This document shows, piece after piece, positions 1 to 64,000 of a stretch of 64,000 nt of DNA (position 1 is the first letter of the stretch; every line of letters starts with the position of its first letter). The notes under the pieces are model-generated. The model was not told where the DNA came from. It saw only the letters and a program-made list of their open reading frames with translations, and made no database searches. The translations under genes were made by a program, and so were the position numbers. The stretch is from the sequence record MK327940.1; one strand, written 5' to 3'. This stretch comes from Escherichia phage vB_EcoM_G29.

Positions 1-1097
1 AGGGTGCTGCTAAGAAATTCGCTGCTTTGAAAGCAAGTGATACTCTTGAAGTCGGAACTATTTACACTCACTTCTTCCAGGAAACTGGTACAGTATATCT
101 GCAAGCTACAGCAGCTAAACAAATTGATTCAGGCGCATCTGACGCAGACAAATTAGATGCTGAAATTAAGAAACAAATGGAAGCTGGTGTACTGGTAGAA
201 ATCGCTGAAGGTATGGCTACTTCTATCGCTGAACTTCAGGAAGGTTTCAACGGTTCTACCGATAACCCATGGAATGAAATGGGCTTCCGTATCGATAAAC
301 AAGTTATCGAAGCTAAATCTCGTCAGCTGAAAGCTGCTTACTCTATTGAATTAGCACAAGACCTTCGCGCTGTTCACGGTATGGATGCTGATGCTGAACT
401 GTCTGGTATTCTGGCTACCGAAATTATGCTGGAAATCAACCGCGAAGTTGTTGATTGGATTAACTACTCCGCTCAGGTTGGTAAATCTGGTATGACCCTG
501 ACTCCGGGTTCTAAAGCTGGTGTATTTGACTTCCAGGACCCAATCGATATTCGTGGTGCTCGCTGGGCAGGTGAATCCTTTAAAGCTCTGTTGTTCCAGA
601 TTGACAAAGAAGCAGTTGAAATTGCTCGTCAGACTGGTCGCGGCGAAGGTAACTTCATTATCGCTTCCCGTAACGTAGTTAACGTTCTGGCTTCAGTTGA
701 TACCGGCATTTCTTATGCTGCACAAGGTCTGGCTACTGGCTTTAACACTGATACTACCAAGTCAGTATTTGCTGGTGTTCTGGGTGGTAAATACCGTGTA
801 TATATCGACCAGTATGCTAAACAGGATTATTTCACCGTAGGTTATAAAGGTCCGAACGAAATGGATGCTGGTATTTACTATGCTCCATATGTAGCTCTGA
901 CTCCGCTGCGTGGTTCTGATCCGAAGAACTTCCAACCGGTAATGGGATTCAAAACTCGTTACGGTATCGGTATCAACCCATTTGCAGAATCCGCTGCTCA
1001 GGCTCCGGCTTCTCGCATCCAGAGCGGTATGCCTTCTATTCTGAATAGCCTTGGTAAAAACGCTTACTTCCGCCGTGTATATGTTAAAGGTATCTAA
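1..1097 (+). CDS. 23: Major capsid protein gp23, 3' part (gene starts upstream of window)
   Basis: Frame open from window start to stop at 1095-1097 (track ORF 27..1097); translation ...VGTIYTHFFQETGTVYLQATAAKQ...FRRVYVKGI is T4-type major head protein; terminator hairpin follows. Confidence 0.9.
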   Translation, partial: GAAKKFAALKASDTLEVGTIYTHFFQETGTVYLQATAAKQIDSGASDADKLDAEIKKQMEAGVLVEIAEGMATSIAELQEGFNGSTDNPWNEMGFRIDKQVIEAKSRQLKAAYSIELAQDLRAVHGMDADAELSGILATEIMLEINREVVDWINYSAQVGKSGMTLTPGSKAGVFDFQDPIDIRGARWAGESFKALLFQIDKEAVEIARQTGRGEGNFIIASRNVVNVLASVDTGISYAAQGLATGFNTDTTKSVFAGVLGGKYRVYIDQYAKQDYFTVGYKGPNEMDAGIYYAPYVALTPLRGSDPKNFQPVMGFKTRYGIGINPFAESAAQAPASRIQSGMPSILNSLGKNAYFRRVYVKGI

Positions 1098-1110
1098 TCT
1101 TTGACGATTT

Positions 1111-1140
1111 AAGGGACCTTCGGGTCCCTTTAGTTGTTTT
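1111..1140 (+). terminator. Rho-independent terminator after gene 23
   Basis: GGGACC-UUCG-GGUCCC hairpin (1113-1128) followed by T-run tagttgttttt. Confidence 0.7.
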
Positions 1141-1145
1141 TATGG

Positions 1146-1153
1146 TATAAATA
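1146..1153 (+). promoter_or_regulatory. T4-type late promoter (TATAAATA) for gene 24
   Basis: Exact TATAAATA 27 nt upstream of the gene 24 ATG at 1181, with RBS gaaaggaaa. Confidence 0.7.
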
Positions 1154-1180
1154 AATCATATAAACTGAAAGGAAAGCGCA

Positions 1181-2464
1181 ATGGCTAAAATCAACGAACT
1201 TCTGCGCGAATCAACCACAACGAATAGCAACTCAATCGGTCGCCCAAATCTCGTTGCTTTGACTCGCGCTACCACTAAATTAATATATTCTGACATTGTA
1301 GCAACGCAAAGAACTAATCAACCTGTTGCTGCTTTTTATGGTATCAAATACCTTAACCCGGATAACGAATTTACATTTAAAACTGGTGCTACTTACGCCG
1401 GCGAAGCTGGATATGTAGACCGAGAACAAATCACAGAATTAACAGAAGAGTCTAAATTAACTCTCAATAAGGGCGATTTATTCAAATATAATAATATCGT
1501 TTATAAAGTATTAGAAGATACACCATTTGCTGATATTGAAGAAAGCGATTTAGAATTAGCTCTTCAGATTGCAATTGTTCTTTTAAAGGTTCGTCTATTT
1601 TCTGACGCAGCGTCAACAAGCAAATTTGAAAGCTCTGATAGTGAAATTGCGGATGCTAGATTCCAGATTAATAAATGGCAAACCGCAGTTAAATCTCGTA
1701 AACTTAAAACTGGTATCACAGTTGAATTAGCACAAGATTTAGAAGCAAATGGATTCGATGCTCCTAATTTCTTGGAAGATTTGCTTGCAACCGAAATGGC
1801 AGATGAAATCAATAAAGATATTCTGCAGTCTTTGATTACAGTGTCAAAACGCTATAAAGTTACAGGAATTACTGATACTGGATTCATCGATTTGAGTTAT
1901 GCATCTGCACCTGAAGCTGGTCGTTCATTATACCGAATGGTATGTGAAATGGTTTCACATATCCAGAAAGAATCAACTTATACAGCAACGTTCTGTGTTG
2001 CTTCAGCTCGTGCCGCTGCGATTCTTGCTGCATCAGGTTGGTTAAAACATAAACCAGAAGATGACAAATATCTTTCACAAAATGCCTACGGGTTCTTAGC
2101 TAATGGTTTACCGCTTTATTGCGATACCAACAGCCCATTAGATTATGTAATCGTTGGCGTAGTAGAAAATATCGGTGAAAAAGAAATTGTTGGATCAATT
2201 TTCTATGCTCCGTATACAGAAGGTCTTGACTTAGATGACCCTGAACATGTAGGTGCATTTAAAGTTGTAGTTGATCCAGAAAGTTTGCAGCCATCTATCG
2301 GTTTATTAGTTAGATATGCTTTATCTGCAAATCCTTACACTGTAGCAAAAGATGAAAAAGAAGCAAGAGTAATTGATGGTGGAGACATGGATAAAATGGC
2401 GGGTCGTTCAGATTTGTCTGTTTTATTAGGTGTTAAGCTACCAAAAATTATCATTGATGAATAA
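1181..2464 (+). CDS. 24: Head vertex protein gp24 (capsid protein paralog)
   Basis: 427-aa ORF directly after gene 23 with its own late promoter and RBS; length and position match T4 gp24. Confidence 0.9.
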   Translation: MAKINELLRESTTTNSNSIGRPNLVALTRATTKLIYSDIVATQRTNQPVAAFYGIKYLNPDNEFTFKTGATYAGEAGYVDREQITELTEESKLTLNKGDLFKYNNIVYKVLEDTPFADIEESDLELALQIAIVLLKVRLFSDAASTSKFESSDSEIADARFQINKWQTAVKSRKLKTGITVELAQDLEANGFDAPNFLEDLLATEMADEINKDILQSLITVSKRYKVTGITDTGFIDLSYASAPEAGRSLYRMVCEMVSHIQKESTYTATFCVASARAAAILAASGWLKHKPEDDKYLSQNAYGFLANGLPLYCDTNSPLDYVIVGVVENIGEKEIVGSIFYAPYTEGLDLDDPEHVGAFKVVVDPESLQPSIGLLVRYALSANPYTVAKDEKEARVIDGGDMDKMAGRSDLSVLLGVKLPKIIIDE

Positions 2465-2493
2465 AACAAAGGGACCTTTCGGTCCCTTTTTAT
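2464..2493. terminator. Bidirectional terminator between convergent genes 24 and rnlB
   Basis: GGGACC-UUUC-GGUCCC hairpin (2471-2486) flanked by an A-run upstream and a T-run downstream. Confidence 0.7.
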
Positions 2494-3498
2494 TTAACTT
2501 ACCAATTCAATCCAAGCCGGACGAAGTACATCTTGTACCATTTTAACTAATTCCTTCTTAATCAAAGAAGGATTATCCGCTTGAGTTAGAGTAATACCTT
2601 CACGAGAAGTTTCTTCCAAAATATCTTGAACCGTTAGTCCCATCACCTTTCCAAAATCTTTTGGACCAATTTCACCAATTTTAGAAATAACGTTATTTAC
2701 TCGGTTCAGTGTAACATAACAAGCTAAAATTCCCAGCAATTTATTATCAGCTTCTGACAACTCAACTTTAGCTTTAATAGGCTTATCAGACTTTTTCTTT
2801 TCACTAAATTTAGAGTTCTTGCATTTGATGGCTACACGATTGCGATTAGGCAGCCAAGAAGGATAACAAGGTTTCAATACATATCCTTCAGCGGTAAATA
2901 CTTCGCCTTTTGCTTCAGCATTCCAAACGCATTTATTTGCATCAACTAATCCAGCATGGTCTACCGTAAAATTATAATCCTGTACGACAGAATCTAAATC
3001 ATTTGGCAATTTAATAAGTTCTTCAAATTTACCACGACCTAAAAGTGGAGCCATTTTAAATTTAAATGTATTACAGAATGATTCCATCATATAATCATCG
3101 ACATAAATTACATCACCACTTTCTGTAGTAACAATAATGTCAAATACATAAAAATCTTTATCACCATAATCGACATTCTTCTGAATGCCAGGTCCGGCGA
3201 ATTCACCAAAGACTTGATAAGATACAACCGCTGAAGTTTCCATAATATCTTGTACTGCTTTAATGGAATCAGCGTAATTCTTCAAAATAATTTCATACCC
3301 AAAGAAATCTTCAGCAGGAAGAATAGGACCAGTTCGTTTAGCACAAGTTACTTTATCACGCTCAATAATCAATGAGAAATTTGTGCCGTGAATCTTTTCA
3401 CGAGCTACCCATTCGCCGCCAGTCAATCCTAAACTGTAAAGTTTTTCAATAAATTTAGAGTTGTAATGATTTTCAAGACTGCTATACTTTTTAAACAT
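2494..3498 (-). CDS. rnlB: RNA ligase 2 (Rnl2)
   Basis: 334-aa ORF; contains the nucleotidyltransferase lysine motif EKIHGTN; length and position match T4 rnlB. Confidence 0.9.
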
Positions 3499-3507
3499 AA
3501 TTAATCC

Positions 3508-3786
3508 TCAAAATGTAATTTCTAACCAATCACCATCACGCTGATCACTATTGACTTTAAAGCTAAATCCTTCTTTTCTCAGCCAATCACCAATTTCTTC
3601 AGTAATCAATTTATCGCGAGCAGTACAATAATAACTAAAATATGTTTTACCTTGTTCAGCTGCTTTATTAGCAAGTTCCGAAAAATCTTTAATAAAACAC
3701 TCTAGCTTAAACTGTTTACTTTTAAGTGCTTTTTCACGTAATTGATTAGCAAAAGATTCATTTTCATAAAGATCATACTGTTCCAT
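3508..3786 (-). CDS. Hypothetical protein (position of T4 24.2)
   Basis: 92-aa ORF tightly packed between rnlB and the next ORF; no recognisable domain. Confidence 0.6.
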   Translation of the reverse strand: MEQYDLYENESFANQLREKALKSKQFKLECFIKDFSELANKAAEQGKTYFSYYCTARDKLITEEIGDWLRKEGFSFKVNSDQRDGDWLEITF

Positions 3787-3988
3787 TTTTCACCTTTTTA
3801 TTAATATGCCTTTTTCTATAGACAACTTTTTCTCGAGTTTCAAATTTATTCTTAGCAGTCATAGCTCGAGCCCATAATACAGCCACTTCTTTCGCCTGTA
3901 AGTTTAATTCACGAGCAATTTCAATGAATGACTTTCCAGACTCATGAAGAGTAAACACCACAACCTCAGTTCTCATAATCAATCTCAT
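3773..3988 (-). CDS. Hypothetical small basic protein (position of T4 24.3)
   Basis: 71-aa ORF overlapping the downstream ORF by 14 nt; lysine/arginine-rich C-terminus. Confidence 0.55.
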   Translation of the reverse strand: MRLIMRTEVVVFTLHESGKSFIEIARELNLQAKEVAVLWARAMTAKNKFETREKVVYRKRHINKKVKNGTV

Positions 3989-4043
3989 GTTATCGAGTTG
4001 ATGCCATTATATACATCATTTTCTGAGTATGTTTTGTGTGCTT

Positions 4044-4073
4044 TCAAAATGAAGAAAGGGGCCGAAGCCCCTT
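4044..4073 (-). terminator. Terminator after hoc (minus strand)
   Basis: GGGGC-UUCG-GCCCC hairpin followed on the minus strand by uuucuucauuuu. Confidence 0.65.
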
Positions 4074-4077
4074 ATGA

Positions 4078-5551
4078 TTATGGATAGGTATAGATGATAC
4101 CAGTTTCTAAAGCAGTTTTATGAATGATGTATCCATTGCGTGATTCTTGAACATCAACTTCTGGATAGTCTTTCATCATCTTCTGAAGAGTGTAACGATG
4201 CAGGTAGTATTTACTATCTGGATCTTCAGTTTTCCAATCTTTACCTTCTTCGGTCATTTTTTGGATTTCATCCATAACCCACCAACCGCACCAGATATAA
4301 GCTGAAGTGCGATGTGGAAGAGGATGAACATAAGGCAATTCACCTTCTGGTTCCGGAGCAACTTTATCAGTTACCTGAACTTGGCCTGTTGCTTTAACTG
4401 TTTTACTATCATAGTCGGTTGCTGTAACGGTTGCAGTAACTTCAATAGTTTGACTTCCAATAGATGATGTATCAACCGTGTATACATTAGTTGATTCTTC
4501 TACAGGAGAAGAATCTTTCTTCCATGAATATTCGATTTGTGCTTCTTCTGGAGCATCCGTAACATTAGCAGTAAATGTAGCCGAAGCATCTTGCTGAACG
4601 TTAATAGAAGGAGGAGTCAATGTAACCTGTGGATTCATTGTCTTCTTATTAACTGTTAATGATACTTCATTAGAAGTAACTTCCTTTTCATTGTAATTTT
4701 CAGCCGTTACTTGGGCTACGCATTTAATTCTTTTTACTCCACTTGTAGTTGGAGTATAGTTAAATGTAGAGTTAGTTTCTCCACCAATTTGAGAATCATC
4801 TACATACCATTTATATGTAGCAGACGCTCCATCAGGTTGAGAAACCAAGGCAGCAGTAAATTGAACTGGGGTTCCAATTACTCCAGCTGGAGGACTATCA
4901 GGAGTTACTGCCAAGGTAGTTGTCTGCGTCTTTTTATTAACAGTCAGTGACACTTCATTGGAAGTAACTTCCTTTGTATCATAATCTGTCGCGGTTACTT
5001 GAGCTACGCACTTAATTGTTTTAACTCCGCTTGCGTCAGGAGTGTAATTGAATGTAGTGCTAGTTGCTTCGCCCACAGGAGAACCGTCAACGTACCATTG
5101 ATACGTAGCGTTTGCACCTGATGGCTGTGAAGCTAAGGCAGCCAACGTACCATTGATACGTAGCGTTTGCACCTGATGGCTGTGAAGCTAAGGCAGCGGT
5201 AAATTCAATTGGAGTTCCAATCACTCCAGCATCAGGGCTACCAGGAGTTACTGCCAAAGTAGTTGTTTGTGTCTTATTTTGAACTGTGATAGTTGTACTA
5301 ATTTCAGCTGTTTCAGGTTCAGATTCTGCAACTTGATTGGTTGCAACTACTTTAATAGTCTTTTGACCGGCAGGTCCTTTTAGTACATAACTAAAAGTTG
5401 CTGACGTTTCTTCCTGTGGAGCGTCGTCTACAGTCCAAGCATATGTAATAGGTCCATCTCCAGTTTGACCACTGGGTGTAGCAGTAAACTGCTGAGTCTG
5501 ATCTATAACTCCAGTAGGTGTTTTAGGAGTTATATCAACTGTAAAAGCCAT
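4078..5551 (-). pseudogene. hoc: hoc (outer capsid protein with Ig-like domains), frame broken by a 55-bp tandem duplication
   Basis: Two overlapping minus-strand ORFs (5087..5551 and 4078..5172) together encode repeated Ig-like ~95-aa domains (QTTTLAVTP...VSLTVNKKT) plus a C-terminal region (LPYVHPLPH...WCGWWVMDEIQ); the break coincides with a perfect direct repeat at 5088-5197. Confidence 0.8.
5088..5197. repeat. Perfect 55-bp tandem direct duplication (2 copies: 5088-5142 and 5143-5197)
   Basis: caacgtaccattgatacgtagcgtttgcacctgatggctgtgaagctaaggcagc occurs twice back-to-back with 100% identity; 55 is not a multiple of 3. Confidence 0.95.
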
Positions 5552-5560
5552 AAGTTATCC

Positions 5561-6241
5561 TTATTTTAATGTTACGAAAGAAGAATTACGTGTTTCACGA
5601 ATTAGAACTGATCCGTCACGATTAATGTAGTAAATTAAGCTAAATAAAGTTTGGTGTGCCGACGCATGTTCAAAACTAGTTGGGTGAGATTTCCAATCTG
5701 GGGTTTCAGCAATCCATTGATAAATCCACCAAGGAACAGTGCAGAATCCTGGATTTTTTCCAATCAGCTGAAGATTCGGACTAAAGTTTTCCGGAAGAGT
5801 AAATACAGACGGCTTTTCAGATTCAATAATCTCAGCTACAGCCTGTTCGAATTTTTCTTCAACAAAAGGAGTATCTTCAATTAAAACAGTGGTATTTTCA
5901 GGAATTTTATCCGTTTCTACTACTTCAATTTTAATGTCAGATTTAACCGGAGAATCAATCAGAAGTGCTGCCTCTGGATTGACTTCTTCATCGTCATATT
6001 TTAATCCGTCTGCGGCATCAGCAGCATCAATTAAGTCTTTAATAGATAACCCATCAGTCTCTGGCATAGGTTCACTAGCGAGCTTCTGGAGAGCTTCTTC
6101 AATATCATTAACGATATTATCAAAAGATTTATTCTTTTTGACCTTTATACCAAACTGTTCAGCATATTCAGCTAATTTAGCTTTAGCTTCTTTATTATCA
6201 TCAAGAGCCTTCAGCTCTGCAATATAATCTTTATCTATCAT
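5561..6241 (-). CDS. inh: Inh-like protein (inhibitor of prohead protease), acidic
   Basis: 226-aa ORF between hoc and uvsW, the position and size of T4 inh; name assigned by synteny. Confidence 0.65.
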   Translation of the reverse strand: MIDKDYIAELKALDDNKEAKAKLAEYAEQFGIKVKKNKSFDNIVNDIEEALQKLASEPMPETDGLSIKDLIDAADAADGLKYDDEEVNPEAALLIDSPVKSDIKIEVVETDKIPENTTVLIEDTPFVEEKFEQAVAEIIESEKPSVFTLPENFSPNLQLIGKNPGFCTVPWWIYQWIAETPDWKSHPTSFEHASAHQTLFSLIYYINRDGSVLIRETRNSSFVTLK

Positions 6242-6254
6242 AATATTTCCTCAG

Positions 6255-6262
6255 TATAAATA
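6255..6262 (+). promoter_or_regulatory. Late promoter (TATAAATA) for uvsW
   Basis: Exact TATAAATA 30 nt upstream of the uvsW ATG at 6292. Confidence 0.65.
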
Positions 6263-6291
6263 TAGATATATTTATTACATGGTATTTAGAC

Positions 6292-7803
6292 ATGACTGAC
6301 ATTAAAGTACATTTTTATGATTTTAGTCACGTGAGAATTGATTGCGAAGAAAGTACATTTCATGAACTCCGTGATTTCTTTAGCTTTGAAGCTGATGGGT
6401 ATCGTTTTAATCCGAAGTACAAATATGGCCACTGGGATGGACGAATTCGTCTTTTAGATTATAATCGCCTTCTTCCATTCGGTTTAGTCGGGCAAATTAA
6501 AAAGTTCTGCGATAACTTTGGCTATAAAGCCTGGATTGACCCACAGATTAACGAAAAAGAAGAATTATCAAGAAAAGATTTTGATGAATGGCTTTCTAAA
6601 TTAGAAATCTATTCAGGAAATAAAAGAATTGAACCACACTGGTATCAAAAAGATGCAGTGTTCGAAGGATTAGTTAATCGTCGTAGAATTCTTAATCTTC
6701 CAACATCCGCTGGTAAATCTTTAATTCAAGCTTTGCTTGCGCGATATTATTTGGAAAATTATGAAGGTAAAATTCTTATCATTGTTCCAACAACTGCTTT
6801 AACAACTCAGATGGCTGATGACTTTGTTGATTATCGTTTATTCAGTCATGCAATGATAAAGAAAATCGGTGGTGGAGCATCAAAAGATGATAAATATAAA
6901 AATGATGCACCAGTCGTTGTTGGTACATGGCAAACTGTAGTAAAACAACCGAAAGAATGGTTCTCACAGTTTGGAATGATGATGAATGATGAATGCCATC
7001 TTGCTACAGGAAAAAGTATTTCATCTATCATATCAGGTTTAAATAACTGCATGTTCAAATTTGGTCTATCTGGTTCATTACGTGATGGCAAAGCCAATAT
7101 CATGCAGTATGTTGGAATGTTTGGTGAAATATTTAAGCCAGTAACGACTTCTAAGTTAATGGAAGATGGACAAGTAACTGAGCTAAAAATTAATAGTATT
7201 TTTCTTCGCTATCCCGATGAGTTCACTACTAAATTAAAGGGAAAAACTTATCAAGAAGAAATAAAAATTATTACGGGGCTTAGTAAAAGAAATAAATGGA
7301 TCGCTAAATTGGCTATTAAGCTTGCACAAAAAGATGAAAACGCTTTTGTCATGTTTAAACATGTATCACATGGTAAAGCTATTTTCGATTTAATTAAAAA
7401 TGAATACGATAAAGTTTATTACGTATCAGGGGAAGTTGATACCGAAACCCGCAATATAATGAAAACCTTAGCTGAAAATGGTAAAGGAATAATTATAGTA
7501 GCTAGTTATGGTGTATTTTCTACTGGTATTTCAGTTAAAAATCTGCATCACGTTGTTTTAGCGCACGGTGTTAAATCAAAAATCATTGTATTACAAACAA
7601 TCGGTCGTGTATTACGTAAGCATGGTTCTAAAACAATCGCAACAGTCTGGGACCTCATAGATGACTGTGGTGTCAAGCCAAAATCTGCTAATACTAAAAA
7701 GAAATATGTTCACTTGAACTATCTTTTAAAACACGGCATTGATCGTATTCAGCGCTACGCAGATGAAAAATTTAATTACGTAATGAAAACAGTTAATTTA
7801 TAA
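6292..7803 (+). CDS. uvsW: UvsW DNA helicase (SF2, DECH box)
   Basis: 503-aa ORF with Walker A (PTSAGKS) and DECH motifs; position between inh and uvsY as in T4. Confidence 0.9.
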   Translation: MTDIKVHFYDFSHVRIDCEESTFHELRDFFSFEADGYRFNPKYKYGHWDGRIRLLDYNRLLPFGLVGQIKKFCDNFGYKAWIDPQINEKEELSRKDFDEWLSKLEIYSGNKRIEPHWYQKDAVFEGLVNRRRILNLPTSAGKSLIQALLARYYLENYEGKILIIVPTTALTTQMADDFVDYRLFSHAMIKKIGGGASKDDKYKNDAPVVVGTWQTVVKQPKEWFSQFGMMMNDECHLATGKSISSIISGLNNCMFKFGLSGSLRDGKANIMQYVGMFGEIFKPVTTSKLMEDGQVTELKINSIFLRYPDEFTTKLKGKTYQEEIKIITGLSKRNKWIAKLAIKLAQKDENAFVMFKHVSHGKAIFDLIKNEYDKVYYVSGEVDTETRNIMKTLAENGKGIIIVASYGVFSTGISVKNLHHVVLAHGVKSKIIVLQTIGRVLRKHGSKTIATVWDLIDDCGVKPKSANTKKKYVHLNYLLKHGIDRIQRYADEKFNYVMKTVNL

Positions 7804-7828
7804 GGGCTTCGGCCCTTTGGAGAAAAAG

Positions 7829-8059
7829 ATGTTACTAGAATTTAAACAATTTCTTTATGAAGCTTCTATTGATGAATTTATGGGTAAAATTGCCTCTTGT
7901 CAAACATTAGAAGGTTTAGAAGAACTTGAAGCTTATTATAAGAAAAGAGTTAAAGAAACTGAATTAAAAGATACTGATGACATCTCAGTCAGAGATGCTT
8001 TGGCAGGAAAAAGAGCTGAATTAGAAGATTCAGACGATGAAGTAGAAGAAAGCTTTTAA
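7829..8059 (+). CDS. uvsW.1: UvsW.1 small acidic protein
   Basis: 76-aa ORF from the ATG at 7829 (track ORF begins at an upstream TTG); RBS ggag 7 nt upstream, preceded by a UUCG hairpin. Confidence 0.7.
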   Translation: MLLEFKQFLYEASIDEFMGKIASCQTLEGLEELEAYYKKRVKETELKDTDDISVRDALAGKRAELEDSDDEVEESF

Positions 8060-8114
8060 ATTAAAAAAGGCCCAACCAAAAAGGAAGGGCCAAAACTATA
8101 GACTAAAGGTCACA

Positions 8115-8282
8115 CTATAGCAAAAGTTGCGTTTCATTTAATTGTTCTTCCGAACTTTCTGAAACTGGTAGTTCTTTAATGTAATTATAGCAAGGCCCAG
8201 GATGTACAGGACCTTTGTCTGTTTCAACAACCAATGCAGAATCGATTGGAGTTTTACAGACAACACAAATCTTATCTGACAT
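8115..8282 (-). CDS. Small Cys-rich protein (position of T4 uvsY.-2)
   Basis: 55-aa ORF translated by hand (MSDKICVVCKTPIDS...) below the track size cut-off; coordinates approximate. Confidence 0.45.
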   Translation of the reverse strand: MSDKICVVCKTPIDSALVVETDKGPVHPGPCYNYIKELPVSESSEEQLNETQLLL

Positions 8283-8310
8283 GATTGTCTCCTCTGAATT
8301 ATATATCTAT

Positions 8311-8535
8311 TTATACAACTCTCATATGCATATCAATGCCCATATCTTTAGAATAAAAATATTCATCAAGATATCCGGCAAATTTTCCTTTAATATAAAG
8401 AACATCTTCACCGCACGGGTGGTCGGCCAGGATACGAATATCCTGACGCTTAAGATTATGCTTTTTCATTAAGAATTGAATTTCCGTTTCAAATTCTTCT
8501 TCATAATTAAAAGCATCATCAATGTTATATCTCAT
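8311..8535 (-). CDS. Hypothetical protein (position of T4 uvsY.-1)
   Basis: 74-aa ORF whose start overlaps the uvsY stop (translational coupling). Confidence 0.6.
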   Translation of the reverse strand: MRYNIDDAFNYEEEFETEIQFLMKKHNLKRQDIRILADHPCGEDVLYIKGKFAGYLDEYFYSKDMGIDMHMRVV

Positions 8536-8948
8536 TATTTTCCAGCCTCAAATGCTCGCATGTCTTGAATATGCTTAATAGCAAATCCACGTGATTTAAT
8601 AGCATCAAGAGCTCCGCTACAGAAATCTAATAAAATCCCCCAATACTGTAACGAGGTATCAACCTTTAAAACATCCTTATCAGCTGATAGAACTGTCTTC
8701 ATTTCTGATTTCTCGTAACGATCCATACTAAATTCATCACCATCTCCTCGTCCCGAGTAGTAGTCTAATTTAGCTTTAAGAGCAACTTTTTTCTGTGCTT
8801 CAATTCTAAGCATTTCCTTTTTAATACTTGAATGCTTATTAAGCCATTTACTATATAACATCACATTATTAGCTGCTTCATACTGTAATTTAGTCGAATC
8901 TATAAACACATCTTTCTTCAATTCTTCTTGAAGATCTTCTAATCTCAT
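8535..8948 (-). CDS. uvsY: UvsY recombination mediator
   Basis: 137-aa ORF, the exact length of T4 UvsY; MotA-type middle promoter immediately upstream. Confidence 0.9.
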   Translation of the reverse strand: MRLEDLQEELKKDVFIDSTKLQYEAANNVMLYSKWLNKHSSIKKEMLRIEAQKKVALKAKLDYYSGRGDGDEFSMDRYEKSEMKTVLSADKDVLKVDTSLQYWGILLDFCSGALDAIKSRGFAIKHIQDMRAFEAGK

Positions 8949-8988
8949 ATTGTTCTCTATTCAATTGTTATTGGATGGACTTAGATTC

Positions 8989-9016
8989 ATTATACCACGT
9001 TTATACGTGAAGCATT
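8989..9016 (-). promoter_or_regulatory. MotA-dependent middle promoter of uvsY (candidate core of ori(uvsY))
   Basis: Minus strand reads aaTGCTTcA (MotA box), 13-nt spacer, TATAAT; the box overlaps the gene 25 stop codon. Confidence 0.6.
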
Positions 9017-9413
9017 ATACTCTATTACTGGAAGCCAGTTGTAGTTTTATCTGCTCAATATCATCAGGGTTATCGATGACTGAAAAGCGTATTTCTACTA
9101 TCAAAGTATAATCATCATAAACCGGTATTACATTAACTGCTAATTTATCAATACGTGGCTCATAGTTTCTTACTGCGCTTTCGATATTACGCTCAACCGT
9201 GTCAGCAGTAAGAGGAGTCATATTCTCAAAAAGTTGGTCAGATAAATCGCATCCAAATTCAGGGTCAAACGGTCTTGAACCTTTTCTTGTTGTAATAATT
9301 CCTAAAAGACTATTTTTAATTGACCTTAATCCAAGTGATCTTGAAACGTCTTTGTTCCAATCCATTTTCATCTCTGGGTCAATATCAGAATAAAGCTTAT
9401 TAATATTTGCCAT
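9015..9413 (-). CDS. 25: Baseplate wedge protein gp25
   Basis: 132-aa ORF, T4 gp25 length; synteny uvsY-25-26. Confidence 0.85.
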   Translation of the reverse strand: MANINKLYSDIDPEMKMDWNKDVSRSLGLRSIKNSLLGIITTRKGSRPFDPEFGCDLSDQLFENMTPLTADTVERNIESAVRNYEPRIDKLAVNVIPVYDDYTLIVEIRFSVIDNPDDIEQIKLQLASSNRV

Positions 9414-10039
9414 TACAATAGCTCAAAGAATTCTTTGAGTCCTCTTATTACATGAGCGTGAGTTTTTCCACACTCTGGACATTTAATTGGAACAGCCAAA
9501 TAAACAGTAGGCTTTAAAAGCATATCTTTTATAGCTACAATATCTGACTCTGTGATGATAGAATATAAATCTTCTAGTTCCTTTTCATTTAAGTCTTCAA
9601 CTGGAATGCTTTCCCCGTTAGCATGAATCGTTTCTATACATGATACTATCATGTGGGCTATATTTTTATCATCAAAAATTTTAGGGTATCGGAATTTAAT
9701 TTTAATGTCACCCAGTGTATACCAAAGGTCTTCTGGTGCATCTATTTGTGTATGTAATAGATTTATATGGGTTGGTATTTCAGTTCCGCAGGTGCACTTC
9801 CAGGAGTTTTCGTGATTAACTTCTCCAAGAGAATGCGCCCATAAATGAATCAACAATAGTTCTGATTCTTGGCGATTTAAATCTTTTGCATTTGTGCAGT
9901 CTTTGATTAGCTTTTTAACAATTACTTCTACAGAACCATTATTTTTGGCAGTAATAAGTTCTAGATATTCTTTAAGAGTAAATGCGCGACAGTTGATTAT
10001 TTTAGAACCAACTCTCACATCAAATTTGTATTCATACAT
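9413..10039 (-). CDS. 26: Baseplate hub protein gp26
   Basis: 208-aa ORF overlapping the gene 25 start by 1 nt; T4 gp26 length. Confidence 0.85.
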
Positions 10040-10060
10040 ATTTAGCTCCTTTATTTATCA

Positions 10061-10072
10061 TATTTATAAATA
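10061..10072. promoter_or_regulatory. Back-to-back late promoters for divergent genes 26 and 51
   Basis: tatttataaata: TATAAATA read on the minus strand (10061-10068) and on the plus strand (10065-10072), sharing 4 bp. Confidence 0.65.
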
Positions 10073-10089
10073 GAATAAAAGGAGCATCT

Positions 10090-10839
10090 ATGGCAAACAT
10101 TATTCGTTGTAAATTACCAGATGGTGTTCATCGTTTTAAACCATTTACGGTAGAAGATTATCGAGATTTTTTGTTAGTTCGAAACGATATAGAGCATCGG
10201 TCACCACAAGAACAAAAAGAAATAATTACTGATTTAATTGATGATTATTTTGGAGACTATCCGAAGACTTGGCAACCATTTATATTTTTGCAGGTATTTG
10301 TAGGTTCAATAGGTAAAACTAAAGTACCAGTCACATTTGTATGTCCAAAATGTAAAAAAGAAAAGACAGTTCCATTTGAAATATATCAAAAAGAATTAAA
10401 GGAACCTATTTTTGATGTAGCTAATGTTAAAATTAAATTAAATTTTCCTTCTGAGTTTTATGAAAATAAAGCAAAGATGATTACTGAAAATATTCATTCT
10501 GTTCAAGTAGATGAAATGTGGTATGATTGGAAGGAAATTAGTGAATCGAGTCAAATAGAACTTGTTGACGCCATCGAGATAGAAACATTAGAAAAAATTC
10601 TCGATGCAATGAATCCTATTAATTTAACATTGCACATGTCGTGTTGTGATAAGTACATTAAAAAATACACTGATATAGTAGATGTGTTTAAGCTATTAGT
10701 TAATCCAGATGAGATATTTACTTTTTATCAAATTAATCACACGCTTGTAAAAAGTAATTATAGCTTAAATTCAATAATGAAAATGATTCCTGCCGAGCGC
10801 GGATTCGTATTAAAACTGATTGAGAAGGATAAACAATAA
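10090..10839 (+). CDS. 51: Baseplate hub assembly protein gp51
   Basis: 249-aa ORF; contains CPKCKK zinc-ribbon-like motif; T4 gp51 length and position. Confidence 0.85.
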
Positions 10840-12011
10840 TGAGTATGTTGCAACGCCCCGGATATCCAAATCTCAGCGTTAAATTATTTGAGAGTTATGA
10901 CGCTTGGAGTAATAATAGATTTGTTGAATTAGCTGCTACTATTACCACATTAACTATGCGGGATTCTCTTTATGGTCGAAATGAAGGAATGCTACAATTT
11001 TATGATTCTAAAAATATCCATACAAAAATGGATGGAAATGAAATAATTCAGATTTCTGTAGCTAATGCAAACGATATTAATAATGTTAAAACAAGAATTT
11101 ATGGATGTAAGCATTTTTCTGTATCTGTAGATTCAAAAGGTGATAACATCATTGCTATTGAATTGGGAACTATTCATTCTATAGAAAATCTTAAATTTGG
11201 TAGACCATTTTTCCCTGATGCAGGTGAATCTATAAAAGAAATGCTTGGTGTCATTTATCAAGACCGCACATTATTAACTCCAGCAATAAATGCTATAAAT
11301 GCTTATGTTCCTGATATTCCATGGACTAGCACATTTGAAAACTATTTGTCATATGTAAGAGAAGTTGCTCTAGCGGTAGGAAGCGATAAGTTCGTATTTG
11401 TATGGCAAGACATCATGGGAGTTAACATGATGGACTATGATATGATGATAAATCAAGAACCATATCCAATGATTGTAGGTGAGCCAACTTTAATAGGTCA
11501 ATTCGTCCAAGAATTGAAATATCCATTAGCATATGATTTTGTTTGGTTGACTAAATCAAACCCGCATAAACGTGATCCAATGAAAAATGCTACTATCTAT
11601 GCTCATTCATTTTTAGATTCTTCATTACCAATGATTACTACAGGAAAGGGTGAAAACTCTATTGTAGTGTCAAGGTCAGGTGCTTATTCTGAAATGACTT
11701 ATAGAAATGGATATGAAGAAGCTATTCGTCTTCAGACTATGGCGCAATATGACGGCTATGCTAAATGTTCTACTGTCGGTAATTTTAACTTGACTCCTGG
11801 CGTTAAAATTATTTTTAATGATAGTAAAAACCAATTTAAAACAGAATTTTACGTTGATGAAGTTATTCACGAATTATCAAATAATAATTCCGTAACTCAT
11901 CTATATATGTTCACTAATGCAACGAAACTGGAAACAATCGACCCAGTTAAGGTTAAAAATGAATTTAAAACTGATACTACCACTGAAGAAAGTAGTTCTT
12001 CCGATAAGTAA
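10839..12011 (+). CDS. 27: Baseplate hub protein gp27
   Basis: 390-aa ORF; ATGA overlap with the gene 51 stop. Confidence 0.9.
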
Positions 12012-12492
12012 TAAAGAAGTTTCTATTCCTAAGATGGGTCTTAAACATTATAACATTTTAAAAGATGTTAAAGGTCCTGATGAAAATTTAAAGCTTCTTA
12101 TTGATTCTATTTGTCCAAATTTATCACCGGCAGAAGTTGATTTCGTTTCTATTCATTTATTGGAATTTAATGGAAAGATTAAATCTCGTAAAGAAATAGA
12201 TGGCTATACTTATGACATTAATGATGTTTATGTATGCCAAAGATTAGAATTTCAATACCAAGGAAATACATTTTATTTTAGACCTCCTGGAAAATTTGAA
12301 CAATTTTTAACGGTGAGCGATATGTTATCTAAATGCTTGCTTAAGGTCAACGATGAAGTTAAAGAAATTAATTTTCTTGAGATGCCAGCATTCGTTTTAA
12401 AATGGGCAAATGATATTTTTACAACTTTAGCAATTCCTGGCCCTAATGGTCCAATAACTGGAATTGGCAATATTATTGGATTATTTGAATGA
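11959..12492 (+). CDS. 28: Baseplate hub distal protein gp28
   Basis: 177 aa from the ATG at 11959 (track ORF starts at an upstream non-ATG codon); overlaps the gene 27 3' end out of frame. Confidence 0.8.
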
Positions 12493-14261
12493 AAAAGCCA
12501 CAAGAAATGCAAACGATGCGTAGAAAAGTTATTTCAGATAATAAACCAACACAGGAAGCGGCTAAATCCGCTTCCAATACTTTATCTGGACTTAATGACA
12601 TTTCTACAAAATTGGATGATGCTCAAGCTGCTTCTGAATTAATAGCTCAAACCGTTGAAGAAAAATCGAATGAAATAATTGGAGCAATTGACAATGTAGA
12701 AAGCGCAGTGAGTGATACTACTGCTGGTTCTGAGTTAATTGCTGAAACTGTCGAAATTGGCAATAATATTAATAAAGAAATCGGTGAATCGCTCGGAAGT
12801 AAATTAGATAAATTAACGAGTTTACTCGAGCAAAAAATCCAGACAGCCGGAATTCAACAAACAGGAACTAGTTTAGCTACGGTTGAAAGCGCTATTCCTG
12901 TTAAAGTTGTTGAGGACGATACAGCTGAATCCGTGGGTCCTTTATTACCAGCTCCTGAAGCAGTTAATAATGATCCTGACGCTGATTTTTTCCCTGCCCC
13001 TCAACCAGTTGAACCTAAGCGAGAGTCACCGGAAGAAAAACAGAAAAAAGAAGCATTTAATTTAAAATTATCTCAAGCTTTAGATAAATTAACAAAGACT
13101 GTTGATTTTGGATTTAAAAAATCCATTTCAATTACTGATAAAATATCAAGCATGCTATTTAAGTATACTGTCAGTGCTGCTATTGAAGCTGCTAAAATGG
13201 TTGCATTAATAATGGCTGTTGTTATTGGAATAGACCTACTGATGGTTCATTTTAAATATTGGTCAGATAAATTTTCAAAAGCCTGGGATTTGTTTAGCAC
13301 TGATTTTAAAACTTTTTCAAGCGAAACCGGAACTTGGGGTCCTTTATTACAGAGCATCTTTGAATCTATTGATGAAATTAAAAAGTTCTGGGAAGCGGGA
13401 GATTGGGGCGGTTTGACGGTAGCTATTGTAGAAGGGCTTGGAAAGGTTCTTTATAATTTAGGAGAACTTATTCAGCTTGGAATGGCTAAATTATCAGCAG
13501 CAATTCTTCGAGTTATTCCTGGTATGAAAGATACTGCTGACGAAGTAGAAGGAAGAGCACTGGAAAATTTCCAAAATTCTACTGGAGCATCTCTCAATAA
13601 AGAAGACCAGGAAAAAGTTGCGAATTATCAAGATAAACGAATGAATGGAGACCTTGGTCCGATAGCAGAAGGACTAGACAAAATTGCGAACTGGAAAACT
13701 CGTGCATCTAACTGGATTCGTGGTGTTGATAATAAAGAAGCATTGACAACTGATGAAGAACGCGCAGCAGAAGAAGAAAAATTAAAGCAGCTTTCACCAG
13801 AAGAAAGAAAAAATGCTTTAATGAAGGCTAATGAAGCCCGTGCCGCGATGATTCGTTTTGAAAAATATGCTGATTCAGCTGATATGAGTAAAGACTCAAC
13901 GGTTAAATCAGTTGAAGCTGCCTATGAAGACCTTAAAAAACGAATGGATGACCCGGATTTAAATAATTCACCGGCAGTTAAAAAAGAACTTGCTGCTAGA
14001 TTTTCTAAAATTGATGCTACTTATCAAGAGCTCAAGAAAAATCAGCCTAATGCCAAACCTCAAACTTCTGCTAAATCGCCAGAAGCAAAACAAGTCCAGG
14101 TAATAGAAAAGAACAAAGCACAGCAAGCTCCTATTCAACAAGCATCTCCTTCAATCAATAATACTAATAATGTTATTAAGAAAAATACTGTCGTTCATAA
14201 TATGACACCCGTAACGAGCACGACTGCTCCTGGTGTATTTGATGCGACTGGAGTTAATTAA
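12489..14261 (+). CDS. 29: gp29 baseplate hub / tail length determinator
   Basis: 590-aa ORF, T4 gp29 length; ATGA overlap with gene 28. Confidence 0.9.
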   Translation: MKKPQEMQTMRRKVISDNKPTQEAAKSASNTLSGLNDISTKLDDAQAASELIAQTVEEKSNEIIGAIDNVESAVSDTTAGSELIAETVEIGNNINKEIGESLGSKLDKLTSLLEQKIQTAGIQQTGTSLATVESAIPVKVVEDDTAESVGPLLPAPEAVNNDPDADFFPAPQPVEPKRESPEEKQKKEAFNLKLSQALDKLTKTVDFGFKKSISITDKISSMLFKYTVSAAIEAAKMVALIMAVVIGIDLLMVHFKYWSDKFSKAWDLFSTDFKTFSSETGTWGPLLQSIFESIDEIKKFWEAGDWGGLTVAIVEGLGKVLYNLGELIQLGMAKLSAAILRVIPGMKDTADEVEGRALENFQNSTGASLNKEDQEKVANYQDKRMNGDLGPIAEGLDKIANWKTRASNWIRGVDNKEALTTDEERAAEEEKLKQLSPEERKNALMKANEARAAMIRFEKYADSADMSKDSTVKSVEAAYEDLKKRMDDPDLNNSPAVKKELAARFSKIDATYQELKKNQPNAKPQTSAKSPEAKQVQVIEKNKAQQAPIQQASPSINNTNNVIKKNTVVHNMTPVTSTTAPGVFDATGVN

Positions 14262-14269
14262 GGAATAAT

Positions 14270-15364
14270 ATGGCAATTGTTAAAGAAATAACTGCTGATT
14301 TAATTAAAAAGTCCGGTGAGAAAATTTCAGCCGGACAGAGTACTAAATCAGAAGTAGCAACTAAAACATACACTGCCCAGTTTCCAACTGGGCGTGCTAG
14401 TGGTAATGACACTACAGGGGACTTCCAGGTAACAGATCTATATAAGAATGGATTATTATTTACTGCATACAATATGTCATCTAGGGATTCTGGAAGTCTT
14501 AGAACGATGAGATCTAACTACTCTTCTTCATCTTCGAGTATTTTACGTACAGCCAGAAACACTATCAGTAATACAGTATCAAAACTATCAAATGGACTAA
14601 TATCAGATAATAATTCAGGAACAATAAGTAAAGTTCCTGTTGCAAATATTCTTTTACCTAGATCTAAATCTGACGTCGATACGTCATCACATAGATTTAA
14701 TGATGTTCAAGATAGTCTTATTACAAAAGGTGGAGGTACTGCTACTGGTGTGCTAAGCAATATGGCTTCAACCGCAGTATTTGGAGCGCTGGAAAGTATA
14801 ACACAAGGTATAATGGCTGATAATAATGAACAGATTTATACGACAGCCAGAAGCATGTACGGCGGTGCTGAAAATAGAACTAAAGTGTTCACTTGGGATT
14901 TGACTCCGCGCTCAACAGAAGATTTAATGGCTATTATTAATATCTATCAGTATTTTAACTATTTTTCTTACGGTGAAACTGGTAAATCTCAATATGCTGC
15001 TGAAATAAAAGGATATCTAGATGAGTGGTACCGTTCTACTTTTATTGAGCCGTTAACTCCAGAAGATGCAGTTAAAAATAAGACGTTATTTGAGAAAATG
15101 ACATCGAGTTTAACTAACGTTCTTGTAGTTTCAAACCCGACAATTTGGATGGTGAAAAACTTTGGTGCAACATCTAAGTTTGATGGAAAAACGGAAATAT
15201 TCGGTCCATGTCAAATCCAGAGTATCAGATTTGATAAAACACCTAATGGTAACTTTAACGGATTAGCTATTGCTCCAAATCTCCCTAGTACATTTACTCT
15301 CGAGATTACTATGAGAGAAATTATCACGTTAAACCGTGCTTCTTTATATGCGGGGACTTTTTAA
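14270..15364 (+). CDS. 48: gp48 baseplate tail-tube cap
   Basis: 364-aa ORF, T4 gp48 size and position. Confidence 0.85.
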   Translation: MAIVKEITADLIKKSGEKISAGQSTKSEVATKTYTAQFPTGRASGNDTTGDFQVTDLYKNGLLFTAYNMSSRDSGSLRTMRSNYSSSSSSILRTARNTISNTVSKLSNGLISDNNSGTISKVPVANILLPRSKSDVDTSSHRFNDVQDSLITKGGGTATGVLSNMASTAVFGALESITQGIMADNNEQIYTTARSMYGGAENRTKVFTWDLTPRSTEDLMAIINIYQYFNYFSYGETGKSQYAAEIKGYLDEWYRSTFIEPLTPEDAVKNKTLFEKMTSSLTNVLVVSNPTIWMVKNFGATSKFDGKTEIFGPCQIQSIRFDKTPNGNFNGLAIAPNLPSTFTLEITMREIITLNRASLYAGTF

Positions 15365-16329
15365 TGTATTCTTTAGAGGAATTTAATAATCAAGCAATAA
15401 ACGCAGATTTCCAACGTAATAATATGTTCAGCTGTGTTTTTGCTACAACTCCATCAACTAAAAGCTCTTCGTTGATAAGTTCAATTAGCAACTTTTCTTA
15501 TAATAACTTGGGCCTAAATTCAGATTGGTTAGGATTAACTCAAGGCGATATTAATCAGGGAATTACTACGCTAATTACAGCTGGCACACAAAAACTGATA
15601 AGAAAATCAGGGGTTAGTAAATATCTTATTGGTGCCATGAGTCAACGTACAGTTCAAAGTTTATTAGGCTCATTTACAGTTGGTACATATTTAATTGACT
15701 TCTTTAACATGGCATATAACTCATCTGGATTGATGATATACTCTGTAAAAATGCCAGAGAATAGATTATCCTATGAAACTGACTGGAACTATAATTCTCC
15801 TAATATTCGTATAACTGGGAGAGAATTAGACCCTTTGGTTATTTCATTCAGAATGGATTCAGAAGCTTGTAACTATCGTGCAATGCAAGACTGGGTTAAC
15901 GCTGTTCAAGACCCAGTAACTGGATTGCGTGCTTTGCCGCAAGATGTCGAGGCTGATATTCAGGTTAATCTTCATTCTCGCAATGGATTACCACATACTG
16001 CGGTGATGTTCACTGGATGCATTCCAGTGTCCGTAAGCGCTCCTGAGTTATCATATGATGGAGATAACCAAATAACTACATTTGATGTTACTTTTGCGTA
16101 TAGAGTCATGCAGGCTGGAGCAGTTGATAGACAAGCTGCGCTTGAATGGCTTGAATCTGCTGCTATAAATGGTATTCAAAGCGTTCTCGGAAATAGTGGA
16201 GGTGTCACTGGACTATCTAATTCGCTTTCACGACTTAGTAGATTAGGGGGAACTGCAGGAAGCATTTCAAATATTAACACTATGACAGGAATTGTCAATT
16301 CGCAAAGTAAAATATTAGGAGCAATATAA
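15364..16329 (+). CDS. 54: gp54 baseplate tail-tube initiator
   Basis: 321-aa ORF, ATGA-overlapped with gene 48; terminator follows. Confidence 0.85.
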   Translation: MYSLEEFNNQAINADFQRNNMFSCVFATTPSTKSSSLISSISNFSYNNLGLNSDWLGLTQGDINQGITTLITAGTQKLIRKSGVSKYLIGAMSQRTVQSLLGSFTVGTYLIDFFNMAYNSSGLMIYSVKMPENRLSYETDWNYNSPNIRITGRELDPLVISFRMDSEACNYRAMQDWVNAVQDPVTGLRALPQDVEADIQVNLHSRNGLPHTAVMFTGCIPVSVSAPELSYDGDNQITTFDVTFAYRVMQAGAVDRQAALEWLESAAINGIQSVLGNSGGVTGLSNSLSRLSRLGGTAGSISNINTMTGIVNSQSKILGAI

Positions 16330-16333
16330 CAAT

Positions 16334-16363
16334 GGGGACCTTTCGGTCCCCATATTTTTATTT
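16334..16363. terminator. Bidirectional terminator between gene 54 (+) and the alt block (-)
   Basis: GGGGACC-UUUC-GGUCCCC hairpin followed by atatttttattt. Confidence 0.7.
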
Positions 16364-16648
16364 ACGGAATGAAATGAAAGCAGCAACTGAAGCAACTAAA
16401 CTGTCTTCAATATAAACTTCAATTTTTACCGGAGCTTCTGACTCAAATTTACCTGTTACTACACCCTGAAAAATACTTTCAGTCTGTTCTGGCTTTGAAA
16501 AATTTTCAGAAGGAAAAATTCCGAACTTTTTATCTGTTCCAAAAATTTTGATAAATTCATCGTAAACTGCTTCATTAAAAGCATTATCAGCAGGAATAAC
16601 GCCTTCAACTACAAGTTCTTGACCTAAAAAGCGCAAAGAAGATTTCAT
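16358..16648 (-). CDS. Hypothetical protein (position of T4 alt.-3)
   Basis: 96-aa ORF with SD GAGGA; preceded by an early promoter. Confidence 0.6.
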   Translation of the reverse strand: MKSSLRFLGQELVVEGVIPADNAFNEAVYDEFIKIFGTDKKFGIFPSENFSKPEQTESIFQGVVTGKFESEAPVKIEVYIEDSLVASVAAFISFRK

Positions 16649-16678
16649 TTTGTGTTCCTCATGTTATGTCAGTAAGAC

Positions 16679-16709
16679 TACTATAACACAACACGAGGGA
16701 CTTGTAAAC
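16679..16709 (-). promoter_or_regulatory. T4-type early promoter (GTTTAC -35, TATAGT -10)
   Basis: Minus strand GTTTAC-18 nt-TATAGT; part of a 53-bp unit repeated at 32581-32633. Confidence 0.6.
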
Positions 16710-18766
16710 TACATCTTGAACTTTTTAGACATTCCGTTGATGTTAACCAAAGAAGCTAAGATTTGAGAAACTTCGTTTTCCTCTTCTTTTGATTCTTCTA
16801 CAAGGAATTGATTAAATCCAGCCATTGGACGAACTTCACCAGTTTCCATTAGATGGTCGCCATCATATACTGATTCTTCTAATTGTTCAGAAGGAGGAAC
16901 GATTGTACCTTCGATTAGATACTTGTTATAAGCAGTTTCTTTCATAAAGTAAGTACTTACTTTATTAATCTTCAGTAAAATTCCACGTGGTAGAATAACT
17001 TCAGCTTCTGACGGAAATCCTGATAAATGACCCGGAACGATAACTTTGATTCGCTCAGCTCCTTTAATTACCATACCCACGCTAGTTTCAGCATCTTCAT
17101 TAGCATATGTAGAATGACTACCCATATGCATCAAATCTTCTGCATCAACGGAACCTTCTCCTTCACCAGAAAATACTGCGCCGGAATCATCTAGAGCCAT
17201 ATAGTTTTTACCATGCTCACCGAAGATATTTGGTTTAAGCGATGTGGATACGAAGTTCTTGAAATAGAACATTTTATTTTCAATGTTATGACGCAAAGTT
17301 TTAAAGGTAACTTCTTGTCCACGGTAAAGTGTAGTTCCTGGAGGAAGAACTGAACCTTTAGCGAATGCAGAATCAAGCGTCTCAATATGTTTAATAGCTC
17401 GTTCCATATATTCTTCACGGGTAGAATCTGGTTTACCCAAAAGGAACGAGTTCATTTCAACATATGAATCTGCACAATAATCTTCAATTACATCAGATTC
17501 AGCTTGAGTTAATCCTTTTGGAGTTACTTCAGTGCTTGCGTATTCATATGCCTGAGCAGCAGATTCATTAATCAATTTATAAATGCCATTCATGACAAAT
17601 TGAATAATAGCTGTCTTTTCATCTGGCGTAGCTTTAGAACCTTTAACCAAATCATTGATAATTTTCTTAATAACATCAAAGCTATTAGAAATATTAATAT
17701 CAGCAAGATCGCTTAAAATTTTATCAGTCTTATAATCAAAGAATTCTTTATTCTTTAAATATTCTTGAGAACCTTGATATGTTATATCGCTCTGTAACTT
17801 GATAGATGGATCACGTAAACGTGCATGGGCTAATGCAATATGATTTCGGAAGCTTTCGAGTTCATAATCACTAGATTTAAAACGAGAAGCGCTTCTCATA
17901 CCGCCTATAGCTCCTTTGCTGAAGTTTGAACCAATTTGAATAACGCCAGAGTTCATTGGTCCTTCTGCTTTATACACCGGAACTTTAGATTCAAACTCTT
18001 GATATTTCTTAGCAGCGAAGCTATCACCCTGAAGTGAAGCATCAACAGTAGAATATTGAGCTTGTGCTGCTAATCGACGACTAATTTTAGTTTTCTGAAT
18101 AACAGCTTGGTCCGTGCGCTTATCATTTTCTAAAGCAATAGAAGCAGCAACAGCAACAGCTTTAGGAACAGCATTACCTGTTTTAACATCTACATAAACA
18201 TCACCAACCTTTGATTCAACTTTTGTGAATAACTCAGTTGAAATAGGAGGTACACCTGGAATGTCTTCTAAATTGGCATTTTTACGATAAACCATAATAT
18301 ATGCGTACTTTTTATCATAATCCCAGATTTCCTTTAAAAGAACATATCGACCTGCTCCTTTAGTACGTACTAAACGGTCAGCAATAACTTGCATTTGACG
18401 AGCAGCGCCATTTGTTTTACTCTTTAGTACGCGGAATAAGCATGCATCAATTTTATACTGTTTCATTGTTTGAAGAGCAGTATCAAAAACAGCGTTAATG
18501 ACGCCAATTGGATTTCCACCCAAGTTTCTAAGTTTAACCAGTGATAATTTCTCGTTGACACCTATCATTACGATATGCATCATTTTATCGCCCGGCTTAA
18601 CGTTTTTATTTGTATCACCTCCAGAGGTGTATGTACAAAATCTAAATCCAGGAAGCACGCTTTCTTCGCCGGCTTGAATAGCAAAAATTTGAGGTATTTT
18701 ATGCTTAGGATTTAAGTTAACAACCGGCGCCGAAGCGCCGTCAAATAATTCTGTAATAAGTTCCAT
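16709..18766 (-). CDS. Alt-like ADP-ribosyltransferase, second full-length paralog
   Basis: 685-aa ORF; N-terminus MELITELFD and ART motifs (YRGQ, VSTSL, EAEVILPRG) parallel to the adjacent alt; about 50-65% identity by eye. Confidence 0.8.
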   Translation of the reverse strand: MELITELFDGASAPVVNLNPKHKIPQIFAIQAGEESVLPGFRFCTYTSGGDTNKNVKPGDKMMHIVMIGVNEKLSLVKLRNLGGNPIGVINAVFDTALQTMKQYKIDACLFRVLKSKTNGAARQMQVIADRLVRTKGAGRYVLLKEIWDYDKKYAYIMVYRKNANLEDIPGVPPISTELFTKVESKVGDVYVDVKTGNAVPKAVAVAASIALENDKRTDQAVIQKTKISRRLAAQAQYSTVDASLQGDSFAAKKYQEFESKVPVYKAEGPMNSGVIQIGSNFSKGAIGGMRSASRFKSSDYELESFRNHIALAHARLRDPSIKLQSDITYQGSQEYLKNKEFFDYKTDKILSDLADINISNSFDVIKKIINDLVKGSKATPDEKTAIIQFVMNGIYKLINESAAQAYEYASTEVTPKGLTQAESDVIEDYCADSYVEMNSFLLGKPDSTREEYMERAIKHIETLDSAFAKGSVLPPGTTLYRGQEVTFKTLRHNIENKMFYFKNFVSTSLKPNIFGEHGKNYMALDDSGAVFSGEGEGSVDAEDLMHMGSHSTYANEDAETSVGMVIKGAERIKVIVPGHLSGFPSEAEVILPRGILLKINKVSTYFMKETAYNKYLIEGTIVPPSEQLEESVYDGDHLMETGEVRPMAGFNQFLVEESKEEENEVSQILASLVNINGMSKKFKM

Positions 18767-18769
18767 GAT

Positions 18770-20821
18770 TTATCCTTGAACGAACTTGTAAGGCATGTTT
18801 GTAATATCTATGCAAGACGCAATAATTCCAAGAGATGATTCTACTTTCTGTTTAACATTTGATGAAACAAATGATGCAAAGTCAACTCTATCTTCTATAT
18901 CACCTGTCATTGTAACTACTTCGCCGGTTTCCATTAAACGGTCACCGTCATAAATTACTGATTCGGTGAGTTCTTCGGTGGTCATAACTTCAGCTTGAAT
19001 AAGCTTGTTGTTAGTTTTGACTGTTCCATCATTGTAAGATGCATCAGTTATTTTATTAACTTTGACCATTAATCCACGTGGCAAAATGACTTCCATTTCA
19101 TTTGAAGGCGCTAAACTTCCACCGGGTAAAACAACATTGACTTTATCAGCCCCAGTAATAACCCATCCAATTCCGACTAAATTATCGCTAGAATTAACAA
19201 GCCCTTCATCATTTTTATCGATAGAAATGTTTAGACGCTTTTCATCTGGTAAAACACCAACAGCTGAATCAGTCATCCAAGTACCAAAAATGTTTGGATA
19301 TAATGATGTTGATACAAAATTTCTAAAATAAAAAACTCGATTTTTTACCATTGCTTCGTATATTGAAGGTAACATTCGTTGTGAACGATACAAAGTAATA
19401 CCTTTTGGTAATCGTTCACCATTTTTAAAGGCTGAATCTAAATTATCAATAGCTTTTTCTATGTCAGATGCTGTCAAAATACTTGTACGCTCATCTGGAT
19501 TATATAATCCCAAAAGAGCATTATTTATGTCTACATATCCTGAACCTACGTATTCACGAATTCCGCGTTTTTGTGCTGGTGTGTATTTAGATGAATCTTT
19601 ATTTTCGACTATAGGATGTAATGACCATCCAGCTGTAAGAGCATATCCACGTAATTCTCTTCGAATAATCTTTGTTTTTATTGCATTCCAAGAATTTTGT
19701 ACTAACTCATTTGCAGCATCTTGGTTTAAATGCGAATGTTTGTTAATATTTCTTTCAAACCAAGCACCTTTATATTTTTCTAAAGTATTATCGACGATAG
19801 AAGCAATAGTTTCTAAAGTTTTTATTGAAGTAATAGATTCTTTTCGTAATTTTTCTAAAGCTTTATTTTTTATTTCTGCATTAATAATGGATTCTTTATC
19901 TTCAGGAATTATAGAAGCTTCTCTGAATGCCATCCCAGCTGTAACACTGCTAAGAGCATTCTCTAGTGCAAATCCTGAAGTAGAAATTACCGTTAATTCA
20001 TTAGAATCAGAAATTAAAGGCGCATCAGCGGGTTTATTTAATTCTGCTGCTGAAGCCTCAAATTTTTGAAACATCGGTGTTTCAAATCTAGAAGATTCCA
20101 ATGACTGACTTTGTGCAATTGCTCTACGGGAAATTTTAACTTTAACGATTACAGCTTGGTCAGAACGTTTATCATTTTCTTGTGCAATAGATGCTGCAAT
20201 TGCCTCATTTTTGGTTACTTGAGCTCCGGTATCTTTATTGATATAAACATCACCGACCTTCGATTCAACTTTAGTAAAGAGCTCGGTACTAATTTCCGGA
20301 ACTCCTGGAATGTCTTCTAGTGATACATTTTTGCGATGTATAAGAATATATGCATACTTTTTATCATAATCCCAGAGTTCCTTAAGAAGGACGTATCTGC
20401 CACCTGAACGACTACGGATAAGTCTATCAGCAATAACTTGAATTTGTCGAGCTTGATCAGCGGTTTTAGACTTAAGAATACGAAGCATACAAGCATCAAT
20501 TTTATACTGACGCATTGTTTGCATTGCAACAGTAAAAACTGAATTGATATAATTAATTGGGCTTGGACCAAGACCTTTTAATTTAGCAATTGAACCTTTA
20601 GCGGTTAATGTAAAAGGAACAATATGCATCATTTTATCGCCCATTTTTAAATCGCGATTAGTATCACCTCCAGATGTATAGGTACATAAACGAAAGCCTG
20701 GTTGTTCAATTGCATCATCAACATGAACTGAAAAAATTTGCGGTATTTTCTTCTTTGGATTTAAGTTTGTAATCGGAAGAGTAGTATCTTCGTCAAATAA
20801 TTCTGTAATAAGTTCCATCAT
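18770..20821 (-). CDS. alt: Alt ADP-ribosyltransferase (packaged internal head protein)
   Basis: 683-aa ORF with R-S-E ART motifs (LYRSQ, VSTSL, EMEVILPRG); late promoter immediately upstream. Confidence 0.85.
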   Translation of the reverse strand: MMELITELFDEDTTLPITNLNPKKKIPQIFSVHVDDAIEQPGFRLCTYTSGGDTNRDLKMGDKMMHIVPFTLTAKGSIAKLKGLGPSPINYINSVFTVAMQTMRQYKIDACMLRILKSKTADQARQIQVIADRLIRSRSGGRYVLLKELWDYDKKYAYILIHRKNVSLEDIPGVPEISTELFTKVESKVGDVYINKDTGAQVTKNEAIAASIAQENDKRSDQAVIVKVKISRRAIAQSQSLESSRFETPMFQKFEASAAELNKPADAPLISDSNELTVISTSGFALENALSSVTAGMAFREASIIPEDKESIINAEIKNKALEKLRKESITSIKTLETIASIVDNTLEKYKGAWFERNINKHSHLNQDAANELVQNSWNAIKTKIIRRELRGYALTAGWSLHPIVENKDSSKYTPAQKRGIREYVGSGYVDINNALLGLYNPDERTSILTASDIEKAIDNLDSAFKNGERLPKGITLYRSQRMLPSIYEAMVKNRVFYFRNFVSTSLYPNIFGTWMTDSAVGVLPDEKRLNISIDKNDEGLVNSSDNLVGIGWVITGADKVNVVLPGGSLAPSNEMEVILPRGLMVKVNKITDASYNDGTVKTNNKLIQAEVMTTEELTESVIYDGDRLMETGEVVTMTGDIEDRVDFASFVSSNVKQKVESSLGIIASCIDITNMPYKFVQG

Positions 20822-20842
20822 AGCCTCTCTAGTGTTTATTCT

Positions 20843-20850
20843 ATTTATAA
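20843..20850 (-). promoter_or_regulatory. Late promoter (TATAAATA) for alt
   Basis: Minus-strand TATAAATA 22 nt upstream of the alt ATG; preceded by a GGCC-UUCG-GGCC hairpin (20855-20872). Confidence 0.65.
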
Positions 20851-20870
20851 AATTAAAGGCCCGAAGGCCT

Positions 20871-21059
20871 TTAGTAATCTAGTGGTAAGAGAGTACGATA
20901 TATTTCAAACTTTGGTCCTTTTTCATAGGCATCAAATGTTTCTGTAAATTTATTATAAGCGTATGCATCTACAAATTCGAGAATGACTTGTGATACAGAA
21001 GTAGAAACATCTCCACCTTCTTTTTGAGCAATGACAATTGTTTCTAAGTAAGCTTTCAT
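20871..21059 (-). CDS. Hypothetical protein (position of T4 alt.1)
   Basis: 62-aa ORF, ATGA-overlapped with the gene 30 stop. Confidence 0.55.
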   Translation of the reverse strand: MKAYLETIVIAQKEGGDVSTSVSQVILEFVDAYAYNKFTETFDAYEKGPKFEIYRTLLPLDY

Positions 21060-22519
21060 AAACCAGTTACCTCATGAAAATCACCAAATACATCCTCGAA
21101 TGTATTAGCTTTAGTTTTATCTTCACGTAAACGAATCGCAATCGGAAGAAATAATTTAACGTAATCAGTGCGGCCATCAGATTTTAACCAACCGTTGCAT
21201 TCGCACTCTAGAATTTTTCCAATATAATAATTTTGGTTTTCCATAATGCGAGTACGGTCAAGTTCATGCGATTTTACACCGGCTTTATCTTTTAAGCCTG
21301 AACCAGCATTTACCTTAATTTTTCCACACTCTGATTCAAGAATAAATCCACCCGCTTTAGTAGGGTCTTTACGGTGAGGATAAATTCCTACAATTTTTAA
21401 ATCAACATCAATTACTTCTTTAAATTTATAGAGATTTTTTGAACGAGCATTTTCCCACAATCCATCGGTATTTTTGAGAATAATACCTTCAAGACCTTGG
21501 TCAATATACTTTTTATAAATTACCTTAGCTTCATCTAGGTTATTTACTACCTGGTTTTCAATTAAAATTACTTTATCATAACCTGATGTCATTTGTTCTA
21601 GTTTAGAAAAACGTACATCATATTTCAAACGAAATGCAGGAAGACCGTATATTTCTACCAACGGGACATAATCCCAGACCTGAAACTTCATGCATTGAGC
21701 TTCTTTTTCAGAAATGGTTCCCTTTAAAGATTTATTGGCGATGCCATTAGATGCAGTACGTGATTCAGCTACTTCGGCGAATTCTTTAGCTTTACTAATT
21801 TCAGGATAAGCATCAAAAAGAAAATCTAGGCCTTCTGGCTCCTTTTCAACTTGCTCATGGTATACCAATTCGCCATCAATTAACACACCTTCTGGATGAA
21901 TCTGGCGAGCTTCTGTAGTCATTTTGATTAACTCTTCCTTAAGAAGATCTAATCCTAGATATTCATTACCAGCTCGTGATAAAAGACGAACATCATCTAA
22001 TTCATCACCTCTGACTTCAGCAAAACACCGAGCTCCATCAGCTTTTAACTGGGCAAAGGCTGGAAATTTGATATTCTTATTAATGCCTTTTTCATCATAA
22101 GAACTTGCAAGCATTTGAGGTTGTTCAGGAATTAAACCTGGCCAAACTTTGTTTGCAATAGATACTGAAGCACCGCATTCAAGGTCTCGCATCATCACCC
22201 GACGCAAAACTTCAACATCATCTTTTTTACCGTCAGTAATATATCCAGTTAATTCCTCAATTGCCGCATTTCCAGTCAATTTCCGAGTAGCTAACGTGAA
22301 TTCAATGAAGTCAAGCATATCGGTAAGAGTCAACATTCCAAAACTCTGGGTAGCAATACCCGGTTTAGGCCATTTCTTGATATAATACTGTAACCCACGA
22401 GAATAAGTCAGACGATATACTCGTTTAAGCAATTCATTATCTTTATTCTTTTCAAGAATTGCTTGCTTCTGCTTAGTTGAACCAATAGATGCTATTTCGT
22501 TCAGAATTTTAAGAATCAT
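21056..22519 (-). CDS. 30: ATP-dependent DNA ligase gp30
   Basis: 487-aa ORF (T4 ligase length) with adenylation lysine motif KADGAR. Confidence 0.9.
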   Translation of the reverse strand: MILKILNEIASIGSTKQKQAILEKNKDNELLKRVYRLTYSRGLQYYIKKWPKPGIATQSFGMLTLTDMLDFIEFTLATRKLTGNAAIEELTGYITDGKKDDVEVLRRVMMRDLECGASVSIANKVWPGLIPEQPQMLASSYDEKGINKNIKFPAFAQLKADGARCFAEVRGDELDDVRLLSRAGNEYLGLDLLKEELIKMTTEARQIHPEGVLIDGELVYHEQVEKEPEGLDFLFDAYPEISKAKEFAEVAESRTASNGIANKSLKGTISEKEAQCMKFQVWDYVPLVEIYGLPAFRLKYDVRFSKLEQMTSGYDKVILIENQVVNNLDEAKVIYKKYIDQGLEGIILKNTDGLWENARSKNLYKFKEVIDVDLKIVGIYPHRKDPTKAGGFILESECGKIKVNAGSGLKDKAGVKSHELDRTRIMENQNYYIGKILECECNGWLKSDGRTDYVKLFLPIAIRLREDKTKANTFEDVFGDFHEVTGL

Positions 22520-22785
22520 TGTTCATCCTTTAGAGTTTGGTTTACAGCTCTATTATAAATCAATTCATCATTAAGCTCAGTCAAAGACCTGTGGTACGTG
22601 GTTCTAACTTTATTTCCTTGCATCCAGTGCTTGACGTAAATGAAACCTTGCTCTACACATTTTTTAAAAATTCGTTCGTCTTTTTGAGCTCGGAATTCTG
22701 GATTGCATCTAAAAAATTGATTTACGTGACCGTAATCACGTGTAGTATTACCTTCATTTTCATAAATAGTATGAACAACAAACAT
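22516..22785 (-). CDS. Hypothetical protein (30.1 position)
   Basis: 89-aa ORF, overlapping start/stop with neighbours. Confidence 0.6.
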   Translation of the reverse strand: MFVVHTIYENEGNTTRDYGHVNQFFRCNPEFRAQKDERIFKKCVEQGFIYVKHWMQGNKVRTTYHRSLTELNDELIYNRAVNQTLKDEQ

Positions 22786-23639
22786 TAGAATGCTCCTTGG
22801 AAAATATTATCACCACTACCACTAGTAAGTCTATTAAAATACCCTGCGTCGCCAGGCTTAATATAACTCCACGTATGGAATGGATGCATCTGATGTGAGT
22901 GTGTATAATATGGATGATATGGATTATAAGGATTAAATCCAGGAGTTCTCCAAGTAGTGTTCCAACGAAAAGAATCGTTTTTAATCATCTTCTCAATTAC
23001 ATCTTTTATAACTTTTTCACTATCAAAACTTTCTTTATTTTCCTTCGATGGAAAAAGCTTATTCTCTACATCATTCCATGTATAAACTCGCTGTGCAGTT
23101 TTTGGAATACTGTCACGTTCCCCTCGAGCCATCCAATAAACAGGAACATTTAATATTTCACTCGCGTGATCGCAGTGGTGAGCGAGATCGTCAATATAAC
23201 AAATTACGTTATATTTCTCTTTTGCCTTTTTGAACAACTCTTCTTTTGAAGAATCATGACCACACATCAATACTTCTGAGAAGGCACCAGGAAAAAGAGC
23301 ATTCAAATTAAATTGACGATTCAGCAGAGCGTCAATAGAATCACCCAATGCTGTAACAGCTACAAAATTATAATCTTCTTTTAATTTGTTAATTACACAC
23401 AGGGCATCTTTATATGGAGACAAGTAACGAATAAAATCTGAACGATTGTATTTTTCAATTAACTTGACGCCAAGTTCTTCATCACAATTAAAGAGTTTAC
23501 CAGGAGAAATAAATTTCTCATCTTGGATCATTTTTAAAATATGTTCTAACGGAAGATTATATTTCTGAGCAAAATAAGGAAGGCCTGATTGCCAGCTTAA
23601 ACATACTCCATCAATATCAGTTAAAATAGTAGGCTTCAT
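22785..23639 (-). CDS. HAD-superfamily phosphatase-like protein (30.2 position)
   Basis: 284-aa ORF; N-terminal ILTDIDGV (HAD motif I) and later YIDD (motif IV); unusual His/Tyr/Pro-rich C-terminal tail. Confidence 0.65.
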   Translation of the reverse strand: MKPTILTDIDGVCLSWQSGLPYFAQKYNLPLEHILKMIQDEKFISPGKLFNCDEELGVKLIEKYNRSDFIRYLSPYKDALCVINKLKEDYNFVAVTALGDSIDALLNRQFNLNALFPGAFSEVLMCGHDSSKEELFKKAKEKYNVICYIDDLAHHCDHASEILNVPVYWMARGERDSIPKTAQRVYTWNDVENKLFPSKENKESFDSEKVIKDVIEKMIKNDSFRWNTTWRTPGFNPYNPYHPYYTHSHQMHPFHTWSYIKPGDAGYFNRLTSGSGDNIFQGAF

Positions 23640-24100
23640 AGAGAGTCTCTTAATAGGTTTAACACATCAATAAATTCAGCTTCGGTTAATATTGTATCAT
23701 CTTTTGTTAGACCACTAGCCATGCTGTGCTTCAAAACTTTTCCTTTCGAGGCGTGTAATGCATCACGAAAGCCCTTGTTTTGGATCGCTGCTTCAAAATA
23801 TGCATTTGTGTATAATTCTTTCCATGCTGGGGAGTATCTTGAAAACGGAACTCCAAGCCAGAAGAGGGTCCCACGGTCCTGAGCTCTAGCATAAGACCTT
23901 CCAGCTTGTTGGGCGGCAAGCCCGGATAACCCAAATATACGACGTTGTTGTTCAGCATTTTTCACCTTGCATCCTTGGAGGAATCCTTCAAGACCTCCGA
24001 ATTGAATACCATCCATGACGAAAGGCCATTGGGCGAAATTACTTAATGCACACGATGGCCATCTAAAATTGCTTCTAATCTCTAACTCAGACATTTTCAA
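23636..24100 (-). CDS. NADAR / YbiA-like protein (30.3 position)
   Basis: 154-aa ORF; core LSNFAQWPFVMDGIQF resembles the YbiA/NADAR signature as recalled from memory. Confidence 0.55.
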   Translation of the reverse strand: MKMSELEIRSNFRWPSCALSNFAQWPFVMDGIQFGGLEGFLQGCKVKNAEQQRRIFGLSGLAAQQAGRSYARAQDRGTLFWLGVPFSRYSPAWKELYTNAYFEAAIQNKGFRDALHASKGKVLKHSMASGLTKDDTILTEAEFIDVLNLLRDSL

Positions 24101-24293
24101 TACTTATAATTTCAACATCAGCCCAATGACCATAGCAAGGAAGACGAAATTCAACTGGCCAGTTAGGGTCCTTTTCTAATATAATAGACTTAACTTGTGG
24201 TTCTTCATGTTCATCAGTATATGGATTTTTATCTGTTACTTTATATGTGACCTTAATGTACTGAATTCCAAAAATCTTATTAATTATATTCAT
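24087..24293 (-). CDS. Hypothetical protein (30.x)
   Basis: 68-aa ORF in the operon-like array downstream of ligase. Confidence 0.55.
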   Translation of the reverse strand: MNIINKIFGIQYIKVTYKVTDKNPYTDEHEEPQVKSIILEKDPNWPVEFRLPCYGHWADVEIISIENV

Positions 24294-24487
24294 ACTAATT
24301 CCTTTAATCCGTAGATAGGAGATAATTCATCGCCCATACGAAGGTCTTCATTTCCATCTACCCAAGAAACAATATAAGCCTCTTTTATTTGAATACCACT
24401 CCATTTAAACGGAGGTAGAACCTTAGAAATTAATCCAGGTATACCAACTCCCTTTAATTCAACAGTTTGACCTAAAAAGAATTTCAT
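24290..24487 (-). CDS. Hypothetical protein (30.x)
   Basis: 65-aa ORF, ATGA-coupled to neighbours. Confidence 0.55.
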   Translation of the reverse strand: MKFFLGQTVELKGVGIPGLISKVLPPFKWSGIQIKEAYIVSWVDGNEDLRMGDELSPIYGLKELV

Positions 24488-24825
24488 TAAAACCTCATCT
24501 GAAAACCGTGCGATTTAACATTACCGCCATTAATATCAGAACTATTAATTTCACGTGCAATTGAGGGATCAATGTCAATTTCGCGATTGAGTTTAGTGAT
24601 AGCTAAAGTATCGCGCCCATTTACAGTACGGAACTCTAAAGGGCAGACTACATTAACGTAGTTTTTAATCGATTCACTGGTAGGTTGCAAATGTGCAGGA
24701 AGGTCTTTAGGCGCCTTTGAGAAAACTACTTCGCAGAAGTTTTTACGGGTATCAAAATAAGTAGTCATAAACATAACATTTTCCTCAGTAAGGGGCCAAA
24801 GCCCCTCATTTATTTTAAATATCAA
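24487..24825 (-). CDS. Hypothetical protein (30.x)
   Basis: 112-aa ORF. Confidence 0.6.
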   Translation of the reverse strand: MIFKINEGLWPLTEENVMFMTTYFDTRKNFCEVVFSKAPKDLPAHLQPTSESIKNYVNVVCPLEFRTVNGRDTLAITKLNREIDIDPSIAREINSSDINGGNVKSHGFQMRF

Positions 24826-25192
24826 ATTCGTTAAGAACTACATCAAAGATTGCTTCAAGATGCTCAGGTTTAGCTCTGTTACTCAGAATATGACGAATCC
24901 AAGTTTTAACCAAAAGCTTGCGATTAACGCCATTCCAGCAAGGATGAGTCCCTAAATCGCGTTCACGGAAATCATCATCCAGAGCGATTTTAAAGTTGGA
25001 ACCTTCCATCGTGATTGAAACCGTGATACCGTTTTCAAATCGCATATAAACGTAATTAGGAGTCATATACTGCTCAATTTCGCATACTGATCCATTTTGA
25101 TGTTTCCAAAGGCAAATAGTATCAATAGAACCTGCAATACCATTAGAAACATATTTACGTTCAAAGTTGATGTAGTTCATTTTATTCTCCAA
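24815..25192 (-). CDS. Hypothetical protein (30.x)
   Basis: 125-aa ORF. Confidence 0.6.
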   Translation of the reverse strand: MENKMNYINFERKYVSNGIAGSIDTICLWKHQNGSVCEIEQYMTPNYVYMRFENGITVSITMEGSNFKIALDDDFRERDLGTHPCWNGVNRKLLVKTWIRHILSNRAKPEHLEAIFDVVLNEFDI

Positions 25193-25247
25193 GATGTTTA
25201 ATTGCGGTACAGGTATATAATATCATATCCTGTACCAAAGTAAACAA

Positions 25248-25580
25248 TTATTTTACTACTTTCCAATGCTGCATGTCAAGTTTACCAACTTTTTTCATCT
25301 TCTCAATTAAGCGTTCGGCACGTTGGCGAGCTGTAACATAATACCATTCACCTAATTCATTTTGTTCAATTTTTCCAACGATTACTGTATTCAATTCATA
25401 AATCCAACCAGTAAAGAAATTATGAACTTGAATTGTAAAGGTGAAATCTGTTCCCATACCTTCTGTTGTTTCTACTTCAATAATATCACCTTCAACTGCC
25501 ATTAAGAACCACATAGTTTCATCATATTTACCATTGAAGCATTTAGTTTTAACTGCAGCGTTCAGATTAATCGTTTTCAT
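25248..25580 (-). CDS. Hypothetical protein (30.8 position)
   Basis: 110-aa ORF; early promoter upstream at 25608-25637. Confidence 0.6.
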   Translation of the reverse strand: MKTINLNAAVKTKCFNGKYDETMWFLMAVEGDIIEVETTEGMGTDFTFTIQVHNFFTGWIYELNTVIVGKIEQNELGEWYYVTARQRAERLIEKMKKVGKLDMQHWKVVK

Positions 25581-25607
25581 TTTATTCTCCTTTGTTTGTG
25601 TAAGATA

Positions 25608-25637
25608 ATACTATCACAAAGGAACCATACTGTAAAC
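25608..25637 (-). promoter_or_regulatory. T4-type early promoter
   Basis: Minus strand GTTTAC -35 (25632-25637) and -10-like TAGTAT 18 nt downstream. Confidence 0.5.
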
Positions 25638-25654
25638 AACTTTATGCAATCTTT

Positions 25655-25685
25655 GGAAAATAAAAAAGGACTCCCGAAGGAGTCC
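25655..25685 (-). terminator. Terminator after the 30.9-position ORF
   Basis: GGACUCC-UUCG-GGAGUCC hairpin followed on the minus strand by cuuuuuuauuuu. Confidence 0.7.
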
Positions 25686-25690
25686 TCAAC

Positions 25691-25867
25691 TTATGCTTTC
25701 TGCTTACCAAAACGAGAAGCATCATCTCGAAGAACCGCACGTGCTCGGCGCATGATCTTCTCAACAGTTTGATTGATACGAGAGTTCGACCCACGCTTGT
25801 AGCCAGCGCGTTTAGAATCACCAACTTTCTTTTCAACTGCTTTCTTTGCTTTAGCTTGTTTTGCCAT
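25691..25867 (-). CDS. Small lysine-rich basic protein (30.9 position)
   Basis: Frame of track ORF 25691..25909, taken from the internal Met (MAKQAKAKKAVEKK...); start uncertain, alternative ATG at 25909. Confidence 0.5.
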   Translation of the reverse strand: MAKQAKAKKAVEKKVGDSKRAGYKRGSNSRINQTVEKIMRRARAVLRDDASRFGKQKA

Positions 25868-26265
25868 TATAAATTCTCTTTTAAATGAAAATGCAGGACT
25901 TATTGGCATTGCCTGCGCAAGCCCTCAAGGGGAACATAGGTTTTTTGATATTTAACGACCAGGATAACCATAAACCCGTCATCATACCTTATAGCTCTTA
26001 TCTGTTGCACACCGTTAGCTTAAAGGTTCCGGGTTCGATTTCTCGAGGATAAGATATATACTGATGGATATATAGGCCTTGAGGCGTACTCCCGATTGGC
26101 CATCACCTCGGGGTAGCATGCACTTGCCGCTATAAGAATAACATTCAAGAGGTACACCGTAAAACTGCCGGGGTCTTAAAACTATAATGATTCGCAAATC
26201 ATTAATCAGACAGTTCGACGGCTCCTCGTTTTAACTTCACACTAAGGCAGTGAATCTCCAATAAA

Positions 26266-26514
26266 TTACTTCAGTGTTACCACAAAGTGACGAACTGCTT
26301 TTCGTGCAGCAGAAGCCAGAGGCTTAGCATATTTAAGTTCATCTTTTTCCTGAAGCTCAGCAGCTAATGCAGTTTGAGCAGGATTCAGATGTTTGAAATA
26401 ACGCAGGATTTCAAGAGCTTCGGCTTCAACATCAATAGATGCGCCATAGTTTTCGTGACCATTATTCCATGCGTTTCGTTGCAGTTCAAGAGCGTGTTGT
26501 AATTGTTTAATCAT
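26266..26514 (-). CDS. rIII: RIII lysis-inhibition accessory protein
   Basis: 82-aa ORF, T4 RIII size and position between the 30.x block and gene 31. Confidence 0.8.
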   Translation of the reverse strand: MIKQLQHALELQRNAWNNGHENYGASIDVEAEALEILRYFKHLNPAQTALAAELQEKDELKYAKPLASAARKAVRHFVVTLK

Positions 26515-26661
26515 TTAAAAATTCTCGTTAGAGATTAAAACTCGGTAGTCACGTTCTTCTGAATTTCATCTTCTTTCGACAGATCTCTCAGTTGTAGACT
26601 ACCACATAGAATTGTTCGGTTAACTTATTATTCCGACACCAAATTCATATTATTATTTATA

Positions 26662-26997
26662 TCACTTATAAAGACACGGAATAGCTTTATAGTGACAGGT
26701 AACGAATTTTTGTTTAATTTCTTTTGGCTGCTTAAGACCCAGAGCTACAAAAGGGTGTGGAACGTTTCGAATTTGACCAACTGGAAGAGAAGTCAAATCA
26801 CCAACTTCACAGAAACCTTCAGGAACATCAGGACCGACAGAGTGAACTACACACAGTTCAGGAACTTCACCTTGAACACGTTTACCGATAATAAGTCCTG
26901 ATTCTGTAACTTCTTCATCACCGGCTTGTGCAGGTTCAGAAACTAAAATAACATATTCACCGACAGCACGAATTGGTAGCTGTTGTACTTCAGACAT
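26662..26997 (-). CDS. 31: gp31 co-chaperonin (GroES analogue)
   Basis: 111-aa ORF, T4 gp31 length. Confidence 0.9.
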
Positions 26998-27053
26998 CGT
27001 TTTTCCTTTTTGTTAACAGATGAATTAATAATAACAAATAATTCTTAAAGCAT

Positions 27054-27362
27054 TTATTTACCAATAAATTGGAGCAAATGCTCAACTTTCATACCATTAA
27101 CGGAAATCAATTTGTCAATAGAAAAACCTCGCCATGCACCAAGTTCAACATCAAATACTGGAATCATATCAGTAGATTCTTTCCGAGTAGATTCAGTCAA
27201 TTTACCAGTTTGCATGGTTGGCATAAAGTCAGCATCGCGAGTACCTTTCATAACACGAATAGTACCATCAGACTTTTCAAAAACTACGTTTGAAACACCC
27301 ATGGACAATTTAGTTTTCAAAATTTCACGAATTGCTACTTTTTGTTCAGTCGTCAGTTTCAT
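27054..27362 (-). CDS. Hypothetical protein (31.1 position)
   Basis: 102-aa ORF. Confidence 0.6.
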   Translation of the reverse strand: MKLTTEQKVAIREILKTKLSMGVSNVVFEKSDGTIRVMKGTRDADFMPTMQTGKLTESTRKESTDMIPVFDVELGAWRGFSIDKLISVNGMKVEHLLQFIGK

Positions 27363-27599
27363 TTATTTACCTATTACAGTTTTAATATGAGTTGTTCCAC
27401 GTTCTTTAAGAGTGGAAAGTAATTTTTGGCATTTTTCTAAATCAGATTTCCAACTATGTGGTCTATCAATACAAACCCAGTTTGACTTATAATACTGCTT
27501 CCATTTAGAGAAAAAATACTTCTTATACTCTACAGCAAATGAAATGTTCTCGTTGGAATAAGAACTAATTGCTGTGAGCTGTACCAAACGAAATTTCAT
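27363..27599 (-). CDS. Hypothetical protein (31.2 position)
   Basis: 78-aa ORF, 1-nt overlap with the cd start. Confidence 0.6.
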   Translation of the reverse strand: MKFRLVQLTAISSYSNENISFAVEYKKYFFSKWKQYYKSNWVCIDRPHSWKSDLEKCQKLLSTLKERGTTHIKTVIGK

Positions 27600-28180
27600 T
27601 ATTCACCACAGAATTCGTTGATATTTTCCCAGTTTAACTTATTTAAGTTTTTCTTAGGAACATTAAACACTTCAATACCTGCATTTCGCAGAATATCATC
27701 CCAGCCAGGTTTATTTTTATCGTATGTTTCACAATAAACCAGCTTTTTAATTCCAGATTGAGCTATTGCTTTTGCACAATCTGGGCAAGGAGAAAGTGTT
27801 ACATACATAGTAGCACCTTCAATTGAAGAACCGTTTCGTGCAGCAAACAAAATCGCATTTAGTTCAGCATGAATTTCATTTTTAGACGACCATTCAGAGT
27901 GCGCGCTACGATGTTCTTTCGCCAATACAAAACGATCAGTTGAACCAAACGATACACATTCAGGCTTATGACCTTGAATGATAGTATGTTTAGGCTTATT
28001 CAGCAACCAACCTTGCTCAGCAGCATAATCACAGCAGTTCACACCACCTGCAGGTGAACCATTATATCCAGTAGAAATAATACGTCCATTCTTTTCAATT
28101 ACTGCTCCTACTTTCCAGGAGCAACATTTTGATTCTTGTGATACTAAATATGCAATTTGAAGTACTGTACTCGCTTTCAT
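27599..28180 (-). CDS. cd: dCMP deaminase
   Basis: 193-aa ORF with zinc-ligand motifs HAELNA and PCPDC. Confidence 0.9.
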   Translation of the reverse strand: MKASTVLQIAYLVSQESKCCSWKVGAVIEKNGRIISTGYNGSPAGGVNCCDYAAEQGWLLNKPKHTIIQGHKPECVSFGSTDRFVLAKEHRSAHSEWSSKNEIHAELNAILFAARNGSSIEGATMYVTLSPCPDCAKAIAQSGIKKLVYCETYDKNKPGWDDILRNAGIEVFNVPKKNLNKLNWENINEFCGE

Positions 28181-28515
28181 TTCATAATCACCAGATAAGC
28201 AGATTTAGCAGTTTCAACACGATAAATTTCGTGACGAAGTTTAGTTATACTTTTAATAACAGAACTAATTATATTCTGCCCATCTTTAAAGCGGTTTTTC
28301 TTATCAATAAAAATTGCACCAGCCATCTTTTTGTGAAGCTCAACTGGATACTTCGTCACAATAATAGCATCATACACAGAAGGATGAATACTATTCACTA
28401 GAGTATCGTTCATTAAAGTTATTCTAATGAACTGTGCTGTTTCAGAGTCAAGCGCTCTATGATCGCCAGTATCATTTTCAAGACAATTATCAATTATATC
28501 AGTTAAATTCATCAT
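28177..28515 (-). CDS. Hypothetical protein (cd.x)
   Basis: 112-aa ORF, ATGA-coupled. Confidence 0.6.
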   Translation of the reverse strand: MMNLTDIIDNCLENDTGDHRALDSETAQFIRITLMNDTLVNSIHPSVYDAIIVTKYPVELHKKMAGAIFIDKKNRFKDGQNIISSVIKSITKLRHEIYRVETAKSAYLVIMK

Positions 28516-28748
28516 AGTACGCCATACACCCTTTGTGCTTCAACTAATCCATCAAAATCCAATTTGAGATGTGTTATTTGGTCACCATCACCTGGATTCA
28601 CAATTACTAATACCGAACGAGGAGTTTCGGTAATAACACGAACCGACGTTTCAGGAAATCGTTCAGAAACCTTATTTACCAATTCTTGAGCAAATAGTTT
28701 AACTTTTTCTTGGAATTCTTTAACAGTAATTGGTTTTTCGCTTAGCAT
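28512..28748 (-). CDS. Hypothetical protein (cd.x)
   Basis: 78-aa ORF. Confidence 0.6.
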   Translation of the reverse strand: MLSEKPITVKEFQEKVKLFAQELVNKVSERFPETSVRVITETPRSVLVIVNPGDGDQITHLKLDFDGLVEAQRVYGVL

Positions 28749-29257
28749 GTTGATCCTAGCTCCTTACTTTCAACATTTTTAACTAATTTGACAGAAACTA
28801 ATTCAGCATCTTGGGTAATCATTACCGGACCTTCTTCATGCTCTTCAAGATATTCTAGAGCTTTCTTTTTAGCTTCTTCCTTCGTATCAGTTTGAGCATA
28901 GATATAGAACATACAACCAGTAATACCTACTACTTTCCACTTAATTTCTTTATCAGTTTTAATTTCAAATTTACTTACAGAATCATCTTTTTGAACTTCT
29001 TCGAAAAAAGAATATTCTAACATATAAGCAATTGAAAATAACGGGCTAACTTTATAGGATTCACCCATTACATCAACAGCTTTATACCAACAATCATCAA
29101 TTTCACGTTTAATGCTAATAACATTTTTCGCAGGATCTATTTTTACTTTAAATGAATTTTCCCCAATAAACTGGGCAATTCGTTTATTAGCCCCCGCAAG
29201 TTTCATTAAAAATATCTTTATATCCAGCTTTAAAGCGATAAACCTTATCTTCTTCAA
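28742..29257 (-). CDS. Hypothetical protein (cd.x)
   Basis: 171-aa ORF; SD GAGGAA upstream; early promoter at 29299-29330. Confidence 0.6.
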   Translation of the reverse strand: MKKIRFIALKLDIKIFLMKLAGANKRIAQFIGENSFKVKIDPAKNVISIKREIDDCWYKAVDVMGESYKVSPLFSIAYMLEYSFFEEVQKDDSVSKFEIKTDKEIKWKVVGITGCMFYIYAQTDTKEEAKKKALEYLEEHEEGPVMITQDAELVSVKLVKNVESKELGSTC

Positions 29258-29298
29258 ACCATTCGCTCATTTCAATTTCCTCATTTGTTTTGGTAGAG

Positions 29299-29330
29299 CT
29301 ATAATATCACAACTCTACCGTAAAGTAAAC
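29299..29330 (-). promoter_or_regulatory. T4-type early promoter
   Basis: Minus strand GTTTAC-18 nt-TATTAT. Confidence 0.55.
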
Positions 29331-29332
29331 TA

Positions 29333-29638
29333 TTAAATTGCTTTGAATTCTGATGTCTGTGATTCAAAGCGAATGTCGCCTTTGATAACTAGCTCAGCAT
29401 CAAGACCAAATACAACAATGATATGCGCGGAACCTGGATACAACGTAATGGCAATAGAATCCACCTGGTCTGGAAGCAAAGCGTTCAATACATGAGTCAC
29501 TTGAGCGTGGATTCGAAGTTCAGCTGCATTATCAAGCTTTTCAAACATGTTATTAGCGATAATTTGGCTAAACACTACTTCTACGATTTTAGAGTAAGTC
29601 GGAAACATATTTACCTCACATAATTTTCTTCGAGCCAA
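29333..29638 (-). CDS. Hypothetical protein (cd.x)
   Basis: 101-aa ORF. Confidence 0.6.
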   Translation of the reverse strand: MARRKLCEVNMFPTYSKIVEVVFSQIIANNMFEKLDNAAELRIHAQVTHVLNALLPDQVDSIAITLYPGSAHIIVVFGLDAELVIKGDIRFESQTSEFKAI

Positions 29639-29811
29639 TCAATAACATCCAAAGCGTTATCAAAAGTTGCGCCATCTACTTTGTCTTCTGTTTCATAATC
29701 AAGAACATCTAGGCCTACTCTTCCGTCAACAATAGGCCATAGACAAAATAGATATTTCTTTTCTTTTTCAATTTTATCACAAAGACGATAAATCTTTTCT
29801 AGGTTATTCAT
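29611..29811 (-). CDS. Hypothetical protein (cd.x)
   Basis: 66-aa ORF. Confidence 0.55.
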   Translation of the reverse strand: MNNLEKIYRLCDKIEKEKKYLFCLWPIVDGRVGLDVLDYETEDKVDGATFDNALDVIDWLEENYVR

Positions 29812-30000
29812 ACGTTTTCCATGGTAAAGGCAGTTTAGTTTTCTTTACTGTTAGTTCAACATCAGGATTCTTTTCTCTTAATTTAAGGCATTCCTCCCAT
29901 GCTCTATTTTCACTAGTGAATACACAAAATTGCCCATTACTAGTACCGACTAAACCACTATTTACAATAATAATAGCCCAAGTTTCATGATGCAAAGCCA
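29804..30000 (-). CDS. Hypothetical protein downstream of pseT
   Basis: 65 aa from the ATG overlapping the pseT stop (TAATG); track ORF extended from an alternative start. Confidence 0.5.
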
Positions 30001-31201
<1,201 letters not shown>

Positions 31202-31205
<4 letters not shown>

Positions 31206-31432
31206 TTATTTTTCTCAACCAATGATTGAATATAATCATGCAGGTCTTTAGATGCTTTACCCCACTTATTTTGATATTCATTTTTGAGATTAGCGCGTGA
31301 TTGAGCTAATAAAACATCATTAGTTGGAGGTAAAGATTCTAATCGTTGAATCTGTCGTCCATAAATCATTGCAGCCATCTCGGATTCATAAATTAATCCT
31401 TTTAGATGTTCAAATTGATACCATGAAATCAT
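31202..31432 (-). CDS. Hypothetical protein (pseT.x)
   Basis: 76-aa ORF. Confidence 0.6.
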
Positions 31433-31728
31433 TTACATTTATCCTCTTTTAGCTCTTGACGATAATAACATATCATAGTTTTCTGGTCATGTACATATCG
31501 TTTTACATCATTAAGCCAAATACGAAATTCCTGAGAATCTTCAAATGGCATACCTACCCAAGCTTTACCATCAATAACTTTAACTTGCCAAGATAGTTTA
31601 GCTTCGTCATATGACTTTATTTGTACAGGCCAATTAGGATGAACTGTTTCTTTCTTTACTTCTAGAGGCTTTGTCGAACAACCAGCTAGAAGACCAATAG
31701 ATAATATTACTGCTGATAGTTTAATCAT
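31429..31728 (-). CDS. Outer-membrane spanin (lipoprotein, Rz1-like)
   Basis: 99-aa ORF; signal peptide plus lipobox LLAGC. Confidence 0.7.
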   Translation of the reverse strand: MIKLSAVILSIGLLAGCSTKPLEVKKETVHPNWPVQIKSYDEAKLSWQVKVIDGKAWVGMPFEDSQEFRIWLNDVKRYVHDQKTMICYYRQELKEDKCK

Positions 31729-32078
31729 TTAGAAAGGTCCTGGATGTCTTCTGCGAACTTGTTGAAGGAGTTGTTGATTTGTTTTTCAACCAATCCTGGC
31801 TTATGAGCCACCACATCCGCCTTCTTTGCGTCTTTGCGCAGCTTTTCATTTTCACGCTCAATAGCAGCAATCGCCTCACGATTTTTATTATTCATCGCAT
31901 CAATATAATTATACTGAATTCGCAAATTATTTAATGCTAAGGCGTTTTCATTGGCCGTTTTTGTAATTTCTACAACAGACGTTTCTAATCTTTCTACCTT
32001 ATTTTTTAAAATAATAGATGTTCCGCCAAATGCTATTACAAGTAATAGCAATCCAGCTGTAAAATTACTTACATGCAT
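31725..32078 (-). CDS. Inner-membrane spanin (Rz-like)
   Basis: 117-aa ORF; N-terminal TM helix (LLLLVIAFGG) then charged coiled-coil region; directly upstream of the lipoprotein ORF. Confidence 0.65.
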   Translation of the reverse strand: MHVSNFTAGLLLLVIAFGGTSIILKNKVERLETSVVEITKTANENALALNNLRIQYNYIDAMNNKNREAIAAIERENEKLRKDAKKADVVAHKPGLVEKQINNSFNKFAEDIQDLSK

Positions 32079-32572
32079 AAAGTTTTAATAACCTCTATAA
32101 TATCGTCTTGAGAAAGACCGTTAATTAAAATATGATGTTCAGCTGGAGATTTAGAAATTTTAAAGCATGCCGCAACATCTTCTGCCATATCCGATGCGCT
32201 ACGATTTGGATTACTAATTCCAAGACGATGTTTTCCCGTCAAAGGATTAACGATGATGTAGCATTTGCAATTATTGATATGAACATTAGGTTGAGTCTGA
32301 TTAATAAACACTTCACAATCATATTTCGCAAGCTGATTTTCTAAAAAGACTTTCATCTCCTCAACCGCATCAGGAAGCATATCACGGGCTTGCTCAAGAC
32401 GACGATTTCGATATTCTTTAATGGTCGTTTTCCGCTTGACTTGCTTAGCTAAATCTTTCTTAAGATCGGTGATATATCCAACTCGACGGTTTCCTTTAAA
32501 TACAGAAATCCCATCTGTAGTATCACCGTATGCTTCAACGACCATTTCAGTAGTAATGAGCTGCAAATCCAT
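32069..32572 (-). CDS. alc: Alc, host transcription termination/unfolding protein
   Basis: 167 aa from the second Met (MDLQLITTEMVVEAYGDTTDG...) as recalled for T4 Alc; early promoter immediately upstream. Confidence 0.8.
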   Translation of the reverse strand: MDLQLITTEMVVEAYGDTTDGISVFKGNRRVGYITDLKKDLAKQVKRKTTIKEYRNRRLEQARDMLPDAVEEMKVFLENQLAKYDCEVFINQTQPNVHINNCKCYIIVNPLTGKHRLGISNPNRSASDMAEDVAACFKISKSPAEHHILINGLSQDDIIEVIKTLCM

Positions 32573-32602
32573 CATAAAGTCCTCATGTTATGTCAGTAAG
32601 AC

Positions 32603-32633
32603 TACTGTAACACAACACGAGGGACTTGTAAAC
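32603..32633 (-). promoter_or_regulatory. T4-type early promoter (copy of the 16657-16709 unit)
   Basis: Minus strand GTTTAC-18 nt-TACAGT; 52 of 53 bp identical to the alt.-3-position promoter. Confidence 0.6.
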
Positions 32634-32636
32634 AGC

Positions 32637-34224
<1,588 letters not shown>

Positions 34225-34251
34225 AATAAAATGGGCCTTGCGGCCCACTCC

Positions 34252-35430
34252 TTAAAAGTATTTTTTAAAACTCATCATAACTTTATCATCAACATCATTA
34301 TCAATCTGTGCAACAAGATAAGATGACAGTTCTACTTCTTGTGGCGCTGATTGAACATTATCAGAATTAAGATATTCACGAATCCAAGGATATGGATGTT
34401 TAACCGGAGCATCGGTAATTGGGCATGGAAGACCGCACTGTTTCATACGAGATACAGTTAAGTAATCAATAAAGCTCCACATGCTATTTGTATTTAATCC
34501 AGGAACATCGCCATCTTTAAATAAATGAACTGCCCAATCTTTTTCTTGGCGGTTAACTTCCATGAAAATATCAACTGCTTCTTGTTCACACTCTTGAGCA
34601 ATTTTAACCCATTGATCGCCATCAGTACCAGATTGAAGTTGACGAATAATATATTGTGTACCTTTAAGATGAAGCTGCTCATCACGTGCAATGAACTTCA
34701 TAATCTTGGCATTACCTTCCATGATTTCCATGTTTTTATGGAAGTTAAAGGTACACGCAAAGGATACATAAAAACGAATAGCTTCTAATGCATTAATAAC
34801 GTGCAAACAGAGGTAAAGAGATTTCATTAGCTCACGCTTCCAATATGTCTCATGCTCAATAGCATCTTCAATAACGTCTTCGTCTGCATTAATTTCTTTT
34901 TGGTATTCGATATCAGCTTTAGCGTTTTCCCAATAACGAGTTTTAATCAGAACATCATCATAATAACGTCCAATGGATTCAGCACGTTTCATAATAGCTT
35001 CATCTAATACAATTTCATCAAATACCTTCGATGGATCAGTATAAAGATTTCGCATGATATGAGTATATGAACGACTGTGAATAGTTTCACTAAAAGTCCA
35101 TGTAGCAACCCATGTATCAAGGCTTGGGTCTGAAATTAATGACATAAGTACAGCAGATGGCGCGCGACCCTGAATGCTATCTAAAAGTGATTGATACTTC
35201 AAGTTGTTAGTAAAAATATTTTGCTGATACTGAGGAAGCTTATTAAACTGTGCAGCATCCATCATCAAGTTTACTTCTTCAGGACGCCAGAAAAATGATA
35301 ATTGCTTTTCGGTTAAATCTTCAAAAACTTTATGACGTTGAATATCATAACGCGCAATACCAAGACCTGAACCAAAAAACATAGGTTCTTTTAAAACATC
35401 AACTGGATTTGTATTAAAAACTGTGCTCAT
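34252..35430 (-). CDS. nrdB: Ribonucleotide reductase small subunit NrdB, uninterrupted
   Basis: Single continuous 392-aa ORF; no intron or intron-ORF sequence. Confidence 0.9.
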   Translation of the reverse strand: MSTVFNTNPVDVLKEPMFFGSGLGIARYDIQRHKVFEDLTEKQLSFFWRPEEVNLMMDAAQFNKLPQYQQNIFTNNLKYQSLLDSIQGRAPSAVLMSLISDPSLDTWVATWTFSETIHSRSYTHIMRNLYTDPSKVFDEIVLDEAIMKRAESIGRYYDDVLIKTRYWENAKADIEYQKEINADEDVIEDAIEHETYWKRELMKSLYLCLHVINALEAIRFYVSFACTFNFHKNMEIMEGNAKIMKFIARDEQLHLKGTQYIIRQLQSGTDGDQWVKIAQECEQEAVDIFMEVNRQEKDWAVHLFKDGDVPGLNTNSMWSFIDYLTVSRMKQCGLPCPITDAPVKHPYPWIREYLNSDNVQSAPQEVELSSYLVAQIDNDVDDKVMMSFKKYF

Positions 35431-35481
35431 AAATTTTCCGCTTAGTTAATAGTTGGTGACTCGTCCGTGAGTCAAATTATA

Positions 35482-37746
35482 TCATAATTTACAGGATGAA
35501 CAATCTTCAGCTTTTGGAGTTTCTATTTCATAATCATCAGTACCAGAACCGTCACGGGTATTATGATAATAGAAATTTTTTCCGCCAAAATACCAGAAAT
35601 ACAAAAGGTCATCAATCATTATTGACATTGGAACCTTGCCTTTAGGGAAGATTTGGGGGTCATAGTATGTATTCGCCGAAGCTGATTGACAAACCCATTT
35701 CAGCATAATAGCTACCTGCGTAAGATAAGGTTTATTACCTTTCTTAGCTAATTTCCATGTATAATCATATAGGTCTATGTTATGTTCAATATTGGGCACG
35801 ACTTGATTAAAGGAACCCTCTTTTGATTCTTTAACAGAGACTGGTCCACGTGGAGGCTCGATACCGTTTGTACTGTTAGAAACTTGGGAAGATGACTCAC
35901 ATGGCATAAGTGCTGATAGTGTGCTATTACGGATGCCAAAGAGCTTAAGGTCTTCCCGCAGCGACGACCAGTCACAAACGTATTTTGGAGCTGCGATTTG
36001 GTCAATCTTTTTATTGTACCAGTCGATAGGTAATTCGCCTCGAGACCAACGAGTGTCTGAATAATATTCGCAAGGTCCTTTTTCTTTGGCGAGCTTAATG
36101 GATGCTTTAATGAGTCCATACTGTAATCTCTCAAATAGTTCATGTGTTAAATCGTTAGCATCTTCATAAGAAGCAAAGTTACTTGCCAGCCAAGCTGCAT
36201 AGTTGGTAACACCTACACCGAGGTTACGACGCTTTTTAGCTTTTTCTGCTTCAGGAACTGGATATCCTTGGTAATCCAAAAGATTATCAAGAGCACGAAC
36301 TTGAACTTCTGCCAATTCATTAATTTTATCTTGGTCTTGCCAGTCAAAATTATCTAGTACGAATGCAGAGAGAGTACACAATCCAATTTCAGCATCAGGA
36401 CTATTCACATCATTTGTTGGAATAGCAATTTCACAGCACAAGTTACTCTGACGAATAGGTGCCTTTTCACGAATAAACGGAGTATAGTTATTCGTATTAT
36501 CAATGAACTGTACATAAATTCTTGCTGTTCCTGAACGTTCAGTCATGAGCAATTCAAATAGTTCACGGGCTTTAATACGCTTTTTACGAATATTAGGGTC
36601 TTTTTCTGCTGCTTCGTATAATTCACGGAAACGGTCTTGGTCTTTAAAATAAGAATAATAAAGCTCTCCACCCATTTCATGCGGACTGAACAAAGTAATG
36701 TAATCGTTCTTTCCGAATCGTTCCATCATCAAATCATTCAGTTGAACACCATAATCCATATGACGAATGCGGTTTTCTTCTACGCCTTTGTTATTTTTCA
36801 AAACGAGAAGATTTTCAACTTCCAAATGCCAAATAGGATAATAAGCAGTAGCAGCGCCGCCACGAATTCCACCCTGTGAACATGATTTAACTGCAGTCTG
36901 AAAATGTTTCCAAAAAGGAATAACACCAGTATGGCGTACTTCACCCATGCCAATCTTAGAACCTTCGGCACGAATCATACCAACGTTAATACCAATTCCA
37001 GCGCGTTTAGAGATATATTCAACAATCGAAGCGGAAGCCTTATTGATAGACTTCAGCGAATCACCTGCCTCAATAACAACACATGAACTAAACTGTCGAG
37101 TCGGAGTACGACAACCAGCCATAATAGGAGTTGGTAATGAAATCTGTCGAGTAGATACTGCTTCATAAAAACGAATAACATGTTTTAATCTATCAACAGG
37201 TTCATCTTGATGCAATGCCATTCCAATAGTCATAAATGCAAACTGCGGAGTTTCATAAATTTGACCAGTGGTTTTATCTTTAACGAGATATTTTTCTTTT
37301 AATTGCATCGCCCCGGAATAAGTAAATTCCATATCCCGTTCGTGCTTAATTTTTGATTCTAAAAATGTAATTTCTTCTGCTGAATATTTTGACAACAATT
37401 CAGGGTCATATTTACCTTCATTTACACAGTAAGAAATATGGTCAATAAATGAACGCGGTTCATACTGCCCATAAACATGCTTACGAAGAGCGAACATTAG
37501 ACAACGTGCAGCTACATATTGATAATCAGGCTCTTCAACCGAAATAGAATTCGCAGCGGCCTTAATGACAATAGTCTGAATATCATCAGTTGTCATTCCA
37601 TCACGGAGATAAGATTTAATATTTTCATATAATTCATAAGGATCTACTGATGTTCCCTCAGCTGCCCAAGATAAAACTTTAATAATTTTTTGTGGGTCAA
37701 AGCTCTGAGAAACACCACTACTTTTGATAACATTAATTAATTGCAT
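35482..37746 (-). CDS. nrdA: Ribonucleotide reductase large subunit NrdA
   Basis: 754-aa ORF with class I RNR active-site region (NLCCEIAIP). Confidence 0.9.
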   Translation of the reverse strand: MQLINVIKSSGVSQSFDPQKIIKVLSWAAEGTSVDPYELYENIKSYLRDGMTTDDIQTIVIKAAANSISVEEPDYQYVAARCLMFALRKHVYGQYEPRSFIDHISYCVNEGKYDPELLSKYSAEEITFLESKIKHERDMEFTYSGAMQLKEKYLVKDKTTGQIYETPQFAFMTIGMALHQDEPVDRLKHVIRFYEAVSTRQISLPTPIMAGCRTPTRQFSSCVVIEAGDSLKSINKASASIVEYISKRAGIGINVGMIRAEGSKIGMGEVRHTGVIPFWKHFQTAVKSCSQGGIRGGAATAYYPIWHLEVENLLVLKNNKGVEENRIRHMDYGVQLNDLMMERFGKNDYITLFSPHEMGGELYYSYFKDQDRFRELYEAAEKDPNIRKKRIKARELFELLMTERSGTARIYVQFIDNTNNYTPFIREKAPIRQSNLCCEIAIPTNDVNSPDAEIGLCTLSAFVLDNFDWQDQDKINELAEVQVRALDNLLDYQGYPVPEAEKAKKRRNLGVGVTNYAAWLASNFASYEDANDLTHELFERLQYGLIKASIKLAKEKGPCEYYSDTRWSRGELPIDWYNKKIDQIAAPKYVCDWSSLREDLKLFGIRNSTLSALMPCESSSQVSNSTNGIEPPRGPVSVKESKEGSFNQVVPNIEHNIDLYDYTWKLAKKGNKPYLTQVAIMLKWVCQSASANTYYDPQIFPKGKVPMSIMIDDLLYFWYFGGKNFYYHNTRDGSGTDDYEIETPKAEDCSSCKL

Positions 37747-38063
37747 AAGTCCTCAACTTGAAAATCGTCTTTAAACAATCGGTTAACTATATGAGCTATT
37801 ATATCACCATGACACGGCTTTGGTTTACATGTGCATCCTAGCCTCATTCCACGTAAAGGCTCTAAATGTGCTTTAGTTATTTCTCCGGATTTAATTCGAC
37901 GTATAAAATCTTTTTTGAATAATTCAATGGCAGCCTCCCGGCTGCCAGCATCTTTACCGACGTAATTTCCCCAAAATGTACCACGGTGAATATTAACATC
38001 AAAGTCGGATTTGTATTTATTCACTACCCGACATAGACGGCCCGCGCGGTGATAATTCGGCAT
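37737..38063 (-). CDS. Hypothetical Cys/His-motif protein (nrdA.1 position)
   Basis: 108-aa ORF containing [11 protein letters not shown]; overlaps the nrdA start. Confidence 0.6.
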
Positions 38064-38280
38064 ATTGTTTTTCCGTTAAAACAGTAATATCGTAGTAACA
38101 GTCAGAAGAAGTTTTAACTGTGGAAATTTTATTATCAAAATACTCACGAGTCATTTTATGAGTATAATATTTTTTGCCATAAATGATAATAGGCTGATTT
38201 GGTCCTGGAACTTCTAGCTCACTTGGATTAGGAAGTGTAAAAAGAACTACACCAGAAGTATCTTTAAATCGTAAAATCAT
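38017..38280 (-). CDS. Hypothetical protein (nrdA.2 position)
   Basis: 87-aa ORF; overlaps the next ORF by 47 nt in another frame, so the start is uncertain. Confidence 0.45.
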
Positions 38281-39137
38281 ATTGCCATTTTCCCTTTAAT
38301 TGCTGGATGCGATTCATAATTTTCAAGGATAAAATCTTTCGGTTTCATGTATTCAGTTAACCAGTAAAGCTGTGTTTCGGTGTCACAATTTCCAAACTCT
38401 ATAGGCCAATCAATTTTAAGTTCACATAGTTCTTTAGGCTCACGACGTAAAATTTCTTTACATTGCTCAGTATGATTCATATAGATGTGAGTATTACCAC
38501 CAGAAAATATCAAATCTCCTGGGATAAGATTACACATCTTAGCCACAATATGCGTCAAGGCAGCGTACGAGGCAATGTTGAATGGCAATCCCAAGAAAAC
38601 ATCTACACTTCTTTGGTACCATTGTAAATCAAGATAACCATTACGCACATTAAACTGATAGAACATATGACAGGGCGGTAATGCCATTTGATTGATTTCA
38701 GCTGGATTCCATGCTGAAACGATTTGACGTCGATCAGTTGGTAATTTTTTAATACGATCAATAGTTTCAACTAATTGATCCACACCGCCGAAATCACGCC
38801 ATTGTTTACCGTATATAGGACCAAGTTCACCACTATGATATCCTAGGTCTTTAGCCTGGTTTTCATAGTTATCGTCCCAAATAGTTTTACCTTGAATAAG
38901 ACTACCATGTGTGCGAAGACGTAAATCATTAACATTGGTAGAACCGGAAATAAACCATAGAAGCTCAGCAATGCATGCATTCCACGCAAGCTTCTTAGTT
39001 GTTACCGCAGGAAAACCTTTAGTTAAATCCCAACGTAATTTAGTACCGAACAAAGCAATTGTTCCTGTGCCTGTTCGGTCATCGGTTTCATAGCCATTTT
39101 CAAAAATGTCTTTAATTAAATCTTGGTATTGTTTCAT
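38277..39137 (-). CDS. td: Thymidylate synthase, uninterrupted
   Basis: 286-aa continuous ORF with active-site region PPCHMFYQF; no intron. Confidence 0.9.
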
Positions 39138-39182
39138 TTAGTACCTTATATAAATTATAATACATTTTATGAAGCTAAATAA

Positions 39183-39530
39183 TCAATACGGTTTAGCATC
39201 AAATTTTCTCTCAATTTCAGGCGTGAAATATAATTCTTTACCGCGTTTGGAAAAGCGACCAATAATATGATAATTATTCTCATCAAATGTGATATTACCA
39301 ATATCCATAGCTTTCAACCAAATATCGATATTTCTATCCAGCTTTATGTCAAAATTCCAATACGGAGAACTATTACCGAAAATACTGCAAGCGGATTCAG
39401 TGAAACAACTGCTATAAATCTTGTCTTTAGGAACTACTAATTGATAGACACCTTTAATAAACTGAGGACCCTGCCACTTTGGCTGTTTCGTGTCTTTTTC
39501 TAATAGAATAGGGTAATAATTAAAATTCAT
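39183..39530 (-). CDS. Hypothetical protein inserted between frd and td
   Basis: 115-aa ORF in a 412-bp interval separating frd from td. Confidence 0.6.
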   Translation of the reverse strand: MNFNYYPILLEKDTKQPKWQGPQFIKGVYQLVVPKDKIYSSCFTESACSIFGNSSPYWNFDIKLDRNIDIWLKAMDIGNITFDENNYHIIGRFSKRGKELYFTPEIERKFDAKPY

Positions 39531-39549
39531 ATTTCCGCCACGCGTTATT

Positions 39550-40376
<827 letters not shown>

Positions 40377-40387
40377 ATTATCTCCTA

Positions 40388-40720
40388 TTAAAAAGGATCA
40401 GGAACATATCCGCTAGCTTTAATCATTTTAATTAACGTTAACATTCCTTTGTTAACTGCTCGTGAGATTTCATCAAAAACTTCATCACTAAAAAGTTCTA
40501 ACACGCCCTTCTGAACTTTTAATTTACAGCCAACAATTTCGTCATCTCCTATAGTAAATTCGCTTCCGCCAATTCCGCCGAAAAACTTAATTACGCCAGT
40601 TAACTGTCTTCCACGAGAATATGGGTCGTGTGATAAAGTAATATGAGTCACCCCGGGTACAGTTTTAAATTGGCAGCGAATATTTACTTGTGAAATTCCA
40701 ATTACATGAATGTCAGACAT
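40388..40720 (-). CDS. Hypothetical protein (frd.2 position)
   Basis: 110-aa ORF. Confidence 0.6.
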   Translation of the reverse strand: MSDIHVIGISQVNIRCQFKTVPGVTHITLSHDPYSRGRQLTGVIKFFGGIGGSEFTIGDDEIVGCKLKVQKGVLELFSDEVFDEISRAVNKGMLTLIKMIKASGYVPDPF

Positions 40721-40730
40721 AATATTTTCC

Positions 40731-40973
40731 TCAAATAGACTTTTTCACAATTTTCCAATCAGCTTTAAACTGATCGACGTCAGAGTGATAAATCCAAAAT
40801 CCTGCGCTTTCACCGTCTTCATAAAGCGGACACCCATCACATTCATCTTCCCATCCCATGCCACGTAAAAGGTGTTCAGCTTTTTCAACAAGTTCAGAAT
40901 CTTTACCGATGATATTAAAATACCATTTACCTCTAACTTCTGAATCTTTGATACTCTGACGTTGTAATCTCAT
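40731..40973 (-). CDS. Hypothetical protein (frd.3 position)
   Basis: 80-aa ORF; early promoter upstream. Confidence 0.6.
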   Translation of the reverse strand: MRLQRQSIKDSEVRGKWYFNIIGKDSELVEKAEHLLRGMGWEDECDGCPLYEDGESAGFWIYHSDVDQFKADWKIVKKSI

Positions 40974-41082
40974 TTTATTCTCCTTAGCAAGCTTTAATCA
41001 AAAGATATAAACAGACCAACATAACTGCTGCCATAATATAAGGTGCGAACATTTTCTTTTCTCCATTAGTTTTGATAGGGTA

Positions 41083-41112
41083 ATAGTATCACACTACTAC
41101 CCTTTTGTAAAC
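41083..41112 (-). promoter_or_regulatory. T4-type early promoter
   Basis: Minus strand GTTTAC-18 nt-TACTAT; the -35 overlaps the stop of the upstream ORF. Confidence 0.55.
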
Positions 41113-41477
41113 TACTTTTTGAAAGTTTTTCGCAAAAGTTCAATGATTTCATCTACATTGTTTTCGTCAACAATGCAGTGAATTTTTGTTACGCCAGAAA
41201 CTATGTCTTCGGCTCCATCTTCTTCAGAAGTCGGTTCTTTATACTCGCGAAAACAATGAAATTCGTCTTCACAAACGTTAAAGTAAAAATGCTTTCCATT
41301 TGCGCATTCAATGTGTTTTATTACTCTAAATCCATCAACAAAGAAAGCTTCTTTAACTTCAAACCATCCACCATTTTCTTGAATAATTTTAACTATCGAT
41401 GAATTAGAACGTGGGCGATAATTAATAAATGTATCAATAAGTCTTGGAACAAGCTCATACTTTTTGCCAATATACAT
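41112..41477 (-). CDS. Hypothetical protein between frd.3 and gene 32
   Basis: 121-aa ORF with SD GAGGAAAA, preceded by a GGGGC...GCCCC hairpin. Confidence 0.6.
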   Translation of the reverse strand: MYIGKKYELVPRLIDTFINYRPRSNSSIVKIIQENGGWFEVKEAFFVDGFRVIKHIECANGKHFYFNVCEDEFHCFREYKEPTSEEDGAEDIVSGVTKIHCIVDENNVDEIIELLRKTFKK

Positions 41478-41522
41478 TACGTTTTCCTCATTTTAACGGG
41501 GCTTGTAATAGCCCCTTGATAA

Positions 41523-41753
41523 TTATTGTTCAATCAATCCCATGTAAAATTCTGCGTCTTCAGAATCCATACCATCACAATATTCATTAGCCATAAAGCG
41601 GGTGAGGTCTTCAAGAGGACCTTCAATGACAATAGAAAAATTGCAATAATTGGGATCATCGTGAATACTTGTGATACTAAGTTCAGGATAACGATTACGA
41701 ATAATTTCTTCGATATATTCAAAATCAACGATGTCAATATCAACTTTAGCCAT
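41523..41753 (-). CDS. Hypothetical small acidic protein
   Basis: 76 aa from [13 protein letters not shown]... with SD GAGGAAA; track ORF 41523..41879 extends through the promoter and is probably over-called. Confidence 0.55.
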
Positions 41754-41796
41754 ATTATTTTCCTCTTTAATTATCAGCAGTATTGCCGATAGTTGT

Positions 41797-41826
41797 ATAG
41801 TACCATGGAAGGACAAGGATGTAAAC
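41797..41826 (-). promoter_or_regulatory. T4-type early promoter with A/T-rich upstream element
   Basis: Minus strand GTTTAC-18 nt-TACTAT; the flanking sequence recurs at 58484-58545 and 62136-62190. Confidence 0.6.
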
Positions 41827-41849
41827 AGTTTTGTGAAAAAATTTTTGAA

Positions 41850-41877
41850 ATAAAAAAAGGGGACCTCTAGGGTCCCC
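41850..41877 (-). terminator. Terminator after gene 32
   Basis: GGGGACC...GGUCCCC hairpin followed on the minus strand by uuuuuuua. Confidence 0.7.
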
Positions 41878-41899
41878 AATTAATTAGTAATATAATCTG

Positions 41900-42808
41900 T
41901 TAAAGGTCATTCAAAAGGTCATCTAGGTCCGTGTCATCAGCACTAGATGAACTGCCAGAGCTTGAGCTCATAAAATCATCTTCAGTTTTTGTTTTGAAGT
42001 CATCAACATTGAATGCATCCAAATCATCAGCAACTTTATCAGCTTTCTTAGCGGCAGTTGCAGCGGCACCACCCATTGCAGCAGTTCCCATAACTTGACT
42101 GAACTTAGTGCTCAGTTCTTCAAATGATTTGAATTTATCTTTAGAAGTCATTTCAGAAAGGTCAACCATTTGTTCGAACAGTTCTTTCTGGAAAGATTCA
42201 TCGTCAATGTTTGGAATCGCAGATTGATTCAGGAATTTAGATTCGTCGTAGTTACTAAAACCAGAAACTTGTTTAACTTTCAGTACAAAGTTAGCACCTT
42301 CCCACGGGCAAGTTACATCAACCGGAGTTTCACCCATTTCAACATCAACTGCAATCATTGCATTGATTTTATCCCAGATTTTCTTACCGAAACGATATTT
42401 AAATACTTTACCTTCGTTTTCTGGAGCAGCTGGGTCTTTTACAACAAGAATGTTAGCCCAGTAAGAAGTTTTACGTTTAACAAGACTGTACTCTTTATTG
42501 TCAGTGTTGTACAAATCATTTTTACTGATGTACTGACATACTGGACAAGAATCGTAATCACCGTAGGTAGATGAGCATGTTTCGATATACCATTTACCAT
42601 TTTTCTTGAAACCGTGATTTACAAGAAGTGCGAATGGTGCTTGTTCATCATTTTTAGACGGAAGAAAACGAATTACTGCTTGGCCGTTACCCGCATTGTC
42701 GAGTTTCAGTTTCCACTCGCCTTTATCTTCAGAAGAAAAACCACCTTTATTTCCAGCCAGTTTAGCCATTTGCGCAGCGAGTTCAGCAGTAGATTTACGT
42801 TTAAACAT
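41900..42808 (-). CDS. 32: gp32 single-stranded DNA-binding protein
   Basis: 302-aa ORF with acidic serine-rich C-terminal tail ([22 protein letters not shown]). Confidence 0.9.
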
Positions 42809-42870
42809 TTTTATTTCCTTTTTAATTTAATTAACAGTTGGTGCTATGACGATGTATGACCTCATAGCTG
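42809..42870 (-). promoter_or_regulatory. Gene 32 translational operator (unstructured A/U-rich leader)
   Basis: Leader reads uuaauuaaauuaaaaaggaaauaaaa-AUG, the repetitive A/U tract gp32 binds for autoregulation in T4. Confidence 0.6.
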
Positions 42871-42892
42871 GTCAGTGAGATAATTATAATCT

Positions 42893-42900
42893 TATTTATA
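42893..42900 (-). promoter_or_regulatory. Late promoter (TATAAATA) upstream of gene 32
   Basis: Exact TATAAATA on the minus strand about 85 nt upstream of the gene 32 ATG. Confidence 0.5.
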
Positions 42901-42908
42901 ATAAGCAA

Positions 42909-43562
42909 TTAATACTTGCAAGATTTCACAGTTTCAATGAAAACATTTTTAGCTTTCTGTGAATCAATATTTAAAATTTTTCTATAAGCCTTTAACTTTA
43001 TAGAATAATTATTCCAGACTAAATTATCAGTCTGTTCATCATGTTTATCAATTATATTTAAAAACGAATCAAGCAAGATAAACGTTTCAAACGAAATTAT
43101 ATTCGATTGAAGTAGTTTAAAAATATAACTTGATTGAACTTTTGGATTATACTCAAAGATTTCTTTAAAAGCAGAAACTTCAACTTTTTTACTAAAATAG
43201 TAAATATTGCGAATATCTTCTTCAAACTTAAATTTAATTTGCTTTAAGCGTCCGATATATTCACGATAAAACACAAGTGCATCAGCGTCAGAGATGTCAC
43301 CAATCCAAGCATCTTGGTTAGCAACCAAATTACTTATAAAAATTAAAGCAAGTTCCTTTAATTTATATTTTTCTGATAACTTCTGGAAAAAATACTTATC
43401 CCTTCGCTTTTGATAAGCGGCATCAGACACCCGCATGCACCAATTATACTTAATTACATCATACTTTCCATTCATATGCTGTTTTATCATTAAGTATAAT
43501 TTATAAACTGATTTACCATCAATGTATCTTTCACCACCAGCAGGCATGCGGAGTTTAATCAT
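42909..43562 (-). CDS. 59: gp59 helicase loader
   Basis: 217-aa ORF, T4 gp59 length; only 100 bp separate it from gene 32. Confidence 0.9.
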   Translation of the reverse strand: MIKLRMPAGGERYIDGKSVYKLYLMIKQHMNGKYDVIKYNWCMRVSDAAYQKRRDKYFFQKLSEKYKLKELALIFISNLVANQDAWIGDISDADALVFYREYIGRLKQIKFKFEEDIRNIYYFSKKVEVSAFKEIFEYNPKVQSSYIFKLLQSNIISFETFILLDSFLNIIDKHDEQTDNLVWNNYSIKLKAYRKILNIDSQKAKNVFIETVKSCKY

Positions 43563-43897
43563 AGTAGAAAATCTAATGTATTAGTTTTTTCACAACGAAC
43601 AACAGAAGGACGTAAAAGATTTTCGTCAATAGCTTCTGACTGAATTTTTTCAATTATACCCGAAGGAATAAATTTAGCAAATTGAGTTTCAGGAATAGAA
43701 TTTTCTTCTAAGAATGCTGTTGTAGCTTCAAGATAACTCATTCCAAACTCTTCTACCATTTTTTCAATAATAAATCCATTTTCTTGGCGGTCAAGAAGCT
43801 TTGCAATTTCATCCTTTTCTTTCTTAATTGAAAGTTCTTTTTCTGAAAGTCCGGTCTCATCGACCGGACGAATATCATTTAGAGAAAACTGTGTCAT
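43559..43897 (-). CDS. 33: gp33 late-transcription co-activator
   Basis: 112 aa from MTQFSLNDIRPVDETGLSEKE...; ATGA overlap with gene 59. Confidence 0.8.
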   Translation of the reverse strand: MTQFSLNDIRPVDETGLSEKELSIKKEKDEIAKLLDRQENGFIIEKMVEEFGMSYLEATTAFLEENSIPETQFAKFIPSGIIEKIQSEAIDENLLRPSVVRCEKTNTLDFLL

Positions 43898-44144
43898 AAA
43901 GTTCAACTACCTCTTCAGTTTCAGCTTCAAACACATCACGATTATCTTTATGATACAAAGCTAACAGACGATTAAACATCTTACCATCAACGCCAAGTTC
44001 ATCTTTGGCACGAATTCGAATATCTTTAATCAATTCATTATAACCAGAAATTTTCAGTTTATGATCAGATGCTTCTTTAATAAATTTAGCCAAGTCTTCG
44101 CCATGGATAGCTTCATCAAATTCAACCATTTCTTTTTTAGCCAT
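43875..44144 (-). CDS. dsbA: DsbA double-stranded DNA-binding protein
   Basis: 89-aa ORF overlapping the gene 33 start, as in T4. Confidence 0.75.
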   Translation of the reverse strand: MAKKEMVEFDEAIHGEDLAKFIKEASDHKLKISGYNELIKDIRIRAKDELGVDGKMFNRLLALYHKDNRDVFEAETEEVVELYDTVFSK

Positions 44145-44152
44145 TATTCACC

Positions 44153-45070
44153 TCAAAATTCATTAATGCTATTAGTTAATTTAGAAAGACCCGCTTTTAC
44201 AAAATATGAATAAATTTTGCCGCGCGGTGGTAATTTATATGAATTATAGTAATTCACAATGTTTGAAGCAATATTATCAGGAATATAATCAAAATCAATT
44301 AGAACTAAATTTTCTTTATAACGATTATATTCAGATTCTGTGAGAAGCACCTTAGCTTGCTCACGGTCATTAGCAATAGCTTCAACAATAGAGGTTTTCA
44401 TTGAAGGAGTTCGTTCACCTTCAACTCTGGTAAACCAAAAGTCAGATCGTACTTTAACTGAAGCAACGTTATCCTTTTTGTCGCCTTTAAGGATTTTAGT
44501 CATACAGTCAATTTCAGCAGAACCGCTTTTAATTTTAACCCATTTCTTGTGCATCGGTGACCATTGCTTAACATTTGGGTATTTGTGAAGTTGAGTAAAG
44601 TCACCATCCGACGAAATGATTAAAATCTTATGTCCTTCTAAAGAGAACTTTTTAACAAGAACAGCGATATGATCATCTGCTTCATACTTATCAATATCCA
44701 TAACGATGTATGGCATATAAGCTTTCAATTCATCTATAACTTTATGACTGGATTCAAAATAACCTTCCCAGTCCCAAGTAGATTCTTCTCGTGCTTTTCC
44801 ACGGTTTTTCTTATAATAATAAGCGAAATCACGACGCCAGTATCCAGATTTCGCATTATCAATACACAATACAATTTTAGTGTATCCAAGAGTTTTTGCT
44901 TTTTTAACATTGAACTTAATTGAGTTCAATATCAAATGACGAACCATTGATAAATTAATTTTTTCTTTATCTGGGAAGTTTACCAGAGCAGTTGAAAGCG
45001 CAATCTGACTAAAGTCAATTAAGCAAATTCCTTCTTTGTAATCTTCATCCAGCATCATTTCTAAATCCAT
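44153..45070 (-). CDS. rnh: RNase H (5'-3' exonuclease / flap endonuclease)
   Basis: 305 aa from MDLEMMLDEDYKEGICLIDF...; acidic metal-binding motifs (CIDN, DDHIAV, SSDGDF). Confidence 0.9.
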   Translation of the reverse strand: MDLEMMLDEDYKEGICLIDFSQIALSTALVNFPDKEKINLSMVRHLILNSIKFNVKKAKTLGYTKIVLCIDNAKSGYWRRDFAYYYKKNRGKAREESTWDWEGYFESSHKVIDELKAYMPYIVMDIDKYEADDHIAVLVKKFSLEGHKILIISSDGDFTQLHKYPNVKQWSPMHKKWVKIKSGSAEIDCMTKILKGDKKDNVASVKVRSDFWFTRVEGERTPSMKTSIVEAIANDREQAKVLLTESEYNRYKENLVLIDFDYIPDNIASNIVNYYNSYKLPPRGKIYSYFVKAGLSKLTNSINEF

Positions 45071-45099
45071 ATGAACCTCGTTCAATTAGTGAGATTTCT

Positions 45100-45129
45100 A
45101 TTATATACTATCTAAATCTTAAAGTAAAC
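45100..45129 (-). promoter_or_regulatory. T4-type early promoter for rnh
   Basis: Minus strand GTTTAC-18 nt-TATAAT. Confidence 0.6.
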
Positions 45130-45132
45130 AGG

Positions 45133-45140
45133 TATAAATA
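45133..45140 (+). promoter_or_regulatory. Late promoter (TATAAATA) for gene 34
   Basis: Exact TATAAATA 35 nt upstream of the gene 34 ATG. Confidence 0.7.
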
Positions 45141-45174
45141 CTTATTATTGAAAACACAATAGGAGCCCGGGAGA

Positions 45175-48100
45175 ATGGCCGAGATTAAAAGAAAGTTCAG
45201 AGCAGAAGATGGTCTGGACGCAGGTGGCGATAAAATAATCAACGTAGCTTTAGCTGACCGTACCGTAGGAACTGACGGTGTTAACGTTGATTACTTAATT
45301 CAAGAAAACACAGTTCAGCAATATGATCCAACTCGTGGATATTTAAAAGATTTTGTAATCATTTATAATAATCGTTTTTGGGCAGCAACGGATAATATTC
45401 CAAAACCTGCTGGAAATTTTAATAGAATTCGTTGGAAAGCATTACGTACTGATGCCGTATATACAACCGTATCATCTGGACCATATCAATTAAAATCCGG
45501 AGAAGCAATTTCAGTAGATACATCAGTTGGCAATGACATTGAGTTTACTTTACCACCTTCTCCGCTTGATGGAGAAACCGTAATAATTCAAGATATCGGT
45601 GGAAAACCTGGCATAAATCAGGTTAAAATAAATTCTTCAAATCAGAGTATTGTCAATTTTAGAGGTGAACAGGTACGTTCAGTTTTAATGACTCATCCAA
45701 AGTCACAGATGATATTCATTTTTAATAATCGTTTGTGGCAAATGTATGTTGCTGATTATAGCAGAGAAGCTGCGATTGTTACTCCATCGACTGCGTATCA
45801 AGCACAATCTAATGATTTTATCGTACGTAGATTTACTTCTGCTGCACCAATTAATGTTAAACTTCCGAGATTTGCTAATCATGGCGATATTATTAATTTC
45901 GTTGATTTAGATAAACTGAATCCACTTTATCATACAATTGTTACTACATACGATGAAACGACTTCAGTACAAGAAGTTGGAACTCATTCCATTGAAGGCC
46001 GTACATCGATTGACGGTTTCTTGATGTTTGACGATAATGAGAAATTGTGGAGATTGTTTGACGGGGATAGTAAAGCACGTTTACGCATTATAACAACTAA
46101 TTCAAATATTCGTCCAAATGAAGAAGTCATGGTATTTGGCGCGAATAATGGAACAACCCAAACAATTGAACTTCAGCTTCCGACTGATATTTCTGTTGGT
46201 GATACTGTTAAAATTTCCATGAATTACATGAGAAAAGGACAAACAGTTAAAATCAAAGCTGCTGGTGAAGATAAAATTGCTTCTTCAGTTCAATTGCTGC
46301 AATTCCCAAAACGTTCAGAATATCCGCCTGAAGCTGAATGGGTAACAGTTCAAGAATTAGTTTTTAATGGTGAAACTAATTATGTACCAGTTTTGCAACT
46401 TGCTTATATAGAAGATTCTGATGGAAAATACTGGGTTGTACAGCAAAACGTTCCAACAGTTGAAAGAGTCGATTCTTTAAATAATTCTACTAGAGCAAGA
46501 TTAGGCGTAATTGCTTTAGCTACACAAGCTCAAGCAAATGCTGATTTAGAAAATTCTCCACAAAAAGAATTAGCAATTACTCCAGAAACGTTAGCTAATC
46601 GTACTGCTACTGAAACTCGCAGAGGTATTGCAAGAATAGCAACTACTGCTCAAGTAAATCAGAACACCACATTCTCTTTTGCAGATGACCTTATCATCAC
46701 TCCTAAAAAGCTGAATGAAAGAACTGCTACAGAAACTCGTAGAGGTGTTGCTGAAATTGCTACGCAGCAAGAAACTAATACAGGTACTGATGATACTACA
46801 ATCATCACTCCTAAAAAGCTTCAAGCTCGTCAAGGTTCTGAATCATTATCTGGTATTGTAACTTTTGTATCTACCGCAGGAGCTACTCCAGCTTCTAGTC
46901 GTGAATTAAATGGTACGAATGTTTATAATAAAAACACTAATAATTTAGTTGTTTCACCTAAAGCTTTGGATCAGTATAAAGCTACTCCAACGCAACAAGG
47001 CGCAGTAATTTTAGCAGTTGAAAGTGAAGTAATTGCTGGACAAAGCCAAGAAGGATGGGCAAATGCGGTTGTAACGCCAGAAACGTTACATAAAAAGACA
47101 TCAACTGATGGAAGAATTGGTTTAATTGAAATTGCTACGCAAAGTGAAGTTAATACAGGAACTGACTATACTCGTGCAGTCACTCCTAAAACTTTAAATG
47201 ACCGTAGAGCAACTGAAAGTTTAAGTGGTATAGCTGAAATTGCTACGCAAGTTGAATTCGACGCAGGCGTCGACGATACTCGTATCTCTACACCATTAAA
47301 AATTAAAACCAGATTTAATAGTACTGATCGTACTTCTGTTGTTGCTCTATCTGGATTAGTTGAATCAGGAACTCTCTGGGACCATTATACCCTTAATATT
47401 CTTGAAGCAAATGAGACACAGCGTGGTACACTTCGTGTAGCTACACAAGTTGAAGCTGCTGCAGGAACATTAGATAATGTTTTAATAACTCCTAAAAAGC
47501 TTTTAGGTACTAAATCTACCGAATCGCAAGAAGGTGTTATTAAAGTTGCAACTCAGTCTGAAACTGTGACTGGAACGTCAGCAAATACTGCTGTATCTCC
47601 AAAAAATTTAAAATGGATTGTGCAGAGTGAACCAACTTGGGCAGCAACTACTCTGATAAGAGGGTTTGTTAAAACTTCTTCTGGTTCATTAACGTTTGTT
47701 GGTAATGATACGGTAGGTTCAACACAGCCATTAGAATCATATGAGAAAAATGGTTATGCAGTATCACCATATGAATTAAATCGCGTATTAGCAAATTATT
47801 TGCCGTTAAAAGCAAAAGCTGCTGACGCAAATTTATTAGATGGTCTAGATTCATCTCAGTTCATTCGTAGGGATATTGCCCAGACAGTTAATGGTTCACT
47901 AACCTTAACCAAACAAACGAACCTGAGTGCCCCTCTTGTATCATCTAGTACTGCTACGTTTGGTGGATCAGTTTCAGCAAATAGTACACTAACTATTTCT
48001 AATACTGGAACGGCAACTCAATTAATTTTTGAGAAAGGACCTCAAACTGGAACAAACCCGACTCAAACAATGACTGTAAAAGTGTGGGGAAATCAATTTA

Positions 48101-49044
48101 GTGGGGAGTCAGACACAACACGTTCTACTGTATTTGAAGTTAGTGATGAAACTTCTAGTCATTTTTATTCTCAGCGTAATAAAGCTGGTAATATAACATT
48201 TAATATCAACGGTACAGTAACACCGATAAATGTGAATGCTTCAGGAACATTGAATGCGAATGGCGTTGCTACATTTGGTAATTCAGTCACTGCAACTGGT
48301 GAAATTATTTCTCGAAGCGCAAATGCTTTCCGTGCTATTAATGGAAATTATGGTTTCATTATTCGTAATGACGGGTCAGTAACGAATTTTATGCTTACTG
48401 CATCAGGCAATCAAACTGGTGGATTTAATGGATTACGTCCATTGTCCATTAATAATCAATCTGGGCAGGTCACAATTGGTGAAAGCTTGATCATTGCTAA
48501 AGGTGCTACTATAAATTCAGGTGGTTTAACTGTTAACTCGAGAATTCGTTCTCAAGGTGTTAAAACATCTGATTTATATACCCGTGCGCCGACATCTGAT
48601 ACTGTAGGATTCTGGTCAATCGATATTAATGATTCAGCCACTTATAACCAGTTCCCGGGTTATTTTAAAATGGTTGAAAAAACTAATGAAGTTACTGGAC
48701 TTCCATACTTAGAACGTGGCGAAGAAGTTAAATCTCCTGGTACATTGACTCAGTTTGGTAACACACTTGATTCACTTTACCAAGATTGGATTACTTATCC
48801 AACGACTCCAGAAGCACGTACCACTCGCTGGACACGTACATGGCAAAAAACTAAAAACTCTTGGTCAAGTTTTGTTCAGGTATTTGATGGAGGTAACCCT
48901 CCTCAACCTTCGGATATAGGAGCAATTCCATCTGATAATGGAATAATAGGTAATCTTACTATTCGTGATTTCTTACGAATTGGTAATGTTCGCATTATTC
49001 CTGACCCAGTGAATAAAACTGTTAAATTTGAATGGGTTGAATAA
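45175..49044 (+). CDS. 34: gp34 long tail fibre proximal subunit
   Basis: 1289-aa ORF (T4 gp34 length) with internal repeated fibre motifs (TPKKL...ETRRG...ATQ). Confidence 0.9.
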   Translation: MAEIKRKFRAEDGLDAGGDKIINVALADRTVGTDGVNVDYLIQENTVQQYDPTRGYLKDFVIIYNNRFWAATDNIPKPAGNFNRIRWKALRTDAVYTTVSSGPYQLKSGEAISVDTSVGNDIEFTLPPSPLDGETVIIQDIGGKPGINQVKINSSNQSIVNFRGEQVRSVLMTHPKSQMIFIFNNRLWQMYVADYSREAAIVTPSTAYQAQSNDFIVRRFTSAAPINVKLPRFANHGDIINFVDLDKLNPLYHTIVTTYDETTSVQEVGTHSIEGRTSIDGFLMFDDNEKLWRLFDGDSKARLRIITTNSNIRPNEEVMVFGANNGTTQTIELQLPTDISVGDTVKISMNYMRKGQTVKIKAAGEDKIASSVQLLQFPKRSEYPPEAEWVTVQELVFNGETNYVPVLQLAYIEDSDGKYWVVQQNVPTVERVDSLNNSTRARLGVIALATQAQANADLENSPQKELAITPETLANRTATETRRGIARIATTAQVNQNTTFSFADDLIITPKKLNERTATETRRGVAEIATQQETNTGTDDTTIITPKKLQARQGSESLSGIVTFVSTAGATPASSRELNGTNVYNKNTNNLVVSPKALDQYKATPTQQGAVILAVESEVIAGQSQEGWANAVVTPETLHKKTSTDGRIGLIEIATQSEVNTGTDYTRAVTPKTLNDRRATESLSGIAEIATQVEFDAGVDDTRISTPLKIKTRFNSTDRTSVVALSGLVESGTLWDHYTLNILEANETQRGTLRVATQVEAAAGTLDNVLITPKKLLGTKSTESQEGVIKVATQSETVTGTSANTAVSPKNLKWIVQSEPTWAATTLIRGFVKTSSGSLTFVGNDTVGSTQPLESYEKNGYAVSPYELNRVLANYLPLKAKAADANLLDGLDSSQFIRRDIAQTVNGSLTLTKQTNLSAPLVSSSTATFGGSVSANSTLTISNTGTATQLIFEKGPQTGTNPTQTMTVKVWGNQFSGESDTTRSTVFEVSDETSSHFYSQRNKAGNITFNINGTVTPINVNASGTLNANGVATFGNSVTATGEIISRSANAFRAINGNYGFIIRNDGSVTNFMLTASGNQTGGFNGLRPLSINNQSGQVTIGESLIIAKGATINSGGLTVNSRIRSQGVKTSDLYTRAPTSDTVGFWSIDINDSATYNQFPGYFKMVEKTNEVTGLPYLERGEEVKSPGTLTQFGNTLDSLYQDWITYPTTPEARTTRWTRTWQKTKNSWSSFVQVFDGGNPPQPSDIGAIPSDNGIIGNLTIRDFLRIGNVRIIPDPVNKTVKFEWVE

Positions 49045-49052
49045 GAGGTATT

Positions 49053-50168
49053 ATGGAAAAATTTATGGCAGAGTTTGGACAAGGATATGTCCAAACGCCA
49101 TTTTTATCGGAAAGCAATTCAGTAAGATATAAAATAAGCATAGCGGGCTCTTGCCCGCTTTCTACTGCAGGGCCATATGTTAAATTTCAGGATAATCCCG
49201 TTGGAAATCAAACATTTAGTGCAGGTCTTCATTTAAGAGTTTTTGACCCTTCTACGGGAGCATTAGTTGATAGTAAGTCATATGCTTTTTCTGCTTCAAA
49301 CAATACAACATCTGCCGCTTTTGTCAGTTTCATGAATTCTTTGTCAAACAATAGACTTGTTGCTATATTAACTAGCGGAAAGGTTAATTTTCCTCCTGAA
49401 GTGGTATCTTGGTTAAGGGGAGCAGGAACTTCAGTTTTTCCATCAGATTCAGTATTGTCAAGATTTGACGTATCATATGCTGCTTTTTATACTTCTTCTA
49501 AAAGAGCTATTGCATTAGAGCATGTTAAACTAAGTAATAGAAAAAGCACAGATGATTATCAAACTATTTTAGATGTTGTATTTGATAGTTTAGAAGACGT
49601 CGGAGCGACAGGATTTCCAAAAAGAACTTATGAAAGTGTCGAGCAATTCATGTCAGCAGTTGGTGGAACTAATAACGAAATTGCGCGATTGCCAACTTCA
49701 GCTGCTATAAGTAAACTTTCTGACTATAATTTAATTCCTGGTGATGTTCTTTATCTTAAAGCACAGTTATATGCTGATGCTGATTTACTTGATCTTGGAA
49801 CTACAAACATATCCATTCGTTTTTATGATGCATCAAATGGATATATTTCCTCTACCCAAGCTGAGTTTACTGGGCAAGCTGGGTCATGGGAATTAAAGGA
49901 AGATTATGTAGTTGTTCCTGAAAATGCAGTCGGATTTACTATATATGCGCAGAGAACTGCTCAAGCTGGTCAAGGCGGAATGAGGAATTTAAGCTTTTCT
50001 GAAGTATCAAGAAATGGCGGCATTTCAAAACCTGCCGAATTTGGCGTCAACGGTATTCGCGTTAATTATGTCTGTGAATCGGCTTCACCTCCAGATATAA
50101 TGGTACTTCCTACACAAGCCTCTTCTAAAACTGGCAAAGTGTTTGGACAGGAATTTAGAGAAGTTTAA
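49053..50168 (+). CDS. 35: gp35 long tail fibre hinge
   Basis: 371-aa ORF directly after gene 34. Confidence 0.85.
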   Translation: MEKFMAEFGQGYVQTPFLSESNSVRYKISIAGSCPLSTAGPYVKFQDNPVGNQTFSAGLHLRVFDPSTGALVDSKSYAFSASNNTTSAAFVSFMNSLSNNRLVAILTSGKVNFPPEVVSWLRGAGTSVFPSDSVLSRFDVSYAAFYTSSKRAIALEHVKLSNRKSTDDYQTILDVVFDSLEDVGATGFPKRTYESVEQFMSAVGGTNNEIARLPTSAAISKLSDYNLIPGDVLYLKAQLYADADLLDLGTTNISIRFYDASNGYISSTQAEFTGQAGSWELKEDYVVVPENAVGFTIYAQRTAQAGQGGMRNLSFSEVSRNGGISKPAEFGVNGIRVNYVCESASPPDIMVLPTQASSKTGKVFGQEFREV

Positions 50169-50173
50169 ACTGA

Positions 50174-50200
50174 GGGAGCCTTCGGGTTCCCTTTTTCTTT
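50174..50200 (+). terminator. Terminator after gene 35
   Basis: GGGAGCC-UUCG-GGUUCCC hairpin followed by uuuuucuuu. Confidence 0.65.
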
Positions 50201-50207
50201 ATAAATA
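50200..50207 (+). promoter_or_regulatory. Late promoter (TATAAATA) for gene 36
   Basis: Exact TATAAATA 24 nt upstream of the gene 36 ATG. Confidence 0.7.
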
Positions 50208-50230
50208 ATATTAAAATAAAGGGGCATATA

Positions 50231-50881
50231 ATGGCTGATTTAAAAGTAGGTTCAACTGTAGGTGGATCTGTCATTTGGCATCAAGGAAATTTTCCATTGA
50301 ATTCAGCCGGTGACGATGTACTCTACAAATCATTTAAAATATATTCAGAATATAATAAACCACAGGCAGCTGATAACGATTTCGTTTCTAAAGCTAATGG
50401 TGGTACTTACACCGGTCCAATTACTATTAATTACGGGGTAAATAGTTATCTTCAATTAAGTAATAATGAAACCCCCATTCGAATTCGTTCTGGTGGCGGT
50501 ACCGGTAATACTCTTGTAGTTGGCGGCTCTTCCGGCGGTATTAGTTTTAGACCTGCAGGTAGTGAAATCACTACTGGACAAATTACTATTACACCAGAAG
50601 GTTTGACAACATTTACCAGGGCTGTAACGGCTCCATCGGTAACTGTTACATCTACTCCTTCCGCAGCATCTGATGTTACTCGCAAAGATTATGTTGATGG
50701 AGCAATAAATACTGTTACAGCAAATGCAAACTCTAGGGTATTACGCTCTGGAGACACTATGACAGGAAATTTAACTGCGCCAAACCTTTTTTCACAGAAT
50801 CCTGCATCTCAACCTTCACACGTTCCACGATTTGACCAAATCGTAATTAAGGATTCTGTTCAAGATTTCGGCTATTATTAA
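50231..50881 (+). CDS. 36: gp36 long tail fibre distal connector
   Basis: 216-aa ORF. Confidence 0.85.
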
Positions 50882-50889
50882 GAGGACTT

Positions 50890-53856
50890 ATGGCTACTTT
50901 AAAACAAATACAATTTAAAAGAAGCAAAACTGCAGGTCAACGTCCTGCAGCTTCAGTATTAGCCGAAGGTGAATTGGCTATAAACTTAAAAGATAAAACA
51001 ATTTTCACAAAAGATGACTCAGGTAGTGTTATAGAATTAGGTTTAAAATATGGAGGAACTATAAATGGATCTTTAGAGGTTACAGAAAATATAACTGGAA
51101 CTTTAATTGGAAATTCTAGTACAGCTACTAAATTGCAAACACCTAGGAAAATTAATGGTATATCTTTTGATGGATCAAAGGACATTACACTAACTCCATC
51201 TGATATAAATGTAAATAGTACAACGTTTATAAAAAATAACGGCGAATTACCTGTTGATGCTAATTTAGATGAGTATGGGCCTGTTGAAGAATATCTTGGA
51301 GTTTGGTCGAAAGCAACTTCAACCAACGCTCAACCAGCAAATAAATTTCCAGAAGAAAATGCTGTAGGTGTTCTAGAAGTATTTGTGGCCGGTCAATTTG
51401 CTGGTACTCAGAGATATACAACTAGATACGGAAATGTTTATATTCGTTCCTTGACTGCTACATGGAACGGAGTAAACGGTCCGTGGAGTGCGTGGCGAAA
51501 TATTCAATCTGGTACTCGTCCACTGTCAACAACGATTGATCTTAATGATCTAGGAGGCGCTGAACACCTTGGTTTGTGGCGAAATAGTTCAAATTCCATT
51601 GCTACCTTTGACAGAAATTTCCCAGAAGAAGGATCGTCCGCTCAAGGACTTTTAGAAGTATATGAAGGTGGAAACTATTCTCGCACACAGAGATATACGA
51701 CCAGATTTGGTGTTGTTTATACTCGTTGTCTTGCTGCTGCGTGGGATGCTTCTGCGCCTAAATGGGGACCTTGGCAACAAGTCGGTAATGTCACACCGGC
51801 GACTTTCTATGACGGAGATCTGAATGATTTTAAAACTCCTGGGTTATATAATATTTTAGGCACTGATGCCGTTATTAACTGTCCTACCGGTGAAGGTTTG
51901 CCGACTGTTATTGTTGGTTTGCTGGAAGTTAAACAGCGTGCTTCTGGCGGTGCTATTTTCCAAAAATTTACTACTGCCGGAACGGGTGCAACTACTCGCG
52001 ATCGTATTTTTGAGCGTGCATATACTGGTGGTGTGTGGGGTGCATGGAACGAAGTATATACATCTTATTCTCTGCCAATTACTTTGGGTATGGGTGGTAT
52101 TAAAACTCAATTAGCGGAGCTAGACTGGCAAACCTTTGATTTTGTTCCTGGTAGTATGTTTAGTGTTCCTTTGAACAAAATAAAGAACATGCCAGCAAAT
52201 ATGGATTGGGGTGCGATTGACGGAAACTTGGTTATGTTTTCTGTCGGTCCTAGCGAACACACTAGCACAGGGCGTACTGTTCAGGTTTGGCGTGGTACTG
52301 TATCCCAGACAAACTACCGTTATTTTGTCGTTCGTGTGTTCGGTAATTCTGGAAATAGAACTTGCACAGTTCGCCGTGTTGTTCTTGAAGACGGATCACA
52401 TACTTGGACTGCTAAACAAGATTTTAATGGCGCAGTTAATTTTAACTCTACTGTTAACCTTAATAACACTACCACATTTAAAACAGAAGTTAAATTTCGC
52501 GCATTGAATGCGTTCCGCCTGTATGGCGGAAAATTTGGTACATTTTTCCGTAATGATGGAGAGAGTCTTTATATTCTTTCCACCGACGAAGATGATCAAG
52601 ATGGAAACTTTAACACAAATAGACCTTTCCGTTATGAATTAAGAACTGGTGATGTTACTTTGGGTGGTATTAGTGGTGCTAACGTTTTAAAATTAAAACG
52701 TGATTCTCTCACCGCATTTTTTGGTGGTGATATTAACATGAAAGGCTTGATGACTTTTGACGCCGGACGTTTAGGATCACGAGATTATTTTAAATTTAAC
52801 CATTGGGGTGATAGCAATAACGCTCGTGATAACATTATTCAGTTAGAAGATAGCAAAGGCGTTCATTTTTCCACTGAACGTACTTTAGCGACTGGTGCAA
52901 TTAAGACTAAATTTTTTGGTGAAGTTGAATCCGAAGGTAGATTGATTATTAAACGTCCGGGTGATTCTATTGTATTATCAACAACTGCTAGTAATTCTTT
53001 GCATATTCGCGGTGATATAGACGGGACTGGTAACTGGTATATTGGTAAAGGTGGTGCTGATAATGGATTAGCGTTCTATAGTTATGCTACTAATGCTGGT
53101 GTATACATTACAAACGCAGGAGATATCTCGCTAAGTCCAAAGGGTGCCGAAATGGCTCAGGTCAATAACGTTCGATTATATGTTCATGGTGAACGTTGGA
53201 CTGCTAGTCAACCAGGTGATTGGGGTAGTCAGTGGCAAGTGGAAGCGCCAATATTCGTCGATCATGGTTATGTTGGACCAGATAGCTATTATCCAATTAT
53301 TAAAGGAAGAAGTGTAATCACCAATCAAGGGTTTGTAACTGCCGTCGATCTTGGTATTCGTCGTGTCAATAACAATTGGGGACAAGCAATTATTCGTGTT
53401 GGATCTGCGGAGGCATCGCCAGCGGCTGGACACCCTAACGCGATATTTGAATTTCATTACGACGGTACTTTCTATTCTCCTGGTAATGGTAACTTTAACG
53501 ATGTGTATATTCGTTCCGATGGTCGACTTAAGATCAATAAAGAAGAGTTAGAAAACGGAGCACTTGAAAAAGTATGCCGACTGAAAGTTTATACATACGA
53601 TAAGGTTAAGTCTATTAAAGATCGTAGTGTTATTAAACGTGAAGTTGGTATTATTGCTCAGGATCTTGAAAAAGAATTATCAGAAGCTGTATCTAAAGTT
53701 GAAGTTGATGGATCTGATGTTCTGACAATTTCTAACTCCGCTGTAAATGCTCTTTTAATTAAGGCTATCCAAGAAATGAGCGAAGAAATTAAAGAATTAA
53801 AAACGCCTTTCTTCACTAAAATTGCTCGCAAAATTAGTAATTATTTTAAATTCTAA
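50890..53856 (+). CDS. 37: gp37 long tail fibre distal subunit with C-terminal chaperone domain
   Basis: 988-aa ORF; the last ~110 aa (from S|[11 protein letters not shown]...) look like an intramolecular chaperone / auto-cleavage domain. Confidence 0.9.
53518..53853 (+). other. Predicted C-terminal intramolecular chaperone domain of gp37 (removed after folding)
   Basis: Motif [12 protein letters not shown]...[12 protein letters not shown] resembles auto-processing chaperone domains of other phage fibres. Confidence 0.55.
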
Positions 53857-53888
53857 CAACAAGGGGCTTTGCCCCTTTGGAGAAAATT

Positions 53889-54689
53889 ATGGCAGTAGTT
53901 GGTGTTCCCGGTTGGATTGGAAGTTCATCCGTAAATGAAACAGGACAACGATGGATGAGTCAAGCAGCTGGTCAATTAAGATTGGGTGTTCCTTGCTGGA
54001 TGAGCCAATTCGCCGGACGCTCAAGAGAGATTATTCATACTGTAAGTGCTAATCATAATTTTAATGGTCAGTGGTTCCGTGATAGATGCTTTGAAGCTGG
54101 CGGTGCACCCATTGTATTCAATATTGTTGGTGATATCGTTTCTTATTCTAAAGATGTGCCACTTTTCTTTATGTATGGGGATACGCCTAATGAATATGTT
54201 GTTCTTAATATTCATGGTGGTGTTCATATGTGGGGTCGTGGTGGTAATGGTGGATACACTCACTCAGGAGGCGACGGTAACGGTACACAAGGCGGTCATG
54301 TTATTCAAAATGATATCGGTGGACGGCTTCGTATTTGGAACTACGGTGTTATAGCTGCTGGTGGTGGCGGTGGTGGTGGTATTGCATATCGTCCACACTC
54401 AGGGGCAAACTGGCAAGATATCGGTGGCGGTGGTGGTCGACCTTTCGGTGGCGCTGGCGGCGGCGGTTATTCCGGTGGTGCTGCTTCGTATGAAGGTCCG
54501 GGTGGTGGTTATGACTATGGTAACGCACACTCCGGCGCTGGTGGTAATGCTGGTGCTTCTGGTCAGAATGCATGGTCTGACGGCGGTAAAGTTCTTAAAG
54601 TTGGTGTTGGTGGTGCGTCTGGTCATGCAGTGTTTGGATCTTCTCCAACTTGGGGTGCTGTTGGAACAATTTACGGACCAAGAGTATAA
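53889..54689 (+). CDS. 38: gp38 tail-fibre tip adhesin with glycine-rich motifs (T2-type)
   Basis: 266 aa from the ATG at 53889; poly-Gly blocks ([28 protein letters not shown]) alternating with variable segments. Confidence 0.85.
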
Positions 54690-54719
54690 TTTGAATAAAT
54701 ATCCTTAAAAGGAGGGTCT

Positions 54720-55376
54720 ATGGCAGCACCTAGAATATCATTTTCGCCCTCTGATATTCTGTTGGGTGTTCTAGATCGCTTGTTCAAAGATAATGCTACC
54801 GGGAAAGTTCTTGCTTCCCGGGTAGCTGTCGTAATTCTTTTGTTTATAATGGCGATTGTTTGGTATAGGGGAGATAGTTTCTTTGAGTACTATAAGCAAT
54901 CAAAGTATGAAACATATAGTGAAATTATTGAAAAGGAAAGAAATGCACGCTTTGAATCTGTCGCCCTGGAACAACTCCAGATAGTTCACATATCATCTGA
55001 GGCAGACTTTAGTGCGGTGTATTCTTTCCGCCCTAAAAACTTAAACTATTTTGTTGATATTATAGCATATGAAGGAAAATTACCTTCAACAATAAGTGAA
55101 AAATCACTTGGAGGATATCCTGTTGATAAAACTATGGATGAATATACAGTTCATTTAAATGGACGTCATTATTATTCCAACTCAAAATTTGCTTTTTTAC
55201 CAACTAAAAAGCCTACTCCCGAAATAAACTACATGTACAGTTGTCCATATTTTAATTTGGATAATATCTATGCTGGAACAATAACTATGTACTGGTATAG
55301 AAATGATCATATAAGTAATGACCGCCTTGAATCAATATGTGCTCAGGCGGCCAGAATATTAGGAAGGGCTAAATAA
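54720..55376 (+). CDS. t: Holin T
   Basis: 218-aa ORF with a single N-terminal TM segment (VAVVILLFIMAIVWY) and large C-terminal domain. Confidence 0.9.
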   Translation: MAAPRISFSPSDILLGVLDRLFKDNATGKVLASRVAVVILLFIMAIVWYRGDSFFEYYKQSKYETYSEIIEKERNARFESVALEQLQIVHISSEADFSAVYSFRPKNLNYFVDIIAYEGKLPSTISEKSLGGYPVDKTMDEYTVHLNGRHYYSNSKFAFLPTKKPTPEINYMYSCPYFNLDNIYAGTITMYWYRNDHISNDRLESICAQAARILGRAK

Positions 55377-55649
55377 TTATTTGTTCGTATACATCTCTAG
55401 ATATCGATATACACTCTCAAACCCCTCGTTGAATTCGTCGATGAGGGTTTTCTTATCTTCTTGGGTTAATTCAGAAACAATTTTACGGAATAAATTCTGA
55501 TTTAATTTTCTACCTTCATGCGTTACTCCAATCTCATTCAGAAATGCAATAAAATTAGCACGATTTTCAACAATATCTTCTCTGGAAAATTTAATCAAAA
55601 TAGATGCAACAGTAATAATTTCACGAACTGTATCAATGTTTTTATTCAT
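55377..55649 (-). CDS. asiA: AsiA anti-sigma70 factor
   Basis: 90-aa ORF MNKNIDTVREIITVASILIKFSREDIVENRANFIAF..., recalled as T4 AsiA. Confidence 0.9.
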   Translation of the reverse strand: MNKNIDTVREIITVASILIKFSREDIVENRANFIAFLNEIGVTHEGRKLNQNLFRKIVSELTQEDKKTLIDEFNEGFESVYRYLEMYTNK

Positions 55650-55680
55650 TAACTATACCACTCAATTAGTTGACTTTGTT

Positions 55681-55710
55681 ATAATATCATCAGACACTTG
55701 ATTTGTAAAC
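55681..55710 (-). promoter_or_regulatory. T4-type early promoter for asiA
   Basis: Minus strand GTTTAC-18 nt-TATTAT, 30-60 nt upstream of the asiA ATG. Confidence 0.55.
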
Positions 55711-55810
55711 TGGTCTGTGTTATTTTCTTCAAAAATTTTTTCTACGAATTCCTTGAACGACTCACGTTCCTGAGCTGCATTATGCTCGATTACCATTTCA
55801 AGATTATGAC

Positions 55811-56089
55811 TCATTCGAAATAATCTTCAATTTCGTAATCATGGACATAAATCATTATAGTTTTTAATACATCATCAATACTTTTTCCTGGAGCTGGAAT
55901 TACGTAAAAATATCCTGCTTTTGAGAGGTCTTTATAAGTTCCAACCAAGAAATCATTATTCTCGAGATGTAATTCTTCAACTAATTCATTAACAATTGAA
56001 TGGTATAAATTTGGTAGAAACTTATATAGCTTTTCTAGAATATCAATTTTGATTGTATATTGAACCACAGATTGAGAATCAATAATCAT
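55811..56089 (-). CDS. arn: Arn anti-restriction protein (McrBC inhibitor)
   Basis: 92-aa acidic ORF at the position of T4 arn between asiA and motA. Confidence 0.7.
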   Translation of the reverse strand: MIIDSQSVVQYTIKIDILEKLYKFLPNLYHSIVNELVEELHLENNDFLVGTYKDLSKAGYFYVIPAPGKSIDDVLKTIMIYVHDYEIEDYFE

Positions 56090-56172
56090 AGACCTTCCCC
56101 TTATGTTTCTGTTTGCGATTAGATTCTTTAAACGCTTTCTTCTTATCCTTATGAACAGAAGCTTTATTAAAA

Positions 56173-56391
56173 TTATGTTTTGCGACTAAATTGTTCATAG
56201 TGCTGAATTACCTCTCTTAAACATTTGCATGTGAATGAAAACTTTTTAGCTACACCACATTCAAATATATGTTCTCTTAAATCATGCGTGTCAGTATATC
56301 CCATCTCAACAATAAAATGTCTTATTAGATTTTTATCTTTATCATTGAGAGAATTAAAATAATCAGATTTTGAATTAATTTCCCTGGCCAA
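56173..56391 (-). CDS. Hypothetical protein (arn.x)
   Basis: 72-aa ORF. Confidence 0.55.
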   Translation of the reverse strand: MAREINSKSDYFNSLNDKDKNLIRHFIVEMGYTDTHDLREHIFECGVAKKFSFTCKCLREVIQHYEQFSRKT

Positions 56392-56671
56392 ATTGAATCA
56401 CCTTCAGTTGACGTTTTAGCTCTTTTATCATCTCTTCGTTCATCGCAATATAAAGATCGCGTAAAGCAGGTTTTATCATTCCATTTATTGGGGAACTAAA
56501 TGGGCATACATAATCTTTTCCTACGAGCTTTTTGGTGAATTCCATATCACAGAACTGAAATGCCGGTTCATTGGCATAAATTCCCCAATTAGTTGACATC
56601 ATTTTATTGGCATATTCCAACGCCTGGATTTGATTCTTAATTCCATCAATTTGAAACTTTTTAATATTCAT
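56375..56671 (-). CDS. Hypothetical protein (arn.x)
   Basis: 98-aa ORF. Confidence 0.55.
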   Translation of the reverse strand: MNIKKFQIDGIKNQIQALEYANKMMSTNWGIYANEPAFQFCDMEFTKKLVGKDYVCPFSSPINGMIKPALRDLYIAMNEEMIKELKRQLKVIQFGQGN

Positions 56672-57132
56672 TAGTAAAGGTCCTCAGAGTAAAGTTCTTT
56701 TTCACTACCACCGCGTTCAATACGTACTTGTCCGGCGTAAGTTGCAATAATCATTGCTTCTTCACGTGTCCAGTAATTGCTATACTGATCAATAAACCCT
56801 TGGTCATCATCACAAACTTGCTGAGTAACTAATTGGGGTTTAACTACATCTAAAACTTCTGCCATATCTTTAGAATAATGACGAGCACCTGGAATAACAA
56901 GAGTTCGTCCATCTTTTAATTTAAAACGGTTGGCGGCACAAACAATTCGTCGTTGATACTTTTGGTTTTCATCCCAGTATGCGGTCTGCCAACAGATTTC
57001 AGGAACTTCTTTTAGAATATCTTCTTCTGTGCATTTATAACCATGCGCTTTAAATTTTTCAACAAGACTTTCTGGAGTTTCACGACATAAAGGAACATTC
57101 AGCATTTTTAAACGATTAATAAATGGGTTCAT
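56671..57132 (-). CDS. Hypothetical protein (arn.x), 153 aa
   Basis: ORF with well-spaced conserved-looking residues (RIVCAANR...VIPGARH...DQGFID); no family recognised. Confidence 0.6.
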
Positions 57133-57458
57133 TTAAACCATCCTTTAATACGTTGCCATAAAGTTTTCTGTTGAGCTTTGTTAACACCAATTGAACGAAT
57201 AACTGGTTGAGATTCCTGAAATTCTTTATAATCAGCAAGGTAAATTTCGTAAGCTGCATCCATAAATGAACTTATCGCTGCCATAAAATTATTGCGAATA
57301 CCTACTGGAGCATCTTTACTTTCACGAATAATCATGTATTTACCAGTCTTAATCTTTACGATAGTTCCAAGATAAGCTCCATGGTACCAGATGTCCCAAC
57401 CCTCTTGAGTAGGTTCTACACAACGACGAAGTTCATTGACAATTTCTAACTTGTTCAT
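57129..57458 (-). CDS. Hypothetical protein (motA.1 position)
   Basis: 109-aa ORF immediately downstream of motA. Confidence 0.6.
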
Positions 57459-57468
57459 TATTTATTCC

Positions 57469-58104
57469 TCACAGTTCAGATGCTACAGTGATTACAGCTT
57501 CAATGTTTTCTGCCGAGCGTTTAATGTCAAGATACACATTACCGTTTTTAGCGATTTTACATGACATTCCGATATCAGTAAATTTCTGAATATGATGTTC
57601 CATCATTTTGTATCCAAAAATTCGCATATTTCCATTATTGTTAATTTCAAAATTACGAATTCCGTGAGTGCGTTTTTCTAAAATGGCAAGATAATTACTA
57701 CGATAAGTTTCAACCTTTTTAAGAACAAATCCATTTTCATCTAAAAGTTTTAACATGAGGTCTTTATCTTCTTCCATATCAGAAGTAATCTCACGAGCTT
57801 TACGAGTTGCTCGTTTTTTCAGTAGTTCCGGAGCATTTTCCTGCGCGTATAAAGTTGCTGCGTTTGAAATAATATCTTGAGCTTCACCTGTAATGATTAA
57901 TCCATCACCAGATTTCTCCACCAGGCCTTTTTTAATCAATACCCCAATATTACTATTAACTACTGCGTTACCTAAATCTGGATGCACCTCACGAACTTCT
58001 GCAGCTGTAATGAAATCTTTCTTAGCAATGGTAATTAAAATCGCAGCAGTTTTTTCATTCAGAACATCGTTAGAAGCTTTGATGATGTAAGTTACTTTAG
58101 ACAT
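57469..58104 (-). CDS. motA: MotA middle-transcription activator
   Basis: 211-aa ORF, T4 MotA length; early promoter and conserved leader upstream. Confidence 0.9.
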   Translation of the reverse strand: MSKVTYIIKASNDVLNEKTAAILITIAKKDFITAAEVREVHPDLGNAVVNSNIGVLIKKGLVEKSGDGLIITGEAQDIISNAATLYAQENAPELLKKRATRKAREITSDMEEDKDLMLKLLDENGFVLKKVETYRSNYLAILEKRTHGIRNFEINNNGNMRIFGYKMMEHHIQKFTDIGMSCKIAKNGNVYLDIKRSAENIEAVITVASEL

Positions 58105-58140
58105 TTTAATCTCCGTTTCAGTTCATTTATTTGATAGGTC

Positions 58141-58170
58141 TATAGTATCATGTTTAAAGCAGAAGTAAAC
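58141..58170 (-). promoter_or_regulatory. T4-type early promoter for motA
   Basis: Minus strand GTTTAC-18 nt-ACTATA; leader CUAUCAAAUAAAUGAACUGAAAC shared with the promoter at 58486-58515. Confidence 0.6.
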
Positions 58171-58208
58171 ACTTTTTGCACTCTTTTTCAAGAGCTCTAA
58201 TAAAGTAC

Positions 58209-58436
58209 TTACTTAATGTTCAGATTACGAACTTCGATTTCGTCTTCATGGGCAAAATCAAACTGTTTGAATTCTGTGTCACCTTTAAATTTAAAAATCA
58301 TTGTGAAGAAAGTCAGAACACCAGGTTTTTCTTCACGAACTCCACAGATATCATATTCAATACCATCTACAACCAGTTTGTTAGCAGTCAGAGCATTTTT
58401 AGCTTTAACAATTTCGTTTTCGATTTTAAATTTCAT
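58209..58436 (-). CDS. Hypothetical protein between gene 52 and motA
   Basis: 75-aa ORF with SD GGAGA, own early promoter upstream. Confidence 0.6.
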   Translation of the reverse strand: MKFKIENEIVKAKNALTANKLVVDGIEYDICGVREEKPGVLTFFTMIFKFKGDTEFKQFDFAHEDEIEVRNLNIK

Positions 58437-58485
58437 TTTTTGTATCTCCGGGTTGTTTGTTTCAGTTCATTTATTTGATAGTTGT

Positions 58486-58515
58486 ATAGTACCACAGTAT
58501 GCTTTGGTTGTAAAC
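58486..58515 (-). promoter_or_regulatory. T4-type early promoter
   Basis: Minus strand GTTTAC-18 nt-TACTAT plus A/T-rich upstream tract. Confidence 0.6.
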
Positions 58516-58534
58516 CGTTTTGTGAAAAAATTTT

Positions 58535-58566
58535 TGAAATAAAAAAGGGAGAGCCGAGGCTCTCCC
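58535..58566 (-). terminator. Terminator after the gene 52 operon
   Basis: GGGAGAGCC...GGCUCUCCC hairpin followed on the minus strand by uuuuuuauuuc. Confidence 0.65.
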
Positions 58567-58571
58567 TAAAA

Positions 58572-58721
58572 TTACTGCATGACTGTGATAACTGTCATGA
58601 TAACACGTTGAATTCCGAACGCAAGAAGACCTCCTGCTACGGCAGGAACAACACCTAAACCCGCCAGTAAAATGCCACCAGATACTAATGCAGCGCTTGT
58701 GATACCAATGAATGGACTCAT
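58572..58721 (-). CDS. Small glycine-zipper membrane protein downstream of gene 52
   Basis: 49-aa hydrophobic ORF translated by hand (MSPFIGITSAALVSGGILLAGLGVVPAVAGG...); ATGA-coupled to the gene 52 stop. Confidence 0.45.
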   Translation of the reverse strand: MSPFIGITSAALVSGGILLAGLGVVPAVAGGLLAFGIQRVIMTVITVMQ

Positions 58722-60046
58722 TTGATTTCCTCTAAATCTTTGGTGTATTCTGTAACTACATCAGTAGTTTTCCAATATTCGTTTTCTTCTTTTTTGGCTT
58801 TAGCTTCTTCAGCAAGTTTCTTTGCTTCGTCGGAAGTCATATGAAAAATGTTCATTCCAACTAGTTTATCAACATAAGAAGAATACATATCAATTTTAGA
58901 AAGTTCTTCGGTCAGTTCTTTGCGAGTTTTACCTTGTACAACAATTTCACCTGAAATTACTTTCTTAATGAAATGTGCCTTGGCAAAAGCTAAACGAAAT
59001 GCTGATTCAGTTTCTTTGATTTTGTTATCAATTCGTTTTTGGACATAAGTTTTACGAACTTCAACGAAGTCTTTGATTAAATCAACTACATTATCGTAAA
59101 CTTGCAGCTTTCCTTTCTCATTAATGACGGTAATATTCTGGGAACGACGCTCAATCAACCCGAAGTCTTTCATAATTTTTGCATGGCGTTCTTCTTCATT
59201 ATCGCTCAAAGAGTATTCTTTTCGGAATTTAACTTTGAAGCCAAAGCCATGCTCACCACAAGCATCATCCCATGTAATGAAGCCTTTATCTTCAAGCGGG
59301 TCTAAGATTTTACTCACATAAGTTTCACGATCATACTTATATGGAATCTCAGTGATATGCATTTGAGTTCGTGAAGTAAACTTATATGTTCCACGAATTT
59401 CATATTGCCCATCAATTTCAACGACTTCACCACGAAATTCTGGGAATTCTACCTTCGGTTTAGTTACTTTCTTTCCTTGAAGAGCTTGCAGTACAGCTTT
59501 CTTGACAGAAGAAACACTATGAGGAAGAATGTAAGTTGCATAACCAGTTGCAATACCGGAAACGCCATTAAGAAGAACAGTAGGAATAATAGGCAAATAG
59601 AAAGCAGGCGGAATGTGTTCTTTATCTTGATGTACTGGAGCATATTCAGTATCTTTATATACGTTATAGAAATTTTTACTTACACGAGCAAAAATATAAC
59701 GACTTGCTGCTGCCTTTTGGACAGTACGAGAACCAAAGTTTCCTTGACCGTCTAACAGAGGAAAGTTATTATTCCAAGTGTTAGCCATCAAAGCACCTGC
59801 GTCTTGCGCAGAGTTTTCACCATGATGATATCCAAGGTCCGCTACACCGCCTGCGATAGAAGCGAGTTTGTGAAACTTATCTTTATTTCCTCGTGCCAAA
59901 TCAAGAGCTCGAGCAATAACAAATCGTTGAACTGGCTTAAATCCGTCAATCATATTTGGAATGGCACGATTTTCAACCGTGTACATAGCATAAGCCAATG
60001 CTTCATTATCAATGATACTTTTTAAATCACGATTATTCAGTTGCAT
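58718..60046 (-). CDS. 52: DNA topoisomerase II medium subunit gp52
   Basis: 442-aa ORF, T4 gp52 length. Confidence 0.9.
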   Translation of the reverse strand: MQLNNRDLKSIIDNEALAYAMYTVENRAIPNMIDGFKPVQRFVIARALDLARGNKDKFHKLASIAGGVADLGYHHGENSAQDAGALMANTWNNNFPLLDGQGNFGSRTVQKAAASRYIFARVSKNFYNVYKDTEYAPVHQDKEHIPPAFYLPIIPTVLLNGVSGIATGYATYILPHSVSSVKKAVLQALQGKKVTKPKVEFPEFRGEVVEIDGQYEIRGTYKFTSRTQMHITEIPYKYDRETYVSKILDPLEDKGFITWDDACGEHGFGFKVKFRKEYSLSDNEEERHAKIMKDFGLIERRSQNITVINEKGKLQVYDNVVDLIKDFVEVRKTYVQKRIDNKIKETESAFRLAFAKAHFIKKVISGEIVVQGKTRKELTEELSKIDMYSSYVDKLVGMNIFHMTSDEAKKLAEEAKAKKEENEYWKTTDVVTEYTKDLEEIK

Positions 60047-60050
60047 AAAT

Positions 60051-60191
60051 TTACCATACTAGTGAATGTAGTGCCATAATAACATCAGAAATGAAAAGCA
60101 CGACTTGAATTAATCCGAACATTATTCCGTAATATAATGCTATCAATAAAATAGCAAGGGCTAATGAATAGCCCAAGATTTTCTTAATCAT
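60051..60191 (-). CDS. Small hydrophobic membrane protein (candidate ac)
   Basis: 46-aa ORF translated by hand (MIKKILGYSLALAILLIALYYG...), ending 4 nt before the gene 52 ATG. Confidence 0.4.
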   Translation of the reverse strand: MIKKILGYSLALAILLIALYYGIMFGLIQVVLFISDVIMALHSLVW

Positions 60192-60348
60192 TAGTAGATA
60201 ACAACACAAATGTTAAATATGCACACATACCCTGAGCTAAAGCTTGCGAAAACACACTGCTGGCATCAATCAGATAGTTAAAACACATGCTACTATCCAA
60301 CAAATAAATGAAATAACTCCTAATAATTTTGCGATATTCATATTTTCC

Positions 60349-60429
60349 TCACTGGCGTCCGAAGACGCCTTTAGTTTTAAGATTATTACGATAGAACTGC
60401 ATCACGTGTTCGTTGTGGAAATTACTCAT
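60349..60429 (-). CDS. stp: Stp peptide (activator of the host PrrC anticodon nuclease)
   Basis: 26-codon [29 protein letters not shown] translated by hand; start overlaps the ndd stop (TAATG). Confidence 0.7.
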
Positions 60430-60887
60430 TAATATGCCTGCAAAACGAATTTAAAATTATCAGCCAACATACGGTTCATTTCTTCAAGTGTTTGATACTC
60501 AGAATGATGATTACGAGTAAACGCTAAAGCTAACTGTCCTTTTCCAAATCCCGTCGTCAGAGGTTTCATCTTAGAAGCAGGCAGATAAAATACTGTGTAT
60601 ACCATATTGTTATTTGCAATAGTACGTGCAAGCTGAGACCGACGTTGACGAATATGACTTAGAACTGCACTGAATCCTTGCTTAGAACGCTGATTACCTA
60701 CATAAAATCGTGCAGACACACATGGATTACTAAATGGACGACCATCTAATTTACTTACTAAAAAATAAAATCCAGGTTTAGATAAAATATCTTTATGCGG
60801 AGTTCCCAAAAACCACTCACCACCCTTGATTGTACCAATAACAGTAGCGCCTGCATTATTCAGATCAGTAACAGTCATGTATTTCAT
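60429..60887 (-). CDS. ndd: Ndd nucleoid disruption protein
   Basis: 152 aa from [18 protein letters not shown]... with SD GAGGAAA; track ORF over-extended upstream. Confidence 0.75.
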
Positions 60888-60947
60888 ATTAATTTCCTCT
60901 AAATTATTTTCTACTCCAAGGCCGCATGAATACACGCGGCCATTAAA

Positions 60948-61163
60948 TTAATCGTCGCAGTCGACGCTCAATTCCCAAAACTCTTCTACAGTATAAGTTT
61001 CAGTATCATTTTCAATACAGAAACGTTCATTACTGTTATTTGCTAAAGTAGCATTAACTGTCGGTTTCTCGCTAGTGCTCTTAAGAGGTGAAATACGAAT
61101 TAACTGATCACCGTTATCTAAACAGAAAATTTCACCAACTTTTACATCTTTAAAACTTTTCAT
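60948..61163 (-). CDS. Hypothetical protein (ndd.1 position)
   Basis: 71-aa ORF. Confidence 0.55.
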   Translation of the reverse strand: MKSFKDVKVGEIFCLDNGDQLIRISPLKSTSEKPTVNATLANNSNERFCIENDTETYTVEEFWELSVDCDD

Positions 61164-61171
61164 AATTCACC

Positions 61172-61282
61172 TCAAGGAGTATAAAATCCAAACGCAGTTG
61201 TTGACCATCCCATCCAATATGGAAAATTTGCACCAATGTAAAACATAAGAATATAAAACCAACCGCTCAGCAAATTCATCAT
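61172..61282 (-). CDS. Tiny hydrophobic ORF
   Basis: 36-aa aromatic-rich ORF translated by hand (MMNLLSGWFYILMFYIG...); approximate. Confidence 0.3.
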   Translation of the reverse strand: MMNLLSGWFYILMFYIGANFPYWMGWSTTAFGFYTP

Positions 61283-61476
61283 TTTACACCATTCCAAATT
61301 GTTTCAACCACGGATTTTAAACCATTTTGATGAATATCAATTCCGACTACTGTCATCAAATAGATTCCAACTACAACTGAACCTAAGGCAAAAATCAGCA
61401 TGAAAATGAATAAAGCCGGAAAAATATTATCGAAAAACCATTCAATAAATGTAAAAGCACTGCGTTTACGCTTCAT
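61279..61476 (-). CDS. Small membrane protein
   Basis: 65 aa from MKRKRSAFTFIEWFF... with SD GAGGAAAA; one TM helix. Confidence 0.5.
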   Translation of the reverse strand: MKRKRSAFTFIEWFFDNIFPALFIFMLIFALGSVVVGIYLMTVVGIDIHQNGLKSVVETIWNGVK

Positions 61477-61483
61477 ATTTTCC

Positions 61484-61597
61484 TCACATAAATCCAAAGT
61501 AAGCGTTTAATACATCAATCATTAAAACGATTGGGAATATACTCAAAACTACTAGTATTATAACTACATTCCATATAGCTTTAACAATCTTTTTCAT
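61484..61597 (-). CDS. Small membrane protein
   Basis: 37 aa from MKKIVKAIWNVVIILVVLSIFPIVLM... with SD GGAGG; the track ORF start lies upstream of its own promoter. Confidence 0.45.
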   Translation of the reverse strand: MKKIVKAIWNVVIILVVLSIFPIVLMIDVLNAYFGFM

Positions 61598-61624
61598 TTT
61601 CTGTTCCTCCGTAGTTGATAGGTA

Positions 61625-61654
61625 ATAGTACCACGGAAGAACAGTCTTGTAAAC
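61625..61654 (-). promoter_or_regulatory. T4-type early promoter
   Basis: Minus strand GTTTAC-18 nt-TACTAT. Confidence 0.55.
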
Positions 61655-61839
61655 AACTTTTTTAAAAATATTCGTAATAAATGTGAATACCAACTACTAC
61701 CGCTGAAACCTGTGCAACCCACCACGCACAAGCAATAAGTACAGAATTCAAAATTTTCATAATAACCTCATTACAAAAGTAAATGTTAAACAAATTAATG
61801 GAATACTAATTAACCAAACAAAACACCACCATAATGAAC

Positions 61840-62103
61840 TCATAGTTCAATCTCAGCGATTTTCATTTCATTATTGTTAATAGCATTTTTAAGACTATCC
61901 GAAAGAATTACATTCCAGTGGTCATTCATATGACCATTAACTAAGCGTGTAATTTCTTCGGGAGTTGAAAAATAAGGCGTATCAGACTCCCAATGCGATA
62001 ATCCTAAGCGAGTATAAATCATGCCTTCATCATCGCTAGAATATTCAACTGACACAAACTCATCAGTTATTTTATGTTTAGCGTAATAAAATTTAAATTT
62101 CAT
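61840..62103 (-). CDS. Hypothetical protein (ndd.x position)
   Basis: 87 aa from MKFKFYYAKHK... with SD GGAG; early promoter at 62138-62167. Confidence 0.5.
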   Translation of the reverse strand: MKFKFYYAKHKITDEFVSVEYSSDDEGMIYTRLGLSHWESDTPYFSTPEEITRLVNGHMNDHWNVILSDSLKNAINNNEMKIAEIEL

Positions 62104-62137
62104 TTTACTCTCCAAATCCGTATCAGTTGATAGTTGT

Positions 62138-62167
62138 ATAGTACCACGGTCCTTGTGGTATGTAAAC
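62138..62167 (-). promoter_or_regulatory. T4-type early promoter
   Basis: Minus strand GTTTAC-18 nt-TACTAT with shared upstream A/T tract. Confidence 0.55.
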
Positions 62168-62183
62168 CATTTTGTGAAATTTT

Positions 62184-62741
62184 TTAAATGGAAAGATACC
62201 ATCCGCTGTAGTTGCTTTTTCTTACAACCTTACGAAGGTCTTCTCTATCACCGATGAACTTCGGAGTGTATTGGATGACACCTGGATGAATTTCTTTAGT
62301 GTTGAATATAATTATACAGTCAGCGACTTGATGATTTAGAATGGGCCCTAGATTTATTCCAGAACCATATGGATACTCTCCGCTGCATCCTGTTGTCACC
62401 GAAATCCAACGTGAGTCAGTTTGATGTGTCTTAACTTCTACACGAAGCCCGCAGTATCTTGGATGCGCCAATACATCCCATGCATATGTGTACGGATCAT
62501 CGACATCTTCTTGACCTTTGTTAACATACCCGCTCAGCCAATCTGCTACAAAAAACTCTGCGTACACAGCGATACGGCATCTTTCGATAACTTCTGCCTT
62601 ATCCTGATTTGGGTTTTGTTTTAAAGAGTATCTTGCAGTATCAACAATTTTGACCTTCATTTCACTAGTCAAGTCACTGTTCGATAGGGTAAATGTCGGA
62701 ATCTGAAATAGTCTCTGTAACCCCGGATTCGTTTTCTGCAT
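62184..62741 (-). CDS. denB: Endonuclease IV (DenB) candidate
   Basis: 185-aa ORF at the position and length of T4 denB between the ndd block and rIIB; assigned by synteny only. Confidence 0.55.
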   Translation of the reverse strand: MQKTNPGLQRLFQIPTFTLSNSDLTSEMKVKIVDTARYSLKQNPNQDKAEVIERCRIAVYAEFFVADWLSGYVNKGQEDVDDPYTYAWDVLAHPRYCGLRVEVKTHQTDSRWISVTTGCSGEYPYGSGINLGPILNHQVADCIIIFNTKEIHPGVIQYTPKFIGDREDLRKVVRKSNYSGWYLSI

Positions 62742-62827
62742 TTAAACTTTCCTTTTATGTCTGAATCACTGGTATTCATATAATAAATCATAATTTCTCT
62801 TAAAACAAAAGGGCCGAAGCCCTTATT

Positions 62828-63022
62828 TTATTTGAATTGTGCAATTCTTTTCTCTAGACATTCAGCATAAGATTTCATTGAGATAAACTGCGAAAGTAAC
62901 AGTTCTTGCTCAACTGCATTAACTGTTAGAAACTTTGCGCTTTCTAAAAATTTGCTCAGTGCATTAATTTTGAGCATTAATTGATCGTATTCTTCTTTTA
63001 CTCGTGCTTGATAACCTAACAT
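62828..63022 (-). CDS. Hypothetical protein (denB.1 position)
   Basis: 64-aa ORF with SD GAGGA, preceded by a UUCG hairpin. Confidence 0.55.
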   Translation of the reverse strand: MLGYQARVKEEYDQLMLKINALSKFLESAKFLTVNAVEQELLLSQFISMKSYAECLEKRIAQFK

Positions 63023-63050
63023 AATTTTCCTCAGTTAAGGGCCGAAGCCC

Positions 63051-63989
63051 TTATTTAAATTGTTCAGTAACGTCTTCAACTACTTCGTATTGGCAGGTAC
63101 GCATTTTAGCATCGTTGTAATCAATCGGAATTGATACTACATCACGCGGATGTACTTTAACTTTTACAACTCGGCTAGTTGAACTGCCAAAGTGACGAAT
63201 ATAAGATTTAGAACACACATGCAGACCGCGAGAACAAGTTTGTGTATCATCGTCATTCACACGAGTACGTGGCATTTTAACTACTTTACCAGGGCTGTTA
63301 TCAAAAGTATTTGAATGACAGTCAAAGTAATTACTGCGAACTACTTTCCAAGCATAGAAGTAACCGTCTTCTGTAATTTCAATATCGTTTGCTACCAAGA
63401 AATCAAAGAGTCGAGATACCGCTTTTTGGCTTGGGTTTTCCAACAGATTTTCCAAGAACGGAAAATAGAATTCAAAGTTTTCGCCTTTTTCCATCGAGTC
63501 AAGAATACGATCAACCAAACCAGATCGCAATTCAATATTTTGATAGAACAAGCTTCCACCTTCAATTCGAACATCGCCGGAAATATATTTTTCAACAGCG
63601 CGACGAACATTAATTTTTTGTGCCGCTTCTTCCAACTTATCCGCTACAAGCAGATTAAGAATTTCCTGGAAGTTTGAATGAGTATTAGGAGTTGCGTTAT
63701 AAGTTACACCGTCAACAGTAATTGAAATGAATTTTTTAGATGCATTCCAAATAATGTCAGATTTAGCAACTGGAGCAATAACTGCATCGCTATTAACTTT
63801 AACTGTAATATCACCGCTAATAGTAACTTTAGAGCGTTTAGCTTCTTCAGCATTTTTCAAAACACGACGAATTGTGTCAACCGATACACCTTGCCAATCA
63901 GCCAATTCCTGTTGGGTGTAATTACCACTTGAATACAATTTAACAATTTCAGCTTGTTCGTTTTTGGTCAGGCATTTAATATTGTACAT
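63051..63989 (-). CDS. rIIB: RIIB rapid-lysis protein
   Basis: 312-aa ORF (T4 rIIB length); ATG at 63987-63989 with SD AAGGAAA. Confidence 0.85.
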   Translation of the reverse strand: MYNIKCLTKNEQAEIVKLYSSGNYTQQELADWQGVSVDTIRRVLKNAEEAKRSKVTISGDITVKVNSDAVIAPVAKSDIIWNASKKFISITVDGVTYNATPNTHSNFQEILNLLVADKLEEAAQKINVRRAVEKYISGDVRIEGGSLFYQNIELRSGLVDRILDSMEKGENFEFYFPFLENLLENPSQKAVSRLFDFLVANDIEITEDGYFYAWKVVRSNYFDCHSNTFDNSPGKVVKMPRTRVNDDDTQTCSRGLHVCSKSYIRHFGSSTSRVVKVKVHPRDVVSIPIDYNDAKMRTCQYEVVEDVTEQFK

Positions 63990-64000
63990 AATTTTCCTTA

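Follow-up and report, generated by a model that had tools for sequence, protein, structure and literature searches.

The stretch of DNA analysed in this work (the window) consists of 64,000 nucleotides of Escherichia phage vB_EcoM_G29 (MK327940.1). The region around the rIII gene is colinear with T4 (cd, 31.2, 31.1, 31, rIII, 30.9, and 30.8), and every gene in it is on the minus strand. The gap between rIII and 30.9 spans 25868-26265 (398 bp) and is 100% identical in sequence to that of Tequatrovirus vB_EcoM_G4498. The original prediction described this gap as unusually long, free of convincing ORFs, and enriched in G+C, and this description holds. The intergenic distances in the window have a median of 11.5 nt and a 95th percentile of 245 nt, as given by a crude gene caller that accepts only ATG starts. 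Two nominally larger gaps in that call are open frames missed by the caller, so the gap between rIII and 30.9 is the longest ORF-free gap with above-average G+C. The gap has a G+C content of 0.417 and its central part (the core) one of 0.467, compared with 0.359 in the window (sd 0.037 for 398-nt windows). The enrichment of the gap is genuine though modest, and 7.4% of the 398-nt windows reach the same level.

The longest ORFs within the gap encode 60 amino acids (TTG start, minus strand) and 55 amino acids (ATG start, plus strand). Neither is conserved, and stop codons are found in each frame of both strands in all homologues. Neither a sigma-70-type promoter nor an intrinsic terminator was found between rIII and 30.9 in the scan of the window. 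The core is therefore most likely co-transcribed with rIII, and the gap most likely represents the 3'UTR of rIII together with the leader of 30.9, read with rIII. The features of the gap and its neighbours are shown in Table 1.

Table 1. Features identified in the gap between rIII and 30.9 and in the adjoining genes. Positions are those of the window.
Feature	Positions	Strand	Basis
rIII CDS, 82 aa, gene upstream of the gap	26266-26514	-	ORF list, T4 annotation, PHROG phrog_1457 (E 5e-44)
Small hairpin UUCAC...GUGAA just past the rIII stop	26236-26254	-	MFE fold, alignment
Long imperfect hairpin containing TAATGATT/AATCATTA	26149-26227	-	Fold z = -1.6, inverted repeat, alignment
Core, 152-nt structured RNA module with four-way junction	25986-26137	-	Covariance model, covariation, absence from T4
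P1, 5' strand CUUAUAGC, pairs with 25988-25995	26129-26136	-	Inverted repeat, 8/8
P1, 3' strand GCUAUAAG	25988-25995	-	Inverted repeat and covariation
P1a-P2 arm	26075-26128	-	RNAalifold GGC:GCC; P2 covariation
P1a, invariant GGC paired with GCC	26126-26128 with 26075-26077	-	RNAalifold
P2 hairpin	26084-26117	-	6/10 pairs changed on both sides
P3 hairpin UAUAUAU-CCAUCA-GUAUAUA	26055-26074	-	4/8 pairs with changes on both sides
P5 arm, holding P4 and P6	25996-26054	-	P5 compensated in 6/7
P5 stem	26048-26054 with 25996-26002	-	
P4 hairpin UCGA-GAAA-UCGA	26035-26046	-	4/4 pairs compensated
P6 stem	26030-26034 with 26009-26014	-	Two compensatory events
P6 loop GGAACCUUUAAGCUAA, invariant	26015-26029	-	Invariant columns
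Junction strand GCAACA	26003-26008	-	Invariant columns
Module hpA, UAUGAUG-hairpin-CGUUAAAUA	25949-25984	-	Survey of loci, context; also in T4
Module hpG GUUCCCCUUGAGGGCUUG, the gccc-tcaa-gggg hairpin	25918-25935	-	Alignments
Variable hairpin GCAGG...CCUGC just before the 30.9 ribosome-binding site	25893-25916	-	Sequence, alignment
Gene 30.9, 58 aa, ATG at 25867, very basic	25691-25867	-	ORF list, T4 annotation, PHROG match
Intrinsic terminator 3' of 30.9	25666-25687		Terminator scan

The covariance model of the core (R1) exhibits a single match in the 64-kb window (25986-26137, 178.6 bits, E 3e-45). The helices P1, P1a, P3, and P5 abut without unpaired nucleotides and thus form a perfect, linker-free four-way junction. 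The sequence of the P1 closing stem differs from lineage to lineage. The P1a-P2 arm carries a conserved internal loop that reads AAGUGCAUG / CCUCAAG in the window copy and AAGkGCAUG opposite CCUyAwG in the consensus, and the pair U16:A62 in this loop is replaced by G:U in six sequences. The P5 stem closes a three-way junction that consists of P4, P6, and the strand GCAACA. The P4 hairpin is often capped by a GNRA loop, with exceptions in phage PKM.Lu.22.1 and in Slopekvirus. The P6 loop consists of 15 nt, with an invariant GGAnCC at its start and an invariant GCUAA at its end. The 23-sequence alignment contains about 35 unpaired positions with little or no variation.

The covariation was examined in an alignment of 23 distinct variants of the element (A4), from which the structure was derived by eye. 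Standard pairs occupy 93.1% of the 1055 cells, compared with 30-44% when the 3' partners are slid by one to three columns. An alignment across related phages in search of compensatory changes had been proposed originally, and it exhibits changes on both sides in 31 of the 46 pairs (shuffle mean 15.8, with the observed value reached by none of 500 shuffles). The 23 sequences come from no more than about ten lineages that are truly divergent, and counting compensated cells thus gives too high a number of independent events. The covariation score is 0.369 versus 0.140. All eight pairs of P1 have changes on both sides, and 94% of the cells of P3 pair. Two independent compensatory events are found in P6, namely C:G to U:A in Slopekvirus and A:U to U:A in Cronus. 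RNAalifold independently recovers P1 to P6 and adds the invariant GGC:GCC helix (P1a). When the window copy is folded by itself, the MFE and centroid predictions also agree with the derived structure (z = -2.1). The covariance model built from A4 scores all family members at 117-179 bits and has no match in the rIII locus of T4.

The cells with G-U pairs (49) outnumber those with A-C pairs (11), which indicates selection on the minus strand, on which the genes also lie. Stop codons occur in all six frames of all 23 variants, and the lengths of the lineages differ by 1-9 nt. Taken together, these sequence comparisons show the core as a discrete non-coding module of the sense strand with a shape that appears to be held by compensatory changes, and both the existence of the element and its predicted fold are well supported.

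The original prediction also offered the scar of a lost gene as an explanation, and no support was found for it. A decayed gene remnant, or small real ORFs such as the annotated hypothetical proteins of 36 and 60 amino acids, would be in keeping with the CDSs that several GenBank records annotate here and with the 153 bp missing from T4, which is a multiple of three. However, the stop codons and the length differences among the 23 variants do not fit such ORFs, the substitutions are compensatory by pairs and not codon-periodic, and a decaying remnant would not exceed the flanking genes in conservation. This explanation is extremely improbable.

The conservation of the element was compared with that of its neighbours. 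The window copy of the element is 94.9% identical to that of Roth21 (Jiaodavirus-type), 92.6% to Karamvirus, 84.6% to PS49, and 79.6% to Erwinia phage Cronus, whereas gp31, rIII, and 30.9 have nucleotide identities of only 56-75% in those same comparisons. These identities show the element to be under apparently stronger sequence constraint than the neighbouring genes. Recent horizontal exchange, in addition to constraint, could account for part of the very high identity between genera.

The remaining part of the gap, as read from the alignments, is probably made of smaller locus-specific hairpin modules that are reordered between genera. The small hairpin past the rIII stop is common to T4 and T2 and absent from RB69. 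The long imperfect hairpin is common to T4, T2, and RB69, and its apical part is deleted in phage ADUt. The modules hpA and hpG are each unique in the 64-kb window, and whether they precede or follow the element depends on the genus. In the window, hpA is downstream of the core, and it is upstream in the loci L005 (Roth21, Jiaodavirus-type), L029, and L031. The stem of hpA varies in a compensatory manner (GAC/GUC, GGC/GCC, GUC/GAC, and GUGG/CCAC, as read by eye across loci). The module hpG accompanies the core in all T4-like genera and in the Slopekvirus locus. The variable hairpin before 30.9 is replaced by GGGAGC...GCUCCC or GUGGAG...CUCCAC in other genera.

The two hairpins that had been cited originally are both present, taatgatt/aatcatta as TAATGATT/AATCATTA at 26185-26192 and 26197-26204 and GCCC-TCAA-GGGG at 25921-25932, and both belong to separate modules that flank the core. 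The T-loop-like motif GGTTCGATT is also present, at 26032-26040 and not at 26028-26036 as first placed. This motif is the complement of the sense-strand P4 hairpin UCGA-GAAA-UCGA, that is, the antisense of a tetraloop hairpin. A structured non-coding RNA, one of the readings first suggested for the gap, is strongly supported for the central 152 nt (covariation, conservation above that of the flanking genes, and no ORF). What had been missed is that one discrete module with defined ends is found here, with the minus strand as sense. A possible pairing of CCUCAAGG in the element with CCUUGAGG of hpG was considered and rejected: all 8 of its 8 pairs form in the window, which is about the chance expectation for an 8-mer in 400 nt, and it is not kept elsewhere as judged by eye.

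The element is carried by 407 phage records when the middle piece alone is searched. The hosts of these phages include Escherichia, Shigella, Yersinia, Salmonella, Klebsiella, Enterobacter, Citrobacter, Serratia, Erwinia, and others. The element is present in 179 of the 943 records with T4-type flanks and in 6 of the 13 IMG/VR loci that bear rIII. A distant BLAST search found the middle piece alone to be 91-96% identical in Klebsiella and Raoultella phages with flanks that do not match. Only one copy is found per window and per record. No bacterial or archaeal homologue was found in a pattern scan of 185,579 species genomes. A looser pattern yielded six matches in bacterial and archaeal genomes, all below 10 bits by the covariance model and hence attributable to chance. 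No homologue was found in 5,426 E. coli genomes, and only two 30-nt chance matches were found in plasmids. Additional pattern scans and a scan of rIII neighbours for more distant viral homologues yielded no new lineages. Across these databases, the element appears confined to virulent phages of Enterobacterales.

The element is found in three genomic contexts. In T4-like genera (Tequatrovirus, Jiaodavirus, Karamvirus, Cronus, and others), it is always located between rIII and 30.9, at 70-180 nt upstream of 30.9 in every genus. The two further loci are unrelated and belong to Slopekvirus phages and to PKM.Lu.22.1, a 76-kb phage of Grimontviridae. In PKM.Lu.22.1, the element lies between a PHROG-matched gene and a sigma-factor gene, and it is followed about 45 nt on by a strong intrinsic terminator that precedes the sigma-factor gene. 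The upstream protein of PKM.Lu.22.1 is matched from PHROG only, and its acidic C-terminal tail recalls SSB as judged by eye. In Slopekvirus, the element follows small genes adjoining uvsY (Zn-ribbon-like ORFs by eye), and it is followed by about 230 nt with no conserved ORF, a terminator, and then a convergent helicase gene. In Cronus, Merlin, Karamvirus, PKM.Lu.22.1, and Slopekvirus, 3-25 nt separate the element from the stop codon upstream of it. Tequatrovirus and the Jiaodavirus-type locus L005 have other hairpins located between this stop codon and the element.

The corresponding gap in T4 is only 244 bp. T4 lacks 153 bp of the gap (about 25991-26143 of the window), and both flanks are about 98% identical. 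At the insertion point (...CTCTTGAATGT | GGTATGATGACG...), T2 and RB69 carry a different hairpin of 44-50 nt, T4 carries nothing, and phage ADUt has a larger deletion. T4 keeps 30.9 and its 5' region (hpA, hpG, M6, and the RBS) without the element. The absence of the element from T4, T2, and RB69 shows that it is apparently dispensable.

A clean presence or absence at one constant position where other cassettes can stand instead, an occurrence at different loci in other families of phages, and 8-bp terminal inverted repeats (CTTATAGC/GCTATAAG) could also be expected of an element that acts as DNA, such as a miniature mobile element with terminal inverted repeats, the boundary of a recombination cassette, an origin, or a protein-binding site. 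However, these terminal repeats are P1, the least conserved part, and they are lineage-specific yet complementary, as in the closing stem of an RNA and not as in transposase ends. The excess of G-U over A-C cells indicates selection on one transcribed strand, no target-site duplication is found at the empty site of T4, and each genome has a single copy. In ATK47, the annotated "ori type 2 repeat" consists of a 10-nt motif beside the start of 30.9, outside the element, and the replication element that had been listed among the original explanations gained no support. An element that acts at the level of DNA is thus highly improbable.

The three contexts also bear on the functions that the element could perform in cis. 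The first is a leader or riboswitch, in which an aptamer for a metabolite or an ion would control the translation or termination of the downstream gene. The element resembles an aptamer in its variable P1, its multi-helix junction, and its roughly 35 invariant unpaired nucleotides, its position before 30.9 is kept in every T4-like genus, and its order with an intrinsic terminator and a sigma-factor gene in PKM.Lu.22.1 would suit such control. Against this, the Slopekvirus copies run into a terminator and a convergent helicase gene and have no conserved ORF after them. In addition, the element is missing from T4, where 30.9 and its 5' region are nevertheless present, the order of the hairpin modules that separate the element from 30.9 differs among genera, and no riboswitch model of Rfam matches. 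The element in its three contexts does not hold a steady 5'-leader position before a coherent set of genes. No expression platform that competes with the aptamer was found in PKM.Lu.22.1 or in the window, where the stretch from the element to 30.9 has no terminator. A riboswitch-controlled terminator in PKM.Lu.22.1 was considered specifically and rejected: its terminator folds independently of the element, and the hairpin forms whether the 3' strand of P1 is free or not, so that an alternative pairing leaves it untouched. A riboswitch is therefore considered unlikely, although a cis role is possible in the T4-like genera, as the element is upstream of 30.9 in all of them.

The second is an element for mRNA processing or stability, in which a fold in the 3'UTR would shield the upstream mRNA, or an RNase site would split the rIII and 30.9 messages. 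The short distance from the upstream stop codon in five of the groups above is consistent with this function, and so is the predicted position of the element at the 3' ends of transcripts in two contexts. However, simple protective hairpins need neither about 35 invariant unpaired nucleotides nor a six-helix fold that is 80-95% conserved, and the upstream genes differ by context (rIII, the PHROG-only protein with its SSB-like tail, and the small Zn-ribbon-like ORFs). This function is quite unlikely.

We consider it reasonably probable that 25986-26137 encodes a new, independently folding structured RNA that serves as a portable accessory unit and most likely acts in trans. The RNA would be transcribed with rIII as part of its 3'UTR. 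P1 would act as a closing stem that is free in sequence, the P1a-P2 arm would bear the conserved internal loop, and P3 would be a plain hairpin. The internal loop and the P6 loop with its junction, which are on neighbouring arms, may dock into a specific pocket, and the nucleotides proposed to dock are invariant and hence have no covariation support. The self-contained RNA would then bind a host or phage factor, most likely in trans, and perform an accessory function such as that of a decoy or a counter-defence rather than regulate its neighbours. This reading is drawn from the sequence being kept in three unrelated gene contexts, two of which have a terminator instead of a gene downstream. 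The sole constant across the contexts is the RNA and not a regulated gene, which argues against a classical riboswitch or a leader function for 30.9.

A pseudoknot between AAGG in the 3' strand of the internal loop (CUCAAGG) and CCUU of the P6 loop was rejected as a specific contact: the pair 62:129 is unpaired in 9 of the 23 sequences, and the GG:CC part is invariant. Mimicry of helix 27 of the 16S rRNA was likewise rejected: the best match (GGGAGUAC-GCCUCAAGG) scores 24, and 33 of 200 shuffles score as high.

A more specific and tentative proposal, to which we assign only a low chance, is that the element represents a functional RNA of a new class in which a pocket is pre-organised. Such an RNA would act as a ribozyme or would bind, with high affinity, a small molecule or a host immune component (a sponge or decoy), and virulent phages of Enterobacterales would pass it on horizontally as a portable module for counter-defence or host takeover. 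If true, this proposal would explain why the element is patchy in its presence, extremely conserved, and independent of the genes beside it. A catalytic pocket is less likely than a binding pocket. An RNA of a new class that cleaves itself or is catalytic in another way would be consistent with the perfect four-way junction, the conserved internal loops on adjacent arms, and the high number of invariant unpaired nucleotides. However, the models of known ribozymes are unmatched even at E<=10, and the element is not beside other ribozyme-associated genes. A catalytic function is thus very unlikely on present comparisons.

The element is among the most constrained sequences of its neighbourhood and reaches a complexity typical of riboswitch aptamers and ribozymes. 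It moves between families of phages that are unrelated and infect enteric bacteria. Should its partner be a host factor or a signalling molecule, the element would represent an RNA-based accessory function in the arms race between phage and host, which would be relevant to therapeutic phages of Klebsiella, E. coli, and Enterobacter that carry it. Few genetic systems have been studied as thoroughly as the T4-type phages. The element has nonetheless been overlooked, plausibly because the reference phages T4, T2, and RB69 do not have it. No RNA feature is annotated under the element among the 90 matches listed. The features annotated over it among those matches are CDSs named "hypothetical protein", "protein rIII", "lysis inhibition accessory protein", and "glycogen branching enzyme". 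The spurious CDSs ("hypothetical protein", "rIII", and "glycogen branching enzyme") should be replaced with an ncRNA feature.

The element was also compared with known RNA families. The scan of the gap against Rfam by covariance models, which had been suggested at the outset, was run with Rfam 15 (4227 models), and no family matches at E<=10 in 25868-26265 or in the 186-nt query of the core. No match at the gathering level is found anywhere in the window, and the Slopekvirus copy yields only terminator-type noise. The sole weak match nearby (Atu_C8, 31 bits against a cutoff of 50) is rejected, as it corresponds to the terminator of 30.9. A tRNA or tRNA-like gene is also rejected: ARAGORN finds no genes in 25500-26700 on both strands, in agreement with the original statement that the T-loop-like motif does not form a tRNA, and GGTTCGATT is the antisense of the P4 hairpin. 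No description of the element was found in the searchable literature by sequence strings and keywords. We rate the element as a new RNA family within the orphan structured phage RNAs. A catalogue of 10,006 candidate structured viral RNAs has been reported from covarying intergenic motifs of IMG/VR contigs (Fremin, Bhatt & Kyrpides, 2023, PMC10690425). Its text mentions no T4-like, rIII, or Klebsiella motif. The element may be among its 10,006 candidates, but the catalogue gives neither a function nor a structure for it.

The species 1 and 2 RNAs of T4 (rnaC and rnaD, about 120-140 nt) are similar to the element in being phage-encoded, dispensable, structured, and early or on the minus strand. 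However, rnaC and rnaD belong to the tRNA cluster, and their 3' part is tRNA-like, whereas the element is located after rIII and has no tRNA features. T4 has both rnaC and rnaD but not the element. A relation between them was rejected, as the covariance model R1 with filters off scores at best 6.1 bits in T4 69500-75500.

The SAM-I and cobalamin riboswitch aptamers with four-way junctions share with the element a variable P1, junction helices, many invariant unpaired nucleotides, and a size of 130-150 nt. The CUUAUC/GAUAAG helix and the ACCCGG(C)AACC string of the element presumably resemble SAM-I, as judged by eye. Unlike these aptamers, the element has no match to a riboswitch model in Rfam, and no gene follows it in two of the three contexts. 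The hairpin and four-way twister-sister ribozymes have four-way junctions with conserved internal loops on adjacent arms. The element shares with them a perfectly paired junction and conserved internal loops on arms that possibly lie side by side, but its loop sequences are different and neither Rfam model matches.

The PeSL (promoter-early stem-loop) cassettes, which Arbiol et al. are said to have described in 2010, are reportedly simple stem-loops of T4-type phages that are tied to early promoters and repeated around the genome. The modules hpA and hpG and the T2-type cassettes of the gap exhibit a similar behaviour of gain, loss, and reshuffling. The element differs from PeSLs in that it has no promoter match, consists of six helices over 152 nt, is single-copy, and is shared with phages outside the T4 type.

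In the loci compared, the rIII-30.9 spacer behaves as a cassette site. Precisely where the window has the element, a structured RNA of 152 nt (window 25986-26137, minus strand), T2 and RB69 have an unrelated hairpin-forming insert of 44-50 nt. The same site is empty in T4 and is covered by a bigger deletion in ADUt. The reading of the spacer as a cassette site is based on these differences in what occupies the site. The boundaries of the cassette and the coordinates of the features that accompany it are listed in the table.

Features of the rIII-30.9 spacer and of the PKM.Lu.22.1 locus (L009)
Feature	Location	Description
Cassette boundaries of the element	window ~25985-25991 / 26138-26143	
hpG	window 25918-25935	GUACCC-loop-GGGGCUUG
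hpA	window 25949-25984	small conserved hairpin module
Gene upstream of the element, PKM.Lu.22.1	L009 723-1496	C-terminus ...DFDDDCPF
ECF-like sigma factor, past the terminator, PKM.Lu.22.1	L009 1725-2294	Sigma70_r2/r4

The place of the two small, conserved hairpin modules hpG and hpA relative to the element differs among genera (loci L005, L008, L010, L019, L029-L031, and L046). T4 lacks the element yet retains both modules. In Slopekvirus, hpG also adjoins the copy of the element, which is found there at a different locus. A hairpin and the string GGCUUGA are found 3' of the PKM.Lu.22.1 copy. Perfect complementarity of 8 nt, with a spacing of 146 nt, was identified between CCUCAAGG of the element (window 26077-26084) and CCUUGAGG of hpG (25923-25930), which form the inverted-repeat pair I4. 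A match of this length is about what is expected by chance, and the complementarity was not retained in the other lineages that were compared by eye.

In the L030 variant (Escherichia phage EcS1 type) the P6 loop, CCCAGCCUAUGGCCAGC, is longer by 7 nt; it looks to be a local duplication of the CCUCAUGGCC segment in the 3' strand of the internal loop. This variant still scores 128.8 bits with the covariance model of the element.

Public records (L001, L002, L003, and further matching records) place 'hypothetical proteins' of 36 aa and 60 aa on the element, and some name these CDSs 'protein rIII', 'lysis inhibition accessory protein', or 'glycogen branching enzyme'. Neither frame is conserved.

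Elsewhere in the window, an Rfam match to the Rhizobiales sRNA Atu_C8 (25652-25735, minus strand; E 4e-4) scores 31.4 bits, below the cutoff of 50. It spans the 3'-terminal part of 30.9 together with the intrinsic terminator of that gene (GAGGACUCCUUCGGGAGUCCUUUUUU), and the match looks to be driven by the terminator hairpin. Two AT-rich stretches of 360-380 bp (60047-60428 and 61477-61839; G+C 0.30-0.34) have no ORF of at least 50 aa starting at ATG, and their open frames reach at most 62 and 69 aa. The AT-rich (0.31) gene 31-rIII spacer (26515-26661; 147 bp) holds no ORF and is likewise long by the standard of this genome.

The gene upstream of the element in PKM.Lu.22.1 had no match in the Pfam search and matched only a PHROG family of unknown function. 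In our own reading, the end of its product is similar to the acidic tip at the C-terminus of bacterial SSB.

Follow-up and report, generated by a model that had tools for sequence, protein, structure and literature searches.

The region described here lies in a 64,000-nucleotide stretch of Escherichia phage vB_EcoM_G29 (MK327940.1), which we refer to as the window. Between positions 33800 and 44200 it is 100% identical to Escherichia phage vB_EcoM_G4500 (MK327945.1, Tequatrovirus), and its reading frames include those for nrdB, nrdA, td and genes 32 and 59 (Table 1). The genome is that of a deposited, annotated isolate. A sequence-only reading had described td and nrdB as single continuous reading frames, and alignment confirms this: both genes are colinear with the spliced exons of T4, and clean breakpoints were obtained by blastn against the T4 reference (NC_000866) at td, nrdB, nrdA–nrdB and 59–32. 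The same reading placed I-TevI in td, a defective I-TevIII in nrdB, and mobE and segG in T4, in agreement with the T4 annotation. Its estimates of about 50 bp for the nrdA–nrdB spacer, free of a mobE-like gene, and of 100 bp for the 32–59 spacer, free of a segG-like gene, are matched by the measured intervals and by null tblastn searches with MobE and SegG. The 59–32 spacer also keeps the sequence that corresponds to the gene 32 translational operator/pseudoknot.

Table 1. Genes, spacers and unoccupied target sites of the region (window coordinates)
Feature	Position	Strand	Description
denA (EndoII)	33814–34248		GIY-YIG domain; conserved T4 gene, not a mobile element
nrdB	34252–35430	(-)	392 aa, one unbroken ORF; T2-type length (T4, 388 aa)
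Empty nrdB intron insertion site	34735–34774	(-)	Insertion between 34755 and 34754: TTTTTATGTATCCTTTGCGT^GTACCTTTAACTTCCATAAA
MobE nicking region of nrdB	35300–35317	(-)	nt 114–131; T2-type, codon 42 is AAG
nrdA–nrdB spacer	35431–35481	(-)	51 bp; without mobE, hef or nrdB.1
nrdA	35482–37746	(-)	754 aa, unbroken
nrdA.1 (DUF4326) and nrdA.2 (DUF5496)	37737–38280	(-)	Conserved T4 ORFs, no endonucleases
td	38277–39137	(-)	286 aa, one unbroken ORF; divergent allele
Empty td intron site and I-TevI homing-site equivalent (-37..+24)	38565–38625	(-)	Insertion between 38589 and 38588
Gene 32 (SegG target gene)	41900–42808	(-)	97.2% identity to T2 gene 32
59–32 spacer	42809–42908	(-)	100 bp; without segG
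Gene 59 (helicase loader)	42909–43562	(-)

On alignment, the T4 td intron (1017 nt in NC_000866) and the T4 nrdB intron (598 nt) would fall at the two insertion points listed in Table 1, and neither nrdB.1 plus mobE (700 bp) nor segG (623 bp) of T4 has a blastn counterpart in the window. Remnants of introns or endonucleases, sought with Rfam, tblastn, blastn and Pfam, were not found. No group I intron reached the Rfam gathering score anywhere in the window, and matches at E ≤ 1 over 33800–43700 included nothing relevant. Nine endonuclease or spacer proteins were used as tblastn queries, including I-TevI, I-TevIII (defective and full length), MobE (T4 and G9062), SegG and nrdB.1; the best match had E = 0.32, and T4 MobE, the G9062 MobE-like protein and SegG gave E > 1. 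Word-7 blastn with the intron and endonuclease DNA of T4 returned short AT-rich chance matches only, none at the expected positions. One of the candidates, a 42-nt, 79% match to the nrdB intron at the end of gene 59 and in the spacer (E = 0.11), was treated as chance. Among ORFs of 45–420 amino acids outside the T4 genes already identified, Pfam detected no HNH, LAGLIDADG or mobile GIY-YIG domain, the sole nuclease domain being the GIY-YIG domain of denA. Three ORFs that T4 lacks (39183–39530, 40131–40376 and 40388–40720) were considered as hidden endonucleases and rejected, as Pfam and PHROGs assign them to unknown-function families only; for the first and third, a search of solved structures revealed no relative. 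The window lacks the group I introns of td and nrdB and the free-standing mobE and segG genes, and this absence is real but common.

It is hardly credible that the absence is an artefact of assembly or annotation. The window does contain a 55-bp duplication in hoc, and there is adapter sequence in the GenBank record of the source genome, but no reading frame is broken or truncated, and hundreds of independent genomes, T2 and RB32 among them, have the same uninterrupted junctions.

The four sites differ in how closely they resemble characterized targets. At nrdB, the 40-base intron site departs from T4 twice (at -8 and +20), with a third difference beyond it at -35, and 78 of 80 positions of the I-TevIII site agree with the T4 exon junction; the I-TevIII cleavage positions (-14/-16; PMC1865063) correspond to about 34768–34770, inside the empty site. 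Exon 1 of nrdB is about 86% identical to T4, and the whole gene is 93.6% identical to T2 nrdB. Nicks by MobE have been mapped at nrdB nt 122–126 (PMC2790892), equivalent to 35305–35309 in the window, where the surrounding region departs from T2 by two synonymous changes (nt 129 and 132). The putative recognition sequences in nrdB are nearly T4-like for I-TevIII and T2-type for MobE. The SegG target was compared at the level of the whole gene, gene 32 being 97.2% identical to that of T2.

The td site is further from its T4 counterpart. The gene is about 77% identical at the nucleotide level to both T4 td (77%, ungapped and full length) and T2 td (77.6%), with exon 1 about 84% identical to T4 and 239 of 286 amino acids shared with the T4 protein. 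Across the I-TevI homing-site equivalent, 44 of 61 positions are identical to T4 and all 17 differences are synonymous, leaving the encoded protein unchanged over this stretch; the primary binding region (-8..+12) retains 14 of 20 bases. The CNNNG motif is present (CAAAG, 38611–38615), with C-27 and G-23 kept, but 17 of the 61 positions have diverged. We conclude that this is not a T4-like homing site, and infer that I-TevI could cleave it.

One reading of these differences is that the td allele has drifted into a partly I-TevI-refractory target, on which the synonymous changes slow or block intron invasion. It would draw on the 17 protein-neutral differences and the poorly matching primary binding region, and on the CAAAG-AAGTG sequence, which also occurs in RB32; the window site has five of the eight changes of the RB32 site, the only natural td site at which Tev-TALE activity was lowered (PMC4065259). 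The same positions have been converted to T4-like sequence in the phages G8, SF7 and AV114. We nevertheless consider this reading unlikely. The critical bases C-27 and G-23 are retained, the AAC-to-AAA change is a single A/T-rich substitution of a class reported to be near wild type (PMC4065259), I-TevI binds its operator (15/20 identity) no less well than the homing site (PMC2988022), and the same allele type has acquired the intron in G8 and SF7. A related proposal, that td is a naturally hardened target in which synonymous changes clustered at the cleavage motif and spacer and at the insertion site measurably lower cleavage, is doubtful to a similar degree; if true, it would help to explain why about two-thirds of T4 relatives are intron-free despite efficient homing.

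Close relatives provide occupied counterparts of these sites. Phages vB_EcoM_G8 and Pu-Krd-SF7 carry a T4-type td intron of 1016 nt with I-TevI inside the allele type of the window, and the G8 copy is 99.7% identical to the intron of T4. In G8 the intron is flanked by a short T4/T2-like conversion tract (about -45 to +3), and Pu-Krd-SF7 differs from G8 in having an additional T4-like stretch at about nt 300–465 of td; outside the converted stretches, the td exons of both phages are of the window type. This td allele type therefore occurs both empty and occupied. vB_EcoM_G9062 (Tequatrovirus gee9062), which belongs to the same species as the window phage and is 97–98% identical across the region, likewise has intronless td and nrdB genes but, unlike the window, has a gene for a 244-amino-acid MobE-like HNH endonuclease filling its nrdA–nrdB spacer. 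The mapped nicking site of G9062 is also T2-type despite this gene, which means that either the sequence alone is not decisive for sensitivity or the target of the enzyme differs. A nrdB intron with a full-length I-TevIII is found in vB_Eco_BGP. The target genes and spacers of the window are thus unbroken exactly where G8, G9062, BGP and T4 are occupied, supporting the proposal of empty homing sites in the sense of intron- and endonuclease-less alleles at positions filled in close relatives.

Empty sites of this kind could also have arisen if an occupied ancestor had secondarily and precisely lost its introns and endonuclease genes, rather than through lack of invasion. Loss after fixation is predicted by the homing-endonuclease life-cycle model (PMC2988022), and the 320-nt td intron of HP3.1, which has no endonuclease ORF, represents an intermediate stage of decay. 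However, the td site of the window has none of the T4-like conversion marks still present around the insertion site in invaded alleles of its type, its spacers match those of T2 almost base for base, and the search for remnant sequence was null, so that we regard precise loss as quite improbable.

The unoccupied state is also frequent. Among related records (about 500–850, depending on the locus), td is uninterrupted in 465 of 674 (about 69%) and the T4 td intron is carried by 197; the nrdB intron occurs in 118 records, compared with 602 that have nrdB (about 80% without the intron). The nrdA–nrdB junction is uninterrupted in 407 of 543 (75%), and segG is present in 142 of 512 (72% without). 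If the loci were independent, all four empty states would occur jointly at roughly 0.69 × 0.80 × 0.75 × 0.72, or about 0.3. Because most relatives have the empty configuration, it does not set the window phage apart. The intron- and endonuclease-free state is common and long documented in most T4 relatives, including T2, and its description here is correct but ordinary; T4 has already been described in the literature as the outlier, and this presence/absence polymorphism is known and well understood.

The region is very probably an ordinary, unoccupied (T2-type) Tequatrovirus nrdB–nrdA–td–frd–32–59 block, with sites expected to act as recipients in mixed infection. The td and nrdB introns, mobE and segG may never have been kept in its lineage; at the least, they have left no mark on it, and its genes function as plain, uninterrupted reading frames. 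A recipient role would be expected only when the phage infects a cell together with a relative that carries such introns or endonuclease genes; the donor enzyme would cut or nick the empty allele, and repair would then copy the element, together with a short flanking stretch of donor sequence, into the recipient. That the sites of the window would be cut and converted in this way is suggested by work on T4 × T2 crosses and by the natural mosaics G8 and SF7.

Alone, the empty sites have little significance. The sporadic distribution of introns and seg/mob genes in T-even phages has been described for decades, as has the outlier status of T4. Of modest practical use is the prediction that phages like G4500 would be recipients in mixtures with T4-like phages, such as phage cocktails, and would lose local markers there; the G4500/G8 and G4500/G9062 pairs provide natural empty and occupied controls for the study of conversion tracts.

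T4 has homologous host genes and insertion positions, with a nrdB insertion site almost identical to that of the window; it differs in carrying the td intron with I-TevI, the nrdB intron with I-TevIII, mobE and segG, all absent here, and in the diverged td and nrdB exon 1. T2 (AP018813) is the closer parallel in organization. Its nrdB–nrdA–td–frd–32–59 genes are in the same order, neither td (861 nt) nor nrdB (1179 nt, 392 amino acids) has an intron, and it shares with the window the T2-type MobE target and a 348-nt ORF between frd and td. Its spacers (nrdA–nrdB, 51 bp; 59–32, 99 bp) are nearly identical to those of the window, with four differences over 63 nt in the first and one indel in the second. 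The window differs from T2 in an extra ORF (DUF7247, 40388–40720) downstream of frd and in its td, which is a different allele; the td gene of T2 has 95.8% identity to that of T4. In T4 × T2 crosses, T2 is the classical recipient, a role established by experiment for mobE and segG (PMC2790892, PMC2988022).

When the window was compared by blastn with T4 (NC_000866 and its annotation), the alignment was interrupted exactly at the positions of the T4 mobile elements. The td intron of T4 (1017 nt in NC_000866) would be expected between window positions 38589 and 38588 and the nrdB intron (598 nt) between 34755 and 34754, but both td and nrdB read through without interruption and contain no mobile insert. 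The same comparison found no counterpart in the window of T4 nrdB.1 plus mobE (700 bp) or of segG (623 bp); the nrdA–nrdB spacer measures 51 bp and the 59–32 spacer 100 bp. These results bear out the sequence-only reading, which had described two uninterrupted ORFs, an nrdA–nrdB spacer of about 50 bp without a mobE-like gene and a 100-bp 59–32 spacer without a segG-like gene. Every gene concerned lies on the minus strand.

Window coordinates of the genes concerned and of neighbouring or additional features
Feature	Coordinates	Strand	Product or length	Source
nrdB	34252-35430	-	392 aa	ORF list
nrdB variable stretch (nt about 500-600)	34830-34930			
nrdA	35482-37746	-	754 aa	ORF list
nrdA.1 and nrdA.2	between nrdA and td	-		ORF list
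td	38277-39137	-	286 aa	ORF list
frd-td cassette	39132-39556		404 bp	
Cassette ORF	39183-39530	-	115 aa	
Cassette direct repeats	39548-39556 and 39132-39140		9 bp	
Two ORFs between frd and frd.1	40131-40720	-	81 aa and 110 aa	
gene 32	41900-42808	-		ORF list
gene 59	42909-43562	-		ORF list
hoc tandem duplication	5088-5197 (5088-5142 = 5143-5197)	-	55 bp	
hoc ORFs	4078-5172 and 5087-5551			

Rfam detected no group I intron across the whole window at the gathering score, and with the cut-off relaxed to E ≤ 1 it gave no relevant match in 33800–43700. With I-TevI, I-TevIII (defective and full-length), MobE (from T4 and G9062), SegG and nrdB.1 as queries, tblastn gave no match better than E = 0.3, and the element DNA used as a word-7 blastn query returned only short AT-rich chance matches. 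A Pfam scan of ORFs (45–420 amino acids, minus those already identified as known T4 genes) revealed a single nuclease domain, the GIY-YIG of denA (endonuclease II), which is not a mobile element but a conserved T4 gene. The proposed check for intron or endonuclease remnants on the T4 alignment was therefore negative and the observation stands: the intron-free, endonuclease-free state of these loci is confirmed. The 23/24 and inh/uvsW spacers, where T4 has segD and segE, are also short.

Positions 33800–44200 match Escherichia phage vB_EcoM_G4500 (MK327945.1; Tequatrovirus gee9062; manure, Germany) at 100%, with window coordinates equal to those of that record minus 104363 from position 19721 on; two small differences upstream of 19721 have no bearing on the intron finding. 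The whole 10.4 kb is colinear with many independent isolates. At about 123962–124138 of MK327945.1 (window 19721–19775), the second alt-like gene holds 177 extra bp, consisting in order of the Nextera adapter CTGTCTCTTATACACATCT, poly-A and a 55-bp repeat, which look like an assembly artefact. The window gene lacks this insert, in agreement with the 2049-nt gene of G4498, and the window is thus not byte-identical to MK327945.1. Separately, hoc is frameshifted into two ORFs by a perfect 55-bp tandem duplication that is absent from MK327945.1 and G4498; it has the appearance of a k=55 assembly overlap left untrimmed, not of a biological feature.

T2 (AP018813) resembles the window in its intronless td and nrdB, its nrdA–nrdB spacer of 51 bp (four substitutions) and its 59–32 spacer of 99 bp (one indel). 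MobE-dependent nicks map to nt 122–126 of T2 nrdB, and all phages without mobE have AAG at codon 42, followed by a conserved FFWRPEE block (PMC2790892); the window nrdB is T2-type in this region apart from synonymous changes at two positions, nt 129 and 132. At the nrdB insertion site, the I-TevIII cuts fall 14 and 16 bp upstream (PMC1865063), and from -40 to +40 only -35, -8 and +20 differ from the T4 exon junction. Gene 32, the target gene of SegG, has 97.2% identity to T2 gene 32, compared as a whole gene. Elsewhere in nrdB, the variable stretch has 12 nt more than its T4 counterpart, with which it cannot be aligned (392 versus 388 amino acids for the whole products). Upstream, identity to T4 is ~86%; it rises abruptly to 98% at ~75 nt ahead of the intron site and remains at that level across exon 2 and denA, a recombination boundary near that site.

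The td gene is divergent, with 77% identity to both T4 td and T2 td between flanking genes at 94–98%. It is a mosaic outlier, its C-terminal segment (about nt 720–800) almost unrelated at the DNA level, and at least three td allele types (T4/T2, window and RB32, a related phage) circulate in Tequatrovirus. Across the I-TevI homing site (-37 to +24), 17 positions are unlike T4 and the 21 amino acids encoded there are unchanged. The CNNNG motif retains C-27 and G-23 at the right distance, as CAAAG for CAACG, and the 20-bp primary binding region has 14/20 identity to T4. Published work points towards a cleavable td site: the motif depends critically on C1 and G5 (PMC5009752), and an operator with 15/20 identity is bound by I-TevI as well as the homing site (PMC2988022). 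The RB32 td site, the only natural phage site with lowered activity in the Tev-TALE assay (PMC4065259), points the other way, against ready cleavage: CAAAG-AAGTG is common to both phages, although the other three RB32 changes are absent from the window. That the divergent allele is partly refractory to I-TevI we consider unlikely; if true, it would be a modest result.

The cassette between frd and td encodes a protein (phrog_1928) for which no Pfam or PDB relative was found. It is bordered by a direct repeat, TAAATGAAA, of which T4 has one copy, at its overlapping frd/td junction; its occurrence in 362 phage records makes cassette-less T4 the minority state. T4 has neither of the small ORFs that lie between frd and frd.1. 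T2 and RB32 have the shorter (phrog_3183) and lack the longer (DUF7247/phrog_3566).

Among 50,697 phage records, td matched as a single uninterrupted piece in 465 of 674 and the T4-type td intron was present in 197. At least 80% of the nrdB intron was present in 118 records, compared with 602 that have nrdB; the nrdA–nrdB junction was uninterrupted in 407 of 543, and 142 of 512 had segG. Assuming that these states are independent, about 30% of relatives would have all four sites empty. The empty configuration is not unusual; because it is common and already known, its interest is low.

Related phages carry the corresponding elements. In G8 (NC_054915), window-type td exons hold a 1016-nt intron with I-TevI, 99.7% identical to that of T4, and T4-like exon positions are confined to one tract (about nt 505–552, or -45 to +3) that covers the interval between the I-TevI cut site and the point of insertion; in Pu-Krd-SF7 the tract has the same limit downstream and is longer upstream. 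This pattern is what would be left by double-strand-break repair after I-TevI cleavage, although recombination without cleavage may also have produced it. HP3.1 (OK275722), a Tequatrovirus that also has the frd–td cassette, carries at the same td site a 320-nt intron without an endonuclease ORF (1505–1824 of the stretch compared). G9062, the exemplar of the window's species, has a MobE-like HNH gene in the nrdA–nrdB spacer (244 amino acids; 1828–2562 of the stretch compared), the first ~55 residues of which are close to T4 MobE. In T4 (7717–8417 of the stretch compared), MobE has only 141 amino acids and is followed by nrdB.1, and the T4 gene may therefore be a shortened form. As nrdB of G9062 is itself T2-type at the mapped nicking site, the polymorphism does not obviously confer self-immunity. 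The nrdB intron is present in vB_Eco_BGP (OZ035849), with full-length I-TevIII; adjoining it, the nrdA–nrdB spacer holds a 247-amino-acid ORF with a DPPY motif (2957–3700 of the stretch compared) that looks like an adenine methyltransferase, not a MobE-type endonuclease.

Because the td, nrdB and nrdA–nrdB sites are occupied in these relatives, those of the window are empty alleles of live presence/absence polymorphisms, which supports their earlier description as empty homing sites, with a caveat for td. Their behaviour as recipients in mixed infections is extrapolated from T4 × T2 work and natural mosaics. If a relative bearing one of the elements infected the same cell, its enzyme would cut or nick the empty alleles, and repair would then copy the element and short flanks into them; cutting of td by I-TevI is genuinely uncertain. 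The exclusion of T2 markers by T4 rests on such cutting or nicking by a donor enzyme, with copying by repair (PMC2790892, PMC2988022).

Follow-up and report, generated by a model that had tools for sequence, protein, structure and literature searches.

Introduction

In phage T4 the genes for dihydrofolate reductase (frd) and thymidylate synthase (td) overlap by 4 bp (ATGA), and td is interrupted by an intron of 1017 bp. Small early genes of the T-even phages are often host-takeover or counter-defence factors. The closest described counterpart of the locus analysed here comes from phage T2, whose record AY262132.2 (T2H) annotates a 115-aa protein, Td.1 (ABI48932), between frd and td; in RB32 and RB14 td.1 is designated RB32ORF229c. 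As a sequence feature td.1 is already known: it has a name in T2 and a PHROG entry, and stands as 'hypothetical' in hundreds of genomes. A literature search for td.1 and RB32ORF229c found no paper in the library covered that discusses the gene. Wilson and Edgell (2009; PMC2790892), the one paper there to cite the T2H accession AY262132, treat mobE and nrdB and do not mention it; the td-nrd region is described there as a hotspot of endonuclease insertions.

The DNA studied is a stretch of 64,000 nucleotides from Escherichia phage vB_EcoM_G29 (MK327940.1), referred to as the window, and all coordinates are those of this stretch unless another locus is named.

Organization of the frd-td region

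The segment belongs to a Tequatrovirus (T4-like) phage, and bases 38900–39800 are a 100% DNA match to Escherichia phage vB_EcoM_G4500. The minus strand carries nrdA, nrdA.1, nrdA.2, td, td.1, frd, the homologues of frd.1-3 and gene 32. The features relevant to this work are the following, with the source of each in brackets.

35482–37746, minus strand: nrdA (ORF list)
38277–39137, minus strand: td, thymidylate synthase, 286 aa, intronless, downstream neighbour of td.1 (ORF list)
39132–39140, minus strand: direct repeat copy 2, TAAATGAAA, across the td start codon (sequence)
39138–39182, minus strand: td.1-td spacer, 45 bp, with a promoter-like element (sigma-70-like match, annotation of phage Lutter)
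39183–39530, minus strand: td.1 coding sequence, 115 aa plus stop, ATG start, member of PHROG 1928 (ORF list, T2H match, PHROG, dN/dS, AF2)
39531–39549, minus strand: frd-td.1 spacer, 19 bp, AATAACGCGTGGCGGAAAT, with a weak GGA-type ribosome-binding site (sequence)
39548–39556, minus strand: direct repeat copy 1, TAAATGAAA, across the frd stop codon (sequence)
39550–40131 (T4-equivalent start), minus strand: frd, dihydrofolate reductase, upstream neighbour of td.1 (ORF list)

The interval from the td start to the frd stop (39138–39549) thus spans 412 bp, made up of the 45-bp spacer, an ORF of 348 bp including its stop codon, which begins MNFNYYPILLEKDTKQPKWQGPQFIKG..., and the 19-bp spacer. 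This layout is the one given in a first-pass annotation of the window, whose statement that the stop and start codons of T4 frd and td overlap was likewise borne out by the ATGA overlap. The flanking enzymes are close to those of T4, with 97% amino acid identity between the two Frd proteins and 85% between the window Td and spliced T4 Td, and the T4 intron is missing from the window td. No paralogue of td.1 was found elsewhere in the window, and an Rfam scan of 38800–39900 returned nothing but two eukaryotic families, both below threshold and attributed to chance.

Two details of the neighbouring genes deserve mention. The frd ORF called mechanically has 202 aa and starts at an in-frame ATG at 40158, overlapping the end of the frd.1 homologue, and the T4-equivalent start (MIKLVFAYS) lies at 40131, with TAATG common to the frd.1 stop and the frd start. 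Around codon 183 of td (38560–38620) the window reads CTTGGGATTGCCATTCAACATTGCCTCG, whereas T4 has CTTGGGT and CTACCGTTTAATATTGCGTCA on the two sides of its exon junction, and many positions differ. The region of the T4 intron insertion point in td is presumably the I-TevI homing site, and the window td allele might, from these differences, be a poor I-TevI substrate.

Identity and extent of the Td.1 family

Judged by sequence similarity, the 115-aa ORF is the catalogued gene td.1, a small T-even gene. Its product is 99% identical in amino acids to T2H Td.1, and the T2H locus shows the same placement between frd and td, the same spacers and the same 9-bp repeats, with no difference of substance. 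The protein matches phrog_1928 at E=1e-35 (residues 4–111 against profile positions 2–125 of 126), and a family HMM, for which it was among the sequences used in building, scores it at 114.7 bits (E=5.8e-35). A tblastn search with Td.1 retrieved homologues in 580 phage records, 362 of them at 90% amino acid identity or more and the other 218, from other genera, below 60%. The homology search that the first-pass annotation had proposed has therefore given the protein a named T2 counterpart, a PHROG and a family.

This family is small and does not extend beyond the T4-like phages that infect Enterobacterales. An exhaustive HMMER search over 1.84 billion representative proteins matched Td.1 to no more than 44 clusters (at 50% identity); five of the matches are weak or fragmentary, and all the others are stand-alone proteins of about 95–140 aa. 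The window Td.1 fits both this size and the pattern Q-x-x-W ... G-x-Y ... G-N ... G-R-F-x-K-x-G ... F-x-P.

The earlier statement that the protein lacks a recognisable domain stands, in agreement with the searches of Pfam and NCBIfam, which gave no matches, and of PHROGs, which gave only phrog_1928. A sequence-profile search of the PDB with a 45-sequence alignment returned nothing below E=0.1, so that homology to a characterised protein was found in none of Pfam, NCBIfam or the PDB profiles. A function assignment for td.1 is absent from all the records matched. The labels that td.1 carries in some public records read 'putative homing endonuclease' in the BASEL phages KarlGJung, FriedrichMiescher, AndreasVesalius and WilhelmHis, 'putative glucose-1-phosphate adenylyltransferase' in SF2-1 and BW-1, 'putative dihydrofolate reductase' in IsaacDaniel and 'reductase' in ECO78. 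None of these labels (endonuclease, adenylyltransferase, DHFR, reductase) is backed by the searches run, and a list of wrong td.1 labels in public records is a by-product of this work.

Coding status and selection

An ORF of this size could be spurious and lie inside a non-coding spacer, in a genome that is AT-rich and frequently contains short ORFs, and the ribosome-binding site of td.1 is weak. The substitution pattern already refutes this. Rates were calculated for the window, T2H, Killian and the Mosigvirus phages PTK and NHEP29, the informative pairs being those with dS of 0.26–0.99. In these pairs td.1 shows 14–35 synonymous against 1–11 non-synonymous substitutions and a dN/dS of 0.01–0.05, a tighter constraint than that on td (0.05–0.13 in the same pairs). 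Conservation at the protein level extends down to about 17% identity among 45 family members, with Trp19, Gly91, Lys95 and Gly97 invariant and Gln16, Gly27, Tyr29, Phe93 and Phe102 nearly so, and the fold prediction (see below) is confident. A spurious ORF is thus scarcely credible, and td.1 is a genuine, strongly constrained protein-coding gene. It is constrained as tightly as the enzymes that flank it and has no known relatives.

Position of td.1 across Tevenvirinae

Comparison with other genera revealed that the gene keeps its place over long distances. In all loci inspected the family member comes directly after frd. A td.1 homologue lies immediately 3' of frd and 5' of td in Kanagawavirus PEi26, Jiaodavirus Mineola, Roskildevirus Cronus and Gelderlandvirus STML-198, and the same placement was seen in Moonvirus Moon, Winklervirus CHI14, Kagamiyamavirus EcS1 and Mosigvirus PTK, as well as in Enterobacter phage MY742 and Klebsiella phage Biddle. 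Altogether, diverged homologues (27–47% identity) occupy the frd-td position in at least nine Tevenvirinae genera. The distant members of the family, from Proteus, Morganella and Providencia phages and from two metagenome contigs, also adjoin a DHFR gene.

Across genera, identity to the window proteins amounts to 27–47% for Td.1, 46–54% for Frd and 71–81% for Td. The divergence of Td.1 broadly tracks that of Frd, which is the pattern expected from the vertical descent of a small, faster-evolving protein. In most of the loci inspected the reading frames overlap, both between frd and td.1 and between td.1 and the next gene. Overlapping frames in most genomes point to one transcription unit with translational coupling, so that td.1 is almost certainly co-expressed with frd and td as part of the frd-td-nrdA nucleotide-synthesis block.

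The frd-td interval of many genera holds more than one member of the family. A second td.1-family ORF was detected by hmmsearch in eight loci (E=1e-11 to 1e-27); in Cronus this longer paralogue sits between frd and the td.1 homologue. The complete array, frd - td.1 - long paralogue - orf68 - td, exists in Biddle and MY742, where orf68 is an unrelated small ORF described below. These arrangements suggest that td.1 was ancestral at the frd-td position, and that the alleles found in Tequatrovirus (td.1 only, orf68 only, none) would have arisen by differential deletions of the array; ancestry with differential loss is well supported by the comparison of loci. It may be added that in most genera the family occurs as a tandem of a short form (about 103–113 aa) and a long form (about 115–145 aa, with an N-terminal insertion), and that the short form alone is kept in Tequatrovirus, Mosigvirus and Jiaodavirus.

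Alleles of the junction and origin of the T4 arrangement

Tequatrovirus phages differ from one another at the frd-td junction, where three alleles occur: td.1, orf68 and none. They account for about 68%, 26% and 6% of the records, respectively (GenBank/RefSeq duplicates counted). A contiguous junction of the T4 type is present in only 32 phage records, several of which are T4 itself, against about 360 with td.1. The first-pass annotation had regarded the ORF as a gene inserted at a junction that is otherwise tight, and this view is overturned by td.1 being the majority allele. Its description of the junction as variable was correct as far as the three alleles and the absence of td.1 from T4 are concerned, but not in the sense of an insertion site, given the homologues at the same place in at least nine genera. 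It had also pointed to the opposite possibility, a conserved core gene found at this junction in T4 and its relatives; the ORF is indeed conserved in the relatives and absent in T4.

A closer inspection of the borders of td.1 showed that in the window, T2H, Killian and Lutter the gene is enclosed by the two copies of a direct repeat of 9 bp, which are perfect and lie 416–420 bp apart (416 bp in the window). T4 contains exactly one copy of TAAATGAAA, and its junction corresponds to the td.1 allele collapsed onto this single copy. In 280 of 20,000 shuffles the two 46-nt neighbourhoods had a word of at least 9 nt in common. The T4 flanks resemble those of the window, with 206 of 211 nt identical at the 3' end of frd and 180 of 200 nt at the 5' end of td; what distinguishes the T4 junction is the missing 416 bp between the TAAATGAAA copies. 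In this scenario the T4 junction would stem from a deletion of 416 bp, by recombination or slippage between the two copies, and we infer with good support that it is the product of such a deletion.

In formal terms, an insertion with target duplication would leave the same repeat footprint as a deletion, and polymorphisms in the flanks do not discriminate, T4 being about equally close to flanks of the td.1 type and of the orf68 type. The direction follows from the majority status of td.1 together with its homologues at the same place across genera, which mark T4 as the derived, deleted state. The synteny comparison that had been suggested for this junction therefore points away from an ancestral tight junction in T4. 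This corrects a bias due to the choice of T4 as reference phage: at the frd-td locus T4 is the exception.

The third allele, orf68 (MSNKLKVKDV...), an ORF of 68 aa unrelated to td.1, is found between frd and td in ACG-C40, pSs-1, fPS-65, Shinka and other Tequatrovirus phages, about 135 records in all.

1721–1924 of the ACG-C40 locus: orf68
3148–3351 and 3173–3373 in two further loci: orf68

Its ends are tightly joined to both neighbours, through an ATGA common with the frd stop and a TAATG with the td start. Klebsiella phage Biddle (81%) and Enterobacter phage MY742 (66%) have the same ORF immediately upstream of td, in addition to the two td.1 paralogues. The three alleles of Tequatrovirus thus resemble products of separate deletions in the full array. 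The ORF itself has no match in Pfam or NCBIfam, and homologues of about 42% were seen in phages of the Phapecoctavirus type, with genomes of about 150 kb. That orf68 might be a remnant of td.1 was ruled out, as it shows neither a match to the td.1 HMM nor DNA similarity. A T4-type junction travelling with the td intron and I-TevI was also considered and ruled out: td.1 and the td intron/I-TevI occur together in 79 records, T6 and RB7 among them. In ACG-C40 the td intron is found together with the orf68 allele.

Exchange between phages is visible as well. The window and T2H differ with a dS of 0.26 in td.1 but of 1.2 in td, and in Mosigvirus NHEP29 a Frd of 58% stands beside a Td.1 of 93% and a Td of 88%. 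Such jumps of dS and identity at gene borders point to frequent recombination here with breakpoints at the borders, and the case of NHEP29 indicates that the td.1-td block was exchanged between genera.

These observations bear on the possibility that td.1 is accessory or anti-defence cargo inserted recently, with the 9-bp repeats as the target duplication. The three alleles, the flanking repeats, the general role of small early T-even genes and the horizontal exchange evident from a near-identical td.1 next to a diverged frd in Mosigvirus would all be in keeping with it. On the other hand, a recent arrival would hardly be the majority allele (about 360 against 32 records) nor have diverged homologues at one position in at least nine genera, with a divergence broadly tracking Frd; the tandem paralogues indicate long residence, and no transposase, integrase or endonuclease is encoded in the 412 bp. 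We consider recently inserted cargo unlikely, and its insertion part is largely refuted by synteny. An anti-defence role is likewise improbable for Td.1, whose very low dN/dS is unlike the fast evolution common among counter-defence genes and whose conservation is deep. The gene is a long-standing resident of the T-even phages and not a new insertion.

Comparison with homing endonucleases

The label given to td.1 in the BASEL collection raises the question of whether it could be a homing endonuclease or the remnant of one. The label is repeated in the four phages named above, and the td-nrd region is a known hotspot for insertion of such genes (PMC2790892). The resemblance to the seg and mob endonuclease genes of T-even phages covers presence/absence polymorphism between conserved genes, an element-rich region and the label in some records. 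As to differences, td.1 lacks a nuclease motif, has at most half the usual size, keeps a fixed position across genera, forms tandem paralogues and shows a very low dN/dS. With a cut-off of E=1, HNH, GIY-YIG, LAGLIDADG and other nuclease families of Pfam match none of the 45 family members, and even with a cut-off of E=10 Pfam gives nothing for the window protein, which has only 115 aa. A catalytic domain or motif of the HNH, GIY-YIG, LAGLIDADG or PD-(D/E)xK type was not recognised in Td.1, its distribution is neither sporadic nor variable in position, and the structural matches reveal no nuclease theme. With strong purifying selection added to this, a homing endonuclease is very improbable.

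Predicted structure and possible function of Td.1

The AlphaFold2 model of Td.1 (13.7 kDa, mostly basic), calculated from the 45-sequence alignment, has a pLDDT of 91.4 and a pTM of 0.85. It consists of strands at residues 6–12, 27–34, 38–40, 48–50 and 62–64, a helix at residues 68–76 and strands at residues 80–82, 86–96 and 99–104. The order of these elements, though only the order and not the coordinates, is that of an OB fold, in which the helix follows strand 3 and precedes strand 4; the model has two further, short strands. The nucleic-acid-binding OB domains (S1, HIN, Teb1/RPA-like and the N-terminal domain of RecO) were compared as close known systems, and significant structural similarity of the model to solved OB folds was not found.

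By chain position, Gln16 and Trp19 follow strand 1, Tyr29 is on strand 2, and the Gly91-Arg-Phe-x-Lys-x-Gly97 segment lies in the hairpin of strands 4 and 5. The corresponding elements of OB folds form the ligand-binding face, and the conserved residues of Td.1 may fall where OB folds bind ligands. Nothing suggests a catalytic role. Td.1 would then be a non-enzymatic beta-barrel with an OB-like order of strands, which would bind nucleic acid or a protein partner early in infection and so modulate nucleotide or DNA metabolism. Such a non-enzymatic OB-like binding protein is offered as a tentative assignment from the model.

A more specific proposal is that Td.1 is a dedicated partner of Frd, of Td or of both, acting as an adaptor or regulator in the T4-type complex of dNTP-synthesising enzymes or tuning the flux of folate and thymidylate. 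The constant placement between frd and td in the lineages examined (Proteus, Morganella and the metagenome contigs included), with mostly overlapping frames, and a purifying selection no weaker than that on the enzymes would agree with this. However, T4 and the phages with the orf68 allele keep a functional-looking frd and td without td.1, and gene order is conserved throughout these genomes anyway, which makes a dedicated partner doubtful. Being absent from T4 and from about one third of the Tequatrovirus records, td.1 is dispensable for lytic growth as such, though it would be useful in nature.

In a related and unlikely variant, Td.1 would have an unrecognised fold, at most a remote relative of the OB fold, and would serve as a specific partner of Frd/Td or as a nucleic-acid-binding regulator of the block. 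If so, the textbook dNTP-synthesis apparatus of T4 would be a reduced version of that in most T-even phages, and in many genera Td.1 and the second tandem paralogue would together make up a module of two subunits. The explanation preferred here, in which an ancestral and constrained td.1, lost by deletion in T4, encodes a binding protein (this last part weakly inferred), is as a whole reasonably probable. The locus is otherwise an ordinary one: T-even phages have many small early genes that, like td.1, are uncharacterised.

Spacers flanking td.1

Mosigvirus NHEP29 has no 19-bp spacer between frd and td.1; its frd stop codon and td.1 start codon overlap in ATGA. Given this coupling, the spacer of Tequatrovirus looks like a secondary insertion. 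The ATGA of NHEP29 is located within GTATATAAATGAATTTT (1495–1510 of its locus), and the coupling is the same as that of frd and td in T4.

The td.1-td spacer contains a sigma-70-like element, TTGATT-18-TATTAT, running from 39186 to 39157 on the minus strand, with its first bases in the region of the td.1 stop. In the promoter scan such sites were no more frequent than in shuffles, which makes the match weak when taken by itself. The record of phage Lutter labels the homologous stretch 'promoter', and the Mosigvirus phages PTK and NHEP29 lack about 32 bp of the spacer (TTAGCTTCATAAAATGTATTATAATTTATATA). This stretch may represent a putative td promoter specific to the Tequatrovirus phages that carry td.1. 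It also holds the sequence AGCTTCA, which by eye resembles the MotA box of T4 middle promoters.

Follow-up and report, generated by a model that had tools for sequence, protein, structure and literature searches.

Between the gene arn and motA, Escherichia phage vB_EcoM_G29 (MK327940.1) carries four small ORFs. What are these genes, and do their products act against the host? We analysed a stretch of 64,000 nucleotides of this genome, called here the window, and all coordinates below refer to it.

Identity and Organization of the arn–motA Interval

We found that the four ORFs are known phage genes. [quoted passage not shown] The initial annotation of this DNA had not named them; they are catalogued by Pfam (arn.2–arn.4) and by PHROGs (all four). 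Thus, the observation is real and already known, and the function of these families is listed as unknown. What the observation still offers is the Arn.3 family and a corrected arn.1 model with a consequence for the host sRNA ArcZ. The window is assigned by its sequence to Tequatrovirus. Over the 3.5 kb around the four ORFs, the sequence matches Escherichia phages vB_EcoM_G4500 and G9062 at 100% identity, and at least 80% of this stretch is covered by 476 phage records. The order motA–arn.4–arn.3–arn.2–arn.1–arn–asiA.1–asiA is the same in the window, T4 and RB69. All four ORFs (72, 98, 153 and 109 aa) are present on the minus strand as first annotated. The count of four stands for these genes, and the total for the interval does not: with a 39-aa gene of the DUF7230 family there are five conserved ORFs. 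From motA to arn, the genes are as follows:

57469..58104, minus strand: motA, the upstream neighbour, with the Pfam domains MotCF and MotA_activ
57129..57458, minus strand: arn.4, 109 aa, full-length form of the ORF, whose homologues carry the Pfam tag PF26821
56671..57132, minus strand: arn.3, 153 aa, Pfam PF26092 (T4_Y16D), phrog_839, 97.4% identical to T4 Arn.3
56375..56671, minus strand: arn.2, 98 aa, an ORF of phrog_1844, whose homologues carry the Pfam tag PF26819
56173..56391, minus strand: arn.1, 72 aa, long form with a TTG start favoured by comparative evidence, phrog_4452
56079..56198, minus strand: fifth ORF, a lysine-rich peptide of 39 aa with a pI of 10.2, Pfam DUF7230 (E 1.2e-11)
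55811..56089, minus strand: arn, the downstream neighbour, encoding a DNA mimic inhibitor of McrBC, Pfam DM_Arn (E 9.7e-54)

The flanking AsiA gene was also confirmed by Pfam. The stop codon of motA is separated from the ATG of arn.4 by 10 nt, with the ribosome-binding site GAGGA. The arn.4 and arn.3 genes have ATGA in common at their junction, arn.3 and arn.2 have TAATG in common, and arn.2 overlaps the 72-aa form of arn.1 by 17 nt. Such short gaps and overlaps between all four ORFs agree with the tight coupling that had been proposed for them. Directly ahead of arn.4, a simple pattern scan detected no canonical middle promoter with a MotA box. For each of the four ORFs, codon usage scores best in its own reading frame, and each is conserved in 800–1,550 phage records.

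Expression and Dispensability

In T4, arn.2, arn.3 and arn.4 are classed as early RNA and early protein, and arn.1 as early RNA and middle protein (Wolfram-Schauerte et al. 2022, supplementary tables, PMC9697503). Since both RNA and protein classes were assigned to the T4 genes, all four products were detected. The genes are thus not silent, which the initial annotation had named as an outcome against its proposal, and its description of them as early and uncharacterised holds: all four have early RNA in T4, and their functions are listed as unknown. In T2, arn.4-arn.3-arn.2-arn.1-arn form a single abundant transcript, and the 2026 preprint that reports this calls the functions of arn.1–arn.4 unknown (10.64898/2026.06.19.733364). 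Transposon sequencing of T4 (HIDEN-SEQ) placed arn and arn.1–arn.4 among the genes that are not essential on E. coli K-12, and 33 of the 34 TA sites in arn.3 tolerated insertions (10.1101/2025.11.20.689424).

Dispensability of all four genes on K-12, together with the lack of a known domain in the Pfam copy scanned, is what non-functional filler or annotation artefacts would show. Against this stand the conservation of the proteins across genera, the frame-specific codon usage, the detection of the proteins in T4, and the existence of Pfam and PHROG families. We give this explanation practically no chance, and conservation and proteomic detection have already refuted it.

Relation to Arn and to Anti-Defence Functions

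The initial annotation considered a host-interaction or anti-defence role of the four ORFs plausible. Our analysis did not bear this out. What speaks for such a role is circumstantial: the genes are early, dispensable on K-12 and adjoin arn, and in Kuttervirus a gene with a Lar annotation adjoins the Arn.3 homologue. Nothing directly supports an anti-defence role of arn.1–arn.4. Arn and Arn.1–4 are alike in their common transcript, early timing and dispensability on K-12, but they have no sequence similarity, and homologues of Arn.3 are widespread without Arn. Several observations speak against a functional link to Arn. Where distant homologues of Arn.3 occur, Arn, Arn.1, Arn.2 and Arn.4 are always absent. 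Phage RB69 keeps arn.1–arn.4, and no relationship to Arn could be recognised for the ORF that takes the place of arn there. In the window, only the neighbouring arn matches the DM_Arn domain, and the pI of Arn.1–4 is 5.3–9.2 versus 4.55 for Arn. None of the four is acidic like Arn, and they lack the features of a DNA mimic of the Arn type.

Genome contexts were compared in Kuttervirus, rV5-like and phiKZ-like phages and in metagenomic contigs, and no recurring partner gene of Arn.3 was found among them. The topoisomerase II genes precede the Arn.3 homologue in Kuttervirus, where an adjoining gene is annotated "Lar family alleviation restriction protein". In T4, the arn cluster comes after gp52 (topoisomerase II) and motA.

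The label "anti-restriction nuclease" is attached to PHROG 4452 and to many GenBank and UniRef records. It turned out that this label falls on arn.1, arn.2, arn.3 or arn.4. Its use for different arn.x genes fits the propagation of the locus name "arn", and this is what the labels look like. No nuclease family of Pfam or NCBIfam, and no restriction domain, was found in Arn.1–4. A weak match of Arn.4 to REase_II in PADLOC (14.4 bits, E 0.0058) was taken as noise.

The T4 transposon library of HIDEN-SEQ was tested against several defence systems, including CBASS and DarTG hosts. In the comparison sheet where dmd shifts strongly, neither arn nor arn.1–arn.4 shifts, and no arn gene appears among the new anti-defence factors of the main text (10.1101/2025.11.20.689424).

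Arn.4, Arn.2 and the Fifth ORF

Arn.4 is 77% identical to its RB69 counterpart, and members of PF26821 were found in 997 phage records, largely T4-like. Its gene starts with ATG in the window and in RB69 and with ATA in the T4 reference; because of this start codon T4 Arn.4 is annotated with 68 aa, versus 109 aa here. Arn.2 (PF26819; 942 phage records, largely T4-like) diverges fastest in the cluster, with 39% identity to RB69 versus 74–77% for its neighbours. Arn.4, Arn.2 and Arn.1 are small, show little or no spread past T4-like phages and have no recognisable fold. Most likely, they would act by binding host or phage macromolecules.

On one side the fifth ORF runs into the end of arn.1, and on the other into the start of arn. 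T4 has an identical copy that its annotation omits, and conserved forms are present in RB69 and KP179; codon usage is best in its own frame. A relationship of this peptide to the basic tail of ArfA was considered and dropped, as Pfam gave it no support even at E 10.

Distribution of the Arn.3 Family

The window Arn.3 has the same length, position and neighbours as T4 Arn.3 (PF26092; PHROG 839). There is no substantive difference between them, and they represent the same gene in sister Tequatrovirus genomes. The Pfam copy that we scanned came without the PF26092 model, and the placement of Arn.3 in this family is indirect: the precomputed PF26092 (T4_Y16D) tag is carried by 120 of the 120 homologues listed, including those 97% identical to it.

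A profile search of 1.84 billion representatives gave 3,409 clusters of the Arn.3 family (50% identity) at E <= 1e-3 and 1,431 clusters at E <= 1e-10. The family was found in about 1,550–1,570 of 50,697 phage records (~3%). All phage carriers are large myoviruses of Gram-negative hosts. They include T4-like phages, Kuttervirus, rV5/phi92-like phages, phiKZ and other jumbo phages. For the phiKZ and phi92 members (PHIKZ245, or gp245, and gp098), nothing relevant was found in the literature. Outside phages, a strict pattern scan of 185,579 bacterial and archaeal species genomes gave three loci, all in MAGs. Thus, PF26092 is almost entirely phage-borne. With about 3,400 clusters at 50% identity, it is one of the larger phage-only families without an assigned function.

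In 262 of 266 members, no more than two residues separate the end of the Arn.3 domain from the C-terminus, and because of this position fusions occur on its N-terminal side only. A terminal Tyr is present in 248 members. Twenty fused or extended members were scanned for partner domains, and no Pfam domain was found in the extensions. Several members are tandem two-copy proteins. Arn.3, the only one of the four proteins with a wide family, is an independent alpha+beta module of about 95 aa that belongs to large lytic phages and stands outside any conserved multi-gene system.

Conserved Residues and Predicted Structure of Arn.3

Two parts can be distinguished in the 153-aa protein:

56674..56961, minus strand: conserved core of Arn.3, approximately aa 58–153, defined by family alignments
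56998..57132, minus strand: N-terminal helical extension of Arn.3, approximately aa 1–45, defined by occupancy of alignment columns and predicted helices

The extension is specific to T4-like phages and is variable or absent elsewhere in the family, which includes stand-alone members of 83–95 aa without it. In the AlphaFold2 model its predicted helices span residues 3–16, 20–29 and 36–39.

The peptide motifs on which the initial annotation relied are present in the translation, and the well-spaced residues that it took for conserved are indeed so. Twelve residues are invariant in 86 homologues: R61, A66, A67, R84, H85, Q111, G112, F113, D115, Y120, R123 and Q135. Across 146 representatives at 50% identity, they are kept almost without exception. 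In this set the positions at 90–100% are V64, A66, A67, R84, H85, Q111, G112, F113, D115, R123, A126, A130, Q135, L147, S149, E150, L152 and Y153. The window protein has all the signature residues of PF26092 (R84, H85, Q111–D115, R123, Q135, S149, E150 and Y153), and has in common with T4 Arn.3 the family motifs IVCAANR, G-x-RH, QGF-x-D, R-x-x-A, A-G-Q and the C-terminal L-x-SE-x-LY. The tail itself, L147-x-S149-E150-x-L152-Y153, takes the form L-[FY]-S-E-[DNG]-L-Y in the family. About 15 polar residues are near-absolutely conserved among phages of Escherichia, Pseudomonas, Aeromonas and Erwinia and in many metagenomic lineages. Such a pattern is typical of catalytic or ligand-binding sites, in line with the enzyme or ligand-binding protein first suggested.

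Structure prediction, which had been proposed as a check, gave a confident model (pLDDT 90.3) with a beta-beta-alpha-beta-beta-alpha core. In this model R84-H85 lie just ahead of helix 88–100, R123 begins helix 123–132, and the tail forms a short helix 149–152 (block-mean pLDDT 83–88). Comparison of the model with solved structures gave no fold match. The fold could not be placed by the initial annotation, and this still holds: the protein matches nothing in the Pfam copy scanned, NCBIfam, PADLOC or the solved structures. None of Arn.1–4 has a credible match in these three family collections. The best weak matches of the four proteins (Prok-E2_B, E 0.068; Nif11 leader, 0.004; REase_II, 0.006) are below the curated cut-offs or isolated. 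With Arn.3, Arn.4, Arn.2 and Arn.1 as queries, single-sequence and profile searches of the PDB returned no match below E 0.02. When 146 diverse members of the Arn.3 family were compared with Pfam individually, no weak match recurred. Thus, Arn.3 is a well-defined biochemical target: it has a confident model, no structural match and an active-site-like residue pattern.

A Foldseek search of BFVD pointed to polyvalent proteins. About 95 residues of the Arn.3 model align to internal segments of three phage proteins annotated as "large polyvalent protein associated domain-containing", at the fold level only (E 5e-3 to 5e-2, probability 0.99–1.00, identity 23–24%). In these proteins the segment is internal, whereas the Arn.3 domain is almost always C-terminal. 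Neither Arn.3, T4 Y16D nor the motifs of the family appear in the paper on polyvalent proteins (Iyer et al. 2017).

Possible Function of Arn.3

Helix N-termini are classic sites for anions and phosphates. Because R84-H85 and R123 stand at helix starts and the conserved set is polar, we tentatively favour a phosphate-bearing ligand. Arn.3 may be a small enzyme or binder for such a nucleotide-like ligand, possibly acting as a dimer and in an accessory role; we regard this as a real possibility that falls short of an even chance. In the predicted structure the near-invariant residues would form one polar, mainly basic site, made of R84-H85, R123, R61, the Q111-G-F-x-D115 strand, Q135 and the S149-E150...Y153 tail, as far as their clustering can be judged from secondary-structure positions only. 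This site would bind or chemically transform a small anionic ligand; nucleotides, signals or metabolites derived from them, and RNA ends are examples. We guessed this class of ligand from residue chemistry, because Arn.3 has no homology, by sequence or by fold, to a characterised enzyme, sponge or nuclease. A dimer is hinted at by the natural two-copy members, one of which was modelled with a pTM of 0.46. As an accessory protein, Arn.3 might tune the infected cell or act against a host factor absent from laboratory E. coli K-12.

In a bolder form of the favoured proposal, which we consider rather doubtful, the PF26092 domain would be a new fold with a new catalytic or sequestering activity on a nucleotide-derived molecule, and would disarm a host response absent in K-12. 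If this were true, thousands of large lytic phages (T4-like, Kuttervirus, rV5-like and phiKZ-like) would use the Arn.3 domain in this way.

The same residues could serve on nucleic acids. Arn.3 would then be a metal-independent RNA or DNA end-processing enzyme, a ribonuclease, or a factor of DNA topology or replication. Its set of Arg, His, Glu and Tyr fits metal-independent phosphoryl-transfer sites, for which RNase T1/barnase-type and Tpt1-type sites are the comparison. The position of arn.3 shortly downstream of the topoisomerase II genes in T4 and Kuttervirus agrees with such a role, and some depositors have named Arn.3 homologues "tRNA processing enzyme" or "putative polynucleotide kinase". 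We consider a nucleic-acid substrate of this kind unlikely.

It is also improbable, in our estimate, that Arn.3 binds a host factor stoichiometrically, as a protein inhibitor or adaptor like Arn.4, Arn.2 and Arn.1, with the invariant residues as its interaction surface or structural core. Arn.3 is small, early and encoded within the host-takeover gene block, so that its logic would be comparable to that of AsiA and Arn. The strictly terminal acidic-hydrophobic ...SEDLY-COOH could be a docking peptide, and within the cluster Arn.2 diverges fast, as is often the case for host-interaction proteins. However, the tail is modelled as a helix (pLDDT 83–88) and not as a low-confidence disordered segment, and the near-absolute conservation of about 15 polar residues across distant phages is unusual for a protein that tracks a variable host partner. 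Since three Arg, one His, two Gln, Asp, Ser-Glu and Tyr are kept almost absolutely across these phages, a catalytic or ligand site accounts for them better than a host-tracking surface.

A narrower case of the favoured ligand class is the neutralisation of a nucleotide immune signal. Arn.3 would then be a sponge or a degrading enzyme like Tad1/Tad2, Acb1/Acb2/Acb5, Sequestin or Lockin. Several factors of this type are combined in T4-like phages, and the window encodes a homologue of Sequestin (Y16Q) 5.5 kb away; Arn.3 is small and possibly oligomeric, and its invariant set is basic and polar. Y16Q, an anti-Thoeris sponge, is a separate 64-aa gene at 62828–63022 and was set aside as a candidate for one of the four ORFs. 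As to the sponges Tad1, Tad2, Acb2, Sequestin and Lockin, searches of the PDB by sequence and by fold gave no match for Arn.3. For the signal-degrading enzymes Acb1 (2H phosphoesterase) and Apyc1 (MBL), there was no 2H or MBL match in Pfam and no fold match in the PDB. By their published descriptions, neither Lockin nor Acb5 is the Arn.3 family, and no solved structure matched Arn.3. Acb5, which cleaves cGAMP (Tal et al. 2025), resembles Arn.3 in kind only: it is small, restricted to phages and of a fold not seen before, and for its function it needs conserved Arg and His residues that contact phosphates. In contrast to Arn.3, Acb5 relies on residues R10, W38 and H61, forms a tetramer and is mostly found in actinophages; no similarity between the two was detected, and Acb5 is not reported in T4. 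The main text of the structure-guided screen in which those families were discovered names no gene of the arn cluster and gives Y16Q as its T4 example, and the main text on the T4 transposon library grown on CBASS and DarTG hosts is likewise without an arn gene. Apparently, action of Arn.3 on an immune signal has a small chance, and the broader proposal of a phosphate-bearing ligand is the one that we retain.

Start of arn.1 and the ArcZ Pairing Site

In the T4 RefSeq record, Arn.1 has 43 aa and corresponds to the last 43 codons only, read from an internal ATG at window position 56304. The initial annotation took a 72-aa form with a TTG start at 56391, and comparative evidence favours this longer form. 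Two further features lie at the start of the gene:

56398..56403, minus strand: Shine-Dalgarno sequence AGGTGA, placed 6 nt before the TTG of arn.1 and visible in the sequence itself
56376..56389, minus strand: pairing site for the host sRNA ArcZ, containing CCAGGGAAAU, the same as the site reported for T2 and the best seed duplex

In tblastn searches, the full 72 residues of Arn.1 align in diverged phages. At the position equivalent to TTG, RB69 has ATG with AAGGA upstream and Klebsiella phage KP179 has GTG with AAGGAAG upstream. The internal Met of T4 is replaced by Leu in KP179 and by Val in a 94-aa homologue from the T5-like Serratia phage Kamaji. The upstream 29 residues (DYFNSLN...IRHFI) are conserved. 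When the window is compared with RB69, codons 2–29 comprise 13 identical, 7 synonymous and 8 non-synonymous codons, and codons 30–72 comprise 21, 11 and 11, a similar mix. These data support the 72-aa form, and the T4 annotation appears too short. The T4 reference needs correcting at two points, as its arn.1 is too short and the conserved 39-aa gene is missing. Arn.1 was found in 807 phage records, largely T4-like, with the exception of the stand-alone homologue in the T5-like Serratia phage.

The corrected start bears on the regulation of the cluster by ArcZ. A pairing site for ArcZ was reported in T2 by the preprint that treats this region as a 70-nt spacer under ArcZ and RNase E control (10.64898/2026.06.19.733364). 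With the arn.1 start corrected to TTG, this "70-nt intergenic region" is the 5' coding sequence of arn.1. The site in the window, which is the one reported for T2, starts with the last base of the TTG, runs through the four codons that follow and takes in two bases of the stop codon of arn.2. Thus, the predicted pairing overlies the start region of arn.1, and the corrected start alters how the ArcZ/RNase E mechanism should be tested. The computed seed duplex at 56389–56376 has 12 contiguous base pairs and an energy of -19.6 kcal/mol. It is the best seed duplex across the motA–asiA sense RNA, where the background mean is -9.4 kcal/mol with a standard deviation of 3.3 kcal/mol. The identity of the E. 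coli ArcZ locus was established with Rfam RF00081 (117.6 bits), and at least 5,382 genomes contain a 58-nt fragment of this RNA with 100% identity.

Gene content and reading frames of the arn cluster

[quoted passage not shown] The slot of T4 arn and asiA.1 is occupied in this phage by ORFs 259c and 258c, in which we looked for similarity to Arn and detected none. In Klebsiella phage KP179, the same slot is likewise filled by different genes.

RB69 sequence (L003) 2103-2553: ORFs 259c and 258c, slot of T4 arn and asiA.1
Window 56079-56198, minus strand: conserved ORF for a 39-aa lysine-rich peptide, Pfam DUF7230
Window 56376-56391, minus strand: published ArcZ pairing site and arn.1 start, mapped onto the 72-aa arn.1
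Window 57456-57458, minus strand: ATG start codon of arn.4; by sequence comparison, ATA at about 1275-1277 of the T4 sequence (L002)

The arn.4 product consists of 109 aa in the window phage, RB69 and most relatives. In the T4 reference genome the start codon is ATA, in contrast to ATG elsewhere, and T4 arn.4 is therefore annotated as a 68-aa product. The DUF7230 peptide (MNNLVAKHNFNKASVHKDKKKAFKESNRKQKHKGKVYDY, pI 10.2) is encoded by a gene sharing bases with both arn.1 and arn. Its T4 copy is identical, yet it is not annotated in NC_000866. By impression, the peptide resembles a part of the ribosome-rescue factor ArfA, its basic tail; Pfam did not support this, with no such match even at E 10.

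The published pairing site of the host sRNA ArcZ, at the 3' end of arn.2, directly overlies the sequence at which translation of the 72-aa arn.1 is initiated; it takes in the final base of TTG and the four following codons. Thus, the "70-nt intergenic region" described there with a proposed RNase E site (10.64898/2026.06.19.733364) is arn.1 coding sequence. According to T4 omics data, the Arn.1 protein is middle, and the proteins of its co-transcribed neighbours are early (PMC9697503).

Homologues and database labels

Some proteins of PF26092, the Arn.3 family, contain tandem double copies (P0107-P0109, P0141, P0157, P0178, P0182 and P0209). Their N-terminal copies are often degenerate: RH is changed to KH, NH or TH, and the SEDLY tail is frequently missing. 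This arrangement suggests that these proteins are pseudo-dimers with one intact site.

The label "Anti-restriction nuclease" (PHROG 4452, UniRef, many GenBank records) is placed inconsistently between records on arn.1, arn.2, arn.3 or arn.4 homologues. Depositors also call them "tRNA processing enzyme", "C-N hydrolase superfamily protein" or "putative polynucleotide kinase". None of our searches supported any of these labels.

Putative transcription signals and neighbouring genes

Window 58567-58546, minus strand: strong terminator-like hairpin (9 bp, 6 GC, then a T-run)
Window 58514-58486, minus strand: sigma-70-like promoter (TTTACA-17-TACTAT with TG)
Window 62828-63022, minus strand: 64-aa ORF (MLGYQARVKEEY...), match to the T4 "Y16Q" cloning primer
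Window 53877-54689, plus strand: 270-aa ORF with long glycine-rich runs

On the minus strand (58486-58567), the hairpin precedes the promoter, and downstream of the two come a 75-aa ORF (58209-58436) and motA. A simple pattern scan gave no canonical MotA-box promoter directly 5' of arn.4. The sigma-70-like promoter probably serves as the early promoter for motA and the arn cluster.

The T4 "Y16Q" cloning primer matches the 64-aa ORF with one mismatch. This ORF is located a short way downstream of a 312-aa ORF (63051-63989), which we take to be rIIB. Y16Q, a 3'cADPR sponge of the Sequestin family, is an inhibitor of Thoeris (Tal et al. 2025, PMC12265669). Judged by the primer match, which identifies Y16Q here, the arn cluster has a verified anti-defence gene about 5.5 kb away.

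The 270-aa ORF lies directly 5' of the holin gene t and looks like a putative gp38 adhesin of the T2/T6 type, bearing glycine-rich motifs.

Follow-up and report, generated by a model that had tools for sequence, protein, structure and literature searches.

Seven small genes between ndd and denB

The window analysed here comprises 64,000 nucleotides of the Escherichia phage vB_EcoM_G29 (MK327940.1). On its minus strand, seven densely packed ORFs occupy positions 60948–62103, the interval between ndd (nucleoid disruption protein, 60429..60887, minus strand) at the downstream flank and denB (endonuclease IV, 62184..62741, minus strand) at the upstream flank. A sequence-only reading of this DNA had claimed at least five small ORFs of 28–87 aa between these two genes, and seven are indeed present where it placed them. 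The locus is 100% identical at the nucleotide level to those of G4500 and G9062, and its position from ndd to denB, its strand and its gene order all match the annotated genomes of G9062, RB14 and T4. Judged by this comparison, it is the ndd–denB accessory segment of a T4-type Tequatrovirus phage, and the ORFs are identifiable as the T4 genes ndd.1, ndd.2, ndd.2a, ndd.4, ndd.5 and ndd.6 together with an 87-aa gene missing from T4, here called orf87. The T4 set ndd.1–ndd.6 (NC_000866 T4p269–T4p275; PHROGs 2183, 4135, 2401, 3098, 5011 and 8851) shows the same position, strand and order, and the analysed locus differs from it in carrying the additional 87-aa gene.

Five of the seven products (28–65 aa) are hydrophobic, and two (71 and 87 aa) are soluble. 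The earlier claim that most of them contain a single TM helix agrees with the five hydrophobic products but does not extend to those of ndd.1 and orf87. The best 19-residue Kyte-Doolittle mean lies between 2.2 and 3.1 in four ORFs. Good Shine-Dalgarno sequences (GAGG/GGAGG, 5–7 nt upstream), which had been noted for several of the ORFs, precede ndd.1, ndd.2a, ndd.4, ndd.5 and orf87. The Shine-Dalgarno sequences of ndd.2 and ndd.6 are weak, and the start codons of both lie inside an ATGA stop/start overlap with the preceding gene. Translation is predicted to proceed either from the own Shine-Dalgarno sequence of each gene or by ATGA stop/start coupling.

The first gene of the cluster in the direction of transcription, orf87 (61840–62103, minus strand; PHROG 2390), encodes a hydrophilic, soluble protein with a predicted alpha/beta fold. 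It is of the RB14ncORF269c/RB69ORF270c type, found in RB14 and RB69-type phages and missing from T4 and T2, where its deletion leaves an 8-codon mini-ORF that retains the coupling to ndd.6. Within Tequatrovirus, orf87 falls into two allele classes of 95–100% and 52–55% amino acid identity. The 87-aa start is located downstream of the first early promoter and has a GGAGAG Shine-Dalgarno sequence; the upstream start of a 120-aa version lies upstream of that promoter. An AF2 model based on 5 sequences was unusable (pLDDT 49), while a 9-sequence alignment yielded a pLDDT of 89. Fold searches with this model found no solved relative, and the matches consisted of uncharacterised phage proteins alone.

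The next gene, ndd.6 (61757–61843, minus strand; PHROG 8851), encodes a 28-aa single-helix peptide; an ATGA joins its start to the stop of orf87, its pN/pS is 0.13, and its W..W..IP.IC motif is kept in Mosigvirus and Dhakavirus. The start of ndd.5 (61662–61760, minus strand; PHROG 5011) overlaps the ndd.6 stop in turn. This gene has its own GAGG Shine-Dalgarno sequence, a pN/pS of 0.09 and a 32-aa hydrophobic product restricted to Tequatrovirus. Residues L8-I9-A10-C11 of Ndd.5 resemble a lipobox ([LVI][ASTVI][GAS]C), and Cys11 is invariant in 18 Tequatrovirus loci; however, a signal peptide in front of it would have no more than 10 residues, and the gene has no distant homologs in which conservation of the cysteine could be followed. 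Preceded by a strong GGAGGA Shine-Dalgarno sequence, ndd.4 (61484–61597, minus strand; PHROG 3098) encodes a 37-aa predicted single-pass membrane peptide and contains the sequence MKKIVKAIWN... quoted in the earlier reading. Nineteen of its residues are invariant in Tequatrovirus, Dhakavirus and Gaprivervirus (K.AIWN...VLSIFPIV.MID). T4 has an upstream ATG for ndd.4; the analysed phage has ACG at this place, which leaves the 37-aa start alone.

At the downstream end, ndd.2 (61172–61282, minus strand; PHROG 4135) has a start that overlaps the ndd.2a stop and encodes 36 aa that are rich in aromatic and devoid of charged residues. It occurs in Tequatrovirus only and has a pN/pS of 0.14. With a best 19-residue mean of 1.17, Ndd.2 is moderately hydrophobic and may not span the bilayer. 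The last gene, ndd.1 (60948–61163, minus strand; PHROG 2183), encodes an acidic, hydrophilic, soluble protein of 71 aa, which is conserved in four T-even genera (pN/pS 0.08); a PDB sequence search with Ndd.1 returned nothing meaningful.

Two further hydrophobic micro-ORFs had been pointed out beside gene 52, and these are motA.1 (58572–58721, minus strand; 49 aa, Gly/Ala-rich, PHROG 3487) and 52.1 (60051–60191, minus strand; 46 aa, PHROG 3595). The 52.1 product matches Pfam DUF7396 (PF24129) over its full length (residues 1–46; 78.3 bits, cutoff 27) and is 63–89% conserved in three other genera. No credible RNA family was found by Rfam in 58400–63100, the top match, to SorY, reaching 20 bits where the gathering score is 111. 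In the same part of the genome, the ac gene carries a frameshift (deletion) that the analysed phage shares only with G4500; a 2026 intercalator preprint, followed up for a link to acriflavine, contains no discussion of the ac gene.

Ndd.2a, DUF7248 and the annotation of the cluster

Between ndd.2 and ndd.4 lies ndd.2a (61279–61476, minus strand; PHROG 2401; pN/pS 0.07), which contains the other sequence quoted earlier, MKRKRSAFTF.... In its 65-aa product, a single TM helix separates a basic N-terminus from the conserved C-terminal tail NGLKSVVETIWNG. Residues 6–63 match Pfam DUF7248 (PF23906) with 68.1 bits (cutoff 27, E 6.5e-19), and the protein has the layout of the family, in which a short N-terminal segment precedes a single TM helix and a GLKSVV..IWNG tail. 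About 21 DUF7248 cluster representatives combine one such helix with a conserved tail at the C-terminus, the tail motif being [EQ].GLK[SG][VI][VI][ED].[IV]W[NE]G. Counted over 22 members, the N-terminal flank contains 60 K+R and 16 D+E, the C-terminal flank 72 and 107, respectively. This charge distribution predicts a cytoplasmic N-terminus for Ndd.2a and places its amphipathic tail of ~20 residues in the periplasm. A PDB sequence search with DUF7248 gave nothing meaningful. Large tape-measure-like proteins were hit by the DUF7248 profile and rejected as members: only the 16-residue tail matches, by way of ETVWNGIK repeats, a resemblance between amphipathic helices that we ascribe to convergence and not to homology. 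Compared with the existing Pfam families DUF7248 and DUF7396, Ndd.2a and 52.1 are no different in kind; the predicted topology and the tail motif are additions.

The analysed phage carries ndd.2a as an intact 65-aa gene, which the T4 reference splits into the two fragments “ndd.3” and “ndd.2a”. Disruption of ndd.2a in two phage records, one being the T4 reference and the other that of a T2 escape mutant, indicates that full-length Ndd.2a is dispensable for growth in laboratory hosts. The T4 “ndd.3” is a reference-sequence artefact that goes back to a codon-3 deletion in AF158101, which may be either an error of sequencing or a mutation of the T4D stock; the genuine ndd.2a comprises 65 aa, and the name “ndd.3” should be retired.

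The labels “outer membrane” and “periplasmic”, which the T4 and RefSeq annotations attach to ndd.2, ndd.2a, ndd.5 and ndd.6, are not credible for proteins lacking a signal peptide plus mature domain. We reject them because products of 28–36 aa are almost wholly one hydrophobic stretch with no mature domain left, and an outer-membrane barrel needs a much longer chain. The basic N-terminus, TM helix and 20-aa tail of Ndd.2a point to a membrane-anchored and not a soluble periplasmic protein.

As to the suggestion that such genes are under-annotated, the RefSeq record of G9062 does lack ndd.6 and stp, and ndd.4, ndd.5 and ndd.6 are missing from that of SHFML-26. On the other hand, ndd.1–ndd.6, motA.1 and 52.1 have carried these names in T4 for decades, and a PHROG family exists for every one of them. 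The ORFs are genuine, conserved and, in T4, transcribed early, and they are non-essential genes that were annotated long ago. The finding re-identifies genes that have been named, assigned to families and covered by genome-wide knock-down and omics. Its yield is curatorial and consists of the 65-aa ndd.2a with the retirement of “ndd.3”, the rejected localisation names, the absence of ndd.6 and stp from some RefSeq records, and the predicted topology and tail motif of DUF7248.

Early transcription and reality of the reading frames

Early promoters had been proposed at 61625–61654 and 62138–62167, and we identified an exact T4-type motif at both sites. P1 (62138..62167, minus strand) is a T4-type early (sigma-70) promoter with the sequence GTTTACA-N17-TGGTACTAT and an A/T-rich upstream element; P2 (61625..61654, minus strand) is of the same type and again reads GTTTACA-N17-TGGTACTAT. 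Four copies of this motif were found in the 64-kb window, where 0 are expected. The P1 cassette together with a ACAACTATCAAC leader is also present in T4, T2 and RB14, and promoter and leader recur at other sites of the window. Host RNA polymerase can presumably read both sigma-70 early promoters, which would give two compact units, orf87 > ndd.6 > ndd.5 from P1 and ndd.4 > ndd.2a > ndd.2 > ndd.1 > ndd from P2. The early promoters of the T4 ndd.1–ndd.6 set are the same as those of the analysed locus, and in T4 itself, from which the expression data come, RNA-seq assigned the ndd.1 to ndd.6 RNAs to the early class (PMC9697503 Table S2).

Two reports on T4-type genomes describe hyperplastic regions, in which variable accessory genes are grouped between blocks that are conserved, and the gain and loss of genes next to repeated early-promoter (PeSL) cassettes (PMC2839356, PMC4122927). 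The analysed locus resembles these regions in that its indels are located directly downstream of P1. It differs from PeSL-type exchange in the junction of the orf87 deletion, which is a short ATGAAA repeat within the gene and not a promoter cassette.

The sequence-only reading had also staked its case on conservation of the reading frames in related phages, and the frames are kept. Relatives were drawn from an annotated phage collection, and an Ndd-anchored scan of viral contigs gave 5 loci. All ORFs are full-length in 18/18 Tequatrovirus loci, tblastn against T4 and RB14 gave 92–100% identity over the full length, and every ORF belongs to a PHROG family (E-values 1e-17 to 1e-38). For 6/7 ORFs, pN/pS in the annotated frame is 0.07–0.14 versus about 1–16 in unrelated frames; the flanking genes ndd and denB show 0.09 and 0.04, respectively. 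The remaining ORF, ndd.4, has a pN/pS of 0.39 within Tequatrovirus, a value that gives no signal of frame-specific selection and is uninformative. Cross-genus homologs of unchanged length, order and motifs exist for ndd.1, ndd.2a, ndd.4, ndd.6 and orf87; motif conservation spans four genera, and the gene content of the ndd–denB region differs among genera. Based on these comparisons, we infer that the reading frames are under purifying selection. Five ORFs, four of them with a Kyte-Doolittle value of at least 2.0, fill 88% of one strand over 686 nt, and the antisense strand of these 686 nt holds one ORF with 16% coverage. Such tiling is not a product of chance: 0/1000 dinucleotide shuffles reached either the ORF coverage or the hydrophobic count.

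Protein data are sparser. Ndd.1 is the sole cluster member detected as a protein in T4, and none of the T4 ndd.2–ndd.6 products was detected in the same proteome study (Class_P = NA; PMC9697503). Membrane microproteins systematically escape proteomics. Ndd.2a went undetected despite a normal tryptic peptide, SVVETIWNGVK, so that its abundance may be low or its translation weak. That the ORFs are chance frames without functional translation in an A/T-rich spacer between promoters, as the missing ndd.2 to ndd.6 peptides, a knock-down without fitness effect and the ambiguous pN/pS of ndd.4 might suggest, is extremely improbable and effectively refuted by frame-specific purifying selection in 6/7 ORFs, by cross-genus homologs that hold length and motifs (ndd.4 included) and by the shuffle test, to which Shine-Dalgarno sequences, kept translational coupling and DUF7248 relatives in distant T4-like phages can be added.

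Possible roles of the membrane microproteins

The ndd.x genes are dispensable in laboratory hosts: in CRISPRi-ART, ndd.1 to ndd.6 were all scored “Not Fit” (PMC11879866), and the deletion sa-delta-9, which extends from 52.1 through denB and removes 52.1, ac, stp, ndd, ndd.1–ndd.6 and denB, still gives 50% of the wild-type phage yield (PMC6071114). What the many small, non-essential immediate-early genes of T4 do is an old question. Based on the predicted features described above, the hydrophobic ndd.x products are probably single-pass inner-membrane microproteins that serve as conditional accessory factors by binding host envelope targets. The five hydrophobic products would enter the inner membrane of the host in the initial minutes of infection and would bind envelope proteins of the host (or of a prophage) as single-helix microproteins, not act as enzymes. 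They would be conditional in being dispensable in laboratory E. coli, and Ndd.2a would probably use its periplasmic tail to contact a target that is conserved in enterobacterial hosts. AcrZ, MgtS, TisB and Hok are single-helix proteins of 20–65 aa that bind larger membrane proteins or perturb the bilayer; the analogy to these is one of mechanism only, without homology. A bolder version, which we put forward tentatively and consider rather doubtful, is that Ndd.2a and the other DUF7248 proteins are widespread early phage effectors that show a GLKSVV..IWNG periplasmic peptide to an envelope target of Enterobacterales, with blocking of competing phage DNA entry or retuning of lipid or cell-wall synthesis as candidate roles, and that Ndd.4 and Ndd.6 are further ligands acting through their invariant intramembrane Pro motifs.

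Alternatively, the microproteins could guard the infected cell against membrane-level threats, either by superinfection exclusion, with DNA entry of a second phage being blocked, or by counteracting the abortive-infection or exclusion systems with which prophages and plasmids act at the membrane. This is possible, though we would not call it probable. The neighbours stp, ndd, denB, ac and rII are host-takeover and counter-defence genes, and rII opposes the membrane-depolarising RexAB (PMC11879866). The ndd.x genes are early and variable across genera, laboratory strains poor in defence systems do not make them essential, and the Ndd.2a tail is predicted to reside in the periplasm, the path of incoming DNA. 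Imm (about 83 aa) and Sp (about 97 aa) are small membrane proteins of T4, early and non-essential, whose site of action is the envelope. The ndd.x products are of the same early, non-essential membrane type but smaller, without sequence or family similarity to Imm or Sp, and we know of no exclusion phenotype reported for them. Searches of Pfam, PHROGs and NCBIfam matched none of the seven products to an exclusion or anti-defence family. The sole PADLOC match, of Ndd.4 to KwaA, is weak (E 0.0085, 13.8 bits), aligns one TM helix to another over 28 residues, and is rejected as a compositional artefact of hydrophobic helices. Moreover, ndd.2a, ndd.4 and ndd.6 are kept across genera with different hosts, which fits a conserved host target better than defence systems of sporadic occurrence. 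For superinfection exclusion, transporter inhibition and anti-defence, the functions suggested from the letters alone, we found no sequence, family or literature evidence linking them to ndd.x.

In another reading, at least one membrane peptide is the T4 determinant that stimulates host phosphatidylglycerol (PG) synthesis after infection, for example via an inner-membrane enzyme or regulator of phospholipid synthesis. In sa-delta-9, the post-infection stimulation of phospholipid synthesis is virtually gone, and according to the authors several products of the deleted region are predicted membrane proteins (PMC6071114). However, PG stimulation is also lost in a mutant whose sole deficiencies are in dCTPase, endonuclease IV (denB) and Alc, as well as in the partly overlapping deletion rII-delta-DD2 (PMC6071114). 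The effect may therefore map to denB or cytosine-DNA metabolism and not to ndd.x, and we regard this assignment as unlikely.

Quite unlikely, too, is a function as small membrane toxins of the type I toxin or holin kind that contribute to host shut-off by depolarising or permeabilising the inner membrane. The peptides are similar to such toxins in size and hydrophobicity, and according to Kutter et al. a number of small T4 immediate-early genes have host-lethal products, which hampered cloning (PMC6071114). Against this, none of the seven products matched a holin or type I toxin family in Pfam, PHROGs or NCBIfam, and the conserved motifs SIFPIV.MID, IP.IC and GLKSVV..IWNG suggest specific contacts over generic damage. 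In addition, T4 requires an energised membrane early in infection. A Mosigvirus screen found only 6/45 early proteins to be growth-inhibitory (bioRxiv 10.64898/2026.09.14.751387).

The preferred reading, specific binding of a host envelope protein, has a parallel in Emp (Gp94) of Mosigvirus AV110, a small early T-even protein that targets MreB/C/D (bioRxiv 10.64898/2026.09.14.751387). Emp is not one of the ORFs described here: it has 109 aa and a predicted alpha/beta fold and adjoins motA, in contrast to the ndd.x genes between ndd and denB. If any of the ndd.x peptides had a defined host target, it would represent a new phage-host interface and, as with Emp, a possible antibacterial lead. Another protein of AV110, Gp263, was mildly inhibitory (bioRxiv 10.64898/2026.09.14.751387).

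Gene content between ndd and denB

The segment at 60948-62103, between ndd (60429..60887) and denB (62184..62741), is 100% identical in vB_EcoM_G4500 and G9062, both Tequatrovirus phages; 490 phage records contain 80% of it or more. Its ORFs are, gene for gene, ndd.1, ndd.2, ndd.2a (with "ndd.3"), ndd.4, ndd.5 and ndd.6 of T4, which lie between ndd and denB. Small hydrophobic ORFs had been noticed here in a sequence-only reading, and they lie where it placed them, all on the minus strand. By Kyte-Doolittle analysis, five of the seven products are hydrophobic: Ndd.2 (61172-61282; 36 aa, aromatic-rich and charge-free), Ndd.2a (61279-61476; 65 aa), Ndd.4 (61484-61597; 37 aa), Ndd.5 (61662-61760; 32 aa) and Ndd.6 (61757-61843; 28 aa). 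Those of ndd.1 (60948-61163; 71 aa) and orf87 (61840-62103; 87 aa) are hydrophilic. The highest 19-residue mean is 2.2-3.1 in four hydrophobic products and 1.17 in Ndd.2. Within a 686-nt stretch, five ORFs take up 88% of one strand; none of 1000 dinucleotide-preserving shuffles matched this coverage or the number of hydrophobic ORFs, and the tiling is not due to chance.

Every product has an existing PHROG family, and Ndd.2a corresponds to Pfam DUF7248. The two micro-ORFs placed beside gene 52 (58572..58721 and 60051..60191) are motA.1 and 52.1 (Pfam DUF7396). The cluster is an ordinary feature that has been catalogued before; the earlier observation is confirmed, its interpretation supported in part.

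In T4, "ndd.3" is split off from ndd.2a because the 65-aa ndd.2a gene lacks one G at codon 3; "ndd.3" is an out-of-frame reading (NC_000866 5549-5629; window 61468-61476) and a PHROG singleton. This deletion is confined to X75802, AF158101 and NC_000866; it was found neither in five independently sequenced T4 genomes (HM137666, KJ477684, KJ477685, OZ209023, OZ209057) nor in ∼488 other records. T4 and RefSeq records carry the labels "outer membrane protein" and "periplasmic protein", neither of which is credible for peptides that number 28-36 residues and consist of a single hydrophobic stretch. Residues 8-11 of Ndd.5 (LIAC) fit a lipobox, which may be the origin of the former label; Cys11 is invariant in 18 loci, and the would-be signal peptide has just 10 residues. 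Annotation of stp and ndd.6 is missing from the G9062 RefSeq record (NC_054920) and that of ndd.4, ndd.5 and ndd.6 from SHFML-26, and some records call the products "naphthalene 1,2-dioxygenase".

Compared with G9062, T4 and RB14, the nearby ac (acridine resistance) gene (∼60184-60341, minus strand) has a 1-nt deletion near 60270-60271, so that Ac is truncated past residue 23 (MNIAKLLGVISFICWIVACVLTI*). Of 456 phage records that contain this stretch, G4500 (MK327945.1) is the only one with the same deletion, which reflects either a natural ac-minus genotype or an error in sequencing that record.

Promoters, translation signals and orf87

Two early promoters had been predicted, and both are located exactly at 62138-62167 (P1) and 61625-61654 (P2). 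Each reads GTTTACA-N17-TGGTACTAT and has an A/T-rich element upstream, and both share a ACAACTATCAAC leader; the motif has four matches in the window vs none expected. P1 (62167-62138) lies in the 80-nt gap following denB and would drive orf87, ndd.6 and ndd.5, which are joined through two ATGA overlaps. P2 (61654-61625) occupies the 64-nt gap following ndd.5 and would drive ndd.4, ndd.2a, ndd.2 (by ATGA overlap) and ndd.1, followed by ndd. The good Shine-Dalgarno sequences claimed for several of these ORFs are present in five of the seven genes (GAGG/GGAGG, 5-7 nt upstream of the start), whereas the starts of ndd.2 and ndd.6 each overlap the preceding gene's stop codon as ATGA. A third exact motif (58486-58515) is found just upstream of a 75-aa ORF (58209-58436, minus strand) between motA and motA.1, which is absent at that position in T4 and annotated in G9062 as KMC12_gp153. 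The fourth, GTTTAC-N16-TGGTACTAT (41797-41826, minus strand), lies away from the cluster.

Downstream of P1 (window 61840-62137; T4, L003, 5985-6095; T2, L018, 1633-1960; locus L002, 3530-4090), four states occur: orf87 alone (the window), a 68-aa gene plus orf87 (RB14, UFV-AREG1), neither (T4) or the 68-aa gene only (T2). T4 and T2, from which orf87 is absent, share an in-frame deletion of its codons 3-80 between two ATGAAA repeats. The remnant is an 8-codon mini-ORF (MKIAEIEL*) with a stop still overlapping the ndd.6 start, suggesting that ndd.6 may depend on translational coupling. Of the two orf87 starts, the one giving 87 aa is credible, since it lies downstream of P1, follows a GGAGAG Shine-Dalgarno sequence and gives an N-terminus matching other genera; the 120-aa form in some records starts upstream of P1. 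In RB14, orf87 is annotated as RB14ncORF269c, "similar to RB69ORF270c". Otherwise close Tequatrovirus (L013-L017) carry two orf87 allele classes, one 95-100% and the other 52-55% identical to the window gene in amino acid sequence. At 68%, the Mosigvirus version resembles the window gene more than the second class does, which suggests that alleles have been exchanged across genera. A 115-aa orf87::Ndd.6 read-through fusion was seen on a metagenomic contig (P0012), a public-run assembly that may be in error.

Coding constraint and conserved motifs

Reading frames, which the sequence-only reading had proposed to check in relatives, proved to be conserved, and the ORFs were not refuted. All seven are full length in 18 Tequatrovirus loci. 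For six of them, pN/pS pooled over pairs is 0.07-0.14 in the annotated frame (flanking genes: ndd 0.09, denB 0.04) and ∼1-16 in frames without a common wobble position; the value of 0.39 for ndd.4 is uninformative at Tequatrovirus divergence. Dhakavirus and Gaprivervirus have Ndd.4 homologs of equal length in which 19 residues are invariant (K.AIWN...VLSIFPIV.MID), and W..W..IP.IC of Ndd.6 is kept at the same operon position in Mosigvirus and Dhakavirus. Gaprivervirus VR26 encodes Ndd.2a in one 68-aa ORF, where the tail NGLKSVV..IWNG is invariant. Ndd.1 and orf87 were found in all four genera examined, ndd.2 and ndd.5 in Tequatrovirus only. Chance ORFs are effectively excluded as an explanation.

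Ndd.4 comprises MKKIVK-, a helix and a 7-residue tail, and Ndd.4, Ndd.5 and Ndd.6 are scarcely more than one helix. Used as a profile query against 1.8 billion cluster representatives, Ndd.2a gave 27 matches; ∼21 are 47-76 aa long and combine a single hydrophobic helix with the tail motif [EQ].GLK[SG][VI][VI][ED].[IV]W[NE]G, and those with names come from T4-like phages of Serratia and Kosakonia. In 22 family members, N-flanks hold 60 K/R vs 16 D/E and C-flanks 72 vs 107. Based on this asymmetry and the positive-inside rule of membrane topology, the N-terminus is predicted to be cytoplasmic and the conserved tail periplasmic. Tail hydrophobic residues (L, VV, IW, V), read from the sequence, follow the i, i+3/4 spacing of an amphipathic helix. 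Tape-measure-like proteins of 820-976 aa (P0024, P0028, P0032, P0037; E 1e-6 to 2.5e-4) with 5-10 tandem ETVWNGIK-type repeats also match the DUF7248 profile over its final 16 residues, probably a convergent amphipathic-helix similarity. Shigella phage Sf25 gp120 (P0007) is a 62-aa chimera of the Ndd.4 helix and the Ndd.2a tail, and in the T2 "escape mutant" PV648364.1 (1143-1277) a premature stop (GGA->TGA, codon 45) removes the conserved Ndd.2a tail. The Ndd.4 helix weakly matches the Kiwa defence membrane protein KwaA (PADLOC; E 0.0085, 13.8 bits, 28 residues), most likely for compositional reasons.

Published phenotypes and possible roles

In T4, the RNAs of ndd.1 to ndd.6 all belong to the early class, and at the protein level Ndd.1 alone was detected, ndd.2 to ndd.6 being listed as NA (PMC9697503 Table S2). 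In genome-wide CRISPRi-ART, the score was "Not Fit" for each of ndd.1, ndd.2, ndd.2a, ndd.3, ndd.4, ndd.5 and ndd.6 (PMC11879866). The sa-delta-9 deletion, which lacks 52.1, ac, stp, ndd, ndd.1-ndd.6 and denB, still gives 50% of the wild-type phage yield; its authors term the ndd.1-ndd.6 products unknown (PMC6071114). The cluster ORFs are genuine genes: selection acts on them, early promoters drive them, and the phage can do without them in laboratory hosts.

We propose that the five hydrophobic products would become embedded in the inner membrane a few minutes into infection and may bind envelope proteins there, acting as conditional accessory factors. A role in exclusion or counter-defence, as first suggested for these microproteins, is possible but rather doubtful. 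It is improbable that one or more ndd.x peptides determine phosphatidylglycerol stimulation: post-infection stimulation of phospholipid synthesis is abolished in sa-delta-9, but the phosphatidylglycerol effect is also lost in a mutant in which only dCTPase, endonuclease IV and Alc are missing (PMC6071114), which weakens this assignment. Membrane toxins are likewise improbable, as the motif-level conservation inside and beside the helices favours contacts of a specific kind over general damage to the membrane.
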